Source: a virus. Taken from it: a stretch of DNA of 64,000 nucleotides. Location of the stretch: the IMG/VR virus record IMGVR_UViG_3300017917_001903, positions 22,857 to 86,856 of that record; one strand, given 5' to 3'. The position numbers and the translations under genes were made by a program. The notes under the pieces are model-generated. The model saw only the letters and a list, made by a program, of their open reading frames with translations, had not been told where the DNA came from and did no database searches. This document shows positions 1-64,000 of the stretch, piece after piece; position 1 is the first letter of the stretch; each line of letters begins with the position of its first letter.

Positions 1-137
1 CATCTCTTGCCTCTCCTTATGAGTAAGTTTGATGACACGCAGAATATTTAAAGAGGGTTGAGCGTCCTAAGTCCTCTACTACTATTTAGATAGTCTTAGT
101 ATAATACTACAATTTTATTGGTTTGTCAACAGGTAGA

Positions 138-581
138 TTACTTACACCAACTCTGTTTGGCTTCGCCGTAATACTCACGTGCATAGCCCTTGCTGATTAG
201 CAGGCCACGTAGACTTTGTCCATCGATGATTACATCGCCTAGTACACGACCACCATACTTGTCCCAATCCATTAGAACAATCTGTAGCTTCTTTGCACCG
301 GCAATTGAATCTTTGGTAAACTTAGTTGCTTCTTGGCCACGTGCATCTTCGCTAGGGCACATAGCTCTGTGGCCTTTTTCTGGTGTGTCTACACCAAACA
401 CACGAATGCTTAGTTCTTTCTTAAGAGGTTCAGGCAACCATGGCGCGGCAAACGCAACTGTGTCACCATCAATAACTCTTAGTATTGTAGCATCGTATGT
501 TACACCTGGCTTCTGCTTCTGTGCGAATGCTGGTGTTGCTGACACTAGTAGGGCCGCTACTAGCATAATTTGTTTGATCAT
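138..581 (-). CDS. Thermonuclease (staphylococcal nuclease family) with signal peptide
   Basis: RVIDGDT, IRVFGVDTPE and DKYGGRVLG SNase motifs; hydrophobic N-terminus ending AFA; start moved to the ATG at 581 after an AGGGG RBS. Confidence 0.9.
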   Translation of the reverse strand: MIKQIMLVAALLVSATPAFAQKQKPGVTYDATILRVIDGDTVAFAAPWLPEPLKKELSIRVFGVDTPEKGHRAMCPSEDARGQEATKFTKDSIAGAKKLQIVLMDWDKYGGRVLGDVIIDGQSLRGLLISKGYAREYYGEAKQSWCK

Positions 582-585
582 AAAA

Positions 586-630
586 ATACCCCTGTGTGCT
601 TTATTGTTATATTTATGCACACAGGGGTAT
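586..630 (-). promoter_or_regulatory. 14-bp hairpin covering the nuclease RBS, with a late promoter (CATAAATA) at the loop
   Basis: ATACCCCTGTGTGC / GCACACAGGGGTAT perfect inverted repeat ending 4 nt before the ATG. Confidence 0.7.
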
Positions 631-636
631 CTAAAG

Positions 637-1191
637 TTAACTCATCTTATGGAATGAGTGGTTTCCAATTGTAGCAGTTCTAATAAAGTGTCTGCTCCAA
701 TCCGGATTTACTATGTTATAATTAAAATAATGTGTTGCACCATGGGTAGGGTCGCGAGTCCTACCTGATAAAACTTGAAATGCAATACGCATACTTTTAA
801 TCCATTCGTCATGGCTTCTGATGCGATCAGAATTACCATCACAGATCCAGCTGAATTGACAACTGCCTCCGATACGTTGGTAAACAACGCCACAAACTGA
901 TTTTGGAAATCTATGATGTGCTGCCCTGTTTAGTGTAACATGGGCTACAGCCTTCATTCCGCGCTCAGATTCGCCGCGGGCTTCAAAGTATACATTTTTA
1001 GCAAGACACATAAGTTGAGTTTTATCTATCGTGCTTACACTCTCATTATTTTTTACCCTATTGGTAATGAGCCCTTGCTCTAACTCAACTCTAGTTTGAG
1101 CTATTGCTGGATCAATACCTTTAAGCATTAAAAATGACATCAACGCGAATAACGCTACTGCTATTAATGCTTTTGTTCTTGACTTGGGCAT
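637..1191 (-). CDS. Cell wall hydrolase, SleB/Hydrolase_2 family
   Basis: CLAKNVYFEARGE, CQFSW, GATHYF, IGNHSF; N-terminal TM/signal. Confidence 0.9.
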   Translation of the reverse strand: MPKSRTKALIAVALFALMSFLMLKGIDPAIAQTRVELEQGLITNRVKNNESVSTIDKTQLMCLAKNVYFEARGESERGMKAVAHVTLNRAAHHRFPKSVCGVVYQRIGGSCQFSWICDGNSDRIRSHDEWIKSMRIAFQVLSGRTRDPTHGATHYFNYNIVNPDWSRHFIRTATIGNHSFHKMS

Positions 1192-1286
1192 AGTCCTACC
1201 TCCTTTCGACTTTGGGTCTACAATCGTTCTGTAACTATGTCTTATGTCTACTACAAAAGTTTTCCTGTTAGTAGAGATACTGTATG

Positions 1287-1574
1287 TTAGACCATTTTAA
1301 TTGAAGATGTAGCTTCAATAAAGGCCTTTGCAATCTGCTCTTGTGTATGACCGTATGTAATGATTGCAGACTTATTTAGTCGAATACGGTCGGGCAAACT
1401 GCTGATCATCCAGGGTACAAAACCCATACCCTGTGCATTTCCAGCAAGTGTTACTGGCTTGCTGACATAGAAGCTGGAATCATCCTCGCTATCAAAACGA
1501 GCGATTACTTCCTCGCCACTAAGTAGTTTAATGGTGATTGTGTCACCATTAGAAATTGGTTTTTGAATTAACAT
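1287..1574 (-). CDS. Small Sm-like-fold phage protein
   Basis: TIKLLSGEEVIAR...GMGFVPW pattern; similar to 42665..43009. Confidence 0.55.
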   Translation of the reverse strand: MLIQKPISNGDTITIKLLSGEEVIARFDSEDDSSFYVSKPVTLAGNAQGMGFVPWMISSLPDRIRLNKSAIITYGHTQEQIAKAFIEATSSIKMV

Positions 1575-1680
1575 GCTATTTAATTACCTTTTTATGCAGT
1601 AAAGTTACATTATACACTGGTTTTTTTAAAAAATCAACCGTTTTTTAGAAGAATTTTTGTTTTCTGTTAAATAATTGCGT

Positions 1681-1768
1681 GGACAGAATATGTTCAGTCT
1701 AACAATAAATGTTTTGCGTCCCTCTTAGTATACGCTATATAGTAGCCCAGTGCTGCAACTGACTGTCC
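1681..1768. ncRNA. Candidate structured intergenic RNA
   Basis: Outer GGACAG/CTGTCC and inner TCAG/CTGA stems enclose short hairpins; no ORF. Confidence 0.3.
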
Positions 1769-1805
1769 TAATTTAATGAGTAGTTGGTAGGCGCCTACCA
1801 AATAC

Positions 1806-2642
1806 TTACTTAAATTCAATATTGACTGGTGCACCAGTCAAGTCTTTTACTACGTTTACGGTAGAGAACTCAAACTCTTCTCCGGTAATTCTGCGCCAAA
1901 GTTCCCATTGTAGCAATAAAGTATTGGCTGCACCGCGGGTGCCGTGTAGATGCATGATTTTTGCATCATTCATATGAATACCATTCCAATTTTTTAGATA
2001 TGCTTGTAGTGCAGGATTGTCTACATCACCAAATGGTACATTCATTGCTTGGAAGTTCATATCAGGACGCAACCAAGTTTTTACATCGGGGTCTTGGCTG
2101 TACATCATGGCATTGAAAATGATCTGCTCAGTACCCCAAATATCGTAATCCCAATCTTTTGCATAACTCCACCCAAGGTCCCAAAGTTCCTTAGGCATGG
2201 TGCTTGGATAGTAGCGCACGCCAGCGTTGAAATAATGTTCATGCTGTAGGCCATATTTGTTGTTAGCATCATCGCCTGACAATGTCTTTGGGTCAGTGTA
2301 ATTGAACAACTGGAACCTATCAAACTTACCAAATACCTCAACTGGTCCAACAACCAATGTGTCGCAGTCTAGGAACAGGATGTTGTGCGGACCATCCGCG
2401 CTGTTGAATTCGCTGTATACATGATCAAAGTTCTTGTGGAAGATTTCCTGATAACTGTCAACTTCGTCTTGGAACACTACGTATTCAAAATCTTCTTGAA
2501 TAAAAGTTTCAGCACTGTGAATTACAATCTCACTCATTGCCTGATAAACTTTGTGTGTGTTTTCGGCCCCCAACTGTTTGTTATATTCTAACTTACCGTT
2601 GGGCTTGATTTTGCTCACAGCCATACATAAGATATTGCTCAT
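1806..2642 (-). CDS. GT-A fold glycosyltransferase
   Basis: ILFLDCD (DxD), YFNAGV, EQIIFN and IMHLHG motifs, as in GT8-like enzymes. Confidence 0.75.
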   Translation of the reverse strand: MSNILCMAVSKIKPNGKLEYNKQLGAENTHKVYQAMSEIVIHSAETFIQEDFEYVVFQDEVDSYQEIFHKNFDHVYSEFNSADGPHNILFLDCDTLVVGPVEVFGKFDRFQLFNYTDPKTLSGDDANNKYGLQHEHYFNAGVRYYPSTMPKELWDLGWSYAKDWDYDIWGTEQIIFNAMMYSQDPDVKTWLRPDMNFQAMNVPFGDVDNPALQAYLKNWNGIHMNDAKIMHLHGTRGAANTLLLQWELWRRITGEEFEFSTVNVVKDLTGAPVNIEFK

Positions 2643-3292
2643 AGAAATAACTCCGCTGGCATCAAATCAACCATACTAATATAATTTTGGTTAGCTGTAA
2701 TAATCATTATGTTATTATCTGTTTTATTGCTGTTATGCTTTAGCTGTAGCAGTCTGGTAGAAAAACCTAAATCCGTTGCAATCTTTGCAAGCTCGGTTCT
2801 AAAGTAATTTAATTCATTGTTGGGGATATCTTCGATAATAAAAATTCCCGTGGCACTAAGTTGTTTAAAACTATTTTCAAAAAATACTTTGTTGGCCTTG
2901 TATGTATGCAAGCCGTCGTCAATGATAATATCAAAATTATCCGCACCTACCTGACTCCACATTTCACTAACAACAGCTGGGTTAGTTTGGTCAACGTAGA
3001 ACTTGGTTATGCGTTCTTCTGGTTGAAGAATATCCTTGTCAATATCTGCCGCGTAAATTTGTGCATTTGGAAAAAACTCTCGCCATCCACGTAGACTGCC
3101 ACCGGGCGAATAAATCTGTTTCATATGGCTAGCGATTGAAGGGTTAACTGATCCAATTCCTAGCTCAAAAAGTTTTTTAACTTCGTTTCGCAAATTGTTA
3201 AACAATACAGAATAAATCTGCGTATAATTATGCCAATCATCGCCTTTATCACTGCCGTGATTTTTCATTATGTTACAAAGTTCTGTTTTCAC
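2639..3292 (-). CDS. SAM-dependent (sugar O-)methyltransferase
   Basis: GSDK..H.Y, LFELGIG, FDIIIDDGLH, IFIIEDI. Confidence 0.8.
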   Translation of the reverse strand: MKTELCNIMKNHGSDKGDDWHNYTQIYSVLFNNLRNEVKKLFELGIGSVNPSIASHMKQIYSPGGSLRGWREFFPNAQIYAADIDKDILQPEERITKFYVDQTNPAVVSEMWSQVGADNFDIIIDDGLHTYKANKVFFENSFKQLSATGIFIIEDIPNNELNYFRTELAKIATDLGFSTRLLQLKHNSNKTDNNIMIITANQNYISMVDLMPAELFL

Positions 3293-3371
3293 GGAATTTC
3301 CTATAAGCCTAAATACTGTTTCGTTATTTAACTGCTAAAACCTGTCAAGCAGGCTATTACTGGCTGGGGCA

Positions 3372-3575
3372 TTAGCCCATTATTTCTAATATTTCAAAAG
3401 CATCTCGAGCCCACTGTATATCGGGCTCATCTATAAAACCATTGTCCGATACCATGACATCTCGGTAGAAACAACGCTGTAGCCAAACCCACTTTCCGGT
3501 AACAGTCTTGTGCGGAAGCACAGCAAATGTATGCTTCCAATCGCTAACTGCATATAGGTGCAAATACTCAGCCAT
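3372..3575 (-). CDS. Hypothetical protein
   Basis: ORF in tightly packed operon. Confidence 0.6.
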   Translation of the reverse strand: MAEYLHLYAVSDWKHTFAVLPHKTVTGKWVWLQRCFYRDVMVSDNGFIDEPDIQWARDAFEILEIMG

Positions 3576-3798
3576 TCGTGTCTGACATAGCTAATATAAA
3601 GAATCCGGCATTTGCAGGAGTCATTGTGATAAATTCATGGCCGGGCCAACTTAGCATACGTACACCATAATGATGGCCTAAAAACCTGTCAACAATTTGT
3701 AGGCTAATGCCACGATACTTGAAATTATAGTGTTGCATCAACCAATTTTCAAAGTTCTTAAACTGCGAATCAGTCAATTTAAACTTAGTTAGATTCAT
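3568..3798 (-). CDS. Hypothetical protein
   Basis: ATGA overlap with the upstream gene. Confidence 0.55.
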   Translation of the reverse strand: MNLTKFKLTDSQFKNFENWLMQHYNFKYRGISLQIVDRFLGHHYGVRMLSWPGHEFITMTPANAGFFILAMSDTNG

Positions 3799-4025
3799 CC
3801 CCACCTCAGAATAAACATAGCTAAGTCTTCTTTGCACTCAAAGGTCAACACCATGCCTTCATGCTTATAACGAGCACCAATACCAGTATCATCTAGCCAT
3901 TCAACAATGTGTTCAACATTGTCAACCCACCAGCTAGCACTTTTGATAATAGCATAGTTGCCTATGCCTTCTAAATCGCCGACTAGGAAATGTCCAGCAT
4001 TGTCACCCAGTGTAACTTCGCCCAT
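3795..4025 (-). CDS. Hypothetical protein
   Basis: ORF ending AMFILRWG; start at MGEV. Confidence 0.6.
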   Translation of the reverse strand: MGEVTLGDNAGHFLVGDLEGIGNYAIIKSASWWVDNVEHIVEWLDDTGIGARYKHEGMVLTFECKEDLAMFILRWG

Positions 4026-4038
4026 ACGATCAGTTACC

Positions 4039-5064
4039 TTAGCCTTTTTGCTGTGCATGTTCGTAGAGTGCAAAACTAGCAAGATTCTTGGCCTTGCTTT
4101 CGCACATGATATCAAAGTTGTCGCGGAAGGTTAAGGCCCAGTCGTTAACTGCACTGTTCCAGTAGTAGTCGCTGTGTGCGCGAAGTTTTGCTTTCTTATG
4201 CCCTTGTGCAAGCAGTGTGTCTAAGCACGGGCGGCTGACACGGCAGGCATCAGGTAGTTGGTCTTCTCTGCTGACACTATAATGTATGACAGGACGCACA
4301 CCACGCCAACTATCAATAACCCTTTTAACACGGTCGTCATTTGCATCTATGTACTCTCCATTTCTAATCCAGTGGTGGTGAATGTCCAGTACCAGCGCAC
4401 AGTGGTCTACAAGCTCTAGGCTCGAATTGAGACCCCAGGACATTTCGTCGTTTTCGATTGTGAGGGTGTTTCTTGCTTCGGTGCTGAGTCTTGGGATAAC
4501 TCGCTTGATACCCTCGGGGCCTTGGCGACCCGCGATGTGGACGTTGATTTTAAAGTCCTGAAACGATTTACCATACCCCATCCATCGCGCCATATCTGCA
4601 TGGTATTCAAATTCCTCTATACTGCGGTCAACAATGTCTGGAGTGTCGCTTGCAAGTACACAAAATTGTCCGGGGTGAAAACTAAGTCGGACGCCGGTGT
4701 TTCGAGCGAGCTCACCAATAGCTGCAAAACGAGGTACCATAGCATCAATGACATCCACACGATTCCAAAAATAAGACCAGCTAGGCTCAGTATAAACGGG
4801 AAGAATATCACTGCCAAGACGCACCATGCGAAGATCTTCAGGTAACGTGGAAACATACTCAACTAATCTCCTTGCCGATTCAGTGTTATGTAACATAATA
4901 TCCCAAAGACGCTGTTCGGCATCATCCCGGGATTGTCTATTTAACCAGGCTACAGTTGTAGCTTTGGTGTTTAGAGGACGCTGTAATTCCTCTAAAATAC
5001 GTTTGGGCTGACTCTGATCTGGGTGCATATATTTACATGCAAAACCAATGCGTTTAACTGTCAT
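4039..5064 (-). CDS. uvsE: UV damage repair endonuclease UvsE/UvdE
   Basis: RIGFAC, RLGSD, RLSFHPGQF, TIENDE, LDIHHHW, HSDY, CESKAK. Confidence 0.92.
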   Translation of the reverse strand: MTVKRIGFACKYMHPDQSQPKRILEELQRPLNTKATTVAWLNRQSRDDAEQRLWDIMLHNTESARRLVEYVSTLPEDLRMVRLGSDILPVYTEPSWSYFWNRVDVIDAMVPRFAAIGELARNTGVRLSFHPGQFCVLASDTPDIVDRSIEEFEYHADMARWMGYGKSFQDFKINVHIAGRQGPEGIKRVIPRLSTEARNTLTIENDEMSWGLNSSLELVDHCALVLDIHHHWIRNGEYIDANDDRVKRVIDSWRGVRPVIHYSVSREDQLPDACRVSRPCLDTLLAQGHKKAKLRAHSDYYWNSAVNDWALTFRDNFDIMCESKAKNLASFALYEHAQQKG

Positions 5065-5317
5065 GTTTATTTCTCATCAAATCAAGGGCGGTGTCAATAG
5101 CGGCATCGTGGCGTTTATTATGGTCAAACTCGTTAATGTCTATTACAGACTTTGTTAGGCTGCTAATACAGTATACTAGCATACTGGTTAAATCAGCAAT
5201 AGATGCGCCCGAAATAACCAAATCATGTTTGGCTACAGGATTTAGATCTTCATCAAATTCAACAAGATATACACCGTATGTGCCAGTATCGTGTACAATT
5301 CTATAGTCTGTGATCAT
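5054..5317 (-). CDS. Hypothetical protein
   Basis: First ORF after a TTGACA-type promoter at about 5322-5351. Confidence 0.6.
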   Translation of the reverse strand: MITDYRIVHDTGTYGVYLVEFDEDLNPVAKHDLVISGASIADLTSMLVYCISSLTKSVIDINEFDHNKRHDAAIDTALDLMRNKHDS

Positions 5318-5401
5318 AGTTTTATTGTACGACTAAACTTGAGTTTTGTCAACCAACATTTGATAAATATGTTTATAAAACTTACCTTAATGGAGAATGC
5401 T

Positions 5402-6028
5402 GTGGTAGCACCTGTCAATAACAAAATCAAAAAATACAACTTAGCAGGTTTAAATGCTAATGTTGAATTAGGCAAACAAGGTTCATATATTTCAGGCAAC
5501 GCTAGCGCGATTGGTTTCTATACCAGCGCAGGCGCATTACAAAAGATTGCTATTGCTAACGCAACTGTAGGCAACGAAGCTGTTACAAAGGCACAATTAG
5601 ATGCAGCCGCTGGCGAACTAGTACAGCATATTACTGTTGATGTTGATTACAACTCCGGTAGTGCTAACCTAGCAAGCATTGCAGCCGGTAGCAGAATTTT
5701 AAGTGTTACTGTTGATATTCCCGGTGCATGGGGCGGTACTGCTGACAATACTACTACATTCATTGAAGTAGGTGATAGCAGTAACGGATCACGCTTTATC
5801 CGCGCACAGGACGTTGATGTATTGAAGGTAGGACAATACCACAGCCAATATCAATATGAATATACCAGTGCCGGCACATTAACATACAGTGTAACGCAAG
5901 GCAGTGCAAGTAGCGGTGCAGCTACAATTAGTGTTGTTCTAGCAAGTGACGCTGTAACTGTTACAGACTACGGTTCAATTAACCAAGCACAAAACAGCAA
6001 CGGCGATTTAGGCAACATTACGCTTTAA
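5402..6028 (+). CDS. Putative virion structural protein (paralog of next gene)
   Basis: Late promoter GATAAATA near 5362; G/S/T/N/V-rich; N-terminus KKYNLAGLNANVELGKQG. Confidence 0.6.
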   Translation: MVAPVNNKIKKYNLAGLNANVELGKQGSYISGNASAIGFYTSAGALQKIAIANATVGNEAVTKAQLDAAAGELVQHITVDVDYNSGSANLASIAAGSRILSVTVDIPGAWGGTADNTTTFIEVGDSSNGSRFIRAQDVDVLKVGQYHSQYQYEYTSAGTLTYSVTQGSASSGAATISVVLASDAVTVTDYGSINQAQNSNGDLGNITL

Positions 6029-6040
6029 TAGGAGACCAGC

Positions 6041-6574
6041 GTGGTAGACTCAGTAAAACAATACAACTTAGCTGGCGTAGCTGCTAATGTTGAGTTAGGC
6101 AAGCAAGGTCCTGTTATTGATGGCAGTAACGCTAGTGTAATTGCTTTCAAAGACAAAAACGGTAATGCTAGTGTAATTACAGTAGCGGCAGGCACAGATC
6201 CTACTCATGCTGTCACATTAGATCAACTAGGCGACATCAGCGGCAACGCACTATCTTATGTAACTACTACAGTTAACTACAATTCAGGTAATGTTGTTGT
6301 AGGAAACATTAGTGCAGATAGCTTTGTTCATAGTGTGAGCGTAGAAAAGGGTGCCGGTAACTGGGCCGGTGCTGATGCAAATACAGAAATCACTGTAGGC
6401 GATACAGGTAGTGCCACTAGATTGTTTAGTGGGTTTGATACTTCTATGCAGGTCACACTTGATACAAAATACAAGTATGCAAGCGCCGACACAATTAGTA
6501 TTTTTGTTACACAGGGCGGCGCAAGTTCTGGTACTGCAAAAGTAACTATTTGGTATTCAGGAACTATTAACTAA
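6041..6574 (+). CDS. Putative virion structural protein (paralog of previous gene)
   Basis: N-terminus KQYNLAGVAANVELGKQG; shared VxYNSG, VGD and VTQG.ASSG.A motifs. Confidence 0.6.
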   Translation: MVDSVKQYNLAGVAANVELGKQGPVIDGSNASVIAFKDKNGNASVITVAAGTDPTHAVTLDQLGDISGNALSYVTTTVNYNSGNVVVGNISADSFVHSVSVEKGAGNWAGADANTEITVGDTGSATRLFSGFDTSMQVTLDTKYKYASADTISIFVTQGGASSGTAKVTIWYSGTIN

Positions 6575-7485
6575 TGAAAATATACGATATTCTAGAAGGC
6601 AAGGGCGAAAACCGCGAACTGTGGGATCGCATCAAATCAAAAGGTGTAGTGCCCAGCATCGATCGCGAACGTTACACTGACATGTCCGGTGAAGGACTAG
6701 AAGGTCCGTTCCGTATGAAGAACGGACAAGTATTGTACTACGATCCAAAAGAAGGCAAGTACTATAATCGAGATACAGATATGTACGTTGACTACGATGA
6801 CTATCGTGCAATGAATGAAGAAGATGCATACGACAAAGATGTTAAACCTTCTGGCAAGCCACATGATAAAGAAGCGGCTGCAAAACGTGCTAAGGCAGCG
6901 GCATTGGCAGCAGCTAAAAAAGCCAAAGAGCAAGGTATGGCGGAAGCTAGCGGCGACCAAGTTAAAAAAGTGTTTAAGAAAAATGGCGAGCCAGTAGGCG
7001 AAGTTGGTATTGATCCAGAAGCAAGTCCTGGTAACGGTCAATGGTACATGAAGTGCTATGCTTACAATATAGACAATTCAGGCTACGACTCATACGAAGA
7101 AGCTGTAGAAGAATTAAAATATTGTTTAAAGCAAGGTGTAGCCGAAGGCGACAAGCGTCCAGACTACGTAGTTAAAGCCAGCGACAAACCAAAGAAGGTT
7201 AAGCCAAGCATGGGCGGATCAAGCCCCCATCCTTATCAGGGCAAGCTAGTAGGTGCCACAGAAGCAGAAGTTGGTAGCACAGACTATCAATGGACACACG
7301 GTAAAAAGCCAAGTGGTCAAGGTAGCTGGTTCTTTGTTGCACATCGTGGCGGTGTTAACTTCTACAAAGATGTAGAGGGTGAAGATTACATTCAGCTACA
7401 TGGCATGAGCTACGGAGAAGCAAAGAAAGCAGCCATCAAGTGGGCAAAGTCCAAAGGACACACAAGCCTATTTGTAGGAACCTAA
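6574..7485 (+). CDS. Modular putative internal head (cargo) polyprotein
   Basis: N-terminus MKIYDILE; short modules separated by MNEE, QGMAEA, QGVAEG and ATEAE. Confidence 0.55.
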   Translation: MKIYDILEGKGENRELWDRIKSKGVVPSIDRERYTDMSGEGLEGPFRMKNGQVLYYDPKEGKYYNRDTDMYVDYDDYRAMNEEDAYDKDVKPSGKPHDKEAAAKRAKAAALAAAKKAKEQGMAEASGDQVKKVFKKNGEPVGEVGIDPEASPGNGQWYMKCYAYNIDNSGYDSYEEAVEELKYCLKQGVAEGDKRPDYVVKASDKPKKVKPSMGGSSPHPYQGKLVGATEAEVGSTDYQWTHGKKPSGQGSWFFVAHRGGVNFYKDVEGEDYIQLHGMSYGEAKKAAIKWAKSKGHTSLFVGT

Positions 7486-7503
7486 CAATTTATTTTACAA
7501 CAC

Positions 7504-7530
7504 AATGGGCCTTAATGGCCCATTTTTTTT
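7504..7530 (+). terminator. Rho-independent terminator
   Basis: AATGGGCC-TTAAT-GGCCCATT followed by a T run. Confidence 0.8.
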
Positions 7531-7559
7531 CGCCGTAAGTAACACACAGGAGTAGTAAG

Positions 7560-7709
7560 ATGGCAAAAAAATCACTAGGCGCTAATACAGCACCACACGT
7601 AAAGATTGAAAAAAGAACCAGCCAGGGTAGCAAAAACCCAAAGCCCAAGACCAGTTCAATGAATAAGCATAAACGCAGATCATTTAAGAAGTACCGAGGA
7701 CAAGGCTGA
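7560..7709 (+). CDS. Small basic protein (49 aa, ends KKYRGQG), missing from ORF track
   Basis: AGGAG RBS; MAKKSLGANTAPHVKIEKRTSQGSKNPKPKTSSMNKHKRRSFKKYRGQG. Confidence 0.75.
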   Translation: MAKKSLGANTAPHVKIEKRTSQGSKNPKPKTSSMNKHKRRSFKKYRGQG

Positions 7710-7728
7710 TCATAAGTATATTATACTT

Positions 7729-9009
7729 ATGGTTTCTGTTTATTATAGTAATAACTCCACAGGCAATGAAGTTTACGATCTTTGTGTTTACAAAGACCCA
7801 TCAACGTTGCCGTTCAATCTGCCGTTATATAACGGCAGCGGAAGATACATCTATCCTATTCTCCTGAGCAGTCAAATTTGTACTAAATGGAATTCACACG
7901 TAACCGGTGCTGTTCCAAATATTGTTGAAAAAGAATTTGGCAGCTACGACAATTTTTTTATTGCCATTCCTGAAAAAGTACTCAGTGATGTTCGTAGCAA
8001 CATTTGTAAAATTGTATTTGATTATTCCAACGAGCTAGCTGATGTTCTGCATGGTGCAGTTGGCGAATATGCTGTTCCTATCATTCAGAATACAATGAAA
8101 AAGTATAATCTGCATAAGGATCATGTTTTATTCTGTACAGGAAACTACAAGTCGACCTGCGAACACGAATCATTTCATGTATGCATATTAAATGTATGCT
8201 GGCAAACTATACCTGTTAATCACCAACTAGTTGAAGAACAAAAAAAATTAATTTCTATATCGCATCAACGTAATAAAAAAATATTATGCTTGATGAGACT
8301 TCCGCATTCTCATCGTTTATTATTTGGGCAACTTATTCACAAGCATCAGTTGTTATCAGATAACATAGTATCGTTGATGAATCCTAATCAAACAGTTAAT
8401 ATCAATGAAAAACTTTTCCTACAAAAAACACCATTCAACAAAGAATTTATAGATAGCTTGCCATGGATTGCCGACATAGATCATAGAAATTATAAATTTG
8501 ATCATAATAATATCTGGCAGCAAACTATTAAAGAAGTTCCTTGGTTTATTAATCGACCTGAGGAACAGCAACTATACTTGCAAACATACATGAACTGTGT
8601 GATTGAAACTGTGGTAGAAAGTACTACTGCCAGTTTAAATAATGTAGAGCTTGACTTTAGCGAAAAAACCTTTAAGCCAATTTCAACGCTGCAACCTTTT
8701 ATAGTTTACGGACAACCAGGTATACTTAAATACCTAAGGGAACGCGGATACAAAACATTTGATCGTTGGTGGGACGAAAGTTACGATAGTACCTATCACA
8801 CAAGATCTCGACAGTATATGGTATTTGAAATCTTTAAAAAATTCTCCAGCGCAAGTCATACTGAGCTTGCCAGTTTGTTAAATGAAATGTTGCCTGTACT
8901 AGAACATAACTTTGAACTGTTTGCTGATACTGTTGAGAATTATCGTTATCTAGATCATTTTAATCAAACCCTTAATACAATGTTTGGCAATTATGTACAC
9001 AGCAATTAA
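7729..9009 (+). CDS. Putative glycosyltransferase-like protein (GT-B/GT10-like C-terminus)
   Basis: SEKTFKPI..LQPFIVYG...GYKTFDRWWDESYD; AT-rich. Confidence 0.5.
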   Translation: MVSVYYSNNSTGNEVYDLCVYKDPSTLPFNLPLYNGSGRYIYPILLSSQICTKWNSHVTGAVPNIVEKEFGSYDNFFIAIPEKVLSDVRSNICKIVFDYSNELADVLHGAVGEYAVPIIQNTMKKYNLHKDHVLFCTGNYKSTCEHESFHVCILNVCWQTIPVNHQLVEEQKKLISISHQRNKKILCLMRLPHSHRLLFGQLIHKHQLLSDNIVSLMNPNQTVNINEKLFLQKTPFNKEFIDSLPWIADIDHRNYKFDHNNIWQQTIKEVPWFINRPEEQQLYLQTYMNCVIETVVESTTASLNNVELDFSEKTFKPISTLQPFIVYGQPGILKYLRERGYKTFDRWWDESYDSTYHTRSRQYMVFEIFKKFSSASHTELASLLNEMLPVLEHNFELFADTVENYRYLDHFNQTLNTMFGNYVHSN

Positions 9010-10180
9010 GCACACGCCTGGTCCAGCATCCGACGATAATTTTCGTTATTTGTATGATAAAAATCATTCGCCCGTATGGAAGCACTTTAGCGAGTACACC
9101 GGTAAAGGCAAATATCTTTATATCTACTTCATGCATAACGATGTCATGAGTAGAAAGAATGTGAGGAACATTTCTGTTGGTAAAGAAAATTACTTTTTAC
9201 AACTTGATGATAAAATTGTCAATGACATAAAACATAATGTATGTAAATTAATATTTGAATACACTACTGAAGCACACGACTTTTTTTACAACACTGGCAT
9301 AGATCTATCTTTGCACTATATACAGAATACAATTAAGCATTATGGGTTTGAAAAAGACCACGTGATTGTTTGCACAGGCAATTTAAAGGCACAGACTGAG
9401 AACTGGCCTTTCCATGCAACTGTACTTAATAGATGGTACCATTGTGAAGTTGCGCCAATGGGAAATAATTATGTTGAAACACAAACCCGTTTAATCAAAG
9501 AAAAAACTATTAGAAAAAACAAGCTATTATGTCTTATGCGTAAGGCACACTATCATAGACTATGGGCGGCAGAAAAGATATTTCTCAAAGGGCTAAAAGA
9601 TGACAACTTAGTTAGTATGTCAGTTAACTCAAAGTTTGCCTGGCTTAAACAAAAATTTGACAATAACTTTATTGATTCGTTGCCCTGGCACTGTGATATT
9701 CCTACTACACAGGTGATACTGGATTTATTTAAACAGCCTGTATTTAATGTTGCAGAGAATCTGCACTTAGACACATATATAAATTTCACAGTTGAAACTT
9801 GGCTCGGGCATTCAGCTGTTGGGGATTGGGAATTAAATTTAACTGAAAAGGTTATTAAACCTATAGCAGCAATGCAGCCGTTCATACTAGCGTCCCAGCC
9901 ACGTGCCCTAGAGTTTCTACGCGACGAAGGCTATAAAACGTTTGATCGCTGGTGGGATGAAAGCTACGATACTGAGCTAGATCACTTCAGACGACTAGAA
10001 TTGTGCGTTAACATTTTTGAGAAATTATCTGGTTTATCCCATACTGAACTGGCACAAATGATGCACGAAATGCTGCCCGTGCTAGAGCATAATCAACAAC
10101 TACATGCCGCTAAGTTCAAAGAACAACATAATTTTAAACAATTCCTAAATTTAGTGGACTATTGTTTCTCCACAAACTAG
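8984..10180 (+). CDS. Paralog of 7729..9009, putative glycosyltransferase-like protein
   Basis: TEKVIKPI..MQPFI...GYKTFDRWWDESYD. Confidence 0.5.
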   Translation: MAIMYTAIKHTPGPASDDNFRYLYDKNHSPVWKHFSEYTGKGKYLYIYFMHNDVMSRKNVRNISVGKENYFLQLDDKIVNDIKHNVCKLIFEYTTEAHDFFYNTGIDLSLHYIQNTIKHYGFEKDHVIVCTGNLKAQTENWPFHATVLNRWYHCEVAPMGNNYVETQTRLIKEKTIRKNKLLCLMRKAHYHRLWAAEKIFLKGLKDDNLVSMSVNSKFAWLKQKFDNNFIDSLPWHCDIPTTQVILDLFKQPVFNVAENLHLDTYINFTVETWLGHSAVGDWELNLTEKVIKPIAAMQPFILASQPRALEFLRDEGYKTFDRWWDESYDTELDHFRRLELCVNIFEKLSGLSHTELAQMMHEMLPVLEHNQQLHAAKFKEQHNFKQFLNLVDYCFSTN

Positions 10181-10211
10181 ATAAATAGTTTTACTAAAAA
10201 AGGTACATGTC

Positions 10212-10613
10212 ATGAGAATTAACGATATTACTATTGTTGAAAGTCCGCAAGTAGGCGACTACTTTGATATAGAGTTAAACGAATCAGAGATAGCATCAAC
10301 ATGGATTCATTCTGTTAACGGCAATAATATTGTAATACACGCAGACAATGAATTGTTTGAAGCTCTTACACAAGAAGCTGAATATCAAGGTCGCGACGTT
10401 CCGCTAGGTAAGCCTATGCAGGGCGATGTTAAGAAGTTTAAAGTATATGTAAAAAATCCCAAGGGTAACGTAGTTAAAGTTAACTTTGGTGATCCTAATA
10501 TGCGTATCAAGAAATCAAACCCCGCACGTCGTAAGAGCTTCCGTGCTAGACACAACTGCGACAATCCGGGTCCACGTCATAAAGCACGTTACTGGTCTTG
10601 CCGCAAGTGGTAA
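10212..10613 (+). CDS. Phage protein with basic Cys/His C-terminal module
   Basis: N-terminus MRINDITIVE; EAEYQGR...KVNFGDP...SFRARHNC...YWSCRKW; late promoter GATAAATA at about 10180. Confidence 0.7.
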   Translation: MRINDITIVESPQVGDYFDIELNESEIASTWIHSVNGNNIVIHADNELFEALTQEAEYQGRDVPLGKPMQGDVKKFKVYVKNPKGNVVKVNFGDPNMRIKKSNPARRKSFRARHNCDNPGPRHKARYWSCRKW

Positions 10614-11231
10614 ATGCTCAAACGGGCCAATACCCCCACTAGGTCAGACCCTATATGTTATCGCAGTGTAGATAACATAATTGTTACCGATTTCTATTAC
10701 TACGACAAAGACGGGTTTGAGCTAAATCAGGCAGAGCAAAAATATTATGCCGCAATGGGGCATCCTATAGATTATCCATGCTTGAATCATGTGTGCTGGC
10801 AAGAGCCTTGGTACTATTTAGAACCAAATGATTTACTGTTATTAGATCACAGTTTGGTCTTACATAGATGTAGATACGAAGGTGATGCAGCCAAGCAACT
10901 GCATGACATATCCAGATCAATACCATACGCACACTTACTATTGCAAACAAAACCTAAGTGGGGATTAGACTTTGCATTAGATGCAGTGTATGGAGACCAC
11001 GTTTACGAAGTATTGCACATTGAATACGATAGCAGGGATTATGATCAATTCTGTAATCAAAAAATAATACTAGAATATACTTTTAATCATATGGATTGGA
11101 ATGATGCTGCCAGCCAGATATGGCAACATAGAAATGAATGGCAACACCTTAAAGGTTACGATCAGAATCATTGGAAGGCCAAATATCTGCTGGGTTGGGA
11201 CTACGCCGAACTTCTAGAAAAAGCAGGATAG
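10614..11231 (+). CDS. Hypothetical protein
   Basis: 205-aa ORF abutting the previous gene. Confidence 0.65.
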   Translation: MLKRANTPTRSDPICYRSVDNIIVTDFYYYDKDGFELNQAEQKYYAAMGHPIDYPCLNHVCWQEPWYYLEPNDLLLLDHSLVLHRCRYEGDAAKQLHDISRSIPYAHLLLQTKPKWGLDFALDAVYGDHVYEVLHIEYDSRDYDQFCNQKIILEYTFNHMDWNDAASQIWQHRNEWQHLKGYDQNHWKAKYLLGWDYAELLEKAG

Positions 11232-11249
11232 CATCAATTAAATAGTGCT

Positions 11250-11810
11250 ATGGAATATGTTAGATTAATTGACACCAATATTGATGCTGACCTTCTCAAG
11301 GTTGAAGTATTTCAACTACTTAATAAACATTCACTGCTGGATAAACAACAGATAAGTTTAACATCAATTACCGGTGACGATGACTGGGAGGCAGGTGTAG
11401 GGAAAATTGTAAATTTACCCAAACCCGAAAGACTATACAGTACAGTTATGCAATCTCTCAAGGGCACCTATATAGAGGAATGCATCCAACGCTACTCTAA
11501 TTATTACAGGTGGCGATTATTAAAACTTGAAAGTCGTCAAACATATAGCGTACACTACGACGGCGACGGCGTTAATCAAAACTTTAGATTACACATTCCG
11601 GTAGTAACTAATCCAGATAGTTTCTTATGTTTTTTTGATCAACGTCCGCAGTCTGGCCAATCGGTTACACTAAGGCATGAGCATCTAACTGCCGGAAACA
11701 GCTATCGTGTAAACACAACCAATTATCATACGGCTGTTAATTATGGACATGAAACCAGATATCACATTGTAGGAGTACGCTATGAAAATAGCAATAACAG
11801 GACACACTAA
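11250..11810 (+). CDS. 2OG-Fe(II) oxygenase, aspartyl/asparaginyl beta-hydroxylase family
   Basis: HxD (VHYD), RLHIPVVTN, HTAVNYG..RYH. Confidence 0.8.
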   Translation: MEYVRLIDTNIDADLLKVEVFQLLNKHSLLDKQQISLTSITGDDDWEAGVGKIVNLPKPERLYSTVMQSLKGTYIEECIQRYSNYYRWRLLKLESRQTYSVHYDGDGVNQNFRLHIPVVTNPDSFLCFFDQRPQSGQSVTLRHEHLTAGNSYRVNTTNYHTAVNYGHETRYHIVGVRYENSNNRTH

Positions 11811-12318
11811 AGGTATTGGTAAAGCAATTGCTGACTTATATTATACCGACGAAGTTGTAGGCTTTAGTCGTAGCAACGGATACGACATTGTTCATCCTGG
11901 TAATGTAGCACGAATAATTGCTGAAAGTGCCGAATGTGATATATTTGTTAATAATGCTTATCACGACTTTGTTCAATGTGATTTGCTAGATGGGATATAC
12001 GATTTATGGAAAAATGACCCAACTAAAACTATTGTTAACATCATTAGCAGAGCACGTTATGGATTAGGCAAAGCAAAGTTCTATGGCCAGACTAAAATGG
12101 AATTATACAGCAAAGCTAAAACTATGATGTTTAGTGACAAACGCTGTCGTATTATTAACATTAATCCGGGTTATGTAAAAACAGATATGGTAGCACATGT
12201 ACCTGACACTGTTAAGATGCTAACACCAGAACAGTTAGCAACTATGATCAAATGGTGCTTAGACCAACCCCAAGGTGTTGAGGTTGGTGAACTAAGTGTT
12301 TGGTGTACTACTCTTTAG
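11782..12318 (+). CDS. Short-chain dehydrogenase/reductase
   Basis: ITGHTKGIG, FVNNA, YGQTK (YxxxK), INPGYVKT. Confidence 0.85.
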   Translation: MKIAITGHTKGIGKAIADLYYTDEVVGFSRSNGYDIVHPGNVARIIAESAECDIFVNNAYHDFVQCDLLDGIYDLWKNDPTKTIVNIISRARYGLGKAKFYGQTKMELYSKAKTMMFSDKRCRIININPGYVKTDMVAHVPDTVKMLTPEQLATMIKWCLDQPQGVEVGELSVWCTTL

Positions 12319-12697
12319 CACAACTGCACTTGGCTTCGTAGTCGCTGATTGCTGCTTTAATAGCATCCTCAGCTAGTATTGAGCAATGTATCTTTACCGG
12401 GGGGAGTGCTAGTTCTTCTGCAATTTGGGTATTTTTGATTGTCTTAGCATCATCTAGTGTACGTCCTTTAACCCATTCTGTAACAAGACTTGAGCTTGCA
12501 ATCGCTGATCCACAACCATACGTTTTAAATTTTGCATCAGTAATAATACCATCTTCAACTTTAATTTGAAGCTTCATAACGTCGCCGCATGCTGGTGCAC
12601 CAACCATACCTGTTCCCACTGACGGATCGCCCTTTTCAAAACTACCAACATTTCGGGGATTTTCGTAGTGGTCAATGACTTGATTTGAATAAGCCAT
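12308..12697 (-). CDS. iscU: Fe-S cluster scaffold IscU
   Basis: MAYSNQVIDHYENPRNVG, GAPACGD, GCGSAIASSS, LPPVKIHC. Confidence 0.95.
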   Translation of the reverse strand: MAYSNQVIDHYENPRNVGSFEKGDPSVGTGMVGAPACGDVMKLQIKVEDGIITDAKFKTYGCGSAIASSSLVTEWVKGRTLDDAKTIKNTQIAEELALPPVKIHCSILAEDAIKAAISDYEAKCSCAKE

Positions 12698-12723
12698 AAC
12701 CATCCTTTCTAAAGTGATACAAA

Positions 12724-12744
12724 TATTTATCACAGTGATAAATA
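12724..12744. promoter_or_regulatory. Back-to-back late promoters
   Basis: TATTTATCAC-A-GTGATAAATA perfect inverted repeat between divergent genes. Confidence 0.7.
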
Positions 12745-12749
12745 CTAAT

Positions 12750-14423
12750 ATGAACAAAGTCGTTATATACCCGGGTAGATTTCAGCCTATGCTGAGTCAC
12801 CATGCTGAAGTATTCAAACAACTACATGCACAATTCCCCGATGCAGAAGTGTACATAGGCACTAGCGATAAAGTAGAAGCACCAAAGAGCCCTTTTAACT
12901 TTAAGGAAAAGCAAGCAATTGCAACAGCACACGGTATTCCTGCTAACCGCGTTTTGTCAGTAACACGCCCATACCATCAAGAAGATTATGCAAAGTATTT
13001 TGATCCTAATAGCACTATAATTATTTTCGCAGTTGGCGAAAAAGATCTAGATCGTTTTCCGTTTAACAATGTAGACCCAAACACAGGCCTAGATATGACG
13101 GTGCGCGGCGAAGCTAGACCAAAGTACTATCAGAAGATAAATACACTAAAGGCAGATCCTCGTCCTATGAGTGAGCGCGGTTATATTACACTAGCGCCAA
13201 CAATTATGACAGGGAATGAAGTTGCTAGTGCAAGTGCTTTTAGAGATGCTCTAAAGTCTGCTCCCGATAAAGAAGCAGCCAAAGCGGTTTTCCAAAAGCA
13301 GTTTGGACAGTATGACGACAAGATTTTTAACCTAATTTATAGCAAGGTAACAGGTGCAAATATGAGCGAACAAATTAATATTCTAAGAAAGCTAGCAGGT
13401 CTTCCAGTTGCAGAAGCAGCACCTGTTGAATTTGGTGCAAATGCAGATGCTAAGTCCGCAAAGTTTTTACCACCAAGCCCATCCAGTGCTAAGATGAGCA
13501 TTGCTAACCGTTTCCCCAAAGGTGCAGACGTTAACGATCCTGCTACCAAGCAAGAGCAGTTCATCCAGGCATTGCTACGCTCACCTGAAGCACTAATTTC
13601 AGAATTCAGCGAGCGCCTAGATCCTAAAGATGACAACAGCCTAGCAGTTGGCCAAAAGCTAAGTGATATTGTTCAGCTTATGAACCAAAAGGACATTGGT
13701 GTTTCAGGCCTACCAAAAGACCTAAAGCAGTTTGTACTAGACCTAACAGTTAATGCTGTCAAGAACATGGATCTAAGTGCCGGCGATACAAGCCCAGCAT
13801 ACAGCGACATGGACGACGAAGATGAGTTTAACAAAGAAAGTGTTGACCTATCAAACATCCGCGGCGAATATGGTATTGAAGAATCAAAGCCAGACTTCTT
13901 AGACCTAGATGATGATGGCAATGAAGAAGAATCAATGAAAGACGCGGCAGCTGATGCTGAAGAAGATGATGTAAAGGAAGGATTCAGCAGTGAAGCTGAT
14001 CAAGTCTTAGCACAGTGCGGTTCAGGTGAACTAGATTGCTACGATGTGATGACAAGACCACAAGGCCCTGCACAAGAAGAAGCAGCCAAAGTTATCCAAG
14101 ATATGTATGACGAAGTATCAATTGATCATCACTTACACCCAGACGACGACTTTGAGCAGATCCTAGATATTGTTGCAGACCAACTAGCGGATCAATATGG
14201 TGACAGCGACGAAGATACTCTTGAAGCTAAGAATCCGTATGCAGTTGGCATGGCATCTGCTATGAAGTCAACTGGGGACGAGCCACCACTCAAGAAGTCA
14301 ACAATTAAGAAGGCACATAAGATTGCCAAAGCTGTTGCCAAGAATGAAGCAGTTGACGAAACAGTAAACAATGCAATGAGTGCTGCTATGGCAGAACTAC
14401 GCAAACTAGCAGGTTTAAGATAA
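12750..14423 (+). CDS. HIGH-family (cytidylyltransferase-like) nucleotidyltransferase fused to an acidic head-core-like region
   Basis: YPGRFQPMLSHH, SPFNFKEK, AVGEKD, SASAFR; acidic C-terminal half with LRKLAGL twice. Confidence 0.7.
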   Translation: MNKVVIYPGRFQPMLSHHAEVFKQLHAQFPDAEVYIGTSDKVEAPKSPFNFKEKQAIATAHGIPANRVLSVTRPYHQEDYAKYFDPNSTIIIFAVGEKDLDRFPFNNVDPNTGLDMTVRGEARPKYYQKINTLKADPRPMSERGYITLAPTIMTGNEVASASAFRDALKSAPDKEAAKAVFQKQFGQYDDKIFNLIYSKVTGANMSEQINILRKLAGLPVAEAAPVEFGANADAKSAKFLPPSPSSAKMSIANRFPKGADVNDPATKQEQFIQALLRSPEALISEFSERLDPKDDNSLAVGQKLSDIVQLMNQKDIGVSGLPKDLKQFVLDLTVNAVKNMDLSAGDTSPAYSDMDDEDEFNKESVDLSNIRGEYGIEESKPDFLDLDDDGNEEESMKDAAADAEEDDVKEGFSSEADQVLAQCGSGELDCYDVMTRPQGPAQEEAAKVIQDMYDEVSIDHHLHPDDDFEQILDIVADQLADQYGDSDEDTLEAKNPYAVGMASAMKSTGDEPPLKKSTIKKAHKIAKAVAKNEAVDETVNNAMSAAMAELRKLAGLR

Positions 14424-14788
14424 TGAACGAGATTGAACGCTTACAACATCTAGCTGGCATTATGCCAAGAACTATTGCCCTAGAAGCAGAAGAACCAAAC
14501 ACTGGCGATCAAGTTGTAAAAACTGTAGTTGGTCACGAAGACGATGAACCTGGTATGATTCGTCAAGAGCTATTTAAGATTGGCAAGTATGCAGTTGAGC
14601 TTTACAAGATGCTAGGTACTGTGCCAGATGGAGACTTGCCACAATGGTGGACTGCTAAGATTGTTAAGGCTGGTGAGTTCATGGATTCAGCTAAACACTA
14701 TCTAGAAGCAGAACTCGAAGCACCTGATGCAGAAGTAAGTGTTACTCCTGATGTAGAGGACAACACCGATCCTAGCGGTGTTAGTTAA
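14423..14788 (+). CDS. Acidic putative head-associated protein
   Basis: EIERLQHLAGI matches the LRKLAGL motif; TAATG coupling. Confidence 0.55.
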   Translation: MNEIERLQHLAGIMPRTIALEAEEPNTGDQVVKTVVGHEDDEPGMIRQELFKIGKYAVELYKMLGTVPDGDLPQWWTAKIVKAGEFMDSAKHYLEAELEAPDAEVSVTPDVEDNTDPSGVS

Positions 14789-15632
14789 GCCAACTAGTAT
14801 TAAGAACTAATTGTTCAGCATAAACGGGCCAGAAGCGACCAGCTCTAGGCCCGTTATTTTTTCTCCCATCGCTTTCACCTGGGATTTTAATCCACAAGTA
14901 AGCATCGCATAGTGTATGCCCGGTATTAGTTGTTGGTGCTTGCCCAATAGCACGACCTGGTGGATTGCACCATTCATTACCATATGGGCCATTTCCATTG
15001 CGACTAGTATCTACTACATAGTGTTTGCAGTTAGCATATTCGCTTACACGCTCTGCCCACTTAACAGACTCTGCTGTGGTGCGGAAGTTACTTACATTAA
15101 CGCTAAAGCCTCGCACCATAGGATTGCTGACTGTGTTCAACAGTTTACCTGCTGTTTCAGGATCAAGCCAATTGCTGTGGCCTATGTCTACATATACCAG
15201 TGCATTGGTACGCTCTGTGAGAATTAGCAATGCTTGACGCATCAGGTCGTAACGCCACAGTGCTTCAGCAGGATCCATCTCTGTACTGTGAGGTAACGCA
15301 TCTGGTTCAAAGATAACAATGGGTGCAAGTTCTCCTACACCTAGTGCAAAACTTTCAATGAACTCTAAGTAACTGGCAGCACTGCCTGCGCCGCCTTTGC
15401 TATACTGCCCCATGTCTCGGTTAGGGAGGTTGTACAGCACAAACACAGGAAGGCTTGGCAATGTTCTGCGGAACAATCTTGCCAAGCTCTTTTCTAAATG
15501 TTTAACAGGTTTGCCGTTCCTTTGACCGTACCAGAATGCAACCGGATGCTTAAATATCTTTCTTACTAAAGGATACTTTTTGGCATGGTCTCGCACACGG
15601 TCAAAGTTGTTAACATAAAACGGATAGTCCAT
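14781..15632 (-). CDS. Glycoside hydrolase family 6 (cellulase/endoglucanase)
   Basis: LYNLPNRD, IFEPDAL, YVDIGHSNW, GFSVNVSNF, VVDTSRNG, WCNPPGRAIG, LWIKIPGESDG. Confidence 0.9.
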   Translation of the reverse strand: MDYPFYVNNFDRVRDHAKKYPLVRKIFKHPVAFWYGQRNGKPVKHLEKSLARLFRRTLPSLPVFVLYNLPNRDMGQYSKGGAGSAASYLEFIESFALGVGELAPIVIFEPDALPHSTEMDPAEALWRYDLMRQALLILTERTNALVYVDIGHSNWLDPETAGKLLNTVSNPMVRGFSVNVSNFRTTAESVKWAERVSEYANCKHYVVDTSRNGNGPYGNEWCNPPGRAIGQAPTTNTGHTLCDAYLWIKIPGESDGRKNNGPRAGRFWPVYAEQLVLNTSWLN

Positions 15633-15638
15633 TGCATA

Positions 15639-16229
15639 TTACTTTATGCGGCGCTCAATCTTTTTGAATCGCTTATCGCGCTTTTCCTTTGCACGACGAA
15701 GTTTGAAATCACTGACAATGTCAATAAAGTTTACACCTTGTAGGTGATCGTACTCGTGAAGGAAACAACGTGCATCAATCCCGTCCAACCACATTTCAAC
15801 TTGAGTTTCACCGTCGTTTTTATAAAAACGAACTTTGATTTTTGCAGGACGTTTGATATGAATGTAGAGAAGTGGCCAAGTTAAACAGCCCTCCTCAATG
15901 TCTACTTCACCTTCAGTTTCTACAATCTCAGGCTTGTACACGCCAATGTCGCCCAAGAAGCTATGGCGCATAACAAACATATTGTAACTACTGCCCACTT
16001 GAGGTGCAGCCAAGCCTACACCTAGGTTAGCATGCATGAGCTTAATCATTTCCTGTTCGCGATCAGCCCAATCAATGTCTCCCGAAAAAGGATCCACAGA
16101 TGCACTCTTATGGAGGGCAGGATGATTTGGTTCTACCAAAGAACATTGCCAGTCCTCTACAAGGAAATCTCCTAGTGAGATATCTGAGCTACTAGCGTAC
16201 TTATCGTAAGGGTTGTATTGTTTAATCAT
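15639..16229 (-). CDS. def: Peptide deformylase
   Basis: GVGLAAPQ, EGCLT, HEYDHLQG. Confidence 0.93.
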   Translation of the reverse strand: MIKQYNPYDKYASSSDISLGDFLVEDWQCSLVEPNHPALHKSASVDPFSGDIDWADREQEMIKLMHANLGVGLAAPQVGSSYNMFVMRHSFLGDIGVYKPEIVETEGEVDIEEGCLTWPLLYIHIKRPAKIKVRFYKNDGETQVEMWLDGIDARCFLHEYDHLQGVNFIDIVSDFKLRRAKEKRDKRFKKIERRIK

Positions 16230-16273
16230 ACGTATATTTAATGCTGTTGAAATCTAGAGCAATAAAATACTGA

Positions 16274-16624
16274 CTATACAATAACAGTTTTTTGTTTGCC
16301 CATGCCTTCACCAAATAGCTTAACGCCACGCTTACGGATCATATCTGCACACATTTGTGGACTAGCTTCCCACATGTCGCGCCAATCCTGCTCAGTGATA
16401 CCCGGGTCGCAGTCTACAGCATATACTTCGTAGAACCGTTGAGCATTGAACCGAGCTCGCATGAGTATAGCATTGAGCGTACTGTTGAGTGGATTAGGCT
16501 TGGTACTCTTACCTTGTAGTACTTCAAACGCACATGTAGTTTCCCAATCCTCGTATTGTGTGATTGGGATAATGGCTTCAACGCCTGTGCAGTCCCAACT
16601 CATTAAGAAAGCATTAACAGTCAC
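16274..16624 (-). CDS. Hypothetical protein
   Basis: ORF in packed operon. Confidence 0.65.
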   Translation of the reverse strand: MTVNAFLMSWDCTGVEAIIPITQYEDWETTCAFEVLQGKSTKPNPLNSTLNAILMRARFNAQRFYEVYAVDCDPGITEQDWRDMWEASPQMCADMIRKRGVKLFGEGMGKQKTVIV

Positions 16625-16823
16625 GATTTTTCCAAGTCATTGTAAAGAATGCCGCATCAGCACTAGAATCAAATTTATATACTGCTAGTTCATCAGCACT
16701 AGGACTAAATTCGTGTATGTCGCAAATAGTTACACCTTGATAGCTAGAGCAACAGTCCCGAGCCCAACGATCGGCAGCACCAAAATTTTTGCATTCGCCA
16801 TCGTCTAAATATACTTCAATCAT
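16614..16823 (-). CDS. Hypothetical protein
   Basis: ORF overlapping both neighbours. Confidence 0.6.
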   Translation of the reverse strand: MIEVYLDDGECKNFGAADRWARDCCSSYQGVTICDIHEFSPSADELAVYKFDSSADAAFFTMTWKNRDC

Positions 16824-17056
16824 TTATCTACTAACATCTTATTTGGATTTTTAACACACATAACTTCATACAGTTCGCGGTAGTCAGGCCAGCCCTTTTC
16901 TCCGTTGCTTTCCTTAAAGGCTTTTACATTATCGCAATAGACTTGTTCTTCGCGCTGTGCATCCTCGTAGTCTGTTCTACCAGCAAGCCCTGCTAGCATA
17001 ACAAAAACAACAAAACCAACACCGACCCAAAACCAATTGATATTTTTATTAGTCAT
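16820..17056 (-). CDS. Hypothetical membrane protein
   Basis: N-terminal TM helix; AAGGA RBS. Confidence 0.65.
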   Translation of the reverse strand: MTNKNINWFWVGVGFVVFVMLAGLAGRTDYEDAQREEQVYCDNVKAFKESNGEKGWPDYRELYEVMCVKNPNKMLVDK

Positions 17057-17068
17057 GTTTAATATCCT

Positions 17069-17461
17069 TTAAACCATTGTTAAGTGTTTACAGGTCTTAC
17101 GGAAACCAAAGCCAGGACATGTGCAACTAGAGCGGCTTCCCTCCTTAATAACTGTATAAGTGTTACCCTTAGATCCTGCTACTGTACGCTCAATACGCTC
17201 CACCTTGGGCAGAGGTTTAAACTTTACTTCAGCACCATTTACCTCAAGAATGCGTTCGCGACGAATGCGTCGGAAAGGAAAGTCCGGGTTACCAGTTGTG
17301 ATACCAATCTCATCATCAGCAAACCATTTCTCACGCATAATAGTGCCGGTATAGTAATTGTACTGCTGACTAACCACACCGGTAGCGTAAAGATGCCGGC
17401 TGGGCCAGAGAATGTTCTCTACCTTAATAGTAACAGTATTACCAATTGCCAGCTGATCCAT
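17069..17461 (-). CDS. SWIM zinc-finger protein
   Basis: GSKGNTYTV...CTCPGFGFRKTCKH. Confidence 0.8.
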   Translation of the reverse strand: MDQLAIGNTVTIKVENILWPSRHLYATGVVSQQYNYYTGTIMREKWFADDEIGITTGNPDFPFRRIRRERILEVNGAEVKFKPLPKVERIERTVAGSKGNTYTVIKEGSRSSCTCPGFGFRKTCKHLTMV

Positions 17462-17465
17462 ATCT

Positions 17466-17606
17466 TTAGCCCTGTACAATTAATTCTGCTCGACGCACAC
17501 CGGTGCTACGACTTATACGATTGTAAAAACCTTTTGCCGCTACATAGGTGTCGAAGCTCTTGCTTTGACGAGCGTAATTGTAATAGCTGTATGTCACAGT
17601 ATACAT
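17466..17606 (-). CDS. Small hypothetical protein (46 aa), missing from ORF track
   Basis: MYTVTYSYYNYARQSKSFDTYVAAKGFYNRISRSTGVRRAELIVQG; TAATG coupling and AGGAG RBS. Confidence 0.6.
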   Translation of the reverse strand: MYTVTYSYYNYARQSKSFDTYVAAKGFYNRISRSTGVRRAELIVQG

Positions 17607-17953
17607 TATGCAATCTCCTTAAAGCCAAAACGGTCAACCATAACACTACGACCTTCTTCGTCAACGATAATGTCGCCAACACTCACGCTGTGCATGCGGG
17701 CAAGTCGCGTAATGCTTTCTTCGGGACCAATGTTACCAACGTCAAACGCACGGTTCAAGTTGTCTGCTTCAATGATGCATACGGGCTTGTAAAACTCACT
17801 GTACTCGGGCTTGTAACCATCACTGCCCTTGAACATTGTGTCCATATATGCACGATATTCGGGGAAAGCCTGAGCCGCTTCTTCATGACCCAAACGGTTT
17901 ACTTGGTCGTAAACGCGATCTGCGATCTGGATTTGCTTTACGGTGAATTTCAT
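17606..17953 (-). CDS. YodL-like domain protein
   Basis: MHSVSVGDIIV motif; own early promoter. Confidence 0.55.
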   Translation of the reverse strand: MKFTVKQIQIADRVYDQVNRLGHEEAAQAFPEYRAYMDTMFKGSDGYKPEYSEFYKPVCIIEADNLNRAFDVGNIGPEESITRLARMHSVSVGDIIVDEEGRSVMVDRFGFKEIA

Positions 17954-17960
17954 TTTCTGC

Positions 17961-18013
17961 CCTTTATCAAACACTATATGCATATAATAACATCTTATGC
18001 CCAATTGTCAACC
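17961..18013 (-). promoter_or_regulatory. Sigma70-type early promoter cassette
   Basis: TTGACA ... TATTAT; shares CCTTTATCAAACACTATATG with 22298-22317. Confidence 0.7.
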
Positions 18014-18024
18014 ATTTTTTGGTC

Positions 18025-18294
18025 TTAGGCTATTTCTTCGCCCCACTCGTAAAACGTAACGCTGGGGTCGAGCTTCTTAAGTTGCTTTGCCGCACCCATT
18101 AGTTCGCGATAGCGACGGTTAACTTCTGCACGGGGCAGTTCGCCATCACAGGTTAGGTTCTCGGGACTAAGTGCGGCATCGATCATATCAGCAACACGCT
18201 GGCGACCTTGCGCGGTCTTGATTTCGTACTGTTCGCCGTTGAAAAAGCTGTTCCAGTGATTTTTCTGGGCGATAAACGTTTGCAGTGCTTTCAT
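18025..18294 (-). CDS. Early hypothetical protein
   Basis: ALSPENLTCDGE; AAGGAG RBS. Confidence 0.7.
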   Translation of the reverse strand: MKALQTFIAQKNHWNSFFNGEQYEIKTAQGRQRVADMIDAALSPENLTCDGELPRAEVNRRYRELMGAAKQLKKLDPSVTFYEWGEEIA

Positions 18295-18307
18295 CTTTAA
18301 CTCCTTA

Positions 18308-18373
18308 TTTCTTACTATATACATAGTATAGCACAAATAAGAAAAAGGTCAACCGCCTATAAGTTGTTGATTT
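18308..18373 (-). promoter_or_regulatory. Early promoter (TTGACC-17-TATACT) with upstream IHF-consensus site
   Basis: GGTTGACC...TGTGCTATACTATGTATATAG; AATCAACAACTTA matches WATCAANNNNTTR. Confidence 0.75.
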
Positions 18374-18443
18374 ACAACAGAAAAACCCTGCTAAAAGTGT
18401 GGGTTTTTTACAAATAACCACAAAATAAGCAGGGTTTTAACGT

Positions 18444-18818
18444 TTATGCTAGGGGAATTTCGATTAAATCATGTTCGCGATCAATATACTTCATCTGCAC
18501 ATTAACCGGATCAAACTCCTGGATAGCGTTAACTACATCATACGGGTCTAACGTACTACATGTATAAACATCTAGTTGCATTAGGGCAGGTTCTTCCTCG
18601 TCCCAAACATGCATTGCTATATGACTAGTCTCAATAATAGTTACCGCTGTGAGTCCTCTGTTGCCTACCATTTCGCTGTAAACAGAATACGGACCCATTA
18701 AGATTTTCATATCAATTTTTGCTACTAGCGTTCTCATCCATTCATTAATGGCTTCTGAACATTTTGGCGGATTATTCAATTCAGCACGTACAATTAAGTG
18801 CTTATGAAATAATGCCAT
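18444..18818 (-). CDS. speD: S-adenosylmethionine decarboxylase proenzyme-like (pyruvoyl) protein
   Basis: HKHLI, IIETSHIAMHVW, QLDVYTC. Confidence 0.82.
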   Translation of the reverse strand: MALFHKHLIVRAELNNPPKCSEAINEWMRTLVAKIDMKILMGPYSVYSEMVGNRGLTAVTIIETSHIAMHVWDEEEPALMQLDVYTCSTLDPYDVVNAIQEFDPVNVQMKYIDREHDLIEIPLA

Positions 18819-18832
18819 CTACCTATACCTCT

Positions 18833-19015
18833 CTATTGATCAATTTTTAGTAATTCAATATCACCCTTTACTCTACGCCACTTTACAAAATTATTCTTAA
18901 TCATCAAGTCTATAGTAATTGATGAGCCGCGTCTAACACCGTAACTAAAGCCAAAGTGTAAGCCTACTAGTGTGCCAACGATGTACCCAACAATTAATAC
19001 TAGTTCTACAGACAT
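18833..19015 (-). CDS. Small membrane protein
   Basis: N-terminal TM segment. Confidence 0.55.
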   Translation of the reverse strand: MSVELVLIVGYIVGTLVGLHFGFSYGVRRGSSITIDLMIKNNFVKWRRVKGDIELLKIDQ

Positions 19016-19050
19016 CAGTTAAATCCTTCAGTGAGTTTTATTTATATCAT

Positions 19051-19800
19051 TTAGTCCCAGAGGTTCTCATAATAACGACCAAAAAGTCTAAAGCCATTGC
19101 TGATACGCTTCTGGTAAGCCTTCAGTCCCTTCATGTCAACCTTGTGTGTATCATTAGGTCCTTTGACCAGTTGATATAACTTAGGCTTGCCGTTCTCATC
19201 AAACTCAGTTGCTTTGCTAACAAAATCATACTCACCAGTGTAGAACTGATCTTCCCATTTACCTTCATCTAGTTTACTGCGGAAGGCAAAGATCATTTCG
19301 TCAAGCACCCACTCCCAACGCTTAAAGTGCAAGTCATCTACAGCACCACAGTCTTTGTCCTTTTCACTTAGTGGAGGTGCGCTGGTGCTACGCAATTCCT
19401 TGGGCACATCCTTGTCGTCTACAAAAGGTGCGCCATGCTTAGTCTTTTGCAGTTGCTCTAGCATAGGCAATACAATATATGCTAGAGTATGATCCATACT
19501 CCAGGTATCCCAACGGTCAATATGTACTTGTAACTTACGCTTCTTCTTGCTGTCCACCCATAGTAGAAACTTGTAAAGCCAAGTGGTTGGGCGATCGTCT
19601 CTCCATTGACTGATTGGATTCTCTGGTGTAGGGTCAGGTAGAACGCTACCATGTGCAAGCCATTCGCCAAAGTCGTGAACCCAATCAGGCTTGCTTTCAA
19701 TACCCCATTCGTCTTTGACTGGCTTGGCCCAGAAGCAGAGCAGTTCTGCTAGCTGGTATGGACCAAACCAATTCTTATATGGTCCAATTTTAACTTTCAT
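19051..19800 (-). CDS. Myophage hypothetical protein
   Basis: IDRWDTWSMDHTLAYIVLPML..L..TKHG; ends GFRLFGRYYENLWD. Confidence 0.7.
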   Translation of the reverse strand: MKVKIGPYKNWFGPYQLAELLCFWAKPVKDEWGIESKPDWVHDFGEWLAHGSVLPDPTPENPISQWRDDRPTTWLYKFLLWVDSKKKRKLQVHIDRWDTWSMDHTLAYIVLPMLEQLQKTKHGAPFVDDKDVPKELRSTSAPPLSEKDKDCGAVDDLHFKRWEWVLDEMIFAFRSKLDEGKWEDQFYTGEYDFVSKATEFDENGKPKLYQLVKGPNDTHKVDMKGLKAYQKRISNGFRLFGRYYENLWD

Positions 19801-20272
19801 TTTGTTGTTCCTTAGTAAGTTTGCATACTGCAATGAAGTAGTCAAATGCATCACGTACATTAGGGTTCTGCATCAGCTTATTAGCTTCTTCCATCATTGC
19901 ATCAATGCCAGCCTCTGCAATATCGCGCATACTTGAACCTTGCAGTGTAGCAAGTTCGTCGCCAAATGCTTCAGCAAGTTTCTTCCATGCACGTTGCTGT
20001 GCTGGAGTGATAGGTGTCTTAGCTGGACGAAGTTCGCTGGCCTTGTGCATAGCTTTACACATTGCATCTTCTGCAACACGGCCAGCGGCAATCATTGCCG
20101 CATAGTTAGGGTCAATGTTGAAACGACGACTTGATCCGCCTGGGTATACCATAACCAAATGATTACCCTTTGGAAACGCATCTAGAAGATCATTGTCATA
20201 TTCGCTTACAGGAATATAACGACGACCCACCTTTTCGTAAAAAATCTTTTTCATGTGAAACCCGTTAGGCAT
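19790..20272 (-). CDS. Hypothetical protein
   Basis: FYEKVGRRYIPVSEY; packed operon. Confidence 0.65.
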   Translation of the reverse strand: MPNGFHMKKIFYEKVGRRYIPVSEYDNDLLDAFPKGNHLVMVYPGGSSRRFNIDPNYAAMIAAGRVAEDAMCKAMHKASELRPAKTPITPAQQRAWKKLAEAFGDELATLQGSSMRDIAEAGIDAMMEEANKLMQNPNVRDAFDYFIAVCKLTKEQQNES

Positions 20273-20507
20273 TTGTTAGTTTGAGATTTAATACAAAGTT
20301 TTCAACAAGTAGTTTAGTCAATGATGCAAGTGCAACAGTAAATTGTTCATCCTTGGGTACTTGGCTAAACAATTCTAGAAGATGTGAAGCCATAAGTGCA
20401 TATGCTTCATCTTCGCCAATGTTGAGCATACCCCAATCAATGGGGTCTCCTAGTTCAACCTCTTTTGCAAGGCTTACTAAATCAGCTAATGTTAGAGGTT
20501 GCGACAT
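20265..20507 (-). CDS. Hypothetical protein
   Basis: ORF in packed operon. Confidence 0.6.
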   Translation of the reverse strand: MSQPLTLADLVSLAKEVELGDPIDWGMLNIGEDEAYALMASHLLELFSQVPKDEQFTVALASLTKLLVENFVLNLKLTNA

Positions 20508-20796
20508 TGTTTTCCTTTGCTTTACGATTACGAACTGTCCACGGATCTCGGGTTACTAGTAAACGATCAAACGCTTTGCGGACGATAGCATCCTGCTCTT
20601 GTTCGCTGTATTCGCCATTACCACGACGATGCGCATAACTCCAAGAGCAGATGTTTTTAATTAAATCACCTACTACTTCGTGATCCATGACTACTTCTGC
20701 ATTCATTTGAATCTTGTGTAGCAGTTGTTCATAGACCTGTACCTTTTCACGTAGCTCTATGAGCTCACCTGCGTAACGTTCAAGCTCGAGGTTCAT
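20482..20796 (-). CDS. Hypothetical protein
   Basis: ORF; start at MNLELE. Confidence 0.6.
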   Translation of the reverse strand: MNLELERYAGELIELREKVQVYEQLLHKIQMNAEVVMDHEVVGDLIKNICSWSYAHRRGNGEYSEQEQDAIVRKAFDRLLVTRDPWTVRNRKAKENNVATSNIS

Positions 20797-20914
20797 CGTC
20801 TGGCTTCCCGTAATGAAATCCTTTTTCGTCCTCGTAACCTTCGGGCGCACGGTAAATCAAAAAGATTACAAAGCCTGCGGCCAGTAAAAACATTCCAAGT
20901 GCAACTTCCCACAT
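20780..20914 (-). CDS. Small membrane protein (44 aa), missing from ORF track
   Basis: MWEVALGMFLLAAGFVIFLIYRAPEGYEDEKGFHYGKPDDEPRA. Confidence 0.6.
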   Translation of the reverse strand: MWEVALGMFLLAAGFVIFLIYRAPEGYEDEKGFHYGKPDDEPRA

Positions 20915-20918
20915 CATA

Positions 20919-21125
20919 TTACCAATTCTCCACTCCTGAGATTTCTACGCGAAACTCTCCCGCTGTATTATTAACTGTTAAAGGAAAGTCTGCCTCTAGA
21001 ATATTGCCAATGCCATTACCTGCGCTTTGTCGCAGTGTAACAAACTCGCTGTCAAAATCATTCATCAGCTTGATGATTTGCTCAAGCTCTGATTTTTGTA
21101 ACAACATTTTTTTCATTTGCGGCAC
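20919..21125 (-). CDS. Hypothetical protein
   Basis: ORF ending VEISGVENW. Confidence 0.6.
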   Translation of the reverse strand: MPQMKKMLLQKSELEQIIKLMNDFDSEFVTLRQSAGNGIGNILEADFPLTVNNTAGEFRVEISGVENW

Positions 21126-21324
21126 TCATATATTTAGCGGTGACATACTTTGCAATCTTAGCATTAATCATTGCTGGGATTTCAATGTACGGAAATTCAA
21201 TTTGAAACTTACAAGTCTCTAACCAACGACCTTGCTCTAAATATATAGCATACTCTTTCAAATGATCTTCATTTGCTGGGTCAAATTTAACTTTATTGCG
21301 GACTGCTAATGAACTATATGACAT
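21082..21324 (-). CDS. Hypothetical protein
   Basis: AGGAGG RBS; FDPANEDH...FPYIEIP. Confidence 0.65.
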   Translation of the reverse strand: MSYSSLAVRNKVKFDPANEDHLKEYAIYLEQGRWLETCKFQIEFPYIEIPAMINAKIAKYVTAKYMSAANEKNVVTKIRA

Positions 21325-21415
21325 ATGCCCTCCTTAGGCAGTTAACTAACCTTTGTCAATAAAAGTAAGGGGCGTTACCGCCCCCTACCAGTTGAAGTAA
21401 CGTCAGTGTCACTAA

Positions 21416-21736
21416 TTACTCAGTAACAGCGGTCTCAACAGCAGGAGCCTGCGTTACAGGAGCCTGGTAGGACGGGAAAGCACGGATTGGTGACTTCTTG
21501 TCCCAACGCTTACCCTGGCGAACTTCAACAGTTACACCGCGGTCACGCTGTGTGTTGATATAGAGCGCCATATCAACATCTTCCTCAAGATAAGAGCTCT
21601 TGCCCTTAGTGTATGAGAACGCAGTAATCTTATCCGCGATACCGAGCTCAGCAAGCTCGCGGGTCTTTACTGCAAGCCAGCCGTGACCAGCATCAGAGTG
21701 AAAAAACTTAACAACATTTGCCTTAGACTTTGCCAT
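21416..21736 (-). CDS. Early hypothetical protein
   Basis: SDAGHGWLAV...YLEED; own promoter at about 21802-21833 and downstream hairpin. Confidence 0.7.
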   Translation of the reverse strand: MAKSKANVVKFFHSDAGHGWLAVKTRELAELGIADKITAFSYTKGKSSYLEEDVDMALYINTQRDRGVTVEVRQGKRWDKKSPIRAFPSYQAPVTQAPAVETAVTE

Positions 21737-21838
21737 GATGATATTTCCTTTTAGGTTAAATTTAAAATTGTAACAACGTTACTTCAACTTCTCAACAACA
21801 TACATAGTATAGCACTATGTTTCTTTTTGTCAACCGGT

Positions 21839-22291
21839 TTAGGAACCAGTTGTCAAAATCAGGTTATTGCCGTCCTGCACAAATCCTTCAATGAAGACGT
21901 GATGATCGTCTCCGCTTTGACGGATACATGCATTAGCGGCCATGTATATAGCGGCCCAAGTAGAACCGTATACTGCACAATGTACAGGCTTTTCGCCCCA
22001 GTGATCCTTGTACACAACAAACACATCACCAGCGAAAGGGTGGCGTTCGTTCAAATTCTCGATCTCGTAAACGCTCCAAATAGCGTCAAGACCAAGATCC
22101 TTGCGGACGCTTGCATAGTGATCTGACTTGCGCTCAAAGTCGCTACGTTCTTGCTCGTATGCACCCTTGAGCGCACCGCGAATAGTCTCAACAAGCTCGC
22201 TTACCTTAGGATTGTCTAAACAATCCAAATAGTAGAGGCTGTTATGGAGTGTCTTAAACTCTTCAGCTTTCAGTGTTACATCGCAGTTCAT
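21839..22291 (-). CDS. Early hypothetical protein
   Basis: ends GDDHHVFIEGF...TGS; own promoter at 22298-22350. Confidence 0.7.
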   Translation of the reverse strand: MNCDVTLKAEEFKTLHNSLYYLDCLDNPKVSELVETIRGALKGAYEQERSDFERKSDHYASVRKDLGLDAIWSVYEIENLNERHPFAGDVFVVYKDHWGEKPVHCAVYGSTWAAIYMAANACIRQSGDDHHVFIEGFVQDGNNLILTTGS

Positions 22292-22368
22292 ATCAGTCCT
22301 TTATCAAACACTATATGTATATTATACCGGAATTTCGCAAAAGGTCAACCACTTGTAAGTTGTTGTTT

Positions 22369-22623
22369 TTACACAACAATTTTAGCGACCCCGTACAGCA
22401 AAAAGCCCAAACATACAGCATTCACCAAAAAAAGTGCGGATTCGCGCATTTTGTAAGCAGCCACTAACCACAAAAACGTGCCCAGTGCGCCAGCAACAAG
22501 ATCAATGTTATGGTACTCAAAAGCACGGGCGGCAGTAGCAACAATAATCAGTGCCGTAGCACCCCACTTAATACCATTCAATGCACTATCCTTCTTTCTC
22601 ACTATATACATAGTATAGCACAT
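22369..22623 (-). CDS. Small multi-pass membrane protein (true start downstream, about 22581)
   Basis: Three hydrophobic segments; MCYTMYIVR is translated promoter sequence. Confidence 0.6.
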   Translation of the reverse strand: MCYTMYIVRKKDSALNGIKWGATALIIVATAARAFEYHNIDLVAGALGTFLWLVAAYKMRESALFLVNAVCLGFLLYGVAKIVV

Positions 22624-22706
22624 AGCAGGAAAAGGTCAACCGGTTTTTGACCAAAAAGAAACCCTTGCAAATCAATGACTTACAAGGGTCGCTAAGTTGT
22701 TGATTT
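22596..22706 (-). promoter_or_regulatory. Early promoter cassette with two IHF-consensus sites
   Basis: Near-identical to 18308-18354; AATCAATGACTTA (22670-22682) and TAAGTTGTTGATT (22693-22705). Confidence 0.72.
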
Positions 22707-22714
22707 TATTAGGT

Positions 22715-22933
22715 TTATTTTAGCGGCTTTTTAAGCCCAATTTGTTGTGTTTTTACAACACGCATAATCAGGAAAAACGCTGAAATAAGCAATTGTAGCA
22801 GAACAAACCAACCAAACCCAATATGGAAACCATCAATAATCCATACAGCTAGTGCTACTGCTAAACTAACTGCACAGCTCTTGGCTAATATAGCCCACAC
22901 TTCTTGCATATTATTAAATCTCCAGTACTTCAA
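22715..22933 (-). CDS. Small membrane protein
   Basis: Two TM segments. Confidence 0.55.
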   Translation of the reverse strand: MKYWRFNNMQEVWAILAKSCAVSLAVALAVWIIDGFHIGFGWFVLLQLLISAFFLIMRVVKTQQIGLKKPLK

Positions 22934-23732
22934 ATTTGTCTAGGATTGAGTAAAAGTTAAAATTGTAAAACTTGTGTTTCAACGGCTTTACACGACAACG
23001 TAGTGTAATTGGTCTAGATGCAATCACAGATAAGAACGGAATCAGCGAATTCTTAAGTTCTGTTGCCAACGAATAAAGATATCCGTTAGAATCAGTAAAA
23101 TAAAATTGATGTACCTTTTGATGCCGCCTATCAACCTTAACTTGATCAACTAGGTTAAGTGTAACTACCTTAAACTCAGATACATTGCCACTGTCGGTTT
23201 CTGCGGAAGATACACTCTTATACTCACTAGTGAGCTTTTCAAGTTTAATATCTTCATTATAGAAGCTGGGCAGTTTAATCAGCATTGGCATAAAACTGCG
23301 CTTAGTTTGGCACATGTCTAGCAGAGCTAGTGCCATGATAAGATCGCTACGATAGTCACTGCGCCGACGCTTTGAACTAAGAGTGTCAGTGATAATCTTA
23401 GCCCTATAGTACTCTTTAATCTCATCAGCTAGCTTAATGTTATCCTCTGAAATCTTTAGATCAGTTACAGATTCAACATGCATAGCATCAACGATTTCCC
23501 AAGTCTGCCTACCATTTTCTAGTAACTGAAGGATGACTGCTAGTGGAGAAACAATATAATTAAGTACTGTTTCGTTGGTGTCTTTCTTACGTTTCCATGG
23601 CGATTCGTTTAGGATATCCCCTAGTGAAAATGTGTCCACAGTATCAGACGATCCAAGAGTAATTGTATTCATGTTATCAAATACGATAGTAGGACTGTCG
23701 CTTATTGAAATAGTGTAATCGTCGTCACCCAT
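22914..23732 (-). CDS. Hypothetical protein
   Basis: 272-aa ORF downstream of tRNA-Leu. Confidence 0.65.
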   Translation of the reverse strand: MGDDDYTISISDSPTIVFDNMNTITLGSSDTVDTFSLGDILNESPWKRKKDTNETVLNYIVSPLAVILQLLENGRQTWEIVDAMHVESVTDLKISEDNIKLADEIKEYYRAKIITDTLSSKRRRSDYRSDLIMALALLDMCQTKRSFMPMLIKLPSFYNEDIKLEKLTSEYKSVSSAETDSGNVSEFKVVTLNLVDQVKVDRRHQKVHQFYFTDSNGYLYSLATELKNSLIPFLSVIASRPITLRCRVKPLKHKFYNFNFYSILDKFEVLEI

Positions 23733-23757
23733 GTGTGTGTGTCCTATAAAATAAAAA

Positions 23758-23841
23758 TGGTACGGATGGCCGGACTCGAACCGGCACGGATCAACCGAGG
23801 GATTTTAAGTCCCTTGCGTCTACCAATTTCGCCACACCCGC
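23758..23841 (-). tRNA. tRNA-Leu (UAA)
   Basis: GCGGGTG...GGGACTTAAAATCCC...GGTTCGAGTCC...ACCA; long V arm. Confidence 0.93.
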
Positions 23842-23860
23842 ATATAAACATTCAACTCTT

Positions 23861-23966
23861 AAACTAGACCCCGCACTCGTTTTGTCGAGTTGTATCTACT
23901 GATACTGCACCTCACGAAGCCGCCCCTTTAAGAGGTTTTCAACACTCTATCAGCCCCGTCTAGTTT
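23861..23966 (-). ncRNA. Candidate structured RNA between tRNA-Arg and tRNA-Leu
   Basis: AAACTAGAC/GTCTAGTTT closing stem; CTGATA/TATCAG, CCTC/GGGG and CTCG/CGAG inner stems. Confidence 0.45.
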
Positions 23967-23992
23967 ATGCCCTCGTCTTTCCCTCTGTAATC

Positions 23993-24069
23993 TGGCCTGC
24001 CGAGAGGGGCTCGAACCCCCGACCTAGAGCTTAGAAGGCTCTTGCTCTATCCAGCTGAGCTACCGGCAG
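23993..24069 (-). tRNA. tRNA-Arg (UCU)
   Basis: CTGCCGG TAGCTCAGCTGGATAGAGC AAGAGCCTTCTAAGCTCT...GGTTCGAGCC...GCCA. Confidence 0.93.
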
Positions 24070-24131
24070 ATATGTAACGCTTTATTTATACCTTCATTAT
24101 ACAAGGTTTTTAATTTTTGTCAATAAAAAAA

Positions 24132-25421
24132 TTAAATCTTTTCGCCTGGTGCAAATCCACGGAATCGAAGGAAACGTGGAAAACGCAAACTATAGCTACC
24201 ATCCTGATTTTGTGTTACAGCATCAGCGCGGACTTCAACAATGTTACCAATACAGCTATCGCGGTGATTCCAAAAATCATCTCGATTAGCATCACTAAAG
24301 CCACTCCCAACATTGACAGTAATAGTTTTCCCGTCGTCAACTCCGGAGCAAACAAAAGCGCCAAGTCGTCCCACGTTTCTACCAGTGCCTTCTTCAACAT
24401 GAGTTACCTCCAAAGAAACTTCAATGAAGGGCTTGAGCTTGAGCCAGGCTGTGCTACGCTTGCACTCATACGGAGCATTCAAGTCCTTAATCATGATACC
24501 TTCGTAACCATTTTCTACTGCACTCTTGTTGTACATAGAAAACAACTTTTGTCCTTGATCCGTGTCGAGGTCAACTGTTGCATGATCAAGTACAGTTACG
24601 TTGGGCAACTTGGTCATGTTATCTTCGTACCATTGCTTAAGCCAAGCAGTACGTTCATGTTGCTTAACTGTAAACTTACCCTCTTGAAACTTATCAAGTG
24701 GAATAATATCAAACAAGTGCAACACAGCATCACCGGCTGTTACGTTTTCCTTGCGGTGAACCTGCTTCATCAGATCCTGGAAACTGCTGCTCATAATCTC
24801 CCCGTCGAAAACGGTCGGTGAGCTCAACTTGCTCGCTACTGTTGCGAACTGCTCTTTGATGTGTCCAAAGTTTAACAACTCCTTGCCATTGCGACTGAAC
24901 TGGTCCACTCGCCCATCTGGATATACTACGGTCAAGACTCGCACACCATCCAGTTTTACTTCGATCATTTTCTTGCCGCATACTTTGCTTTCATGGTTAG
25001 CACTGTCATGACTTAGCTGACATTCAAAAATAGGGATAGCACCCTTAACTACTTTGTTGATAGTTTTTTCGCTTACGCCACAGCGTAGATCCTTAATAAG
25101 AATGCGACGATACCAATGATTCCACTGCTCTTGTGTAGCAGAGTTCATCATTGTTGTTACCATATCGCGAGCTGTATTGCCGGTGACGTTGCGAGTAACG
25201 AAACCAGTAAGAGCGAGAGTAAAACTATCCCAATCCAGACCAGGACCATCTTCATTTGTTTTCTCCGGAATTTGTTTAAGCCCAAATGTAATCATTGGGT
25301 CAAGTGCTAGTCGGCAACCTTCTAAGAATAGGCTGTTGTCATGATTAGCTTCAATAATCTGCTCCTTGTTGGTACGCAGATTGTGTTCTTCTAGGTCCTT
25401 GATAATTTGCCAGGGTTCCAT
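24132..25421 (-). CDS. ATP-dependent DNA ligase
   Basis: KLDGVR (adenylated Lys), FDGEI, EGIMIK, KLKP, SLRFPRF. Confidence 0.95.
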   Translation of the reverse strand: MEPWQIIKDLEEHNLRTNKEQIIEANHDNSLFLEGCRLALDPMITFGLKQIPEKTNEDGPGLDWDSFTLALTGFVTRNVTGNTARDMVTTMMNSATQEQWNHWYRRILIKDLRCGVSEKTINKVVKGAIPIFECQLSHDSANHESKVCGKKMIEVKLDGVRVLTVVYPDGRVDQFSRNGKELLNFGHIKEQFATVASKLSSPTVFDGEIMSSSFQDLMKQVHRKENVTAGDAVLHLFDIIPLDKFQEGKFTVKQHERTAWLKQWYEDNMTKLPNVTVLDHATVDLDTDQGQKLFSMYNKSAVENGYEGIMIKDLNAPYECKRSTAWLKLKPFIEVSLEVTHVEEGTGRNVGRLGAFVCSGVDDGKTITVNVGSGFSDANRDDFWNHRDSCIGNIVEVRADAVTQNQDGSYSLRFPRFLRFRGFAPGEKI

Positions 25422-25422
25422 A

Positions 25423-25962
25423 TTACCTCGGTAGTACATTAAAATGTTTAAAGGTTCGTTGTACGCATACTGCCTGCCAGTATGAGTCCTCGTCTGCACT
25501 GTGTAGGTTTTGCTGAATCTCTTTGCGAGGATCCTTCGGCATCATATTAAAGATTGTGCGGCAATCACATACTTGCCAATACGCCCAGTTACGATGATGG
25601 TCAAACTGCCGGAACAGGTCTTCTAGGATCACCATGTCAAACTGTGGACCTTGGCACCAAATCTTATCTACACCAACTAGATAACGATTTAGGTCTTTAA
25701 AGAACATGTCAAGATCAACACGCCCAAATTCGCTAAATGCTTCTTCTCGAATATGTTCTGCTTGTTTGCCCCACCACTCTAGCGTACCTTGATCCACACT
25801 GCGATCAGCTTTTAACTGTTCATCTGCGCTAGGACGCCAAAGTGTTTTTGAGTGGGGCTCGTTAAGTGTATAAGGGTCAAACTTAACAGCACCAACACTA
25901 AGTACTACGCAATCTGGATTAGTACCTAATGTTTCAATATCGATCATTGCATGTGTGGTCAT
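25423..25962 (-). CDS. DEDD 3'-5' exonuclease (RNase AS/DexA-like)
   Basis: MIDIETL, QFDMVIL, DCRT, HSADED. Confidence 0.8.
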   Translation of the reverse strand: MTTHAMIDIETLGTNPDCVVLSVGAVKFDPYTLNEPHSKTLWRPSADEQLKADRSVDQGTLEWWGKQAEHIREEAFSEFGRVDLDMFFKDLNRYLVGVDKIWCQGPQFDMVILEDLFRQFDHHRNWAYWQVCDCRTIFNMMPKDPRKEIQQNLHSADEDSYWQAVCVQRTFKHFNVLPR

Positions 25963-25997
25963 ATTGCTAGTATAACACAACTGCAATGTTTGTCAAG

Positions 25998-26855
25998 TCA
26001 TAATGTGATAGTTTCTTCGTCTGCAATTCGATCTTTTTCAACTGCACCAAGCTGACCGGCTCCTTTAACGCCTTTGGCCCATTTCATTTTAACAAAAGGA
26101 TCTTGCTTACCAGCAACAACATTGTCCCACCATGTGCTGTGTTGACCAATTTTATCCAAGAACCATGCTAATTTATATGCCGTGGCTACTCGGGCTTGTT
26201 GCATAGTTGGATGACCAAAATCTTTAGGATCGCTCGGGTTACCTTCCATGTACTTGCGATTTTGGAAAGTTGAGTCATCGTTGTTGCCTGTAATGTCGGC
26301 ACGGTCATGTGTAACATTTACATCTGTGCGTTCAAAGATGTCTAGCATATATGCAATGTGGCTTAGCCAAGCATCATTTTGTGCATTCTGGCTAAGATGA
26401 TCTAACAACATATACCAGTCACGTGGAACAATTGGGAAAATAGCGTAAGGATGACCATTATGGTTATCAGTTGGTGCTAGTAACTTAAACTGCCCATCGT
26501 ACCCGCGAATGATATCATCCCAACCTTCGCTGTTCATGATTGCATCATCATTCCAAAAGAATAGCCAATCCCCGTTGCTGTATCCTGCTAGTGTATTAAC
26601 ATATGTGTGCAAGTTTTCATAACCAAGTGGTTTAAAAACATTTGCGCGGCACTCAACATTATACTTCATTAACATTGGTGCAATTTCTTTTTTAATGTAT
26701 TCAGTTGTAGCTTGATCGTCGTCATCGAGGCCAAGTAACAGTTCAACACGGTTAGGCTGTGCAGCCTTTGTAATTAAACTTTCTAGACTATTCTTCAAGG
26801 TCTCAGTACGACCGCGAGTAGGGAGAAGAATTGAGATGATTGTATCACTTGCCAT
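25998..26855 (-). CDS. Glycosyltransferase family 2
   Basis: ISILLPTRGR, LDDDD, FFWNDD. Confidence 0.8.
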   Translation of the reverse strand: MASDTIISILLPTRGRTETLKNSLESLITKAAQPNRVELLLGLDDDDQATTEYIKKEIAPMLMKYNVECRANVFKPLGYENLHTYVNTLAGYSNGDWLFFWNDDAIMNSEGWDDIIRGYDGQFKLLAPTDNHNGHPYAIFPIVPRDWYMLLDHLSQNAQNDAWLSHIAYMLDIFERTDVNVTHDRADITGNNDDSTFQNRKYMEGNPSDPKDFGHPTMQQARVATAYKLAWFLDKIGQHSTWWDNVVAGKQDPFVKMKWAKGVKGAGQLGAVEKDRIADEETITL

Positions 26856-27783
26856 GCTTATTTTCACCTGTAAATAGTTTACGAATATTACCACGGAAGG
26901 TATAGTGACCAACGTGATTAAGTGCTGTGCGTGGATCCAAGTAAACTTCGCCGCCCATCTGCTGCCACAAACGGCAGAACATATAATCTTCACTTAGATA
27001 ACGTCTGCTCTCTGGGTCAATCATGGTATCAAACAGTGCATACATATATGGCTCAAACTTATTATCAACGTTGATGTCGTTTACATACTTGAGTTCTGGA
27101 TGAGCATCCATCATCTGTTGAATAACTTCTTTCTTGATGCACATAAAGCCTGTACCAGCATCTTTAAGTCGTACTAGGTTATCTACAATCTGTACCTGTG
27201 GAGTACGGTTGCCGTTTTCATCTTTGAGGAAGTCAAAGTTTACAACATAGTTTGAGCTGTGTCCTTCAATGGTATCCGGTGTCTCTTCGGGGATATTACG
27301 AGCAGCATGTACAATACTCTGCCAATTAATAGCCTTCTTAGGATAAGCACCAACTACAATTGGCTTGTCATAAGCTACTTGACGTAGTAGGTCTTCTGGT
27401 TGGAATTCAATGTCAGCATCAATAAAGAACAAGTGTGTAGCATCCTTATTTTCCATAAAGAAACTAACAAGTGTATTACGTCCGCGAGTAATCAAACTTT
27501 CGTTTGCAAGTGTGCTGATGGTATACTTAATATCGTACTTGTTGCACAAAATAGCAAGCCTCATCATACTACGGAAATACGGTTCGCCAATCTGGCCGCC
27601 ATAACACGGAGTAGCAATAAAGATATGTTTTGACCGTAATAGTCCAATTGGAATTTCAATTTTAGCATCAAGTAGACGATACATGACATCGTCTGTAGGT
27701 GCAGTATTTTCCGTTGATGCAGCAACCGGATTGGATTGCTTTTGTGATTTGGCAGCAACTCTGCGTTGATTTCTGTTTGACAT
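26845..27783 (-). CDS. GT-A fold glycosyltransferase
   Basis: IATPCYGG, ESLITRGRN, LFFIDADI, GTGFM, LSEDYMFC..W. Confidence 0.8.
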   Translation of the reverse strand: MSNRNQRRVAAKSQKQSNPVAASTENTAPTDDVMYRLLDAKIEIPIGLLRSKHIFIATPCYGGQIGEPYFRSMMRLAILCNKYDIKYTISTLANESLITRGRNTLVSFFMENKDATHLFFIDADIEFQPEDLLRQVAYDKPIVVGAYPKKAINWQSIVHAARNIPEETPDTIEGHSSNYVVNFDFLKDENGNRTPQVQIVDNLVRLKDAGTGFMCIKKEVIQQMMDAHPELKYVNDINVDNKFEPYMYALFDTMIDPESRRYLSEDYMFCRLWQQMGGEVYLDPRTALNHVGHYTFRGNIRKLFTGENKHGK

Positions 27784-27873
27784 AATAATCCTGTATCTGT
27801 GTGTTATGTTTTCTACACTTGAAAAACCCGCATATTGCGCATCGTTGAGAGGCTTTTTGGGTGTTGTTAAACT

Positions 27874-27949
27874 TGGTGGAGGATAACGGGATCGAACCGT
27901 TGACCTATAGCTTGCAAAGCTACCGCTCTCCCAGCTGAGCTAATCCCCC
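27874..27949 (-). tRNA. tRNA-Ala (UGC)
   Basis: GGGGGAT...TAGCTTTGCAAGCTA...ATCCTCCACCA with G3:U70. Confidence 0.95.
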
Positions 27950-27987
27950 AGTCACTAATATATATCTTTAGCCACAGGATAGTAACA

Positions 27988-28653
27988 TTATTCTAGGCTA
28001 TTATAAATTTGAAAATCTAGATCATAAAACTTGTATATGCGATCTAGTGTATGTGCAGGTAGTTCAGGCAAAGTAACTGCGGATGATCTCAGAGAGTAAC
28101 TTGAGAAGTCGTCAACGCTGTCAATGTTATAGTAGCCTGCAATAGATTTTACCATATTCTTTATATCATGATATTTATAAATCTTATTAATACGCTGCCC
28201 ATTAAATAATAGCCAGTTTGACTGTGGATACAATTTGTCAAAGACAATGTCTGAGTAAACAATGTATTCTAAAAACTGTTGTTGCTTTTTAGGACTACTA
28301 ACCTCAACTTTATAAAAATTATGTAACTGCCTGCAAAAACTTTTAAAGCGGTCTACTGGATCTCTGCATATTGCATATATGCTGTAATCCTGCCAATTGT
28401 GCTCTAACATGCCGTGTGCAATTATCTGCGGCAGAGTAAGATGCTGTGTATCAACATTGTTTATATTGTTGATATTTTTTGAGGGTAGCAGAAGATCTTC
28501 TACGTTTAAAGTACCAACAGAATCTGCTTCGAGTCCTGCATGGATAATGCTATCTTCTAAATTAAGTCGATCGTGAATATACGATGTTACTGAAGTTGAA
28601 CCAGTTCTGGGTACTCTTAAGTAAATGTACTTGTGTTTGTTACTGATAATCAT
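27988..28653 (-). CDS. Sulfotransferase family protein
   Basis: YLRVPRTGSTS (5'-PAPS loop), RDPVDRFKS, PQ, YDLDF. Confidence 0.8.
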   Translation of the reverse strand: MIISNKHKYIYLRVPRTGSTSVTSYIHDRLNLEDSIIHAGLEADSVGTLNVEDLLLPSKNINNINNVDTQHLTLPQIIAHGMLEHNWQDYSIYAICRDPVDRFKSFCRQLHNFYKVEVSSPKKQQQFLEYIVYSDIVFDKLYPQSNWLLFNGQRINKIYKYHDIKNMVKSIAGYYNIDSVDDFSSYSLRSSAVTLPELPAHTLDRIYKFYDLDFQIYNSLE

Positions 28654-28669
28654 TTACTATTCTTAGAAC

Positions 28670-28745
<76 letters not shown>

Positions 28746-28751
28746 ATACAT

Positions 28752-29378
28752 TTATTTATCCTTGGTAAATATTCGCCAATCGAAAACTTTGGGCAACTCT
28801 TTGTATTTAAATTTTGGTACTATATGATCGCATACAAAACCAACTGTTGCTAACTTAGATTCTTCTTCACACATGTACGGATAAATTTTTGCGTAGTCAT
28901 TGGAATTATTTTCAGCGATCCAAGTAGTATCATCAAACACTATCATTCCATTTGGTTTAAGCAATTGATCTATCAATACAAATGCTAGTGCTGTATTATG
29001 AAAATCATGGCCGCCATCTATATAACAAAAATCAAAAATGGGTCCATCGTTATCTTTTATTAGTTTACCAAGTTCCCAATTAAAACTTTTTTCTGCTACT
29101 GTTTTTGTAACAAACTCTTCTAGATTAAAGAACTTTAATAGCTCGTCAACGTTAGGCTTTACTTGATTTTGTACTTTATCAAATGTATGTAAAGTACCAA
29201 ATCCTTGCTCTTTTAATATTGCAGCGAGATAAGACGTACTCTTTCCATGATAATAACCTAGTTCACATAAACTGCTAAAACCATTAGAGAGTATTATGTC
29301 ACGCAAGTATAGTGCATGATCATGAGTCATGTAGTTAAGATTAATACATTTTCTAGATATTTGATTTATTAACAACAT
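28752..29378 (-). CDS. Class I SAM methyltransferase (Methyltransf_24-like)
   Basis: ELGYYHGKST, FDFCYIDGGH, LKPNGMIVFDD. Confidence 0.82.
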   Translation of the reverse strand: MLLINQISRKCINLNYMTHDHALYLRDIILSNGFSSLCELGYYHGKSTSYLAAILKEQGFGTLHTFDKVQNQVKPNVDELLKFFNLEEFVTKTVAEKSFNWELGKLIKDNDGPIFDFCYIDGGHDFHNTALAFVLIDQLLKPNGMIVFDDTTWIAENNSNDYAKIYPYMCEEESKLATVGFVCDHIVPKFKYKELPKVFDWRIFTKDK

Positions 29379-29432
29379 GTCTCAGGTTTTAAAAACATCA
29401 GCGCACATAAGTACGCTGACGTAATATAGTTA

Positions 29433-29687
29433 TTAAGATTTCTTAATTTCTTTTTGACAATCTGAAAACAAATAAGCCCTAGCTGTTCTCATCTCAGCTT
29501 CGCTAAGAACATTATCATTATCTTTGTCTGCAAGCTCAAACAACTGTTTAGATACTTTGCATTTTGATACGAGCTCTACATAGTTTACATGTAGATCTTT
29601 GTCAATATCAAACTTTTTAACTCTTTCGGCTGCATCTACTGTCATAGATGACAGTCCAACTATTACTACTGCTAATAAACGGTACAT
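29433..29687 (-). CDS. Secreted EF-hand protein
   Basis: Signal peptide; DIDKDLHVNYVE and DKDNDNVLSEAE loops. Confidence 0.7.
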   Translation of the reverse strand: MYRLLAVVIVGLSSMTVDAAERVKKFDIDKDLHVNYVELVSKCKVSKQLFELADKDNDNVLSEAEMRTARAYLFSDCQKEIKKS

Positions 29688-29765
29688 AAAATTACCTGCT
29701 ATCTTGCTTAACCCCTGTACAGGTTATGTACAGGATAGCAGGTAATATTTATGACTACTATGCAG

Positions 29766-30275
29766 TTATCCTACTAGAACTTTGCACACGCTGTTCATAA
29801 CACTAGCAATGCGACCAATGTCTTTTAGCTGATCTAAACTATAACCAGCTTCCTTAAGTGTATTAAAGTGACTCTTTACACAGAAGTGACACTTGCCCAC
29901 AATGCTAGCTGCTAGGCTGTAGGCTTCAAAGTTTTCCTTTGAAGTACCACCATGTGTAGCAATAGCATTCATACGCAGTCCAGGACTCATGCCTTTGAAC
30001 GCATCATCAACCATTTCATTATATGGGTACCAAATGTTATTTTGAGCCATGATACTAGCTGCTGTCATAGCAGCGTCGCGCTCTTGCTCGTTGGTCATAC
30101 CACCTAAGATAATGCCAACGATCTTTCCGTTGCCTGTAGCAACTGCGGCAGCTAACGCACAACCTTCTGCAACAACTGGATCTAAACTTGAACGTAATAG
30201 TACACCATCCAAATTTAGTCTAGTATCTTTTGCGTAGTCGGGTAGAGCCAACTTAAACCCTTCTATCCAATTCAT
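29766..30275 (-). CDS. ahpD: Alkyl hydroperoxide reductase AhpD
   Basis: LPDYAKDTRLNL, MAQNNIWY, SIVGKCHFCVKSH. Confidence 0.92.
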   Translation of the reverse strand: MNWIEGFKLALPDYAKDTRLNLDGVLLRSSLDPVVAEGCALAAAVATGNGKIVGIILGGMTNEQERDAAMTAASIMAQNNIWYPYNEMVDDAFKGMSPGLRMNAIATHGGTSKENFEAYSLAASIVGKCHFCVKSHFNTLKEAGYSLDQLKDIGRIASVMNSVCKVLVG

Positions 30276-30865
30276 ATTGTTTCTCCTATAGGGGCATGTT
30301 CCATAAATGCCTCCTTGACAAACGGCTCGTTAACCATCATCTGAATAGCAACAATAACTAACACGGCTGCACCAACCCAAATAGTCTTTGGCCAACGCAA
30401 CATGATCTTAGATACCATTGTACTACCAAACAAGATGATTGGTACACTAACCAATAATCCAAATATAATCAACCACCAGTTACCACCTGCGGCACCAGCA
30501 ATAGCCAGTGCATTGTCTAATCCCATGACAGCGTCGGCCCAAACGATAGTACCCATAGCACCCCAGAAGGTACTTGCGGCTGTGACATTGTGTTCACCAT
30601 CTTCTGTGGTTACTAACTTGTAAGCAATGTATAACAATGCAATGCCACCAACAAGTCTAAGTCCAGGAATCATTAGCAAGTAAGTCAATGCCGCAACACT
30701 TAAGAAGCGAACAGCAACAGCACCAAATGTTCCCCAGAGCATAGCCTTGCGGCGCAACTCCGGTGGTAGCTTGTTAGCCGCCATAGCAATAACCAAAGCG
30801 TTCTCGCCGCCAAGCACCACATCAATTAAAATGATGGCTCCAAGAGCCCAGAGTAGTTCTAGCAT
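30272..30865 (-). CDS. TerC/YjbE family membrane protein
   Basis: IDVVLGGENALVIA, ADAVMGLDNALAIAGAA. Confidence 0.88.
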   Translation of the reverse strand: MLELLWALGAIILIDVVLGGENALVIAMAANKLPPELRRKAMLWGTFGAVAVRFLSVAALTYLLMIPGLRLVGGIALLYIAYKLVTTEDGEHNVTAASTFWGAMGTIVWADAVMGLDNALAIAGAAGGNWWLIIFGLLVSVPIILFGSTMVSKIMLRWPKTIWVGAAVLVIVAIQMMVNEPFVKEAFMEHAPIGETI

Positions 30866-31410
30866 TATAGTGTATCACCACCAATTGGACGGCTGCATGG
30901 GCATAGTTCGCCTGTCTGTAGTGCATCTAAAACACGAAGTGTTTCTTCAGGGCTACGACCAACGTCTAGATTGTTAACAGTTACGTGCTGGATAACATTG
31001 TCTGGGTCAACAATGAATGTTGCACGAAGTGCGGCGCCAGCTGGTGCATAGAAAATGCCTAGCTGATTAGCAAGACTTAATTCGTCACGAGCAACGTCTG
31101 CAAACATCCAACTGTTTGTCTTCTTTAGATCTTCATGGGCTGCACGCCAAGCTAGCTTACAGAACTCGTTGTCTGTGCTGCCAACTAATAGTACCGCGTC
31201 GCGATCAGCAAAGTCACGGTTGAGCTTGTCGTAGGCTACAATTTCTGTTGGGCATACGAAAGTAAAGTCCTTTGGATAGAACACAATTACCTTCCACTTA
31301 CCTTCAAAGCTCTTTTCTGTGATGGTCTCAAAAGCACCATCTGGTGTTAGTGCGCCTGGCTTAACACCTGTTACTGCAAAAGTTTCAATTTTATCACCAA
31401 CTGTTTTCAT
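30865..31410 (-). CDS. ahpC: Peroxiredoxin AhpC
   Basis: FYPKDFTFVCPTE, RATFIVDP, GRSPEE, LCPC. Confidence 0.95.
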   Translation of the reverse strand: MKTVGDKIETFAVTGVKPGALTPDGAFETITEKSFEGKWKVIVFYPKDFTFVCPTEIVAYDKLNRDFADRDAVLLVGSTDNEFCKLAWRAAHEDLKKTNSWMFADVARDELSLANQLGIFYAPAGAALRATFIVDPDNVIQHVTVNNLDVGRSPEETLRVLDALQTGELCPCSRPIGGDTL

Positions 31411-31421
31411 TTAGTTTCTCC

Positions 31422-31769
31422 TTAATGTTTCTGTGCCTTACAATTCGGACAGATCAGTACCAGGTTTTCCTCGGCACTGTTGTGAGTATTGCCATCAGCA
31501 TAATCAATCGCTAATGGTATTTCCTTTCCGTTATGCGTTCTACTGCCACAGACTTGACAACTATGGCCTCTGACCTCAATGAGATATTTCTTAACCCATT
31601 CAGGTACCTGTCTCCACGCTGTAGTTTCAGGATGCTGTTTCCATTCGTTAACTAATAGTCTGCTACGATGTTGCTGTTGGCAACTGTTGTTACAGTATTT
31701 GTTAGTATAACTGTGTCCTTTAACTGGGTTATTCTTACCACAGTTTAGACAGGTAAAGCAAGCGTTCAT
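31422..31769 (-). CDS. HNH/zinc-finger protein (HNH site appears degenerate)
   Basis: CLNC..YCNNSC; CQVC...IDYADGN...NLVLICPNC. Confidence 0.65.
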   Translation of the reverse strand: MNACFTCLNCGKNNPVKGHSYTNKYCNNSCQQQHRSRLLVNEWKQHPETTAWRQVPEWVKKYLIEVRGHSCQVCGSRTHNGKEIPLAIDYADGNTHNSAEENLVLICPNCKAQKH

Positions 31770-31918
31770 TGTGTCCTCTTTGTGTGCAGTAGAGCATATC
31801 GTAAAGCACTCTATATGTATTTATTGCTCTACAACAATATCAGCGAATAAAGTGGCAAATTTTAGTCAAAAAAATAGGGTACGAAGACCCTATTTTCTTT
31901 TTGTAGCGTTGGTATTGG

Positions 31919-32533
31919 TTATGCTAACCAACTAGCATACTTTTTAGTTTTTTCAGCACGATCGTCTAAACCGTGTGTTCCACCATTGATGCGCTTTGTT
32001 AGCTCTAGGATAGCGGCATCGTTTACACCTTTATCACAGATAGCCCATAGCTTATTTGTTTCAAAGAAGAACATAGCACTTTCAAAAGCATACTTAGATG
32101 CAACAACATCTGGATTAGTCATTACTTCTGGATCACCGATGTATTTTGAAAACGCTTCGTAGTTGCTCTTACCTGTTAGCTGAATAGCACCTCGGCCGCG
32201 GAACTTGTAACCATCGCCTGATGCTTCCGGACCATTGCCCATTCTGCCACCGTATACACGGTTAGCAATCATTTCTGGCTTACGCTCATACTTAGCGGCT
32301 GTAGCGGCATCTGGAAAATACTTCTTAAAGATACCTAGTAAGCCTTGTGCGCCGTAGTTTAGGTTTTCGTTGAATGTTTTAAATCCGCCCGACTCATGAG
32401 CGCACTGTGCAAAGAAGTGTGCTGCTCTAGCATCACTTAGTTTGTAAAATGCTTGTGCAGCCTTTAGTGTACCAGGACCCCAAGCACCATCTGCTGTAGC
32501 ACCAACTTTTTCTTGTAGAATTTTTACTGACAT
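31919..32533 (-). CDS. GH19 endolysin with short PG-binding N-terminus
   Basis: ADGAWGPGT; AQCAHESGGF, ENLNY, FRGRGAIQLTG, TKRINGG. Confidence 0.9.
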   Translation of the reverse strand: MSVKILQEKVGATADGAWGPGTLKAAQAFYKLSDARAAHFFAQCAHESGGFKTFNENLNYGAQGLLGIFKKYFPDAATAAKYERKPEMIANRVYGGRMGNGPEASGDGYKFRGRGAIQLTGKSNYEAFSKYIGDPEVMTNPDVVASKYAFESAMFFFETNKLWAICDKGVNDAAILELTKRINGGTHGLDDRAEKTKKYASWLA

Positions 32534-32542
32534 ATGTGCTCC

Positions 32543-33043
32543 TTATAGCTTTTTCCAAGCATCTGTAGCATCAAAGTCATTGGTTGGTAGATACTTAGTT
32601 GATGAACCGTCTTTCTTAGCGATTAGTTTTTGTTTACGGTTTCCACCACCCTTCTTAATAGATGCGTGTACCCACCCCGAGTTCTTATCACCCTCTACAT
32701 AAAATTCTAGGATAACTTGGTCAAACTCTAGGTTTTCAGAAACCCAGTCTGCAACAACCTTGTTGCTGATGCCTTGGATTTCAAAGTCAACAGCTTCACC
32801 GTTAACGTGCTGACTTGTTGTTGAACCACCAACTGCCTTGTTTAATGCTGGGCAGCGATAGCTTGAATTGATTGTTATTGGTTTACCAAAATGAGCGCGA
32901 GCTGGCTCAAGGATCTTCTCGCAAACATAACGCATGTTTTCGAGGTGTTCAGGTGTGGGTGTGTTTGCAATACCCTTAGCTTTTGCTGTTGGGCTTGCTG
33001 TAAGCTCTTCAACTGTGAAGTGTTCAGTTAATTTTGTAGCCAT
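32543..33043 (-). CDS. Peptidase M15A (Zn peptidoglycan peptidase)
   Basis: INSSYRCPALN..VGG...SQH..GEAVD, WVHAS. Confidence 0.88.
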   Translation of the reverse strand: MATKLTEHFTVEELTASPTAKAKGIANTPTPEHLENMRYVCEKILEPARAHFGKPITINSSYRCPALNKAVGGSTTSQHVNGEAVDFEIQGISNKVVADWVSENLEFDQVILEFYVEGDKNSGWVHASIKKGGGNRKQKLIAKKDGSSTKYLPTNDFDATDAWKKL

Positions 33044-33104
33044 TGTGTTTCCTTCCTGCTAGTGTTTATATACACTATTTATGAAAAGAAACACCAAAAA
33101 TAAG

Positions 33105-33198
33105 TACTCGGTTTATCTCCGTCCGGTCGACACGGACTTGATCCTACTCATTGCCATCGCTGTGCGACAAACCTTACACCGAAAGGTAGGGCGGCAAA
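33105..33198. ncRNA. Candidate structured RNA directly 3' of tRNA-Thr
   Basis: TTGCC/GGCAA, ACC-TTTC-GGT, GTCGC/GCGAT and GTCCG/CGGAC stems; possible GGTTT/AAACC pseudoknot. Confidence 0.45.
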
Positions 33199-33201
33199 TT
33201 C

Positions 33202-33277
33202 TGGTGCCCTCACCATGATTCGAACACGGGACCTACTGATTACAAATCAGTTGCTCTACCAGCTGAGCTATAAGGGC
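33202..33277 (-). tRNA. tRNA-Thr (UGU)
   Basis: GCCCTTA...ACTGATTTGTAATCAGT...TGAGGGCACCA. Confidence 0.95.
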
Positions 33278-33357
33278 GATGCATTATTTATTGGTTAGCT
33301 ATATAAAGAATAAAAAAATAGGCCATATGGCCTATTTGTTTTGCAAGTCAAAAAGTA

Positions 33358-33528
33358 TTACTTGCTTTCGTATGGTTTCTTGCTTACGAAATCATTTAGC
33401 TTTTCGGCTTCTTTAATAACATCTTCTGTGCTTGGCATATCTTCTGGATTTTTAGCACGGGCTTGCAAAATTTCTTTTGCTTCACGCACCAAGTCCAAGC
33501 GGATTTCATATGGTGTTTTATTTGACAT
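33358..33528 (-). CDS. Small phage protein (56 aa), missing from ORF track
   Basis: MSNKTPYEIRLDLVREAKEIL...PSTEDVIKEAEKLNDFVS; AAGGA RBS; late promoter at about 33569. Confidence 0.75.
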   Translation of the reverse strand: MSNKTPYEIRLDLVREAKEILQARAKNPEDMPSTEDVIKEAEKLNDFVSKKPYESK

Positions 33529-33606
33529 AACTGTTTAAATCCTTAATACTTTTGGTATTATATAGAAATATTTATCACAAAATGTACTAATCATTAAAAC
33601 AGTATA

Positions 33607-33693
33607 TTGGCACTCTGGCCCAAATGGTAGCGAATCATTTGTTGCCCAGCAGTTCCCGCTGTTGACGCCCTGCCGCGAACGGTCCTAGGGACA
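33607..33693 (-). ncRNA. Candidate late-expressed small structured RNA
   Basis: Follows TATAAATA (33700-33707); CCG-TTCG-CGG, CAGCGG/CTGCTG and CAAATG/CATTTG hairpins; GC-rich; no ORF. Confidence 0.55.
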
Positions 33694-33706
33694 TAATAGT
33701 ATTTAT

Positions 33707-33729
33707 AAAAAAAGGAGCATACGCTCCTT
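33707..33729 (-). terminator. Rho-independent terminator
   Basis: AAGGAGC-GTAT-GCTCCTT followed by a T run. Confidence 0.75.
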
Positions 33730-33733
33730 AATG

Positions 33734-33904
33734 TTACTTCTTACCTTCTTCTTTCTTAGCTTCAGGTTTTTTAGCCTCAAGCTTCTTAGCGTCTTCCTTT
33801 TTGGCTTCCGCTTTAGCTGGTTTAGCTTCTTCTTTCTTAGCGTCCGCTGCAACTGCTGTTACTGCAAATAGTCCTACAAATAATGATGCTAAAATTGCTT
33901 TCAT
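33734..33904 (-). CDS. Secreted Lys/Glu/Ala-repeat peptide (56 aa), missing from ORF track
   Basis: MKAILASLFVGLFAVTAVAA-DAKKEEAKPAKAEAKKEDAKK...; AAGGA RBS; late promoter at about 33951. Confidence 0.72.
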   Translation of the reverse strand: MKAILASLFVGLFAVTAVAADAKKEEAKPAKAEAKKEDAKKLEAKKPEAKKEEGKK

Positions 33905-33973
33905 TTTTATTTTCCTTATTAAAAAGCAGAAGTATTAGTTTCTGCTAATATATTTATAGGGAAATTTTTACAA

Positions 33974-34430
33974 GTGCGATTTTTTCTGTTGCTAGGAAAA
34001 ATCGCAAACCCCGGAGAATTACGCTGCTAGAGCGTAATCACCATATGCAAAGTCATTATCGTTTGCAGTTACTTTTTTTGGCACTTTGCCAGTCAATCAG
34101 TCTCGGCATTCCTATTCCGCGTCAATCGATCCTATTTCAGGCCCATCATAAAAAAACTGCTGCTAGCGCAAGAAAAATAGCAAATGCAAGTAATGCTCTA
34201 CCCCAATACTCTTGGTCGCTTTCATTGGGAATACTGCGACCATAATATTTGTCTACTATCTTGTGCCATTCTGCTAATTCCTTGTCCGAGAGTGTCCCAG
34301 GAAAGTGATAGCCTCTCCAATATAAACGATTCTCTTCCTCAGTCATAGCAATTTCCTTATGGTGGACCTGCCCGGTACTGCCCCGGGGTCTTGCCGCTTT
34401 TATTGTCAGCTGTCAACAACTGATGTATTA
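33974..34430 (-). ncRNA. ssrA: Circularly permuted two-piece tmRNA (acceptor piece about 34360-34430; coding piece about 33974-34144; tag ANDNDFAYGDYALAA at 34019-34066)
   Basis: CCCGG-GGCAGTA-CCGGG-CAGGTCC-ACCA lies upstream of GGGCCTG-AAATAGGATCGA; 7-bp acceptor stem with G3:U70; tag begins GCA AAC GAT AAT and ends ALAA-stop. Confidence 0.92.
34146..34346 (-). CDS. 66-aa C-terminally anchored membrane protein inside the tmRNA intervening segment
   Basis: CCA-TAAGGAAATTGCT-ATG; TGA ends 1 nt before tmRNA G1; C-terminal ALLAFAIFLALAAVFL. Confidence 0.65.
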   Translation of the reverse strand: MTEEENRLYWRGYHFPGTLSDKELAEWHKIVDKYYGRSIPNESDQEYWGRALLAFAIFLALAAVFL

Positions 34431-35044
34431 TTTAGTATTGTAATTACGTCCTCAGCAAATTTATAGTGTGCAAGTTTTCCAGGATGCTCATTGTCTAACG
34501 CTGGAGAAAAATTAAGTGATATATCATTCATAAACACTTTTTCTATTTTAGCTGTAGACCAACTAAATTTAACTATCATTCTCTTAGAAACTAAAAAGTG
34601 TAAAACTTTAATACCACGTTTTTTAAAATGTAAATCAGCATACTCAATTCTAGTATAAAGGTCAACGTTGGCATCATAGTCATCATATAGTGTATAAAAA
34701 TGTTTAGTCGCTGGATCATCTGAATCAGCAGGAATGAAACGTTTAAATTTATTGGTAATGTGTGCATCTGCAGATTGTACAATGCAGGATCGTTCAGGGT
34801 ACGTCCAAAGTATAACCACAATGTCATCATCTTGAAAAGCAAAGTTTTGTATCTTAAAAAGTATCTCTTTATTACTTGCGCCCGGAAAACTTGTGTTTAT
34901 ACATTCTCTTTTAAGATGCTTTGCAACCATAGCTGGCCAAGCAAACGAACTAGGTTTACTAAGAGGCTTTTTTGCAACATGATCCCAACAGTCTGGTAAG
35001 CCGTGACCATATGTTAGACTGCATCCAAAGGTAATTAATCTCAT
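34406..35044 (-). CDS. SGNH/GDSL-like hydrolase-fold protein
   Basis: FGCSLTYG, PGASN, D.EHPG..AH. Confidence 0.65.
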   Translation of the reverse strand: MRLITFGCSLTYGHGLPDCWDHVAKKPLSKPSSFAWPAMVAKHLKRECINTSFPGASNKEILFKIQNFAFQDDDIVVILWTYPERSCIVQSADAHITNKFKRFIPADSDDPATKHFYTLYDDYDANVDLYTRIEYADLHFKKRGIKVLHFLVSKRMIVKFSWSTAKIEKVFMNDISLNFSPALDNEHPGKLAHYKFAEDVITILNNTSVVDS

Positions 35045-35532
35045 GATTTGGTTCTGCTGTACGAATTGAGTTTATATGCCCATGGGTTGATTGCACAACT
35101 CATTCTCTCACCGGCAAACTTTTCAACTGCATGTTGTAAGCCCGGTGAAAATGCTATTAGTCTATTTTGTCTCGGTACTGCCAAGTGAGATTTAGTTACA
35201 AATCGTCCGCCGGACATGTTTTTAATATACGGATAATAAACAATGCTACAAACAGGATGCTTTAATTCTTTAAGATCAGACCATGCTTCTTCATCTTTGT
35301 CAACATGCCAACTTGCTCTAGTATTAACATGCGACCAACATTCATATCCAACAGCTTGACTTAGGTCAAATGTTTTAGATACTATATTGATAATTTTTTC
35401 TAGTGGGAAACTTACTTCGCTGCCGAGGTCTATCCAACTAGAGTTGCCGTTGCTCAACCCTAGAAAAAAGTTTCTAGTTGATTCCATCTCCTCCGGAGAT
35501 AGTACATCGTCAACAACAAGAAAAGTAGTCAT
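35041..35532 (-). CDS. 2OG-Fe(II) oxygenase
   Basis: WHVDKD, PRQNRLIAF...HAV...RMS. Confidence 0.75.
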   Translation of the reverse strand: MTTFLVVDDVLSPEEMESTRNFFLGLSNGNSSWIDLGSEVSFPLEKIINIVSKTFDLSQAVGYECWSHVNTRASWHVDKDEEAWSDLKELKHPVCSIVYYPYIKNMSGGRFVTKSHLAVPRQNRLIAFSPGLQHAVEKFAGERMSCAINPWAYKLNSYSRTKS

Positions 35533-36239
35533 CAGACAAATCTAATCCAGCTACTCATTGGTTGGAGACCCAGTGATCTACGATTGTTAGGATCTTTGAA
35601 TGTCATTAGGAAGTCGCCGGAAATACTGATGCGACGATTTTTAAGCACCTCAGGATCCTTACTAGTGTCATCAATTTCGTATGGTGAATTTGGCGAGATA
35701 GTTGCATGTCGAAGTTTACCAGGAAACATTAGTAAGTTTCCCTCTAGTGCATCAAATGCCGGTGACGAATTAAACTCGTTGCGCTCCAAGACACTTGATT
35801 CGCCAGCATAACTATCTTGAAACAATCCGCTGGTTAAATCATTGAAATGATTGTATGGTGGCAAAAAGACTAACTTGTTACTGTTAGCTGGCACATTCAG
35901 ATAATATACAAACGACAAGTGTGCATCGCTGTGATCGTGTTCTGGTATGTTTGATTTTTCGTTTGAATTCCACCACGACTTGACAAGATGGTAAGCCCAT
36001 ACATTAGGGTCAACTCCTAATTTAGAAACATACTGCTTGGCGCAACTTGCAACAAAGGTATAAAACGGATTGAGTTCTTCAAACTTGTGAAGTACTACTG
36101 TGCCCGATTCATCCTGTGTACCACTGTCGTAGGGCGAGATGTATTTGTCAATGTTTTCAAAAAATATCTTTTTAAAATCGTCGTGATGCTGATAATCATA
36201 ATCACATATTAAAATAGGGAACAGCCCAATTGCATTCAT
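35532..36239 (-). CDS. 2OG-Fe(II) oxygenase (TIGR02466-like)
   Basis: LFP, HDH..AHLSFVYY, EGNLLMFP..LRH, RISISGD. Confidence 0.8.
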   Translation of the reverse strand: MNAIGLFPILICDYDYQHHDDFKKIFFENIDKYISPYDSGTQDESGTVVLHKFEELNPFYTFVASCAKQYVSKLGVDPNVWAYHLVKSWWNSNEKSNIPEHDHSDAHLSFVYYLNVPANSNKLVFLPPYNHFNDLTSGLFQDSYAGESSVLERNEFNSSPAFDALEGNLLMFPGKLRHATISPNSPYEIDDTSKDPEVLKNRRISISGDFLMTFKDPNNRRSLGLQPMSSWIRFV

Positions 36240-36418
36240 GTCTCACCGGTACTTTCAATTTTTGAGATGTGTAAGCAACCGTTAATGACTTCAACGTTTA
36301 ATGTGTCGCCTTCCTTCCATCCTGTGCTATTAATTATTTCAGGAGGGAAAGTTAGTAGTATATTACCGGCGTCACCTTCAATTTCGCTGAATAGATCTTC
36401 AGACAGATAAGTCTTCAT
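36236..36418 (-). CDS. AbrB/MazE-like small protein
   Basis: LLTFPPEII...GWKEGDTL. Confidence 0.6.
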   Translation of the reverse strand: MKTYLSEDLFSEIEGDAGNILLTFPPEIINSTGWKEGDTLNVEVINGCLHISKIESTGET

Positions 36419-36887
36419 TTTCTAGCCCCATTTGTTTTTTGCAGTATCGCGCAAGTGCAAGCTCTTTGCTAAATGCTTCACGTTCCCACGGACTATCTCT
36501 GTACGGGTCAGCTTTTTTGCGTATGCGCCATATTTTCCCTCGCCACGCATCAAAACCCCTAATCGTAGATATATCACGTTTTAGATACTGCTTTGCATGA
36601 ATCATTTCGTGCGCAAGTGTACGTAGCATTAGTCCAAAACGCTTACGTCTAGCTAACACTATGTCTATAGTCCAATACCCGTTTTTGAACTCACCAATGC
36701 AAGTACCTTGGGCATCACCGTCAATCCACTTATTTGTAACGCGACCTAAACGAATGTTTAAAACACCGCGATGATAATTTAAGGCTAGCTTTTTGGACAT
36801 TATATTTACAGCATGTGCGATACTGTTAGCCACCGTTTTACTGTACGGTTTGCCTCCTCGCAACCCCTGTATTTTAACTGTGAGCAT
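36399..36887 (-). CDS. HEXXH zinc metallopeptidase-like protein
   Basis: TLAHEMIHAKQY...PWEREA. Confidence 0.75.
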   Translation of the reverse strand: MLTVKIQGLRGGKPYSKTVANSIAHAVNIMSKKLALNYHRGVLNIRLGRVTNKWIDGDAQGTCIGEFKNGYWTIDIVLARRKRFGLMLRTLAHEMIHAKQYLKRDISTIRGFDAWRGKIWRIRKKADPYRDSPWEREAFSKELALARYCKKQMGLENEDLSV

Positions 36888-36933
36888 ACGGTCTCTCCGC
36901 AGAATGTCCTCACTAGTATTTATCTGTTTTTAT

Positions 36934-37016
36934 TGGTGCCCCAGGAGGGACTCGAACCCCCACCCTTTCGGAGCGGATTTTGAGTCCGCTGCGTCTACCA
37001 ATTTCACCACTGGGGC
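36934..37016 (-). tRNA. tRNA-Leu (CAA)
   Basis: GCCCCAG...GCGGACTCAAAATCCGC...CTGGGGCACCA. Confidence 0.94.
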
Positions 37017-37108
37017 TGGTACCTCGGGCCGGAGTCGAACCGACATTGGCCAATTATCTGTTGCACACGGGATATAAATCCGCTGTTTTACCGTTAAACT
37101 ACCGAGGC
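37017..37108 (-). tRNA. tRNA with UAU anticodon (Ile) and 22-nt variable arm
   Basis: GCCTCGG/CCGAGGT-ACCA; GTTT/AAAC D stem; GCGGA-TTTATAT-CCCGT; GTCGG-TTCGACT-CCGGC. Confidence 0.8.
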
Positions 37109-37198
37109 ATAGAACTGCTACTTTAGAGTACTCTAAAGCAAACTTTTAGTTCATATTCGGTGAGTATTAACAGTCATCATCTTACTAGTATTTAGTAC

Positions 37199-37693
<495 letters not shown>

Positions 37694-37728
37694 AATGCTA
37701 TTATAGCAGATCTAGAACACATGTCAAC

Positions 37729-38754
37729 CTAGAAATCAAATCTATATAAATTACACGGTTCTAAATTATTATCAATTATCAATTTCTGGGCTTGATCAAG
37801 AATTTTAGAAATTTTACCTTTTTGGTGATCACCAGAAGTTTTAGTAGCTATGTTTTTAGCCCATGGTTGCGATAATATCAGATCATACAAAGGATGTCTA
37901 TATAGCTTATCAAATTGATTGTAAATACCAGTTTCCTGTGCAAGCATCTTTTTAACTGTTTCAAACCCTGTTGCTTTATATAATGGCGGCATTAACTTAG
38001 CGCCTAACAGACTATAGTAATGTTGCTTGTATAGGTAGTTTGAATCCTGATATGAGCTCAGTTCTGCAAAATAGGTATTGCACTGCTGAATTACATCTAA
38101 ATTAAACTTTAGCGAAAGATAGTTAGTATATTGATCCATCTTAAATGGATCCTTAATCACTGGTATATTACTTTCGACAGCAAAGTTGTAAAAAGCACAT
38201 AAATTATTAACTATAAATCCTTTGTGAGAATTTACCAAAGACATACTGTTTTTAGCCAAGTCATATTTAACAATTGTAGGGTCACCTCCCAAGATGCACA
38301 CATTGTTAGCAGCGAGTTCTAGCATCTTAATTTGTGCTGTAATTTGAGGGCTCCCTGTGCGGTATTTCAAACCAATGCTAACATATTCCTCGCTTTCAAA
38401 CAGTTCTTTAAGATCAAGCACAAACATACGATATGTGAGATCGTTTAAATTAGCATATCGCTGAGCAGCCAAAACGTCGTGGGCATTTACAGTAACATCG
38501 CCCCAACGCATGTCACAGATAACTGTATCAATGCTGACCTTTAATGTCTTTAAAAGATGTAGAGAAAATTGACTATCTAAACCCCCGCTTAAAAACAGTT
38601 GGCATTCTTTAATATTCTTGAACTTTTCAGCCCAAATATCATACAGTGTTATATTGTTACCCGGGTCTGCATAAAAGGATACTACGCTTGTTGTTGAGTA
38701 ATCTACTTGTATTGCAGCCGGATCACCAATTTGTAAGATATTGTTAGACATCAA
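37729..38754 (-). CDS. PP-loop (asparagine synthase-like) protein
   Basis: FLSGGLDSQ. Confidence 0.55.
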   Translation of the reverse strand: MMSNNILQIGDPAAIQVDYSTTSVVSFYADPGNNITLYDIWAEKFKNIKECQLFLSGGLDSQFSLHLLKTLKVSIDTVICDMRWGDVTVNAHDVLAAQRYANLNDLTYRMFVLDLKELFESEEYVSIGLKYRTGSPQITAQIKMLELAANNVCILGGDPTIVKYDLAKNSMSLVNSHKGFIVNNLCAFYNFAVESNIPVIKDPFKMDQYTNYLSLKFNLDVIQQCNTYFAELSSYQDSNYLYKQHYYSLLGAKLMPPLYKATGFETVKKMLAQETGIYNQFDKLYRHPLYDLILSQPWAKNIATKTSGDHQKGKISKILDQAQKLIIDNNLEPCNLYRFDF

Positions 38755-38831
38755 TTTTTCTCTCTCGCATGCGCTGATATGATAAATACTTATAACTGAA
38801 CTGTAAAAGTTTAATATAATTTGGAGCTCAA

Positions 38832-40379
38832 ATGGCTAGATATATCGTAACATTAGACCCTGCGATTCATGCTAATGAAACTGAGGCTGAAGCTGCTATA
38901 GCATCAGCCGGTGCTACATTGCTTAAATCCTTTAACTTTAACCAGACTTTCTTAATTGAAGCTTCTAACGAGCAGAAGTCTGCAATTGTTGGTTTAGCAA
39001 GTAGTGAATTAGCGGATTCCCCGTTGCAGGTTTCACTACAAGTGTTAAACATTGATCACTTGAAATTAACACTATTAAGTGATGATGGTGAGCTTGTTCC
39101 AGCAACGTACAACCCAATGAATAGAGGTGCCGGACAGCACATTTATTTGGTTGATACTGGTGTTAGAGCAACACACGAACAATTCACCGGTGTATCTATT
39201 AATAACCTATATTCAAACTTTACCGGTAACGATGCATATGATGAGTTTGGTGACACAACAGGTCACGGAACTATTGTAGCTAGTGTGATTGTTGGTAAAG
39301 ACTTAGGTCCAGCCAAAGATGCTACATTACATAACGTAAAACTTTTTAATTCTGGTTCTGACACTAGTACTGTTGTAGAGATTGTGGATGCGCTAGATGC
39401 TGTATTACAGCATCACTTAGCAAACAGCCCTTCTCAAGCAAAGGTTGTGTGTATGCCATGGATTGCAACAAGAAACGCATTCATTGATAGTAAGGTGCTA
39501 GAAATGAATTCGTCAAACCTTGTTGTAGTTGCTGCTGCCGGTAATAATGGTGCAGACGTATCAGATTATTCACCGGCTGGTATCAGACAAATTATCACAG
39601 TAGGTGCGTTTGACAGCCAATTTGCTGTAGGCCCATTTGTTAACATGCCATGGGATAACACAAACGCTGTAACTACATATAATAACTACGGTGCCGAGAT
39701 TGATATTTTTGCTATGGGTGTTAATGTGTATACCGCATCAGGTACTTCTGACACAGCCTACTTAGATACAGCAACAGGTACCAGTGTCTCATCAGGTATC
39801 ACTGCTGGTGTTGCTGCACAATATATTGCAAGGTACCCATCATATAACTCAGCTAAAATCAAAGATGTCATGCTACAAGAAGGTCACCTCTTAGGTATGG
39901 ACTTACTTGCGTTTAATCAAGTCCCAGCTGGTGTAGATTACACAACAGTAAACAAATCTATTGTTGTATTTGATGAACTTAACGAAGAAATGCTAACTAC
40001 TCTACCGTCAGGCAGAATTGCAACACTAGCAGTTGGCCAAACTACAACTGTAAACTTAGGTTTAAATAGTTCAGCAACCGAAGTTAGTGCATTAGACTTT
40101 GCTCCGCTACCACCATTTGCTACATTTGATACAGCAACTGGTATTGTTTCAATTAACACATCAACAGTTGATTCTAGCGTTGTACCAGGTTCATTTGTAT
40201 TTGCTATCAAAGGCAAGATCAACGGTGTAACCAAAGTTGAAGAATTTAGTATTGCAGTGTACAACACTAGCGAAACTGAAATTGAAGGTTCATCACAGTA
40301 TTATTATGATGCTGACTCAAACGCATACGATCCTGTTGTTAGCTTCCAAGTAGCACCAGGAAACGTTGCTAAAAACTAA
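38832..40379 (+). CDS. Subtilisin-like S8 serine protease with propeptide and C-terminal beta domain
   Basis: YLVDTG, GHGTIVAS, AAGNNG, GTSVS; late promoter GATAAATA at 38781. Confidence 0.9.
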   Translation: MARYIVTLDPAIHANETEAEAAIASAGATLLKSFNFNQTFLIEASNEQKSAIVGLASSELADSPLQVSLQVLNIDHLKLTLLSDDGELVPATYNPMNRGAGQHIYLVDTGVRATHEQFTGVSINNLYSNFTGNDAYDEFGDTTGHGTIVASVIVGKDLGPAKDATLHNVKLFNSGSDTSTVVEIVDALDAVLQHHLANSPSQAKVVCMPWIATRNAFIDSKVLEMNSSNLVVVAAAGNNGADVSDYSPAGIRQIITVGAFDSQFAVGPFVNMPWDNTNAVTTYNNYGAEIDIFAMGVNVYTASGTSDTAYLDTATGTSVSSGITAGVAAQYIARYPSYNSAKIKDVMLQEGHLLGMDLLAFNQVPAGVDYTTVNKSIVVFDELNEEMLTTLPSGRIATLAVGQTTTVNLGLNSSATEVSALDFAPLPPFATFDTATGIVSINTSTVDSSVVPGSFVFAIKGKINGVTKVEEFSIAVYNTSETEIEGSSQYYYDADSNAYDPVVSFQVAPGNVAKN

Positions 40380-40401
40380 ACCAAAAGTTAAATTTTGATA
40401 G

Positions 40402-40434
40402 AAAAACCGCGCTAAATACTAGTGCGGTTTTTTT
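40402..40434 (+). terminator. Terminator hairpin containing a late-promoter-like CTAAATA
   Basis: AAAAACCGCGCTA-AATAC-TAGTGCGGTTTTTTT directly followed by ATG. Confidence 0.7.
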
Positions 40435-41394
40435 ATGATCACAGTTGATATAACTACAAAGAATACAGTGTTTGATCCATTATCTGGGCAAGGTAGTTGG
40501 ATTCAACATCGGTTTGGGCAAAGAAATTATCCTTGCTTAGATTTAAATCTCGATTGTATAACAGAAATTATAAATTCACATGATATAATATTTTTGCGAT
40601 CTGTATACGGCGATCCGTTATGCCACCCTGAAATCAAAGAAATTATTGGCGTCGCCAATAAGATGCGCAAAACTCTAATCATATTCTCTTATCTCAATAC
40701 CAGCAACAGTGAGGTGCTAGATCAAATCCTACAGTCTGAAACTGTGTCTGTGTACGTGCCCGTAGATGGATTTGAGAATTATGGGTGTACAATACTAGAT
40801 TCAAATAAGTCAACAGTGTTTGAAAATCTAATCAAATTAGGATCAAAAGCTACTGTTGAATTCTTATTATATAGTTACAATATCAATGATTTAAAAGATT
40901 TAAGAGAATTTTGTGATACTCACGGTTGTTTATTAAAAACTCATCCTGGGAGAAACTTTGGGTTACCTGTTACATCAATTGTTAACAAAGACGGACATTG
41001 GTTATATGATGTGTTTCCGTTGACTTCAGAATTGGATGCAATTTGGGATAATCGTGTTAAAGAAAAAACAGTTGAAGGTTATAGATCACTACTAGACTAC
41101 GTGGGTAAAATCGAGGGTATTTCAATATTGGATGATCCGGCTATAACAAAAATATTCAAGACTGACGAATCGTTTAATGATGACATGCCTGCTGTTTCTG
41201 TTACAGGGCATGTATTTAAAAATACAGAATCAATGTTTGCATTTTCAAATGCATTATGTACAGACTGGGCTATTAATACCAGTACCTTGTCAAAGCAGAA
41301 ACATCAGCTAGACAACTATACTATTTTAATTGGAAAAACTTTAAATGAAATACTAGATAAAGGATTACAACGTTTTAGTAATAGCAATATCTGA
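40435..41394 (+). CDS. Degenerate radical-SAM-like protein (no CxxxCxxC)
   Basis: YGDPLCHP, VDG...NLIK and N.....R patterns of rSAM barrels. Confidence 0.45.
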   Translation: MITVDITTKNTVFDPLSGQGSWIQHRFGQRNYPCLDLNLDCITEIINSHDIIFLRSVYGDPLCHPEIKEIIGVANKMRKTLIIFSYLNTSNSEVLDQILQSETVSVYVPVDGFENYGCTILDSNKSTVFENLIKLGSKATVEFLLYSYNINDLKDLREFCDTHGCLLKTHPGRNFGLPVTSIVNKDGHWLYDVFPLTSELDAIWDNRVKEKTVEGYRSLLDYVGKIEGISILDDPAITKIFKTDESFNDDMPAVSVTGHVFKNTESMFAFSNALCTDWAINTSTLSKQKHQLDNYTILIGKTLNEILDKGLQRFSNSNI

Positions 41395-42381
41395 AATGTT
41401 ATTACAAAATTCATATGGGCATTCTGTTTCGGTAACAGGCAATACCCAATTATCTAAGTTAGATATATTACCAAAGTGCTTGGCACCACACCAGCTACTA
41501 TAGATATCTCCCGTAGCATCAATATTAATGCTTTCAAATCCTAAGTGGCAGCGCATGCCCTTAAACTTGTTTAAGCCTTCATTTACAATCTGATGGCTTT
41601 GTACGTACTTGGCGGTCCCGTCATCAAATAAGAATTCTGTCATCCAGGCAGTAGGATCTGGCGGAGGAGGGGTTGCTGCATTAGGATCTGGCAGTGGTGC
41701 AGGTCTAGGTTTAATACCAGGTCTGCGTAAAACTTCTTGTTCTGCATCGGTGTAGGGCCAATATGTTTCCTGCTTGCTGTTACGTCCAAGCAATTTAGCA
41801 TACATTGTTTTGACACAGATACTTACGTTGTCGTATCTATTGCGATCGCAGTCTAAGAACAAGTTTCGAATATCTTCAACATCTTGTCCTAATTGCTCTA
41901 CCTGACCAGCTATACCAGCTATGTTAATGTCAATGGTAACATCGTGTTTGATTTCGTTAATAACGTTAACAAGATGTTCTTTGCTCATACTCTGAGGGTG
42001 CCAGGTAATTACAACACCGTCTAGATATTCTTTGGCTTTACTCCACCAATTAATAGTTCTGCTTGCATTGGTGAATACACAACTATGCGTATTGTACTCA
42101 GCTATCTTGCGTATAATATCTTCAAAGCCACGCATAACAGTGACTTCTCCGCCGATGATTTCAAAGTCAACTCTTTTGCCTATACTGTTGTAATGAGAAC
42201 AGATGCGGTCGACTGTGCCTAGATATGCATCTAGTGGTAACCAAGGTTTAGATCCATCGTGCAATATTGGCGGGCAATACTCACATTCAAAGTTGCATTG
42301 GTTACCCATGTTCCATTGAACACGGATATTATCCATTGGGCCACGTGCATGAGGACCACGAACGGATACAAGCCTTGCCAT
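41365..42381 (-). CDS. Radical SAM protein with SPASM/twitch domain
   Basis: CNFECEYC, GGEVT, FTNAS; C..G...I...GDIY..WC. Confidence 0.88.
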   Translation of the reverse strand: MARLVSVRGPHARGPMDNIRVQWNMGNQCNFECEYCPPILHDGSKPWLPLDAYLGTVDRICSHYNSIGKRVDFEIIGGEVTVMRGFEDIIRKIAEYNTHSCVFTNASRTINWWSKAKEYLDGVVITWHPQSMSKEHLVNVINEIKHDVTIDINIAGIAGQVEQLGQDVEDIRNLFLDCDRNRYDNVSICVKTMYAKLLGRNSKQETYWPYTDAEQEVLRRPGIKPRPAPLPDPNAATPPPPDPTAWMTEFLFDDGTAKYVQSHQIVNEGLNKFKGMRCHLGFESINIDATGDIYSSWCGAKHFGNISNLDNWVLPVTETECPYEFCNNISDIAITKTL

Positions 42382-42656
42382 TAATTCCCTATAAAGACAT
42401 CAATTGAGCCAGTTGTAACCTGATGAGAACAGCTAGCAGCACTAATAGTTTGTACTGTTGCTGGTCGATTTTCAAAATATACTGTTGTGCTACCATTAGC
42501 AATAGTAGCTGCGGTATGAGGTGCTTCGCCATGTGGTCCTACACCGTCGCCTTGTACACTGGCAATAATATTGTTTACCATAACAGAAGGAGCACCTGGG
42601 CCTGTGATAACCCCTGCGGATGCTAAATCTGTTTGTATTCTTGCTACGCCTGGCAT
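42381..42656 (-). CDS. PAAR spike-tip protein (gp5.4-like)
   Basis: MPGVAR..D, GD...H..PH, GSTTV..ENRPA, CSH...GS.DVFIG. Confidence 0.85.
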   Translation of the reverse strand: MPGVARIQTDLASAGVITGPGAPSVMVNNIIASVQGDGVGPHGEAPHTAATIANGSTTVYFENRPATVQTISAASCSHQVTTGSIDVFIGN

Positions 42657-42664
42657 ACGATTAT

Positions 42665-43009
42665 TTATGCTTCTTCGAGTGTTTCTTCATCACTGTCAGC
42701 AGTGGAATCAAGCTCTCGCTTGATTTCTTCTTCGGCGCAAATCATATCTAAATAGTCGTTTGCACTAGTTTCAATTGTCTTCATGACTGTTAGCAATTGG
42801 TCAGTTTGCATAAAAACTGTTTCTGTTTCAGCAGTTAGTGCAAATGGTACTAGTGCAACATCCTGGCCTGCAATAACAACAATCTTTGGATTCTTAATTG
42901 TTAGCACTGTCTTATTATCGTCTACTCCCATGAGAGTACCGATAAATTCTTCACCTTTTTGTGTCTTTAGTGTTACTACTTTTCCAAGTAGATCGTTAAT
43001 ATAGTACAT
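42665..43009 (-). CDS. Small Sm-like-fold phage protein
   Basis: GKVVTLKTQKGEEFIG. Confidence 0.55.
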   Translation of the reverse strand: MYYINDLLGKVVTLKTQKGEEFIGTLMGVDDNKTVLTIKNPKIVVIAGQDVALVPFALTAETETVFMQTDQLLTVMKTIETSANDYLDMICAEEEIKRELDSTADSDEETLEEA

Positions 43010-43024
43010 GTGTGTTTCCTGTGT

Positions 43025-43306
43025 TTATAGTGATCCCAATGATCCTACATCTAGATTTTCATTCAGCTTTTGTTTAATGCCATCAGATCCTAATTTACTT
43101 AATCCTGCATAGCCACCTTCAACAAATAATTCTGCACCTTTGTAAATTTGAGGCATTGTCTTGTGACCAGCATTAATAACAAAGTCACGTGCTTCTGGGA
43201 CTTCTTCAATGTTTACTTCATCGTATTCAATACCAGCACCTTTTAGTAGGCTTTTAGCCATTAAGCAATAGCTGCAATTATTTTTTGTGTATACTGTTAA
43301 ACTCAT
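43025..43306 (-). CDS. Glutaredoxin
   Basis: [18 protein letters not shown]. Confidence 0.9.
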
Positions 43307-44439
43307 AGTGATAAACCTGCAAATGTATTTTCTGTAATGTCTTGTTTTGTTCCACCAATAACATAACTGCTAATTTCTGTTTCTTGCGGAGCAACTTGTA
43401 CTTCGCCGCCGGAGATCCATTTCTGTGTCCATGGCAGCGGATTAGTACCAGATGTCTTATAAGGTGCATCAATTCCCAAGGAGCGCATACGTTTAGCAGC
43501 AATCCATTCAACGTACTGCTTGAGTAGTTCGGCATTGAGCCCAATCATCGAACCATCGCGGAACAAATAATCCGCCCAGTCCTTTTCTTGTTGAACTGCT
43601 TGCATAAACATTTCCATGCATGCACCTTTTGTTTCTTCGGCAATCTTAGCAAAGTCTGGATCGTCTTGCGGTAAGACTTTTAGAATATGCTGAGTGCTAG
43701 CTAAGTGTACGTTTTCATCGCGAGCAATTAGCTTAATAATCTTGGCATTGCCTTCCATCTTCTTTAGTTCAGCAAACGCCCAGCTACATGCAAAGCTAAC
43801 ATAGAAGCGTACACCTTCTAGAATGTTTACACTCATCAAGCATAGCCATAGTTGTTTCTTTAGCTCATATAAGTCAACAACAACCTTCTTACCGTTAACT
43901 GTATGCTCGCCCTCACCTAGTAGGTTATACCAGCTGCTCATTTCAATTAGCTTATCGTAGTTCTTGCTAATGCTATCAGCACATGTGATAATCTCTTGCA
44001 TGTCCATCATCTCATCAAACACTTTGCTTGGATCTGAATAAATGTTACGAATGATGTGCGTATAGCTGCGGCTATGAATAGTTTCGCTAAATGCCCATGT
44101 TTCAATCCATGTTTCTACTTCTGGTAAACTAACAATAGGCAAGAACGCAACGTTAGGACTGCGACCTTGTACGCTGTCTAGCAGGATCTGACGCTTTAGG
44201 TTGCTGGTAAAAATATGCTGTTCGTGATCTGTTAGATCCTTAAAGTCTTTAGCATCACGAAGAATATCTACTTCTTCAGGACGCCAGAAGAAACCCAACT
44301 GCTTATCAGTTAGCTTGTCAAATTGACGATATTTAAGAACGTCGTAACGTTGCATAGTTACACCGCCGCTGGTGTCCAAGAACATAGTAGCAGTGGTGTG
44401 ATCCTTACGATTGGTAGGATCAAAAACGGAATAAGTCAT
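43303..44439 (-). CDS. nrdB: Ribonucleotide reductase class Ia beta subunit
   Basis: [44 protein letters not shown]. Confidence 0.97.
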
Positions 44440-44453
44440 AAATCTCGCCTCTA

Positions 44454-46772
44454 TTAAATTTTACAGCTATCGCAATCATCGTCCCCACTGCCAGTGTCAC
44501 TGAGGATTTCTGTTTGAGAAACTGAAGCAGATATTTTTTCAACATCGACTTCTCCTTGCCCATCGTAGGTGTTGTTGTAGTAAAGTTGCTTTCCACCATA
44601 CTTATAGAACATAATAATATGTTGCAATAGCACACTCATCGGAATCTTTTCGTCGTCAAAGAATTGTGGGTTATAGCTAGTGTTGACACTAATACCTTGG
44701 TCAATGTACTTTTGTAACACAGCACAAATCTTTAAGTAACCTTCGGGACTCTTTTGATCCCAAAGTAAATCATATTTGTTCTTTAGTCTGCGATATTCAG
44801 GTACCACTTGCTTAAGAACACCATCCTTACTTTGTTTAATGCTAACATAGCTACGTGGTGGCTCAATACCGTTGGTACTGTTACTGATCTGTGCAGATGT
44901 TTCTGCTGGCATTAGTGCCATTAGTGTACTGTTACGTACACCATACTGCTTTAGATCCTTACGTAGAGTTTTCCAGTCCATGCGCTCTCGGTGCTTGACC
45001 AGTTCATCTACTTCCTTCTTGTAGGTCATATTAGGCGTAATACCTTCAGCATACTTGGTTTCGTTGCTCTTTAGACATGCACCCTTTTCTTGTGCTAGCT
45101 TTACGCTAGCCTTAATTAGATAGTAACTCCATGCTTCGGCCCACTCGTCAACTAGTTCTAAGTTTGGATTCTGATAGTTAGTATCATTCTTAGCAAGCCA
45201 ATAAGCAAAGTTAATGATACCAACACCCAGTGGACGACGATTCATTGTACTCAGGTGTGCGGCAATAACTGGATAGCTTTGGTAGTCTAGCAACTCATCT
45301 AGCGCACGTACTGCTAGTTCGCAAGGTTTCTCAAAGTCTGCTGGAGTCTTAATGTTACCCCAGTTAATTGCGCTTAGTGTACAGAGACTAATTTCACCTT
45401 CTGGATCATTGATATCCGTAAGAGGCTTAGTTGGAAGATTGATTTCACAGCAAAGATTACTTTGGCGAATAGGTGCAAGGTCTTCCTTAAATGCGCCATG
45501 ACTGTTAGCATGGTCAACATTCATCAAGTAGATTCGGCCTGTGTCTTTGCGCTCAGTAACAAACGCACTAAACAACTCAACCGCTTTCATTGTCTTTTTG
45601 CGAATTCGTGAATTCTTTTCTGCTGCTTCGTATAGCTCGCGGAATTTTTCTTGATCGTTAAAGAAAGCATCATACAAACCCGGAACGTCGTTGGGTGACA
45701 TCAGTGTAATTTCGCCACCAGTTAGTAGACGCTCATACATCAGCTTGTTGAACTGTACGCCATAGTCCATATGACGAACACGATTATCTTCTGTGCCTTT
45801 GTTGTTCTTTAGTACCAGTAGATCTTCTACTTCGTAGTGCCAGATTGGATAGTAGAGTGTTGCTGCTCCGCCTCTGACTCCACCTTGCGAGCAGCTCTTG
45901 ACCGCGCTCTGGAAGTGCTTATAGAACGGTATGACACCAGTGTGGCTAGCATCACCGTTCCGAATGGGAGAGCCAATAGCCCTAATGCGACCGGCGCCGA
46001 TACCAATTCCTGCTTTTTGAGATACGTACTTAACGATTGAAGATGCTGTCGCATTGATTGAGTCCAAACTGTCATCTGTTTCAATTAGCACACATGAGCT
46101 AAATTGACGTTGTGGTGTTCTAACACCAGCCATAATGGGAGTAGGCAAGCTGATGTCAAAGGTACTAGTAGCATCGTAAAAATCTTTTACAAACTGCATA
46201 CGTGTTTCTTTAGGATAACGCCCAAATAATGTAGCAGCGATCATCATGTACGCTACTTGTGGTGTTTCAAAGATTTGCTTGGCAGCGCGATTCTGTACAA
46301 GATACTTGCCACGGAATTGTTCCATGGCTGCATATGTTAAAAGGTTATCGCGGTCATGCTTGATATAAGCGTCTAGCTCATTGATCTCTTCAACTGTATA
46401 TAGATCGAGAATTTCCTTGTCGTAGAAACCTTTAGCAATATTTGTCTTAATAATATCCACTAGTGGCGGCGGCAGAAATTCGCCGTATACGTGCTTGCGC
46501 AAATGGTAGTTAATCAGTCTGCCTGCAACATACTGATAGTTTGGGGTTTCTTCAGTAATAAGGTCGGCTGCACTCTTAATAAGAGTTTCTTGAATATCAC
46601 TGCTGGTAATGCCATTGTAAAATTGGATATGGCTTTTGATTTCAACTTCGCTTGGACTTACACCTGTAATACCATCGCATGCATAAAAGACTACTTTATG
46701 AAGTTTATCTAGATTTAATTCTTCCTTGGTTCCGTTTCTTTTTGTAATAAGAATAGACTTTGACATATGCAT
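44454..46772 (-). CDS. nrdA: Ribonucleotide reductase class Ia alpha subunit with ATP cone
   Basis: ITKRNG, QFSSC, SNLCCEI, MPAETS, LYY, C-terminal CDSCKI. Confidence 0.97.
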
Positions 46773-46824
46773 CCTGTGTTATTATAGTGTTCGTTTTTAA
46801 TTATAGATGATAATACTTATCATG

Positions 46825-47262
46825 TCAACAACAAAGTTTATCTGCTGCTATAATATGTTCAGCAAACTTTGTTGAATTAGAAGCCACAAATTCTTTGTCT
46901 ACAATCTTTCCTGGGAGAAAGTTGTAGTACAAACCATTGTGTTCGAGGATTAACCCATCGGCTCCTGTGATATGATTACTTACCACTTCAAAGTGCAAGT
47001 CAGGGGATTTTATGATGCCCAAGTGTATTAAGGTTGCGGTCATAACCAAGGTCAAACCGCTCTGGCAAAAGTATCCGTTTTTAACTATTTCAAAAACGTC
47101 AAGCCATTCTTCGGGTGTGTAATAATCTATATATCGTGTTGTTAGTTTAACTTCAGCAAAGGCGTCAACTATAGCTTCTGCTGATCCATCTTTGGGAAAA
47201 TTTTGCCTGAATGATCTCCATGCTGCTAGGCGAGCAGTTGGACTCTGTGTCTTTGTAAACAT
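46825..47262 (-). CDS. Hypothetical protein
   Basis: ARLAAWRSFR...YYTPEEW. Confidence 0.65.
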   Translation of the reverse strand: MFTKTQSPTARLAAWRSFRQNFPKDGSAEAIVDAFAEVKLTTRYIDYYTPEEWLDVFEIVKNGYFCQSGLTLVMTATLIHLGIIKSPDLHFEVVSNHITGADGLILEHNGLYYNFLPGKIVDKEFVASNSTKFAEHIIAADKLCC

Positions 47263-47273
47263 AACTTTCCATT

Positions 47274-49730
47274 TTAGCTTGGGTCTGACGACCAACGTTT
47301 AATCAAATATTTAATAGACAAATCTCTGTTAACATTATTTACTGCATTTAGAATAATCTCATCATTTACCAACGATGCACTAAACACAACATTACCTGTT
47401 GTGGTTGAATCAACCATTTCACTTGATACGTCGCTGAATAAAACTTCGCCGTTAGCATTGAAATCAGATCTACCAGACATATACATTGTACCAATGCGTT
47501 GATACTTTGCATCTGACACACTGCTTGCCTCAGTGATTGTATAATCAATTAAGTATGTGTTATATACGCTGATGCTTTGTGTCATGCTGTTAATATTGCC
47601 GCCGCCGGCTGGGATAGTAGCAGTATTCATTTCGGTATACGAAATAGTCTTATCACCAACAACTGCCGCGGTACGAGTCTGCAATTCAATATTAGTCTTG
47701 AGATTTACAAGACCTTTGATATCGCTACTGGTTCTTTCAAAGTATAAGTTATTAACTGTTTTATTAAAGTCTCTAGCTTCTTCGCGACTATTAAAAGTAA
47801 TCTCGTCAAAGGTATTATCAATGTTGAGTATGTAATCATCAATACTAGGAACATTGCCAGGTAATGCATACTTAGCACCAACAAATACTTTGGTAAACAA
47901 GTTAACATCATCAGATTCAAGGATAGAATTCATCCAAGTTTCTAGTTTTGCTTTAACTGTAGTTGAAGTGCTATATTCTCCTGGTACAAGTTTGAATACA
48001 CTAGCAGTTGGTGTAACTGGATCTTCGTGTATTCTAAAATTAATACCAACACTGCTATATGCATTTCTATGTGTTAGGTATACTCGAGAACTTGAACCAG
48101 GCAGTAGATTCATGGATGGCCAATCTTCTACGCTGTTTACTGTTGCTGTTGCTGCCAAAACTGTTGTATTACTACTCAAGTCAATACTACGCACTGGAGT
48201 AATATAATTTGTTGTATATACGTTAGCTAGGTCAGGACTAATATTAAATGTAACATTTTTCACGTTAGCAGATGTGCCTGTTAGAACAAATGTATTTTCA
48301 GTAGTTGCACCAATGGTATATGTTGCATTAAGCAATTGGCTTGTATTTGATGAGCTAGACACATCAACTACTAGGTTAGCTAATTCACCGTGACCTTTGC
48401 TATATGCAATGACTTCATTACTAGCGTTGTAGCTAACAAAACTAATGTTGCTGTCTAACACTGAATTGAATAGACTAACGTTAGCAATGTTTACAACAAA
48501 TGCTGTTGTATTAGCTGAAACAACTGTGAAAGTATTTCCTGCAATGTTACTATTAGCACTACCAACAATATAGACGTTTGTGCTAGCTGCCACACCTTCA
48601 GCATTACCAGTTAATACAATGTTACTTGAGCTACCTGTTTGTACGGCTGCGGTAACTGTTCGTGCAGTAGTTGCAGCATTTGAAGGAATAGCAACACTAA
48701 TGGTATTTGCAGTATTTGCAGTTATTTGGAATAATTTATCATTTAAATAAATGTTTGCATTAGTGTCTGTTACATATACGTATGCAAATGGACCATTAAC
48801 ATTGTAGTCATGTCCTTCGTCGACACTAAAGGTAATTGTAGAGTTTGCAATTGTGGTGTTGGTTAATACTGCATCATCGCTGCGGCTTAACAATAAGTTG
48901 CCTAAGGTTAATCCTGTGGTTGAACTCATGTTGTCAGTGCCGTTAGCTGTTACAGCAATATGTTTATACTCTAAACCAATCAGGCCATGACCAGATGTTG
49001 TACTTACAGTTACAAGCTCTTCGGGGATTTTCAAATAATCTGGAATATTATATGTTGTATAAAAACTCTGGATAGTTGTGCCGGGATAAATGACGGTTGT
49101 ATTTGACAATGCATCCAAAACGGCAGCATTACTATAATAACAAATATCTATTTCATCAGATGAACGCGGTGCAGTTCTTAGAGTTAAGATATGTGTATTA
49201 GCTGAATCTCTGCTGGCTGCAAAACTATAATCCTTACTAGCAGTTGGGGTTGAATTGCCCGAGTCACCAACTAATAGTGTGCCATTCTTAAGCACTAAAA
49301 TATCAGTAGCTGTAAATGCAGAGTTAGTAACAATACTTGTTATACCTGTAGCATTGCTTGCACCAGATGTAATGTTTTCAGAGAACACTGGCACGCCTGA
49401 ACCAATGTATGTATTTTCAGTAGGATTCCAAGATTTAGTGTCTGTGATGCCGTCAAATGAACCTCGAGGGTATTGCTTGTACGGTACAGTAAACGCAATT
49501 ATCTGATTGTTAGCAATACTGATAGTGATATCTTTTGCGTTAGTTGTTGTTTCAAACACACTAACTTTGTTATAACCACCACTGGTAGCATCATCGGGAT
49601 CTGCACCAATGTATACTTGTCGTGTATCTAGTGCGAATCCAATTTCACCCGGACGTAGTGGCTGAGGTAAATCCTGCTTTAAACCACGTCTGTTTTGAAT
49701 TCGCGAAATAATTACGTTTGCGTTTGCCAC
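47274..49730 (-). CDS. Tail fibre/baseplate structural protein (Mtd-N-like N-terminus)
   Basis: ISRIQNRRG...LRPGEIGFALDTRQVYIG; N/T/S/V-rich; late promoter at about 49755. Confidence 0.72.
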   Translation of the reverse strand: MANANVIISRIQNRRGLKQDLPQPLRPGEIGFALDTRQVYIGADPDDATSGGYNKVSVFETTTNAKDITISIANNQIIAFTVPYKQYPRGSFDGITDTKSWNPTENTYIGSGVPVFSENITSGASNATGITSIVTNSAFTATDILVLKNGTLLVGDSGNSTPTASKDYSFAASRDSANTHILTLRTAPRSSDEIDICYYSNAAVLDALSNTTVIYPGTTIQSFYTTYNIPDYLKIPEELVTVSTTSGHGLIGLEYKHIAVTANGTDNMSSTTGLTLGNLLLSRSDDAVLTNTTIANSTITFSVDEGHDYNVNGPFAYVYVTDTNANIYLNDKLFQITANTANTISVAIPSNAATTARTVTAAVQTGSSSNIVLTGNAEGVAASTNVYIVGSANSNIAGNTFTVVSANTTAFVVNIANVSLFNSVLDSNISFVSYNASNEVIAYSKGHGELANLVVDVSSSSNTSQLLNATYTIGATTENTFVLTGTSANVKNVTFNISPDLANVYTTNYITPVRSIDLSSNTTVLAATATVNSVEDWPSMNLLPGSSSRVYLTHRNAYSSVGINFRIHEDPVTPTASVFKLVPGEYSTSTTVKAKLETWMNSILESDDVNLFTKVFVGAKYALPGNVPSIDDYILNIDNTFDEITFNSREEARDFNKTVNNLYFERTSSDIKGLVNLKTNIELQTRTAAVVGDKTISYTEMNTATIPAGGGNINSMTQSISVYNTYLIDYTITEASSVSDAKYQRIGTMYMSGRSDFNANGEVLFSDVSSEMVDSTTTGNVVFSASLVNDEIILNAVNNVNRDLSIKYLIKRWSSDPS

Positions 49731-49772
49731 TGTTAAGTCTCCTAGCTTAACAGTATTTATCACTTTGATAAC

Positions 49773-50441
49773 CTAGCGGCTATAGTACTGCGCAAGCCGA
49801 TCTCCCCATATATTGCAATAGTGGTCAAACTCGTCGCCTTTGATAATGTAGTCCTGAAACTTAGCTTCTCGGTCTACCATTAAGATACTAACTTTGCGGA
49901 TATTTGTGCCAAACATTTCATTGTGTGCTAGGGCATACGCACAGCCCTGCAAAAAGTAGTCCTCGATCCACTCACGCTTTTTTAGCTTCTTAGCAGTCTT
50001 AAAGTCAATGATGCTGTCTTCGCCTTCGTAGATGCCAATAGCATCACTGGTACCAGCGTATAAACCCTTAGCAATAAGCCCCACTTCTGTACCCCAAAGT
50101 TCGTTAACTTTGCCCAACCCTTGCTCAATCATAACGCGGCTCATTTTGCCAGCTAGAATACTGACCATGTTGTTGCCAAAGTTATCCCACTCTTCACCTA
50201 GAATGAACTTTTCTAGTGCAGTGTGAACTTTGGTACCAAGCCCGGCGGCTTGCTGAGTCTGTCGATTGGCTTCTTCTTCGCCTATGCGTTTTTTCCACTC
50301 AAAGAGATGAGTTTTGTCGGCGGTACTGTCGAGAATAGTAGTAACGCTGGGAACAGGTTCAGCATCATCGCCTACATACTGTCGCCCAGCGGGTGTTTGT
50401 AATCTTTTGAGTTGTGGATAATTGTATTTGTTGATAAGCAT
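49773..50441 (-). CDS. PD-(D/E)XK exonuclease
   Basis: PSVTTIL, GTKVH, YAGTSD, IIDFKT, QGCAY. Confidence 0.85.
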   Translation of the reverse strand: MLINKYNYPQLKRLQTPAGRQYVGDDAEPVPSVTTILDSTADKTHLFEWKKRIGEEEANRQTQQAAGLGTKVHTALEKFILGEEWDNFGNNMVSILAGKMSRVMIEQGLGKVNELWGTEVGLIAKGLYAGTSDAIGIYEGEDSIIDFKTAKKLKKREWIEDYFLQGCAYALAHNEMFGTNIRKVSILMVDREAKFQDYIIKGDEFDHYCNIWGDRLAQYYSR

Positions 50442-50478
50442 GTCTTAGTATAACATACTTAACCAACACTGTCAAATT

Positions 50479-50622
50479 TTATTTAAAAAATGGTAAAAAG
50501 GCTTTTACCTTATCAATATACTTTTGTAGATACTTTGCTTGAAAGTTTTTTGCGAACTGTGGTTGTGGGAAGTTCCAACCAATAAATGCACCAACTACGA
50601 CCCAAAATAATGTTTCTAACAT
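50479..50622 (-). CDS. Small membrane protein (47 aa), missing from ORF track
   Basis: MLETLFWVVVGAFIGWNFPQP...; GAGG RBS. Confidence 0.65.
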   Translation of the reverse strand: MLETLFWVVVGAFIGWNFPQPQFAKNFQAKYLQKYIDKVKAFLPFFK

Positions 50623-50643
50623 ATCAACTACCTCTCTGGTTAA

Positions 50644-50964
50644 TTACCAACTAATGTTCCAAGTGAGTGTGTTGTTTGATGTATTGTTTGTTCCAATATA
50701 TACAGCGTATCCTAAGTTAACAAAATAATCTTTAACATAGTTAATTTGATCTAGTTTTGTTGCATCATCCGTTACGCCATTCCATGCATTATAGTATGAA
50801 ACATTACTGGTCATTGTAGTGCCGCTAGTAACGTTTGCATAAAGTATGCCTGCATCAATATTTCCTAATACAGCACTTTCAATGCTGCGAACTTCGCTAT
50901 GAATGACGCTGTTGTTTCTAGAATCTCTTCTAGCAGTTGTTGCATTTACAAAAATGTTCGCCAT
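50644..50964 (-). CDS. Putative virion protein
   Basis: ends FVNLGY...WNISW; late operon. Confidence 0.6.
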   Translation of the reverse strand: MANIFVNATTARRDSRNNSVIHSEVRSIESAVLGNIDAGILYANVTSGTTMTSNVSYYNAWNGVTDDATKLDQINYVKDYFVNLGYAVYIGTNNTSNNTLTWNISW

Positions 50965-51293
50965 TACACATCTGCCTTAATATCTTGCATGGCTTGATTA
51001 CCAGCCATCTTACCAACATCAACTGACGCTTCAGCATCTTTCATGTTGTCGGGTAATTCACCCTTAGGAACAATTTTTTCGCTATCAACAGAAGTAACAA
51101 ATTCGCTGTCATTTAATGCAGCAATCAATTCGTCGTCTGTGGTTACATAACCTTGTTTAGCCAGCAGACTTTTAAATCGTTCTGTGCTAATCTCTTTAAG
51201 GCCTTTATTCATAACGCGAATAAGGAGATCCTGTACAGCAACAATCAAGTCGTTGTAATAACTCTCTTTAACAAAGAGCTCGTATAGTCTCAT
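50964..51293 (-). CDS. Putative head-associated protein
   Basis: N-terminus MRLYELFVKE. Confidence 0.55.
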   Translation of the reverse strand: MRLYELFVKESYYNDLIVAVQDLLIRVMNKGLKEISTERFKSLLAKQGYVTTDDELIAALNDSEFVTSVDSEKIVPKGELPDNMKDAEASVDVGKMAGNQAMQDIKADV

Positions 51294-52645
51294 TATACTG
51301 CTGCTCGACCTAGTGGTTCGTCTTCTGGACCGGCTGCTGCGGGTTCGTTAACGTCAACAGTTGGCTCTTCTTCGGGCATATCTGGTTCTGCTAGACTAGC
51401 AGGACTTGGCTCACCTAAGCCGCCAGTGTCACCTAAGCCACCAACTGCTTCGCCGCCTGTTAGGCTTGCTACAGAATTATCAACACCTGCTTTAGCTGCC
51501 TTAGCAGATTCTAAGTGTTGATTTAGTACTTGTGTTGTGCTATCAACAAAGCTCTGTGCAGCTTGTGCGCCCATTTCGCCGCGCATCTTATCAGCAATAG
51601 CTGGAAGGTCTTCATTAATCATACGACCTAGACGTTCAATCTGATCTTGAATATCATCAGCTAATGCACGAATAGCCATTACAACTTCGGCCTGCTCAAC
51701 GTCAACTTCTTCGTTTAGTAGATCGTCAACTAAGTTGCCTAAGATACTTTCATTCTTTGAACCAGAAATCTTATGTGCAGTATCCTTGCTCATCTTAACT
51801 GGATGCATCTTACCTGAGCCTCTTGGAAACTCAAATTCTTTAGCACCACTACGAGCAGCATCTGCCGCTGCCTGGTTATATGCATTCTGTTCAGCAATCT
51901 TGCGGCCAAACATTTGGATGCCAGCTACTAGTGCTGCTTCGTCGAGGCTGTTTAAGAACTCAACTACAGCATCTCGGCTTTTGCCGCTTACTTTAGCAAA
52001 GCCATTTAGTTTTTCTTCAATAGCTTGATAGCTTGTAGTGTCTTTTAGCTCAACACCTGCTTCTTTGGCTAGAACACGAAGAACTTGTTCAGCAACATTT
52101 TTAGAACTTAGTTCGTTATGTGCTGGCATGCCAGTAATGGTATTACCAACTGTTGCACCCATGTTGCCGCCGGCTAGGCCTTCACCCATGCTGCACTCGT
52201 CCATGTACTTTTTAGCAGCGGTAATAACGATTGGCATAACGTGACCGTCATCGTATGCAAAGCGGTTATCCATTCTATAACGATTCATACACTCTGATGT
52301 AGCTTCATCTACAGTATATCCACTATCCATAAGTTGGCGTACTGTACTTTCAATCATTTCCTTCATAGCTAAGTATGCAGGACTTTCAGCATACATGCCT
52401 TCGTTGATCATTGTTTCAACTACGTCCTTAATACCAAGGAACTTAGCATAATCAGGTTCTAAGTGAAACTTCACGTTTGAACCACGAAGTGTTACTAACG
52501 CTTTTTCAGCATTTTCTTTAAGTGCTACTAGTTTAGCCTTCTTGGGGAAACTAGCAGTGATGCTAATACCAAAATGCTCACTGAGCAACTTGTTTAGCTT
52601 TGATAATTTTTTACTTGACGGTTGTTTGAACTCTTTTAAGTACAT
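51293..52645 (-). CDS. Acidic helical putative prohead core/internal protein
   Basis: MYLKEF; many phi-x-E sites; Pro/Glu tail ending LGRAAV; late promoter at about 52680. Confidence 0.6.
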   Translation of the reverse strand: MYLKEFKQPSSKKLSKLNKLLSEHFGISITASFPKKAKLVALKENAEKALVTLRGSNVKFHLEPDYAKFLGIKDVVETMINEGMYAESPAYLAMKEMIESTVRQLMDSGYTVDEATSECMNRYRMDNRFAYDDGHVMPIVITAAKKYMDECSMGEGLAGGNMGATVGNTITGMPAHNELSSKNVAEQVLRVLAKEAGVELKDTTSYQAIEEKLNGFAKVSGKSRDAVVEFLNSLDEAALVAGIQMFGRKIAEQNAYNQAAADAARSGAKEFEFPRGSGKMHPVKMSKDTAHKISGSKNESILGNLVDDLLNEEVDVEQAEVVMAIRALADDIQDQIERLGRMINEDLPAIADKMRGEMGAQAAQSFVDSTTQVLNQHLESAKAAKAGVDNSVASLTGGEAVGGLGDTGGLGEPSPASLAEPDMPEEEPTVDVNEPAAAGPEDEPLGRAAV

Positions 52646-52699
52646 GGGATATATCCTTGATGTTCTAGTTATAACACTTATTTATCATAAAACTCTATT

Positions 52700-53623
52700 T
52701 TAAAGCCCCTCATTTTTTAGAGCTTGTATCATGTTTTCTGCTATAGAAGCATGAACATTTTTACCAAAATGCATTAAGTCCCTGGCATAATCAGTAGAAC
52801 CAGCAGAAGAAATAGATAAACTATTTGAAAACAATGTTTTGCTTATTAAAGGAACATTCCATTGCTTTGCTAATAACTTCAATGCCTGTATGTTTAATCT
52901 ATAATTGATTGCTGCTGTAAAAGGCAGTCTTTCATAGAGACTATGCACTAGTATATTTTGTTTATACTCGTCGAGTATATGTTTTAAAATGTCAATTTTT
53001 AATCTATCGTGTTTAAAATAATAAAGTTCTAGACGATTTGGGGGAGGTTCAAGCACAATAATTGCTTTAGGATTTGGAATATCATTGGGCCAGTTCATAA
53101 GATAAAACGTACCTGTTGTTAATCCCATACCCGGGGCGCCTAGGTTCCACGATTCTAGATTAAAGTAAGATGATACTAGTGTTGGCCATATGTCATTTAA
53201 TAGCATGCCAGTACCATATGTATTACTGCATCCAACATAAACAATGCCCGGTGCATCAGTAAAGTTATTGCATCTAAAACCAAACTGATTAATTTTATAC
53301 TCTATGTCGATAGGTTGCCCGTTTACTAGCCAACCAAACTCTTCTAACTTTTGTCTACCAAATTCATCTTGTAAATGAATCTCTAATCGCGATCTATTGT
53401 CGGATGTATTAAATTTGTATAACGTATATTCGTCGGAATGAACAATATCGCCATCTTTTCTTTCGTCTGCTGGGTTCCAAAAGCCTGTAGCATTATTTTT
53501 TATGCCATCTATATAAGATTGCTTAAAGACGTCAATGTCATCAGTGAAACAATAATAACCATCATCAAATGATCGTCTTATTGCATCGAGGATTTCCGGC
53601 GATGCTTTATATCTACCAACCAT
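52700..53623 (-). CDS. SGNH-like hydrolase-fold protein
   Basis: NQFGFR, VGCSNTYG, NLGAPG, ARDLMHFG...H. Confidence 0.65.
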   Translation of the reverse strand: MVGRYKASPEILDAIRRSFDDGYYCFTDDIDVFKQSYIDGIKNNATGFWNPADERKDGDIVHSDEYTLYKFNTSDNRSRLEIHLQDEFGRQKLEEFGWLVNGQPIDIEYKINQFGFRCNNFTDAPGIVYVGCSNTYGTGMLLNDIWPTLVSSYFNLESWNLGAPGMGLTTGTFYLMNWPNDIPNPKAIIVLEPPPNRLELYYFKHDRLKIDILKHILDEYKQNILVHSLYERLPFTAAINYRLNIQALKLLAKQWNVPLISKTLFSNSLSISSAGSTDYARDLMHFGKNVHASIAENMIQALKNEGL

Positions 53624-53627
53624 TATT

Positions 53628-54071
53628 TTAAACTGCTACATATTGCTGCATCTGTTGGTTTAGACTCTTTAATTTAACTAATGTAACATCTAAACGTGTA
53701 AGTGCTATTTCAACTCGCATTATATCTTTGGCTACTTTTATAGTATGTCTATAAAAAATGCAATCATTGTTCAGTTTGTGATAGCTGTATATCAAGTGTT
53801 GCAAATCCACAAAGAACTTTCTTTTATTGGTATCACGCTTATTATTAAAATAATCGCAGATGGATTTAGCTAAAGAGAGTGTTGGAATATCAACAATAAC
53901 AACATTTTTGTTAAAGTAATCTACTAAGTTGAAGAACCCATCCGAGTTTCGTTCAACTACCAGAACACCGCGCTTGATGACACGGTTAGCTATAGTATCT
54001 AGCTTTTCAGCAAGATAAGTCTGATAACTATAGTTTTGATCTTTGTGCGTGTATTTTGTAGCCAATTGCAT
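53628..54071 (-). CDS. Hypothetical protein
   Basis: ORF in late operon. Confidence 0.6.
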   Translation of the reverse strand: MQLATKYTHKDQNYSYQTYLAEKLDTIANRVIKRGVLVVERNSDGFFNLVDYFNKNVVIVDIPTLSLAKSICDYFNNKRDTNKRKFFVDLQHLIYSYHKLNNDCIFYRHTIKVAKDIMRVEIALTRLDVTLVKLKSLNQQMQQYVAV

Positions 54072-54249
54072 GACCTTTTTTCACTTTTTGAAGAATGTTC
54101 TTTTTATGAAGATCTTCTGCAACATGCAGATCTCTCTCATTAAGTGTACTTATGTCTAAAAAGTTGTTAAGATCTACTTTATTGAATATGGCTGTTTGAG
54201 CTCTATCAATAAGTTGAAGATTACCATATTTGTCTTTAACGGCTCTCAT
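54028..54249 (-). CDS. Hypothetical protein
   Basis: LNERDLHVAEDL.KK.IL. Confidence 0.6.
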   Translation of the reverse strand: MRAVKDKYGNLQLIDRAQTAIFNKVDLNNFLDISTLNERDLHVAEDLHKKNILQKVKKGHAIGYKIHAQRSKL

Positions 54250-54376
54250 TTTTCTTCTTCTTTTTCTTGGCTTTATATATGCTGGGATTTGGACGCTTAA
54301 TAACAGCACCCAAAGGTTGAGCTACTACAGCTATGCCACCGCTAGTAGTTTCAACTATGATCTCGTTAATCTTCAC
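54236..54376 (-). CDS. Small basic putative internal protein (46 aa), missing from ORF track
   Basis: GTG start with GGAG RBS; MKINEIIVE-TTSGGIAVVAQPLG...KAKKKKKKNESR. Confidence 0.65.
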   Translation of the reverse strand: MKINEIIVETTSGGIAVVAQPLGAVIKRPNPSIYKAKKKKKKNESR

Positions 54377-54554
54377 TTAAGGATCTCCCACCTGGTTTAA
54401 TTATTTCGTTGTTACTATTTACACAAATCATTTCGCTTGCTTTAGTTTTCCATACGTTTGGTAACATTCCGTGTACCAGCAGTATACCTGCTATCTTCCA
54501 TGCCCTCAACAAGTGTTCAAAATATCCGTACCCTGTATCCGACAAATGGCTCAT
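54366..54554 (-). CDS. Hypothetical protein
   Basis: HL...GYGYFEH...LVHG.LP. Confidence 0.55.
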   Translation of the reverse strand: MSHLSDTGYGYFEHLLRAWKIAGILLVHGMLPNVWKTKASEMICVNSNNEIIKPGGRSLSED

Positions 54555-54557
54555 AAA

Positions 54558-54767
54558 TTACTCCCGGCGGCTCGACTGCTTTCCGCCCATGTATCCACCT
54601 ATAATACCAATTAATCCCGTAATACTCATTTTCATAAGTGTTATAATTTCTGAATTTAGATCTCGTCCTGTCTTAACAGCAATAATATAGTCACCAATAA
54701 TAATGCCTGCAAGAAGTAGCAACACACCTGCTGTTATTGTATAGATAATTTTATCTACAACATTCAT
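54558..54767 (-). CDS. Two-TM small membrane protein (possibly holin-like)
   Basis: Two hydrophobic helices and a basic tail. Confidence 0.5.
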   Translation of the reverse strand: MNVVDKIIYTITAGVLLLLAGIIIGDYIIAVKTGRDLNSEIITLMKMSITGLIGIIGGYMGGKQSSRRE

Positions 54768-54958
54768 TTCTTGCCGCCTTTCATATTAGCACACCAGTGA
54801 TACATTTTGCCTTTCTCGCCGCCATACTTACGAGCTTTGGCTCTCAAATCAGTAACTGAACCTGCACAACTAGCGCCGGCACGTTTTACACGGCCTGGGC
54901 GACTCTTGCCTTTTACTTTACCGTCTGCAAAGTTTTCAATGATGTCAGTTATCTTCAT
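54764..54958 (-). CDS. Small basic putative internal protein
   Basis: MKITDIIE-NFADGK...WCANMKGGKK. Confidence 0.65.
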   Translation of the reverse strand: MKITDIIENFADGKVKGKSRPGRVKRAGASCAGSVTDLRAKARKYGGEKGKMYHWCANMKGGKK

Positions 54959-55529
54959 TGTTCTTAAACCTAAAGTTCATACTAATAACAATACGCAAAT
55001 CATCACTGTGATTCTTTGTAACAAAGTGTGGCATAGTAGAGTCAAACATCACAAACTTGTTAGGTTCTGCTTTAACTACTTCTTGTCTAATAATATAAGG
55101 ATTTGGCTTATATTGAAATACAAAGTCACCACTGTTAGGTGGAACTTTAACATAAAATGCTGCACTAACATGTGCGCCGCCTATGTAGTTGTCTGCTGAT
55201 TCGTGACTGTGTAAGTTAGTCATTTCACCTTTGGCATGTACCACTGACCAAAAAGCAGAATTAGGATCGCCGCCTTCTTGTCCTTGCCAGCATAATTCAA
55301 TGTCATCGCCAAACTCTTTAAACCACTCTTGTTCAAGTGTGCGTGCAATACGCTGTACTTGCGGAGTAAAATTAATTCTAATATCTTCGTAACGTATATC
55401 GTCGGCCCAATGAGCAATATTGCGTCCTTCATTGTAGTTACGCAATATCATAGCTTCAAGATCTGATAGGTCCTCATTGAGAGAACCTACCAGATATTCT
55501 GCCTTGTATAGTGTTACACGATCTGCCAT
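54945..55529 (-). CDS. 2OG-Fe(II) oxygenase
   Basis: HSH, VSAAFYV, F...PHFV..N...RIVISMN. Confidence 0.78.
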   Translation of the reverse strand: MADRVTLYKAEYLVGSLNEDLSDLEAMILRNYNEGRNIAHWADDIRYEDIRINFTPQVQRIARTLEQEWFKEFGDDIELCWQGQEGGDPNSAFWSVVHAKGEMTNLHSHESADNYIGGAHVSAAFYVKVPPNSGDFVFQYKPNPYIIRQEVVKAEPNKFVMFDSTMPHFVTKNHSDDLRIVISMNFRFKNNEDN

Positions 55530-56806
55530 TAGTGTACAGTTGGTAGTTGACTATAATCTACTTCATAGAAACCGTCAATGCCTAAACGCACTGCTGAATC
55601 GTACTTAGTACCTACTAGCTCTTGAGCTAATACGCCTGTATAAGTTACAGTGTCGTTCAAGTAGTTGTATGAGTAGAAATTAATACCATCTACTGTAGCA
55701 ACCTTAGCAATGTTTTCTTTTAGACGCTGGTCGCTCTTAAAGAACTTCTTAGCGCCTTTGCTTACGTCCTTAGTAGTTTTTGATGCGCCCTTGCTGATGT
55801 CATTACCTACATCAGATGCACCTTTGGCAACATCATTTGCTGCTTTGTTGGCAGCATCGGCTGCATCTTTGGCTGCTTTCTCTGCTGCTTTAGCTGCATC
55901 GTCTGCTGCCTTCTGTGCGGCAGCGGCTTGCTCTTTAGCAATGCGATCTGCTTCTGCAGCCGCATCTGCGGCTGCTTTGGCTGCGTCATCTGCTGCCTTA
56001 GCAGCTTGGTTAGCAGTATCGATAGCTGGATTTAGATCAACGTTCATGTTAACATCGCCTTCTAAACCAACTAGTAATGCAGCATCGCCTGAAATACCTA
56101 CACTGACTTCGCCGTCTTTGTATGTAGCATGTGCTTCACCTTCAGCGCCAACTTGTGCGCCAATACTTGCGCCAGCACTACCACTAACTTCTGCGCTGCC
56201 TACTGCGGTTTTGATCTTAGCTGAACCGCCAGCATCTACCCCAACACTAGCACCAGCAATAGCGCCGCCGCTTACGCTTGCACCGTTCTCACCAATTGAT
56301 GCGCTACCGCCTGCTCTAGCATATGCATCTGCATTAGCGTTAACACCACCTTGTGCTGAAACGCCTGCTAGGTCAACCCCGCCAATACCAACACTTGCAT
56401 CACCGCTTGCACTTGCACCTGCGCTAGCACTTGCTTCTGCGCCAACGTTTGCACCGGCCGATGCGTTCTTACCGTCCCATCCACCGTGTGCTTCTGCACT
56501 TGCTTCTACGCTAGCTTCTGCACTGGCTTGTCCCGAAGCGCCTGCTGTTGCTGTGGCATCTACACCACCTGCAATTTCTTGCTTGGCGTGTGCTTCTGCT
56601 GAACCTTCTGCGCTAGCATTAGCTGACACACCTGCACTTGCACCTGCACTTGCATATGAACCGTCTACACCTGCACTTGCACCAGCATGGGCTTCGCCAC
56701 CTGCGCTTGCTGACCCACCAGCACTTGCGCCAGCTTTGTCATTACCTGTTGATGTGGATGCACCAGTTGATGCGCCTCCGCTTACTCCTACCTTTTCTTC
56801 AGCCAT
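55529..56806 (-). CDS. Gly/Ala-rich fibre-like protein with C-terminal peptidase S74 (intramolecular chaperone) domain
   Basis: About 250 aa of G/A/S alternation, Ala/Lys/Asp coiled coil, SDQRLKENI...GVLAQE...VDY. Confidence 0.7.
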   Translation of the reverse strand: MAEEKVGVSGGASTGASTSTGNDKAGASAGGSASAGGEAHAGASAGVDGSYASAGASAGVSANASAEGSAEAHAKQEIAGGVDATATAGASGQASAEASVEASAEAHGGWDGKNASAGANVGAEASASAGASASGDASVGIGGVDLAGVSAQGGVNANADAYARAGGSASIGENGASVSGGAIAGASVGVDAGGSAKIKTAVGSAEVSGSAGASIGAQVGAEGEAHATYKDGEVSVGISGDAALLVGLEGDVNMNVDLNPAIDTANQAAKAADDAAKAAADAAAEADRIAKEQAAAAQKAADDAAKAAEKAAKDAADAANKAANDVAKGASDVGNDISKGASKTTKDVSKGAKKFFKSDQRLKENIAKVATVDGINFYSYNYLNDTVTYTGVLAQELVGTKYDSAVRLGIDGFYEVDYSQLPTVH

Positions 56807-56818
56807 TGTGTGTACCTC

Positions 56819-59581
56819 TTATTTTTTAAGTGTTAATTCAATCGTTAGATATGAATTGCCGTCTGCGCCGGTGACAGATTTTTCTCCGGCTACTTCATAG
56901 TCAGGCATTAGCCTTGTAGCTCTGCGTGCCAGTGTTCTATAAAGTTTAATTCTACTCTCATCATCTGCTTTACTAGCGATGATAACGCCTGTTGGCTTTT
57001 GCTGTTCTACTTCTTTTTGTAAAATAGCTGCCACTGTACTAAACACACGAACTGCGTCACCTGTACCAGTTTTGCCAGTTTTGGGCTTACCAGTTTTCAT
57101 ATCAGTGAGGTCAAAATGTATTTCTAGTTTATTAGACATATCTGGACTTTGACGATTGAACACTTGTACGCGATATAATTGGCCCGAATCTGTTTGGAAG
57201 CGGTATGCACGTTTGTCTGGTGTTTTTACATTTTGGATATAGTCGTATGGACTATCAGCTAGCTCGTTAACAATTGAGTATAGTCTGCCAGGCTTTTTAT
57301 TTTCTACAGGAAAGACTGGGTCTGGACTTTTAAAGTCTTGCTTGCGCATGATTGTTTTAGCTACTAAATCAAGCTCTTGGGTATCTCTGTCCCATTTTAA
57401 AACAAATGGCATGTTAACATTAGTTTGCATGTCTTTCATTACAGCTTCAGCATCAGGTCCCATCTGTGCAATAGGTTTACCCCAACGTTTAAACTCTTGT
57501 TTAAACAAACGTGTCAGTTCAGCAGGTGTAATTGGTTTTACATTACGAGCATCGTTAACACGATCAATGAAATGACGAGTAAAGTTTACATCAATACCAA
57601 CCTTGCTGAATAGCTTGTCAGCATATTGTTCGATAACATCTAAATCAGCCTGTGAAACATCTTCGCCTAATTTGCCTGTGTGAATTTCTGGCTCTTCGTG
57701 TGATCCGCCAATATCTTTCCATGCAACGCCCAGTCGGTCTAGTGTCTTTTTCATTTTCTCCATTTCTTCTGGTGAAGCAAATGTAATAGTCATGTCCGAT
57801 GGTCCAACACCTAACTCATGCTTGTCGTAGTTTGCAAGACTAGTATAGTGTTGCCCTAGCTTATAAAAGTCCATGTCATCGGATTTATCTACAACTAGTG
57901 TGTATTTTGGTGCTGTTAAGTTTGAATGTTGATAGCCAGGCTCGTCGGGTTCTACTGGTGCTTTCTCGCCCATGTGCTTAAAATATTGAACTTGGCGCTC
58001 ACGCTTTTCTGCACCAGCTTTGCTAGGATATGTACCTAAATTCTTTTTACCGTCTTTACTGTATAATCTGTATCCGCCTTTTACTTTGCGAATAGTTTCG
58101 TCAACACCTGCTCCTAGATACTTATCCAATGTTGCTTTAACATCACTAATGTTGCCCACGTGGCCTTTATACTTAACACCAATGCCGCCGGCATTAGTCC
58201 ACTTCTCGAGATACTTAGGATAGTCGTCAATAAGAATGTTTGGTGTACCATCTGGCTGTGTAGCAAACTGTGCTTTGTCGCCGGTGAAGTGCATGCCTTT
58301 AGGTTGGATCTTTAGATACTTACGTACCCATGCTGCTTTGTGTTTAGCACTGCCTTCACGGTCATACTTAAGTGGCGAACTGAGAATGTACCAGTCGCCG
58401 CCGCTCATTTGATTGACCATTGCGATAAGTTGATCTGCTTGATCATACTTAGGCAAAGTATAAAAGAAATCAGTGCCAGAAAATGATGCCATTGCATCTT
58501 CAATATCTTGTAATGCTAGCGCACGCGGTTCTGCGTGCCCTGTTGCAGCCGTAACACCAGCATAGAAGTTAGCAAGTACGCCGTCCATGTCTACGTAAAC
58601 TTTTGGCTTGCCTTGTGGTGCTTCCTCGTTGCGGATGCCTTTGCTCTTAGTACCGCCTTGACGTCTAATTGCGTTTAATTCATCATATGCAGAAACAACT
58701 GTGTTTAGAGTATTAGACAACTGCTTAACATGTTGTGCTGCACTACGGAATGCTTGTCCATGATCGACTTCTAAATCTTTTGCTAAACTTGATGCTTCTC
58801 TGCGAGCCTTGTTGCGCAATCCAGCCAAGCTATAACGGCCAGCACCACCGAGGACTAATACCTCAGTGTTGTCCATGGGGGCATCTTTATCTAATCTATA
58901 GATGACTTTACTGTCTACATCTTCTTCAGTTACACTTTTTTGTAACTGTGCTTTACTGATCCAATCACGTGCTTGTGCAGTTACTGGTGCGTCAATAAAC
59001 CTGTCTACTCTTTTCAGTGGAGTATTAAAATCTGGATTCTCATCGTTGATTACTTCAACGAAGTTTTCGCCAAACACTTCAGCTAGCTGGACTTTGTTTT
59101 CCTGTACTTGCTTGTGAGACTTCAAAACAATTTCTGATGGAACTTTTCTATCACGCATTAAGTTTCGTTGTAGCGCAATTTTTAAACTGGTGTTAACAAA
59201 CACCATCATTGTTTGATAGCCAATTGCTTCTAACTCAATCTTCAGCTTGACCATCTTGTTTACATCTTTAGCAGTGCCATCAATGATAAGACCTAAGCGA
59301 CCATCTAGATACATGTCTTGCTTTTTCTTAGTAATGTCTTTAGCACGCTGACGTGCAACATCACGTTCTGGTTGCTCTTCGGGCGGCATTTCAAAACTTA
59401 GATTACGTTTACGCATTAAATATTCAAATGCGTCATCGCTATTAACTACTTTTAGTCCACGTGAAACAAGTCCTAGTTGAGCAGCTACATAACTCTTGCC
59501 GCTACCAGGGCCGCCGGCCAAAAAGATAGCTTTAAAAATTCCAGGGTCGTTAGGACCTTCTTGTAAGTCAGTAAATCTCAT
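56819..59581 (-). CDS. 920-aa multi-enzyme polyprotein (P-loop kinase + HAD 5'-nucleotidase + further modules)
   Basis: MRFTDLQE; LAGGPGSGKS...IIDGT; VYVDMDGVL...ILIDD; FTRHFIDRVND; TGTGDAVRVFSTV. Confidence 0.75.
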   Translation of the reverse strand: MRFTDLQEGPNDPGIFKAIFLAGGPGSGKSYVAAQLGLVSRGLKVVNSDDAFEYLMRKRNLSFEMPPEEQPERDVARQRAKDITKKKQDMYLDGRLGLIIDGTAKDVNKMVKLKIELEAIGYQTMMVFVNTSLKIALQRNLMRDRKVPSEIVLKSHKQVQENKVQLAEVFGENFVEVINDENPDFNTPLKRVDRFIDAPVTAQARDWISKAQLQKSVTEEDVDSKVIYRLDKDAPMDNTEVLVLGGAGRYSLAGLRNKARREASSLAKDLEVDHGQAFRSAAQHVKQLSNTLNTVVSAYDELNAIRRQGGTKSKGIRNEEAPQGKPKVYVDMDGVLANFYAGVTAATGHAEPRALALQDIEDAMASFSGTDFFYTLPKYDQADQLIAMVNQMSGGDWYILSSPLKYDREGSAKHKAAWVRKYLKIQPKGMHFTGDKAQFATQPDGTPNILIDDYPKYLEKWTNAGGIGVKYKGHVGNISDVKATLDKYLGAGVDETIRKVKGGYRLYSKDGKKNLGTYPSKAGAEKRERQVQYFKHMGEKAPVEPDEPGYQHSNLTAPKYTLVVDKSDDMDFYKLGQHYTSLANYDKHELGVGPSDMTITFASPEEMEKMKKTLDRLGVAWKDIGGSHEEPEIHTGKLGEDVSQADLDVIEQYADKLFSKVGIDVNFTRHFIDRVNDARNVKPITPAELTRLFKQEFKRWGKPIAQMGPDAEAVMKDMQTNVNMPFVLKWDRDTQELDLVAKTIMRKQDFKSPDPVFPVENKKPGRLYSIVNELADSPYDYIQNVKTPDKRAYRFQTDSGQLYRVQVFNRQSPDMSNKLEIHFDLTDMKTGKPKTGKTGTGDAVRVFSTVAAILQKEVEQQKPTGVIIASKADDESRIKLYRTLARRATRLMPDYEVAGEKSVTGADGNSYLTIELTLKK

Positions 59582-59628
59582 AGCAATAGTGTTCCATTTA
59601 TTGCTATATTTATCACTTTTATCAAATG

Positions 59629-60504
59629 TTAAATAATTTTACTATGCAGGTCTGTTTTTGTTCTATCCCATTGAAGATCAGACACAGGACAACGTGAACA
59701 CACATCTTCAGGTGCATGAATCTGAGACCAGCTGTCTGCATTGTGGTCAGACAGCAAATCGTAAGGCACATAGTCTCTTAAGAATTGCCAGCTACTGTTG
59801 TATAAATTTTTAGATTCAACAACTTTTAACAACATTGCCGTCATTGGGCATTTGTAGATTTTGCCGTCTTTAATGTGCGGTGTAGGACATAAGCATTTTT
59901 TAAATGCATCTTCTTTAGAATTATTAAATCTCACAGGTAACTCGTGTTCATCTAGCAATGGATATTTCCATTCTATGCCCGAGTTATATGTAAAGCGAAT
60001 ACCAATTCTATTGTAAATTGCTATACGATCATATTTTTGTGTGATGCTGTGTTTACATAAAAATCGTTTAACTTCATCCGCTGGTATGTTTAAAAACTCA
60101 GCTATACTATTGCATAAATTTGTTATGTACTTAGAATCAATTTTAGGATCATAGTGTACACTAATTGACACTAATAGTTTAGGATCGGTGTCTATTACTT
60201 CTTTAAGCCATTTGTTTTTATGTAGTAGTAAACCGTTGGTAGTAAGTGTATACTTTTTTGCAGGCGCAAGTTTTTTAATCAACTTGGGCAAGTGGGGATA
60301 CATTAATGTTTCCCCACCGGCTATTTCTATATGAGCTACTTCAAAACGATCAAATAAAATATCTAAATCTCTATCCCAGTGTACTTCATCTGGTATGTTT
60401 CTAGTTTCTAAATGATTAGAGTAATTAACACAACCTCTACAAGACAGATTGCAATTAAATGTAGGATGATATACTACATCGTTGAGAAGAATTTTTTCCG
60501 GCAT
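59629..60504 (-). CDS. Radical SAM protein
   Basis: CNLSCRGC, GGETL, TTNG; GKIYKC. Confidence 0.85.
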   Translation of the reverse strand: MPEKILLNDVVYHPTFNCNLSCRGCVNYSNHLETRNIPDEVHWDRDLDILFDRFEVAHIEIAGGETLMYPHLPKLIKKLAPAKKYTLTTNGLLLHKNKWLKEVIDTDPKLLVSISVHYDPKIDSKYITNLCNSIAEFLNIPADEVKRFLCKHSITQKYDRIAIYNRIGIRFTYNSGIEWKYPLLDEHELPVRFNNSKEDAFKKCLCPTPHIKDGKIYKCPMTAMLLKVVESKNLYNSSWQFLRDYVPYDLLSDHNADSWSQIHAPEDVCSRCPVSDLQWDRTKTDLHSKII

Positions 60505-60507
60505 AGA

Positions 60508-61077
60508 TCACGATGTTAATCTTGCGTTAATTATTTCCCAATTGATTATGCGCCAAATATTATCTAGATATTTGCTTTTGTCGTGTTCGTAGTCTAGTGC
60601 CCAGGCATGTTCCCACCAGTCGACTAATAATGCAATATCATTTTTAATTTCATGGTTGGCGATAGTTTTAATCTCGCCCTTCTTACTGAGGTATACCCAA
60701 CCGCTACCTTGTATAGCCATAGCGGCTTCTTTAAACTTATCTTTAAAGTTTTCAAAACTTTCATAATGAGCCATGATAAGACTTGAAGATAGACCGTGAG
60801 GTCTGTTACCGCTTACCGGTTTCTTAAATTGTGGGAACAGTACATTATGTAAAAATGCGCCAGCTTCATTAAAATCTGGGTCACCATCGCTAGCATTAAA
60901 ACGTTCTACATAACCTTTGTGTAATTTGTTATAGTGATACTTCATCGCTTCTTCGCTGATCACAGGCTCAAGGTCGTCGAGCTCGTATGGCAAACGCTCA
61001 CGCACTAGCCATGGCCTATTACCAATACTCATTATTGATGATGGCTTTGCACCTTCCTCTAAGTGACTTAATTTCAT
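60508..61077 (-). CDS. sod: Fe/Mn superoxide dismutase with N-terminal extension
   Basis: LPY...LEPVIS, HYNKLH, FLHN, QGSGW, DWWEHAW. Confidence 0.9.
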   Translation of the reverse strand: MKLSHLEEGAKPSSIMSIGNRPWLVRERLPYELDDLEPVISEEAMKYHYNKLHKGYVERFNASDGDPDFNEAGAFLHNVLFPQFKKPVSGNRPHGLSSSLIMAHYESFENFKDKFKEAAMAIQGSGWVYLSKKGEIKTIANHEIKNDIALLVDWWEHAWALDYEHDKSKYLDNIWRIINWEIINARLTS

Positions 61078-63087
61078 TTAGATTTTTCCAGATTTCTTAA
61101 GATTTAACTGCAAGAACATTTCTGTTGGGCCTGCCTTGGTTGGAATAAAGCTAACACCAGGGGCGCCAGCGTGTGGACCAGCAAAGAAGTCAGCAAATTC
61201 TTGTGCGCTAGTAATGTAAACTGTTTTCTTAGCGTTAAGGACTAAGCCAAGCAATGCAGCAAAGCCGCTTTTTTCTTTGTAGTCTTCATAGTTTGCAATA
61301 GCAAAATCTTTAAGTACAGCTGATGCGTTTGAGTTATTTTTAAAGCTGGTAGCAATAAACTTTGCAGCCTTGTCACTCATAAATGCACCGTATACTGCAT
61401 AAGCAATATTATATCTGCGTTGATCGCCTACTGGTAAATCATTATTCATTAACTGCACAGCATTGCCTAAACCTAAACTTGCATTAGATTGCATGTGTTG
61501 CATGATGCTAGGTATATCGTTTTGGAACTTAGACAAGATTGCTAGTACCTGAGGCTGACTTAATGGATTCATACCCAAACGTCCGCCGCCGCTGCTGGTC
61601 TCGCTACTACTTGCTTTAAGTTCTACTAGCTCATTGTCAACAACAATGTCGCCGCCGCCTTCGCTGAGCTTAATTCTGTTACTTAACATAGCAAGAGCAA
61701 ACTCACCTGGGCCTTTCTTTTGCTTGCCAGCACCATAAGGCATCAATGCTTTAAACACATCAAACGCCATTTGGCTCTTAAAGATATTAGCAAAACTATT
61801 TACGCCTGGCTTTTTAAGTTCTTCAACATTTATTGCTGTACCTGACTCTTCAAGATCATCCAGGAACACCTTGATTGTTTTGTAATCGCTTTCAACTTGA
61901 TAGATAACTTTGGTTAAAACTTTTGTAGCTGCTTCTTTGTTCATTGCTGTTTCATCGGCAATAGGCTTTGCTACTACGTTACCAATAACACTTTGAATAT
62001 GATCGCTGTTTAAGATACGCCAGATCTGGTCAACTAGTTTAGCATCACGCTCATCGCTGATGTCTAGTGTCTTGATGATTTCAGCAATCTTTGCTTGTTC
62101 AGCAGCAAGGTCATCATACTCTCTTAGCTTTACACTTTCGTTGAGATTGAGTTGTTTTATTAACATAGGATGCATCTTCTTTACATAGTTTCTTAGTATT
62201 GGTCGTAGGCAAACACCATCACCGTGTTCTGCTCGCGCACGACGAAAATCATTAATCATATTTGGATCAGGTATCGCAAAAAATGCGTTCATCTGACCTT
62301 TAATATCTGTAGCTGGGAAAGGCTTACTTAGTAAATCATTTAGTATTCTAACTTTACTGTTGTCAGGAACGCTGTCACGTAGTACGCTTTCCTTAACACT
62401 TTCAGGTACACAGTTAGGAACAGTTTTACCGCCCTTCTTCTTTGTGCCTACCGGCTTGTAACCATCCCAGCATGGATTGTCCTTGGGATTACGCAAACTC
62501 TTTTTGCGCTCATTGGTTTTTTTCTTACCGGCGCAATGTGCCTTTTGACTGAAGCCTTTGGGATTAGAACAGTTGATGCTGTCCTTGTATTTTTTTGACC
62601 ATGCTTCGTGGATGACTGCGCTGTCAACAGTTGCTAACTTTGTTAACTGCTCACCTAAGCTAAGTTGTTCTAGTTCGTTGATAAGACTTTCCATTTCAGG
62701 ATCCTGATCAATGTTAAATTTTTCATCTGGTTCAACTACGTCATATTTGTTTAGTTTGTTCTTGATAACAACCGCGTCTGGATTGTTTTCTTTATCACCA
62801 ATTGGTGTAACTACTGTGCCAACTAGCTTGCCACTTTTATCTTTAATCTCGGTATCAACAGGAATGTCTTTTACAGGCTTTGTAATAGTAGTTGGTTGCT
62901 CTGGCTCTTTTACTAGTGGTGCTTTTTGTGTTGTTGGGCTAGCTGCCTGACTTTTGGTAGTAGGACTAGCTGATGTTGCTTTGGCAACACTGCCAGTTTG
63001 TTGTTGGCCAACAGGTGTAGGTGTACCTGGCTGTAAACCATATTCCATAAGCAAATGCTCTAGAGTTTGTATATTTTTAAATTTCAT
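61078..63087 (-). CDS. 669-aa modular polyprotein with Cys-pair basic modules and C-terminal PD-(D/E)XK-like nuclease
   Basis: WSKKYKDSINC...HC; PCWDGYK...VPNC; GPGE...GGDIVVDNELVELKAS. Confidence 0.6.
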   Translation of the reverse strand: MKFKNIQTLEHLLMEYGLQPGTPTPVGQQQTGSVAKATSASPTTKSQAASPTTQKAPLVKEPEQPTTITKPVKDIPVDTEIKDKSGKLVGTVVTPIGDKENNPDAVVIKNKLNKYDVVEPDEKFNIDQDPEMESLINELEQLSLGEQLTKLATVDSAVIHEAWSKKYKDSINCSNPKGFSQKAHCAGKKKTNERKKSLRNPKDNPCWDGYKPVGTKKKGGKTVPNCVPESVKESVLRDSVPDNSKVRILNDLLSKPFPATDIKGQMNAFFAIPDPNMINDFRRARAEHGDGVCLRPILRNYVKKMHPMLIKQLNLNESVKLREYDDLAAEQAKIAEIIKTLDISDERDAKLVDQIWRILNSDHIQSVIGNVVAKPIADETAMNKEAATKVLTKVIYQVESDYKTIKVFLDDLEESGTAINVEELKKPGVNSFANIFKSQMAFDVFKALMPYGAGKQKKGPGEFALAMLSNRIKLSEGGGDIVVDNELVELKASSSETSSGGGRLGMNPLSQPQVLAILSKFQNDIPSIMQHMQSNASLGLGNAVQLMNNDLPVGDQRRYNIAYAVYGAFMSDKAAKFIATSFKNNSNASAVLKDFAIANYEDYKEKSGFAALLGLVLNAKKTVYITSAQEFADFFAGPHAGAPGVSFIPTKAGPTEMFLQLNLKKSGKI

Positions 63088-63094
63088 TTTAATC

Positions 63095-63388
63095 TCATTT
63101 GTTCATGGACTTATTCATAGACTGCAATCTACGACTTGTTGGATTTACTCTTTTTGTTCGTCTAGACTTAAGGGACATTCTTTTACCCATTTTTGCCTTG
63201 CTTCGCTTTAAGGTTAGACGTTTTTTAAAATCTACTGGAGCACTGCATTGACTTGCTTTGCTAACTACACGACCTTTACGACGGCCGCCGGTACAACGAA
63301 CTGCACGTTTGATTTTGCTGCCTGTACGGCGCCACACCATTCTTGCTTCGACTAATGTATCTTCATTGTGTAGTTCGTTTATTTGCAT
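63095..63388 (-). CDS. Highly basic putative internal/DNA-binding protein
   Basis: MQINELHNE..LVE followed by an Arg/Lys-rich body. Confidence 0.65.
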   Translation of the reverse strand: MQINELHNEDTLVEARMVWRRTGSKIKRAVRCTGGRRKGRVVSKASQCSAPVDFKKRLTLKRSKAKMGKRMSLKSRRTKRVNPTSRRLQSMNKSMNK

Positions 63389-63389
63389 T

Positions 63390-63632
63390 TTATTTTCCTA
63401 CAAAATTAACAACTATAGCTACCACAACACTTAACAATGTTGTGACAGTAATACCAACAATACCAACTATCCAGTTTTCTAATTTATCCAAACGCTTTTC
63501 TGTGCCTTGTTTAAAATCTCTAAGCTCGGTAGTAATGTTCTCAATACGCAACATATCAGCAATTATGTGTGCTTCTAAGTTACCCGATTCTAAATACGGT
63601 TGTGGTTTTTCTTTGGTGTTTTCTTTAGACAT
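63390..63632 (-). CDS. Coiled-coil protein with C-terminal TM helix
   Basis: RLDKLE followed by a hydrophobic C-terminus. Confidence 0.6.
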   Translation of the reverse strand: MSKENTKEKPQPYLESGNLEAHIIADMLRIENITTELRDFKQGTEKRLDKLENWIVGIVGITVTTLLSVVVAIVVNFVGK

Positions 63633-63633
63633 T

Positions 63634-64000
63634 TTATAGCAGATCCTGTTTTGTGAATTCCATGTTCACTGTGTTTTTGGTATCAATAGTACCATCATTC
63701 AACACAATACCATGCAACTCGTCTTGTAAAGTCTGTATACTATGCACAGCAGCTCGCTCAAAAGCAAACTTATAAATCCATCCCGCACCTGTGATGGTAG
63801 GAGCACCATAGTTTTCTAAAACCAGGCTACCAGTACCATTTAAGTAAACAGGGTCATTCATCATAATAGGCATAGCTCTCAAACCAATTACTTGTACAAC
63901 ACTTTCAAAGTCTTTTTGACTATTATCGTTGTAGTTGCCTGTGCGTGTAATGTCTAAGGTGGTGTACAGTGTATAGAACTCAATATTACCAGTTACTACT
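63634..64000 (-). CDS. Hypothetical protein, 5'-truncated by the window edge
   Basis: Frame open to the window end (…IEFYTLYTTLDIT…QVIGLRAMP…). Confidence 0.6.
   Translation of the reverse strand, partial: VVTGNIEFYTLYTTLDITRTGNYNDNSQKDFESVVQVIGLRAMPIMMNDPVYLNGTGSLVLENYGAPTITGAGWIYKFAFERAAVHSIQTLQDELHGIVLNDGTIDTKNTVNMEFTKQDLL

Follow-up and report, generated by a model that had tools for sequence, protein, structure and literature searches.

A protein-coding gene, kept under strong purifying selection, almost certainly lies within the intervening segment (IVS) of a permuted, two-piece tmRNA gene of a freshwater phage, as judged from the way its alleles vary. We think it reasonably probable that this IVS is a cassette slot closed by a stem, and that the gene inside it is translated from the nascent tmRNA precursor, before the stem locks the ribosome binding site (RBS).

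A permuted tmRNA gene in a large freshwater phage

The stretch of DNA analysed, 64 kb long and called the window below, is part of an 86.8-kb IMG/VR record of a freshwater phage, with a completeness estimate of 25%. The record carries genes for ribonucleotide reductase and DNA ligase, two endolysin genes and eight dispersed tRNAs, which points to a large phage. On the minus strand, ARAGORN reports a ‘Permuted’ tmRNA at 33928-34452 with the tag ANDNDFAYGDYALAA. The locus is also matched from end to end by two Rfam models, RF04321 (tmRNA_permuted) with 91.6 bits for a cut-off of 47 (model 1-213 of 213, span 34019-34421) and RF01849 (alpha_tmRNA) with 85.2 bits for a cut-off of 50 (model 1-355 of 355). 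A preliminary description of this DNA had called the tmRNA permuted and placed it on the minus strand, in agreement with ARAGORN and both models, and its positions for CCA (34360), ATG (34346) and G1 (34144) are all correct, as is its placing of TAAGGA right after CCA (34359-34354) and of the TGA 1 nt before G1 (34148-34146). The features of the locus, in the order in which they are read except for the first, are the following.

33973..34459, minus strand: whole permuted (two-piece) tmRNA gene, alpha-proteobacterial type (RF01849, RF04321, ARAGORN)
34407..34422, minus strand: 5' hairpin of the acceptor piece, CAGUUG-UUGA-CAGCUG (sequence, RF01849 alignment)
34360..34398, minus strand: 3' tRNA-like domain, with T-arm, acceptor strand CAGGUCC, discriminator A and CCA (ARAGORN gene positions 55-93)
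34145..34359, minus strand: IVS, 215 nt, expected to be missing from the mature tmRNA as is known for the family (between the ARAGORN 3' and 5' tRNA domains; unaligned insert in both Rfam models)
34347..34359, minus strand: 5' strand of the predicted closing stem, UAAGGAAAUUGCU, which includes AAGGA (13 bp with 34161-34149; 0% divergence over 13 loci)
34146..34346, minus strand: gene for a 66-aa protein, ATG 34346, TGA 34148-34146 (8 intact alleles, dN/dS, homologues, AlphaFold2)
34149..34161, minus strand: 3' strand of the predicted closing stem, AGCAGUUUUUUUA, coinciding with the final four codons (A-V-F-L) and one further base
34145..34148, minus strand: UGAU tail, source of the stop codon and opposite the ACCA end in the predicted precursor helix
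34118..34144, minus strand: 5' tRNA-like domain of the coding piece, G1 = 34144, acceptor strand GGGCCUG (ARAGORN gene positions 309-335, Rfam pairing)
34019..34066, minus strand: tag reading frame, ANDNDFAYGDYALAA plus stop (ARAGORN)
33925..33946, minus strand: terminator-like hairpin followed by a T run, directly after the tmRNA 3' end

The circular permutation is apparent from the ARAGORN domain table, where the T-arm and the 3' acceptor strand with its CCA stand upstream of the 5' acceptor strand. The acceptor stem is formed across the two pieces, GGGCCUG pairing with CAGGUCC, and G3 is opposite U, the alanine identity. A tag frame is expected to have a GCA resume codon and to end in a hydrophobic ...ALAA degradation signal followed by a stop; ANDNDFAYGDYALAA at 34066-34019 has this form, and relatives carry a second tag allele, ANDNFAYEELALAA. 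Divergence over 13 loci is 1.5% in the acceptor piece and 3.8% in the coding piece, with none (0%) in the 13 nt that lead from CCA to the ATG. That the tmRNA pieces differ by 1.5-4%, against a dS of about 1 in the ORF between them, argues for selection on the RNA itself, and the two-piece tmRNA gene of the window phage looks functional. No SmpB gene was found in the 86.8-kb record, a result of little weight as the record is a 25% fragment, and the phage tmRNA presumably uses the SmpB of the host. Among GenBank phages, blastn found nothing that matched the tmRNA region.

The intervening segment contains a conserved reading frame

Read 5' to 3' on the minus strand, the IVS consists of UAAGGAAAUUGCU, an ORF of 66 codons beginning with AUG (34346), its UGA (34148-34146), and U (34145), the one nucleotide that separates the stop codon from G1 (34144). 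TAAGGA (34359-34354) follows directly after CCA, and a spacing of 7 nt separates the Shine-Dalgarno sequence (SD) AAGGA (34358-34354) from the ATG. On its plus strand, too, the region has chance ORFs, with 54-66 codons.

A word-indexed protein search returned seven protein clusters with 78-94% identity, all of 64-66 aa. The ORF is carried by one IMG/VR contig and eleven metagenome contigs, and on every contig of sufficient length it lies within the same permuted tmRNA. Its full length is available at 11 loci, which amount to 8 distinct nucleotide alleles, and all 66 codons are intact in each of them. Variable columns number 20, 10 and 44 at first, second and third codon positions, so that third positions vary in 44 of the 66 codons. 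Nei-Gojobori means over the 8 alleles are 0.09 for dN and 1.0 for dS, a ratio of 0.09, as compared with dN/dS of 1.1 and 1.7 in the two shifted frames, which contain 2-6 stops. When the IVS of L295, an 84%-identical allele, was shuffled, an ORF of at least 66 codons arose in only 0.2% of the shuffles. The 66-codon ORF singled out in the preliminary description is thus almost certainly a real gene (8 intact alleles, dN/dS 0.09); stops or frameshifts in homologous segments, which that description had named as evidence to the contrary, number 0 in the 8 alleles.

The ORF diverges by 16% and the outer flanks by about 45%. Such flanks around a conserved tmRNA and ORF suggest that the two move as one module in mosaic surroundings. 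Judging from these comparisons, the tmRNA and the ORF are both under selection, in different ways.

A small, probably tail-anchored protein

Residues A51-L66 of the protein are all apolar. AlphaFold2 (pLDDT 86) predicts helices at 3-14, 21-35 and 42-65, two short N-terminal ones and a hydrophobic C-terminal one, and the C-terminal membrane helix anticipated in the preliminary description finds its counterpart in the last of these. The 66-residue product is probably a tail-anchored membrane protein.

By exhaustive profile search, ten remote homologue clusters of 64-72 aa were found, which have in common the motif LYWxGxxFPGTL...E..W and a hydrophobic tail. One cluster of the ten could be located on DNA: this homologue (L136/L137, 45% identity) is a free-standing phage gene, tmRNA-free within 1.2 kb. 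The protein family therefore exists independently of the tmRNA, and came to occupy the spacer. The 66-aa protein had no match in Pfam or PHROGs, hit unnamed clusters only in the ESM Atlas (scores at most 0.85), and gave nothing below E 0.5 with Foldseek against viral structures.

Three identifications were considered and rejected. A reading as a holin or lysis protein was prompted by two endolysin genes that the window carries 1.1-2.2 kb downstream; the C-terminus is purely apolar, devoid of a charged tail, no holin of PHROGs or Pfam is matched, and the neighbours of the relatives differ. An intron-borne homing-endonuclease ORF was set aside as well, given the lack of a Pfam or PHROG match and of any intron model among the Rfam hits. 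Finally, the likeness of the C-terminal LALAA to an ssrA tag was dismissed, other alleles reading LVLVAVFL.

A stem closes the intervening segment

UAAGGAAAUUGCU and AGCAGUUUUUUUA pair perfectly over 13 bp, with a predicted energy of -10.9 kcal/mol, and this closing stem is present in both the MFE and the centroid folds of the IVS. The fold of the whole IVS is somewhat better than that of shuffles (z = -2.1). No allele shows a change in the last four codons, although two thirds of the third positions vary in the rest of the gene; this is in keeping with a double duty in coding and in the stem. As the stem never varies in the family of the window, what supports it are the other cassettes and the thermodynamic prediction.

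Pairing was scored in IVSs of at least 30 nt, between the first ten positions and the ten positions before the tail. The phage set, 61 distinct IVSs among which 37 different 5' strands occur, gave a mean of 9.5 pairs out of 10, versus 7.4 ± 0.12 with permuted partners, and none of 500 permutations reached the observed value. Stem sequences seen include TAAACAC/GTGTTTA, TAATTAC/GTAATTA and GGACAGACAGG/CCTGTCTGTCT, among others. Since the sequences differ freely and pairing is kept, this is true covariation. The UGAU that follows the stem is found in 51 of 66 phage IVSs, with an ORF or without one, versus 5 of 60 bacterial ones.

In the precursor, acceptor stem, ACCA/UGAU junction and closing stem are predicted to form a single helix of -30.5 kcal/mol, in which three of the four tail positions are paired. 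An RBS right after CCA and a stop 1 nt before G1, two properties of the gene, are thus also structural parts of the precursor. AAGGA is predicted to be unpaired with a probability, P(unpaired), of 0.3-0.96 when the transcript ends at 34175, short of the 3' end of the ORF, and of ~0 once the precursor is complete.

A probable slot for small genes in phages

Phage loci were gathered in two phage samples by means of a coding-piece motif, followed by ARAGORN. In every one of the 15 distinct phage IVSs of at least 150 nt, an ORF fills at least 70% of the IVS (shuffle p at most 0.037 in each case), and these ORFs belong to about 11 unrelated families. Several ORFs, that of L030 for example, share the design of the window: AAGGA is part of the stem, the start codon comes 7 nt after it, and the tail supplies the stop. 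A second arrangement is that of L085, L070 and L056, where the ORF lies in the loop, with its own RBS, and stops just before the 3' strand. Such ORFs look constrained wherever a second allele is available: L126 and L022 compare with a dN/dS of 0.15, L030 and L278 share 48% identity and all four Cys, and L032 and L104 share MKNPLV...WSICADI. The L085 ORF matches DUF2061 over its full length (E 1.8e-4, just under the Pfam cut-off). Two ORFs of long IVSs, L124 and L303, have TTG starts and look less protein-like.

On the backbone of the window (GGTCCACCA...GGGCCTGAMATA), 26 different spacers of 27-215 nt were found. Three pairs of loci on this backbone have the same tag, with one spacer filled and the other empty. 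L111 and L002, for instance, have the same tag, with acceptor pieces 98% and coding pieces 90% identical; the L111 spacer is a 71-nt segment with a different stem and no ORF. This comparison indicates that the exchanged unit is the whole stem-closed hairpin, and the tmRNA halves, from their sequences, are the obvious candidates for the homology arms of cassette exchange. In a bacterial control, the same motif yielded 66 permuted tmRNAs, with IVSs of 0-48 nt and 0 ORFs.

From these surveys, the phage IVS is very likely a general cassette slot for small genes. The preliminary description had asked whether phage IVSs carry cassettes with an RBS and an ORF; all 15 of at least 150 nt hold an ORF, and some others, such as that of L111, are empty.

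Transcription signals

Directly upstream of the tmRNA we found no convincing promoter. The stop codon of the upstream ORF (34406-35044) falls within the 5' hairpin of the acceptor piece (34407..34422), so read-through from upstream genes is possible. At the other end, L002 has a clearer terminator at the same place as the hairpin of the window at 33946-33925. Within the ORF, the minus strand has two weak promoter-like matches (9/12), one at 34346-34319 and the other at 34269-34242. TATGAT before G1 was considered as a -10 box for the coding piece and rejected, because the start would fall inside the acceptor strand.

Parts of the stretch occur in six freshwater metatranscriptomes, and four were aligned to it. 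Two studies contributed contigs, X17 and X19, that extend from the acceptor piece into the ORF; X16 stops at 34131, 13 nt into the coding piece, with adapter sequence; and X18 has the same flanks around a different spacer of 280 nt. These contigs are of low depth and come from RNA libraries that may contain DNA. We treat them as weak hints, which establish neither transcription, nor RNA ends, nor the absence of an RNA.

Possible translation before processing

During transcription, the acceptor piece and the RBS would be made about 200 nt ahead of their pairing partner, which would leave a period in which the RBS is free and ribosomes could bind the nascent precursor. The predicted drop in P(unpaired) of AAGGA, from 0.3-0.96 to ~0, favours translation at this nascent stage. 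During termination at the UGA (34148-34146), the ribosome would sit over G1 and the bases that follow it, that is, the 5' acceptor strand, and until it left, acceptor-stem folding and RNase P cleavage would have to wait. Once the last ribosome had left, the continuous helix would form and shut the RBS, and RNase P and the 3'-end enzymes would then excise the spacer, freeing the two tmRNA pieces. In this way the spacer would allow a brief burst of translation from each transcript ahead of the stable-RNA stage.

We infer this order, translation and then processing, from the geometry of the locus and from predicted folding. The single transcript would probably be a messenger first and a stable-RNA precursor second; that translation both precedes and gates the processing of the tmRNA is, in our estimate, an even bet. 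The stem of -10.9 kcal/mol is rich in A-U and G-U pairs and ribosomes might open it, in which case folded or excised RNA might be translated. More tentatively, and with clearly less than even chances, the spacer would be an expression slot swappable by recombination in which translation and tmRNA maturation are mechanically coupled, the translation status gating the supply of tmRNA. If such coupling is true, each precursor would first yield a small membrane protein, in a timed burst, and only afterwards a ribosome-rescue RNA.

Processing might instead come first, the excised 215-nt spacer then acting as a monocistronic mRNA with a 13-nt leader, a 1-nt trailer and paired ends that resist exonucleases. 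The two processing sites do bracket the RBS, ORF and stop precisely, pairing between its two ends could stabilise the excised RNA, and the stop would lie 1 nt from the 3' end after the RNase P cut. In that same folded form, however, the SD would be fully paired (predicted P(unpaired) ~0). tRNA 3' maturation proceeds by an endonuclease cut just downstream of CCA, then exonuclease trimming; trimming beside the CCA would remove or damage the RBS, which starts 2 nt after it. Nor was a free 215-nt species evident among the low-depth metatranscriptome contigs. We hold this order of events to be rather unlikely. The preliminary description had suggested that maturation would release a ready-made monocistronic mRNA, a claim left unsupported in that form by an SD locked in a 13-bp stem with a predicted P(unpaired) of ~0. 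The locked SD favours translation before folding and processing, closer to the other option raised there, that of ribosomes gating the tmRNA.

The remaining explanations concern the nature of the gene and of its transcript, and each receives a much lower probability from us. That the protein is a partner in trans-translation, either modulating tmRNA and SmpB or being itself made from a nearly non-stop message and tagged, is improbable. The gene and the tmRNA are linked at 11 of 11 full loci in spite of mosaic flanks, and with 1 nt left after the stop once RNase P has cut, a competition between release factor and tmRNA is conceivable. Yet the same slot on near-identical backbones holds unrelated genes or nothing, the 45%-identical homologue stands free of any tmRNA within 1.2 kb, and the protein bears no similarity to SmpB or to a known family. 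The link between a phage membrane protein and trans-translation drawn in the preliminary description is thus not supported: with unrelated or empty slots and a free-standing homologue, the linkage looks like the use of an expression slot and not like a functional partnership. Interchangeable content of this kind suggests an accessory phage gene in a well-transcribed niche. It is more improbable still that an ordinary gene lies between two separately transcribed RNA genes, with the promoter of the coding piece inside the ORF and no single precursor. The weak promoter-like matches (9/12) within the ORF could be read in this sense, but neither site would start transcription at G1, and a covarying closing stem that continues the acceptor stem makes sense only on a single transcript. 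The RNA-library contigs of two studies that run from the acceptor piece into the ORF are a weak hint in the same direction, and two-piece tmRNAs are described as stemming from one precursor (PMC11915505, PMC9004378). As for the ORF being a non-coding accident in a spacer conserved as RNA alone, we give it hardly any credence. Chance ORFs of 54-66 codons on the plus strand of the same region and the z of -2.1 of the IVS fold are compatible with it; a dN/dS of 0.09 at a dS of about 1, third positions varying in 44 of 66 codons, 0 stops in 8 alleles against 2-6 in the other frames, and remote protein homologues, one of them free-standing, all speak against it.

Comparison with known systems

Phage two-piece tmRNAs are known from aquatic myophages, among them the OM43 phage Melnitz and the pelagimyophages; of the 133 unique tmRNA structures obtained from 402 phages, 53 have been assigned to the two-piece type (PMC9004378). 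The tmRNA of the window resembles those of Melnitz, of pelagimyophages and other permuted tmRNAs in its order of acceptor piece, IVS and coding piece, its alpha type and its ANDN...ALAA tag. Like the former two, it comes from the aquatic phage host range and is set among phage tRNAs. Published permuted tmRNAs differ in that their IVS is treated as non-coding, whereas the IVS of the window encodes a selected protein; its 215 nt also contrast with the at most 48 nt of the 66 bacterial permuted tmRNAs. In a tmRNA database paper of 2025, the IVS is defined as ‘absent in mature tmRNA’; as contents of IVSs this paper mentions only a tRNA-Ala gene plus a repeat element, from two MAGs, and the phrase ‘open reading’ is absent from it (PMC11915505). 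In the ssrA of Melnitz, a glutamine riboswitch has been placed in the 3' domain (PMC9004378). A full-text literature search, with most subscription journals outside its coverage, found no description of a protein gene in the IVS of a two-piece tmRNA. The feature is thus a member of the permuted-tmRNA family whose spacer does something undescribed for the family.

Some tmRNA genes are interrupted by group I introns, certain ones with homing-endonuclease genes (PMC11915505). Their likeness to the window is a protein gene in a part removed from the mature RNA. The spacer of the window, unlike such introns, is cut by tRNA-end processing and not spliced, and is placed between the ends and not in the T-loop. 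The proteins of phage IVSs also differ from those of intron ORFs, being small membrane or secreted peptides that lack an endonuclease signature.

The IVS, elsewhere treated as a disposable spacer, would be a coding platform in many freshwater and marine phages. It is a new hiding place for small genes, which gene callers that mask RNA genes will miss. It also offers a natural case in which RNA folding, translation and stable-RNA processing would compete on one transcript, and a compact model, with the RBS within a stem and the stop within the RNase P leader.

In the dual-function bacterial RNAs SgrS/SgrT and RNAIII/hld, the same mature molecule regulates and encodes. They share with the locus of the window a single transcript with a non-coding and a coding role. 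Unlike in SgrS and RNAIII, the ORF of the window is wholly between CCA and G1, outside both mature pieces, and its two roles are predicted to follow each other in time.

Phage tRNA clusters have small ORFs interspersed, and T4-type phages carry mobile gene cassettes flanked by stem-loops (PeSLs); in both, accessory genes are co-transcribed with stable RNAs and freed by RNase P or RNase E. The slot described here is like them in that conserved flanks allow cassettes to be exchanged by recombination. It differs from PeSLs in that the RBS and the stop of the cassette belong to the predicted precursor helix of the tmRNA, and in that the cassette sits inside a single RNA gene, with the tmRNA halves as its putative homology arms. 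The halves of a conserved RNA gene thus point to such a role in cassette exchange between phages.

Possible recombination within the tmRNA gene

Two alleles of the tag, ANDNDFAYGDYALAA and ANDNFAYEELALAA, were found in the tmRNA coding piece of the window (34019-34066, minus strand) and in the same region of six loci from related phages (L002, L004, L007, L009-L011), the second allele having TGA as its final stop. The 3' end of the tmRNA gene, with its terminator, also exists in two versions among these seven sequences. Both the tag alleles and the terminator versions are reassorted relative to the alleles of the ORF carried in the spacer, in tmRNAs that are otherwise near-identical. Such shuffling suggests that recombination took place within the tmRNA gene.

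On the upstream side, a 212-aa ORF with weak GDSL-lipase similarity (34406-35044, minus strand) has its TGA within the hairpin with which the tmRNA gene opens (34407-34422). In relatives the upstream genes are wholly different and are joined to the tmRNA at the same point.

Other contents of the spacer

A group of phage tmRNAs has a spacer of about 120 nt (120 nt in L052, L068, L096, L098 and L129; 115-118 nt in L039 and L040), in which the closing stem formed by the spacer ends is present and the longest ORF does not exceed 8 codons (shuffle p about 0.8). This spacer is conserved between tmRNAs with different tags, and it may contain a structured RNA in place of a gene. A contig from X18, a freshwater metatranscriptome run, aligns to window positions 34056-34158 and 34356-34409, with tmRNA flanks as in the window; between them lie 280 different letters, versus 197 in the window. 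Judged by its sequence, this insert is another, longer cassette in the same tmRNA slot.

The spacers of two further loci, L032 (1499-1630, minus strand) and L104, contain AAGGAG and, at position 14, an ATG or GTG that starts a short frame of 19-23 codons. It overlaps, in a different reading frame, the start of a conserved 39-44-aa membrane ORF that has a separate RBS, GGGGG. Possibly the short frame is an upstream ORF, or the overlap serves to couple the two frames.

Other RNA elements

The related contig L002 carries a GOLLD RNA (544-1006, plus strand; RF02032, 187.5 bits) about 1.9 kb upstream of its tmRNA and ORF module, with a tRNA-Lys(ctt) embedded in it (607-681). No GOLLD was found in the window sequence with Rfam models. 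The following elements and neighbouring genes were located in the window.

31919-32533, GH19-type endolysin, directly after the M15-type endolysin ORF
32543-33043, M15-type endolysin ORF
33152-33196, minus strand, COG2908 RNA motif (RF02939, 70.3 bits)
33202-33277, tRNA-Thr
36934-37016, minus strand, tRNA-Leu(caa)
37017-37108, minus strand, tRNA-Ile(tat)

The two last tRNAs (36934-37108) adjoin directly, with a spacer of 0 nt, and tRNA-Ile(tat), at 92 nt, is unusually long for a tRNA. The COG2908 cis-regulatory motif has the tRNA-Thr and the M15-type endolysin ORF as its two neighbours, which is an unusual location for it.
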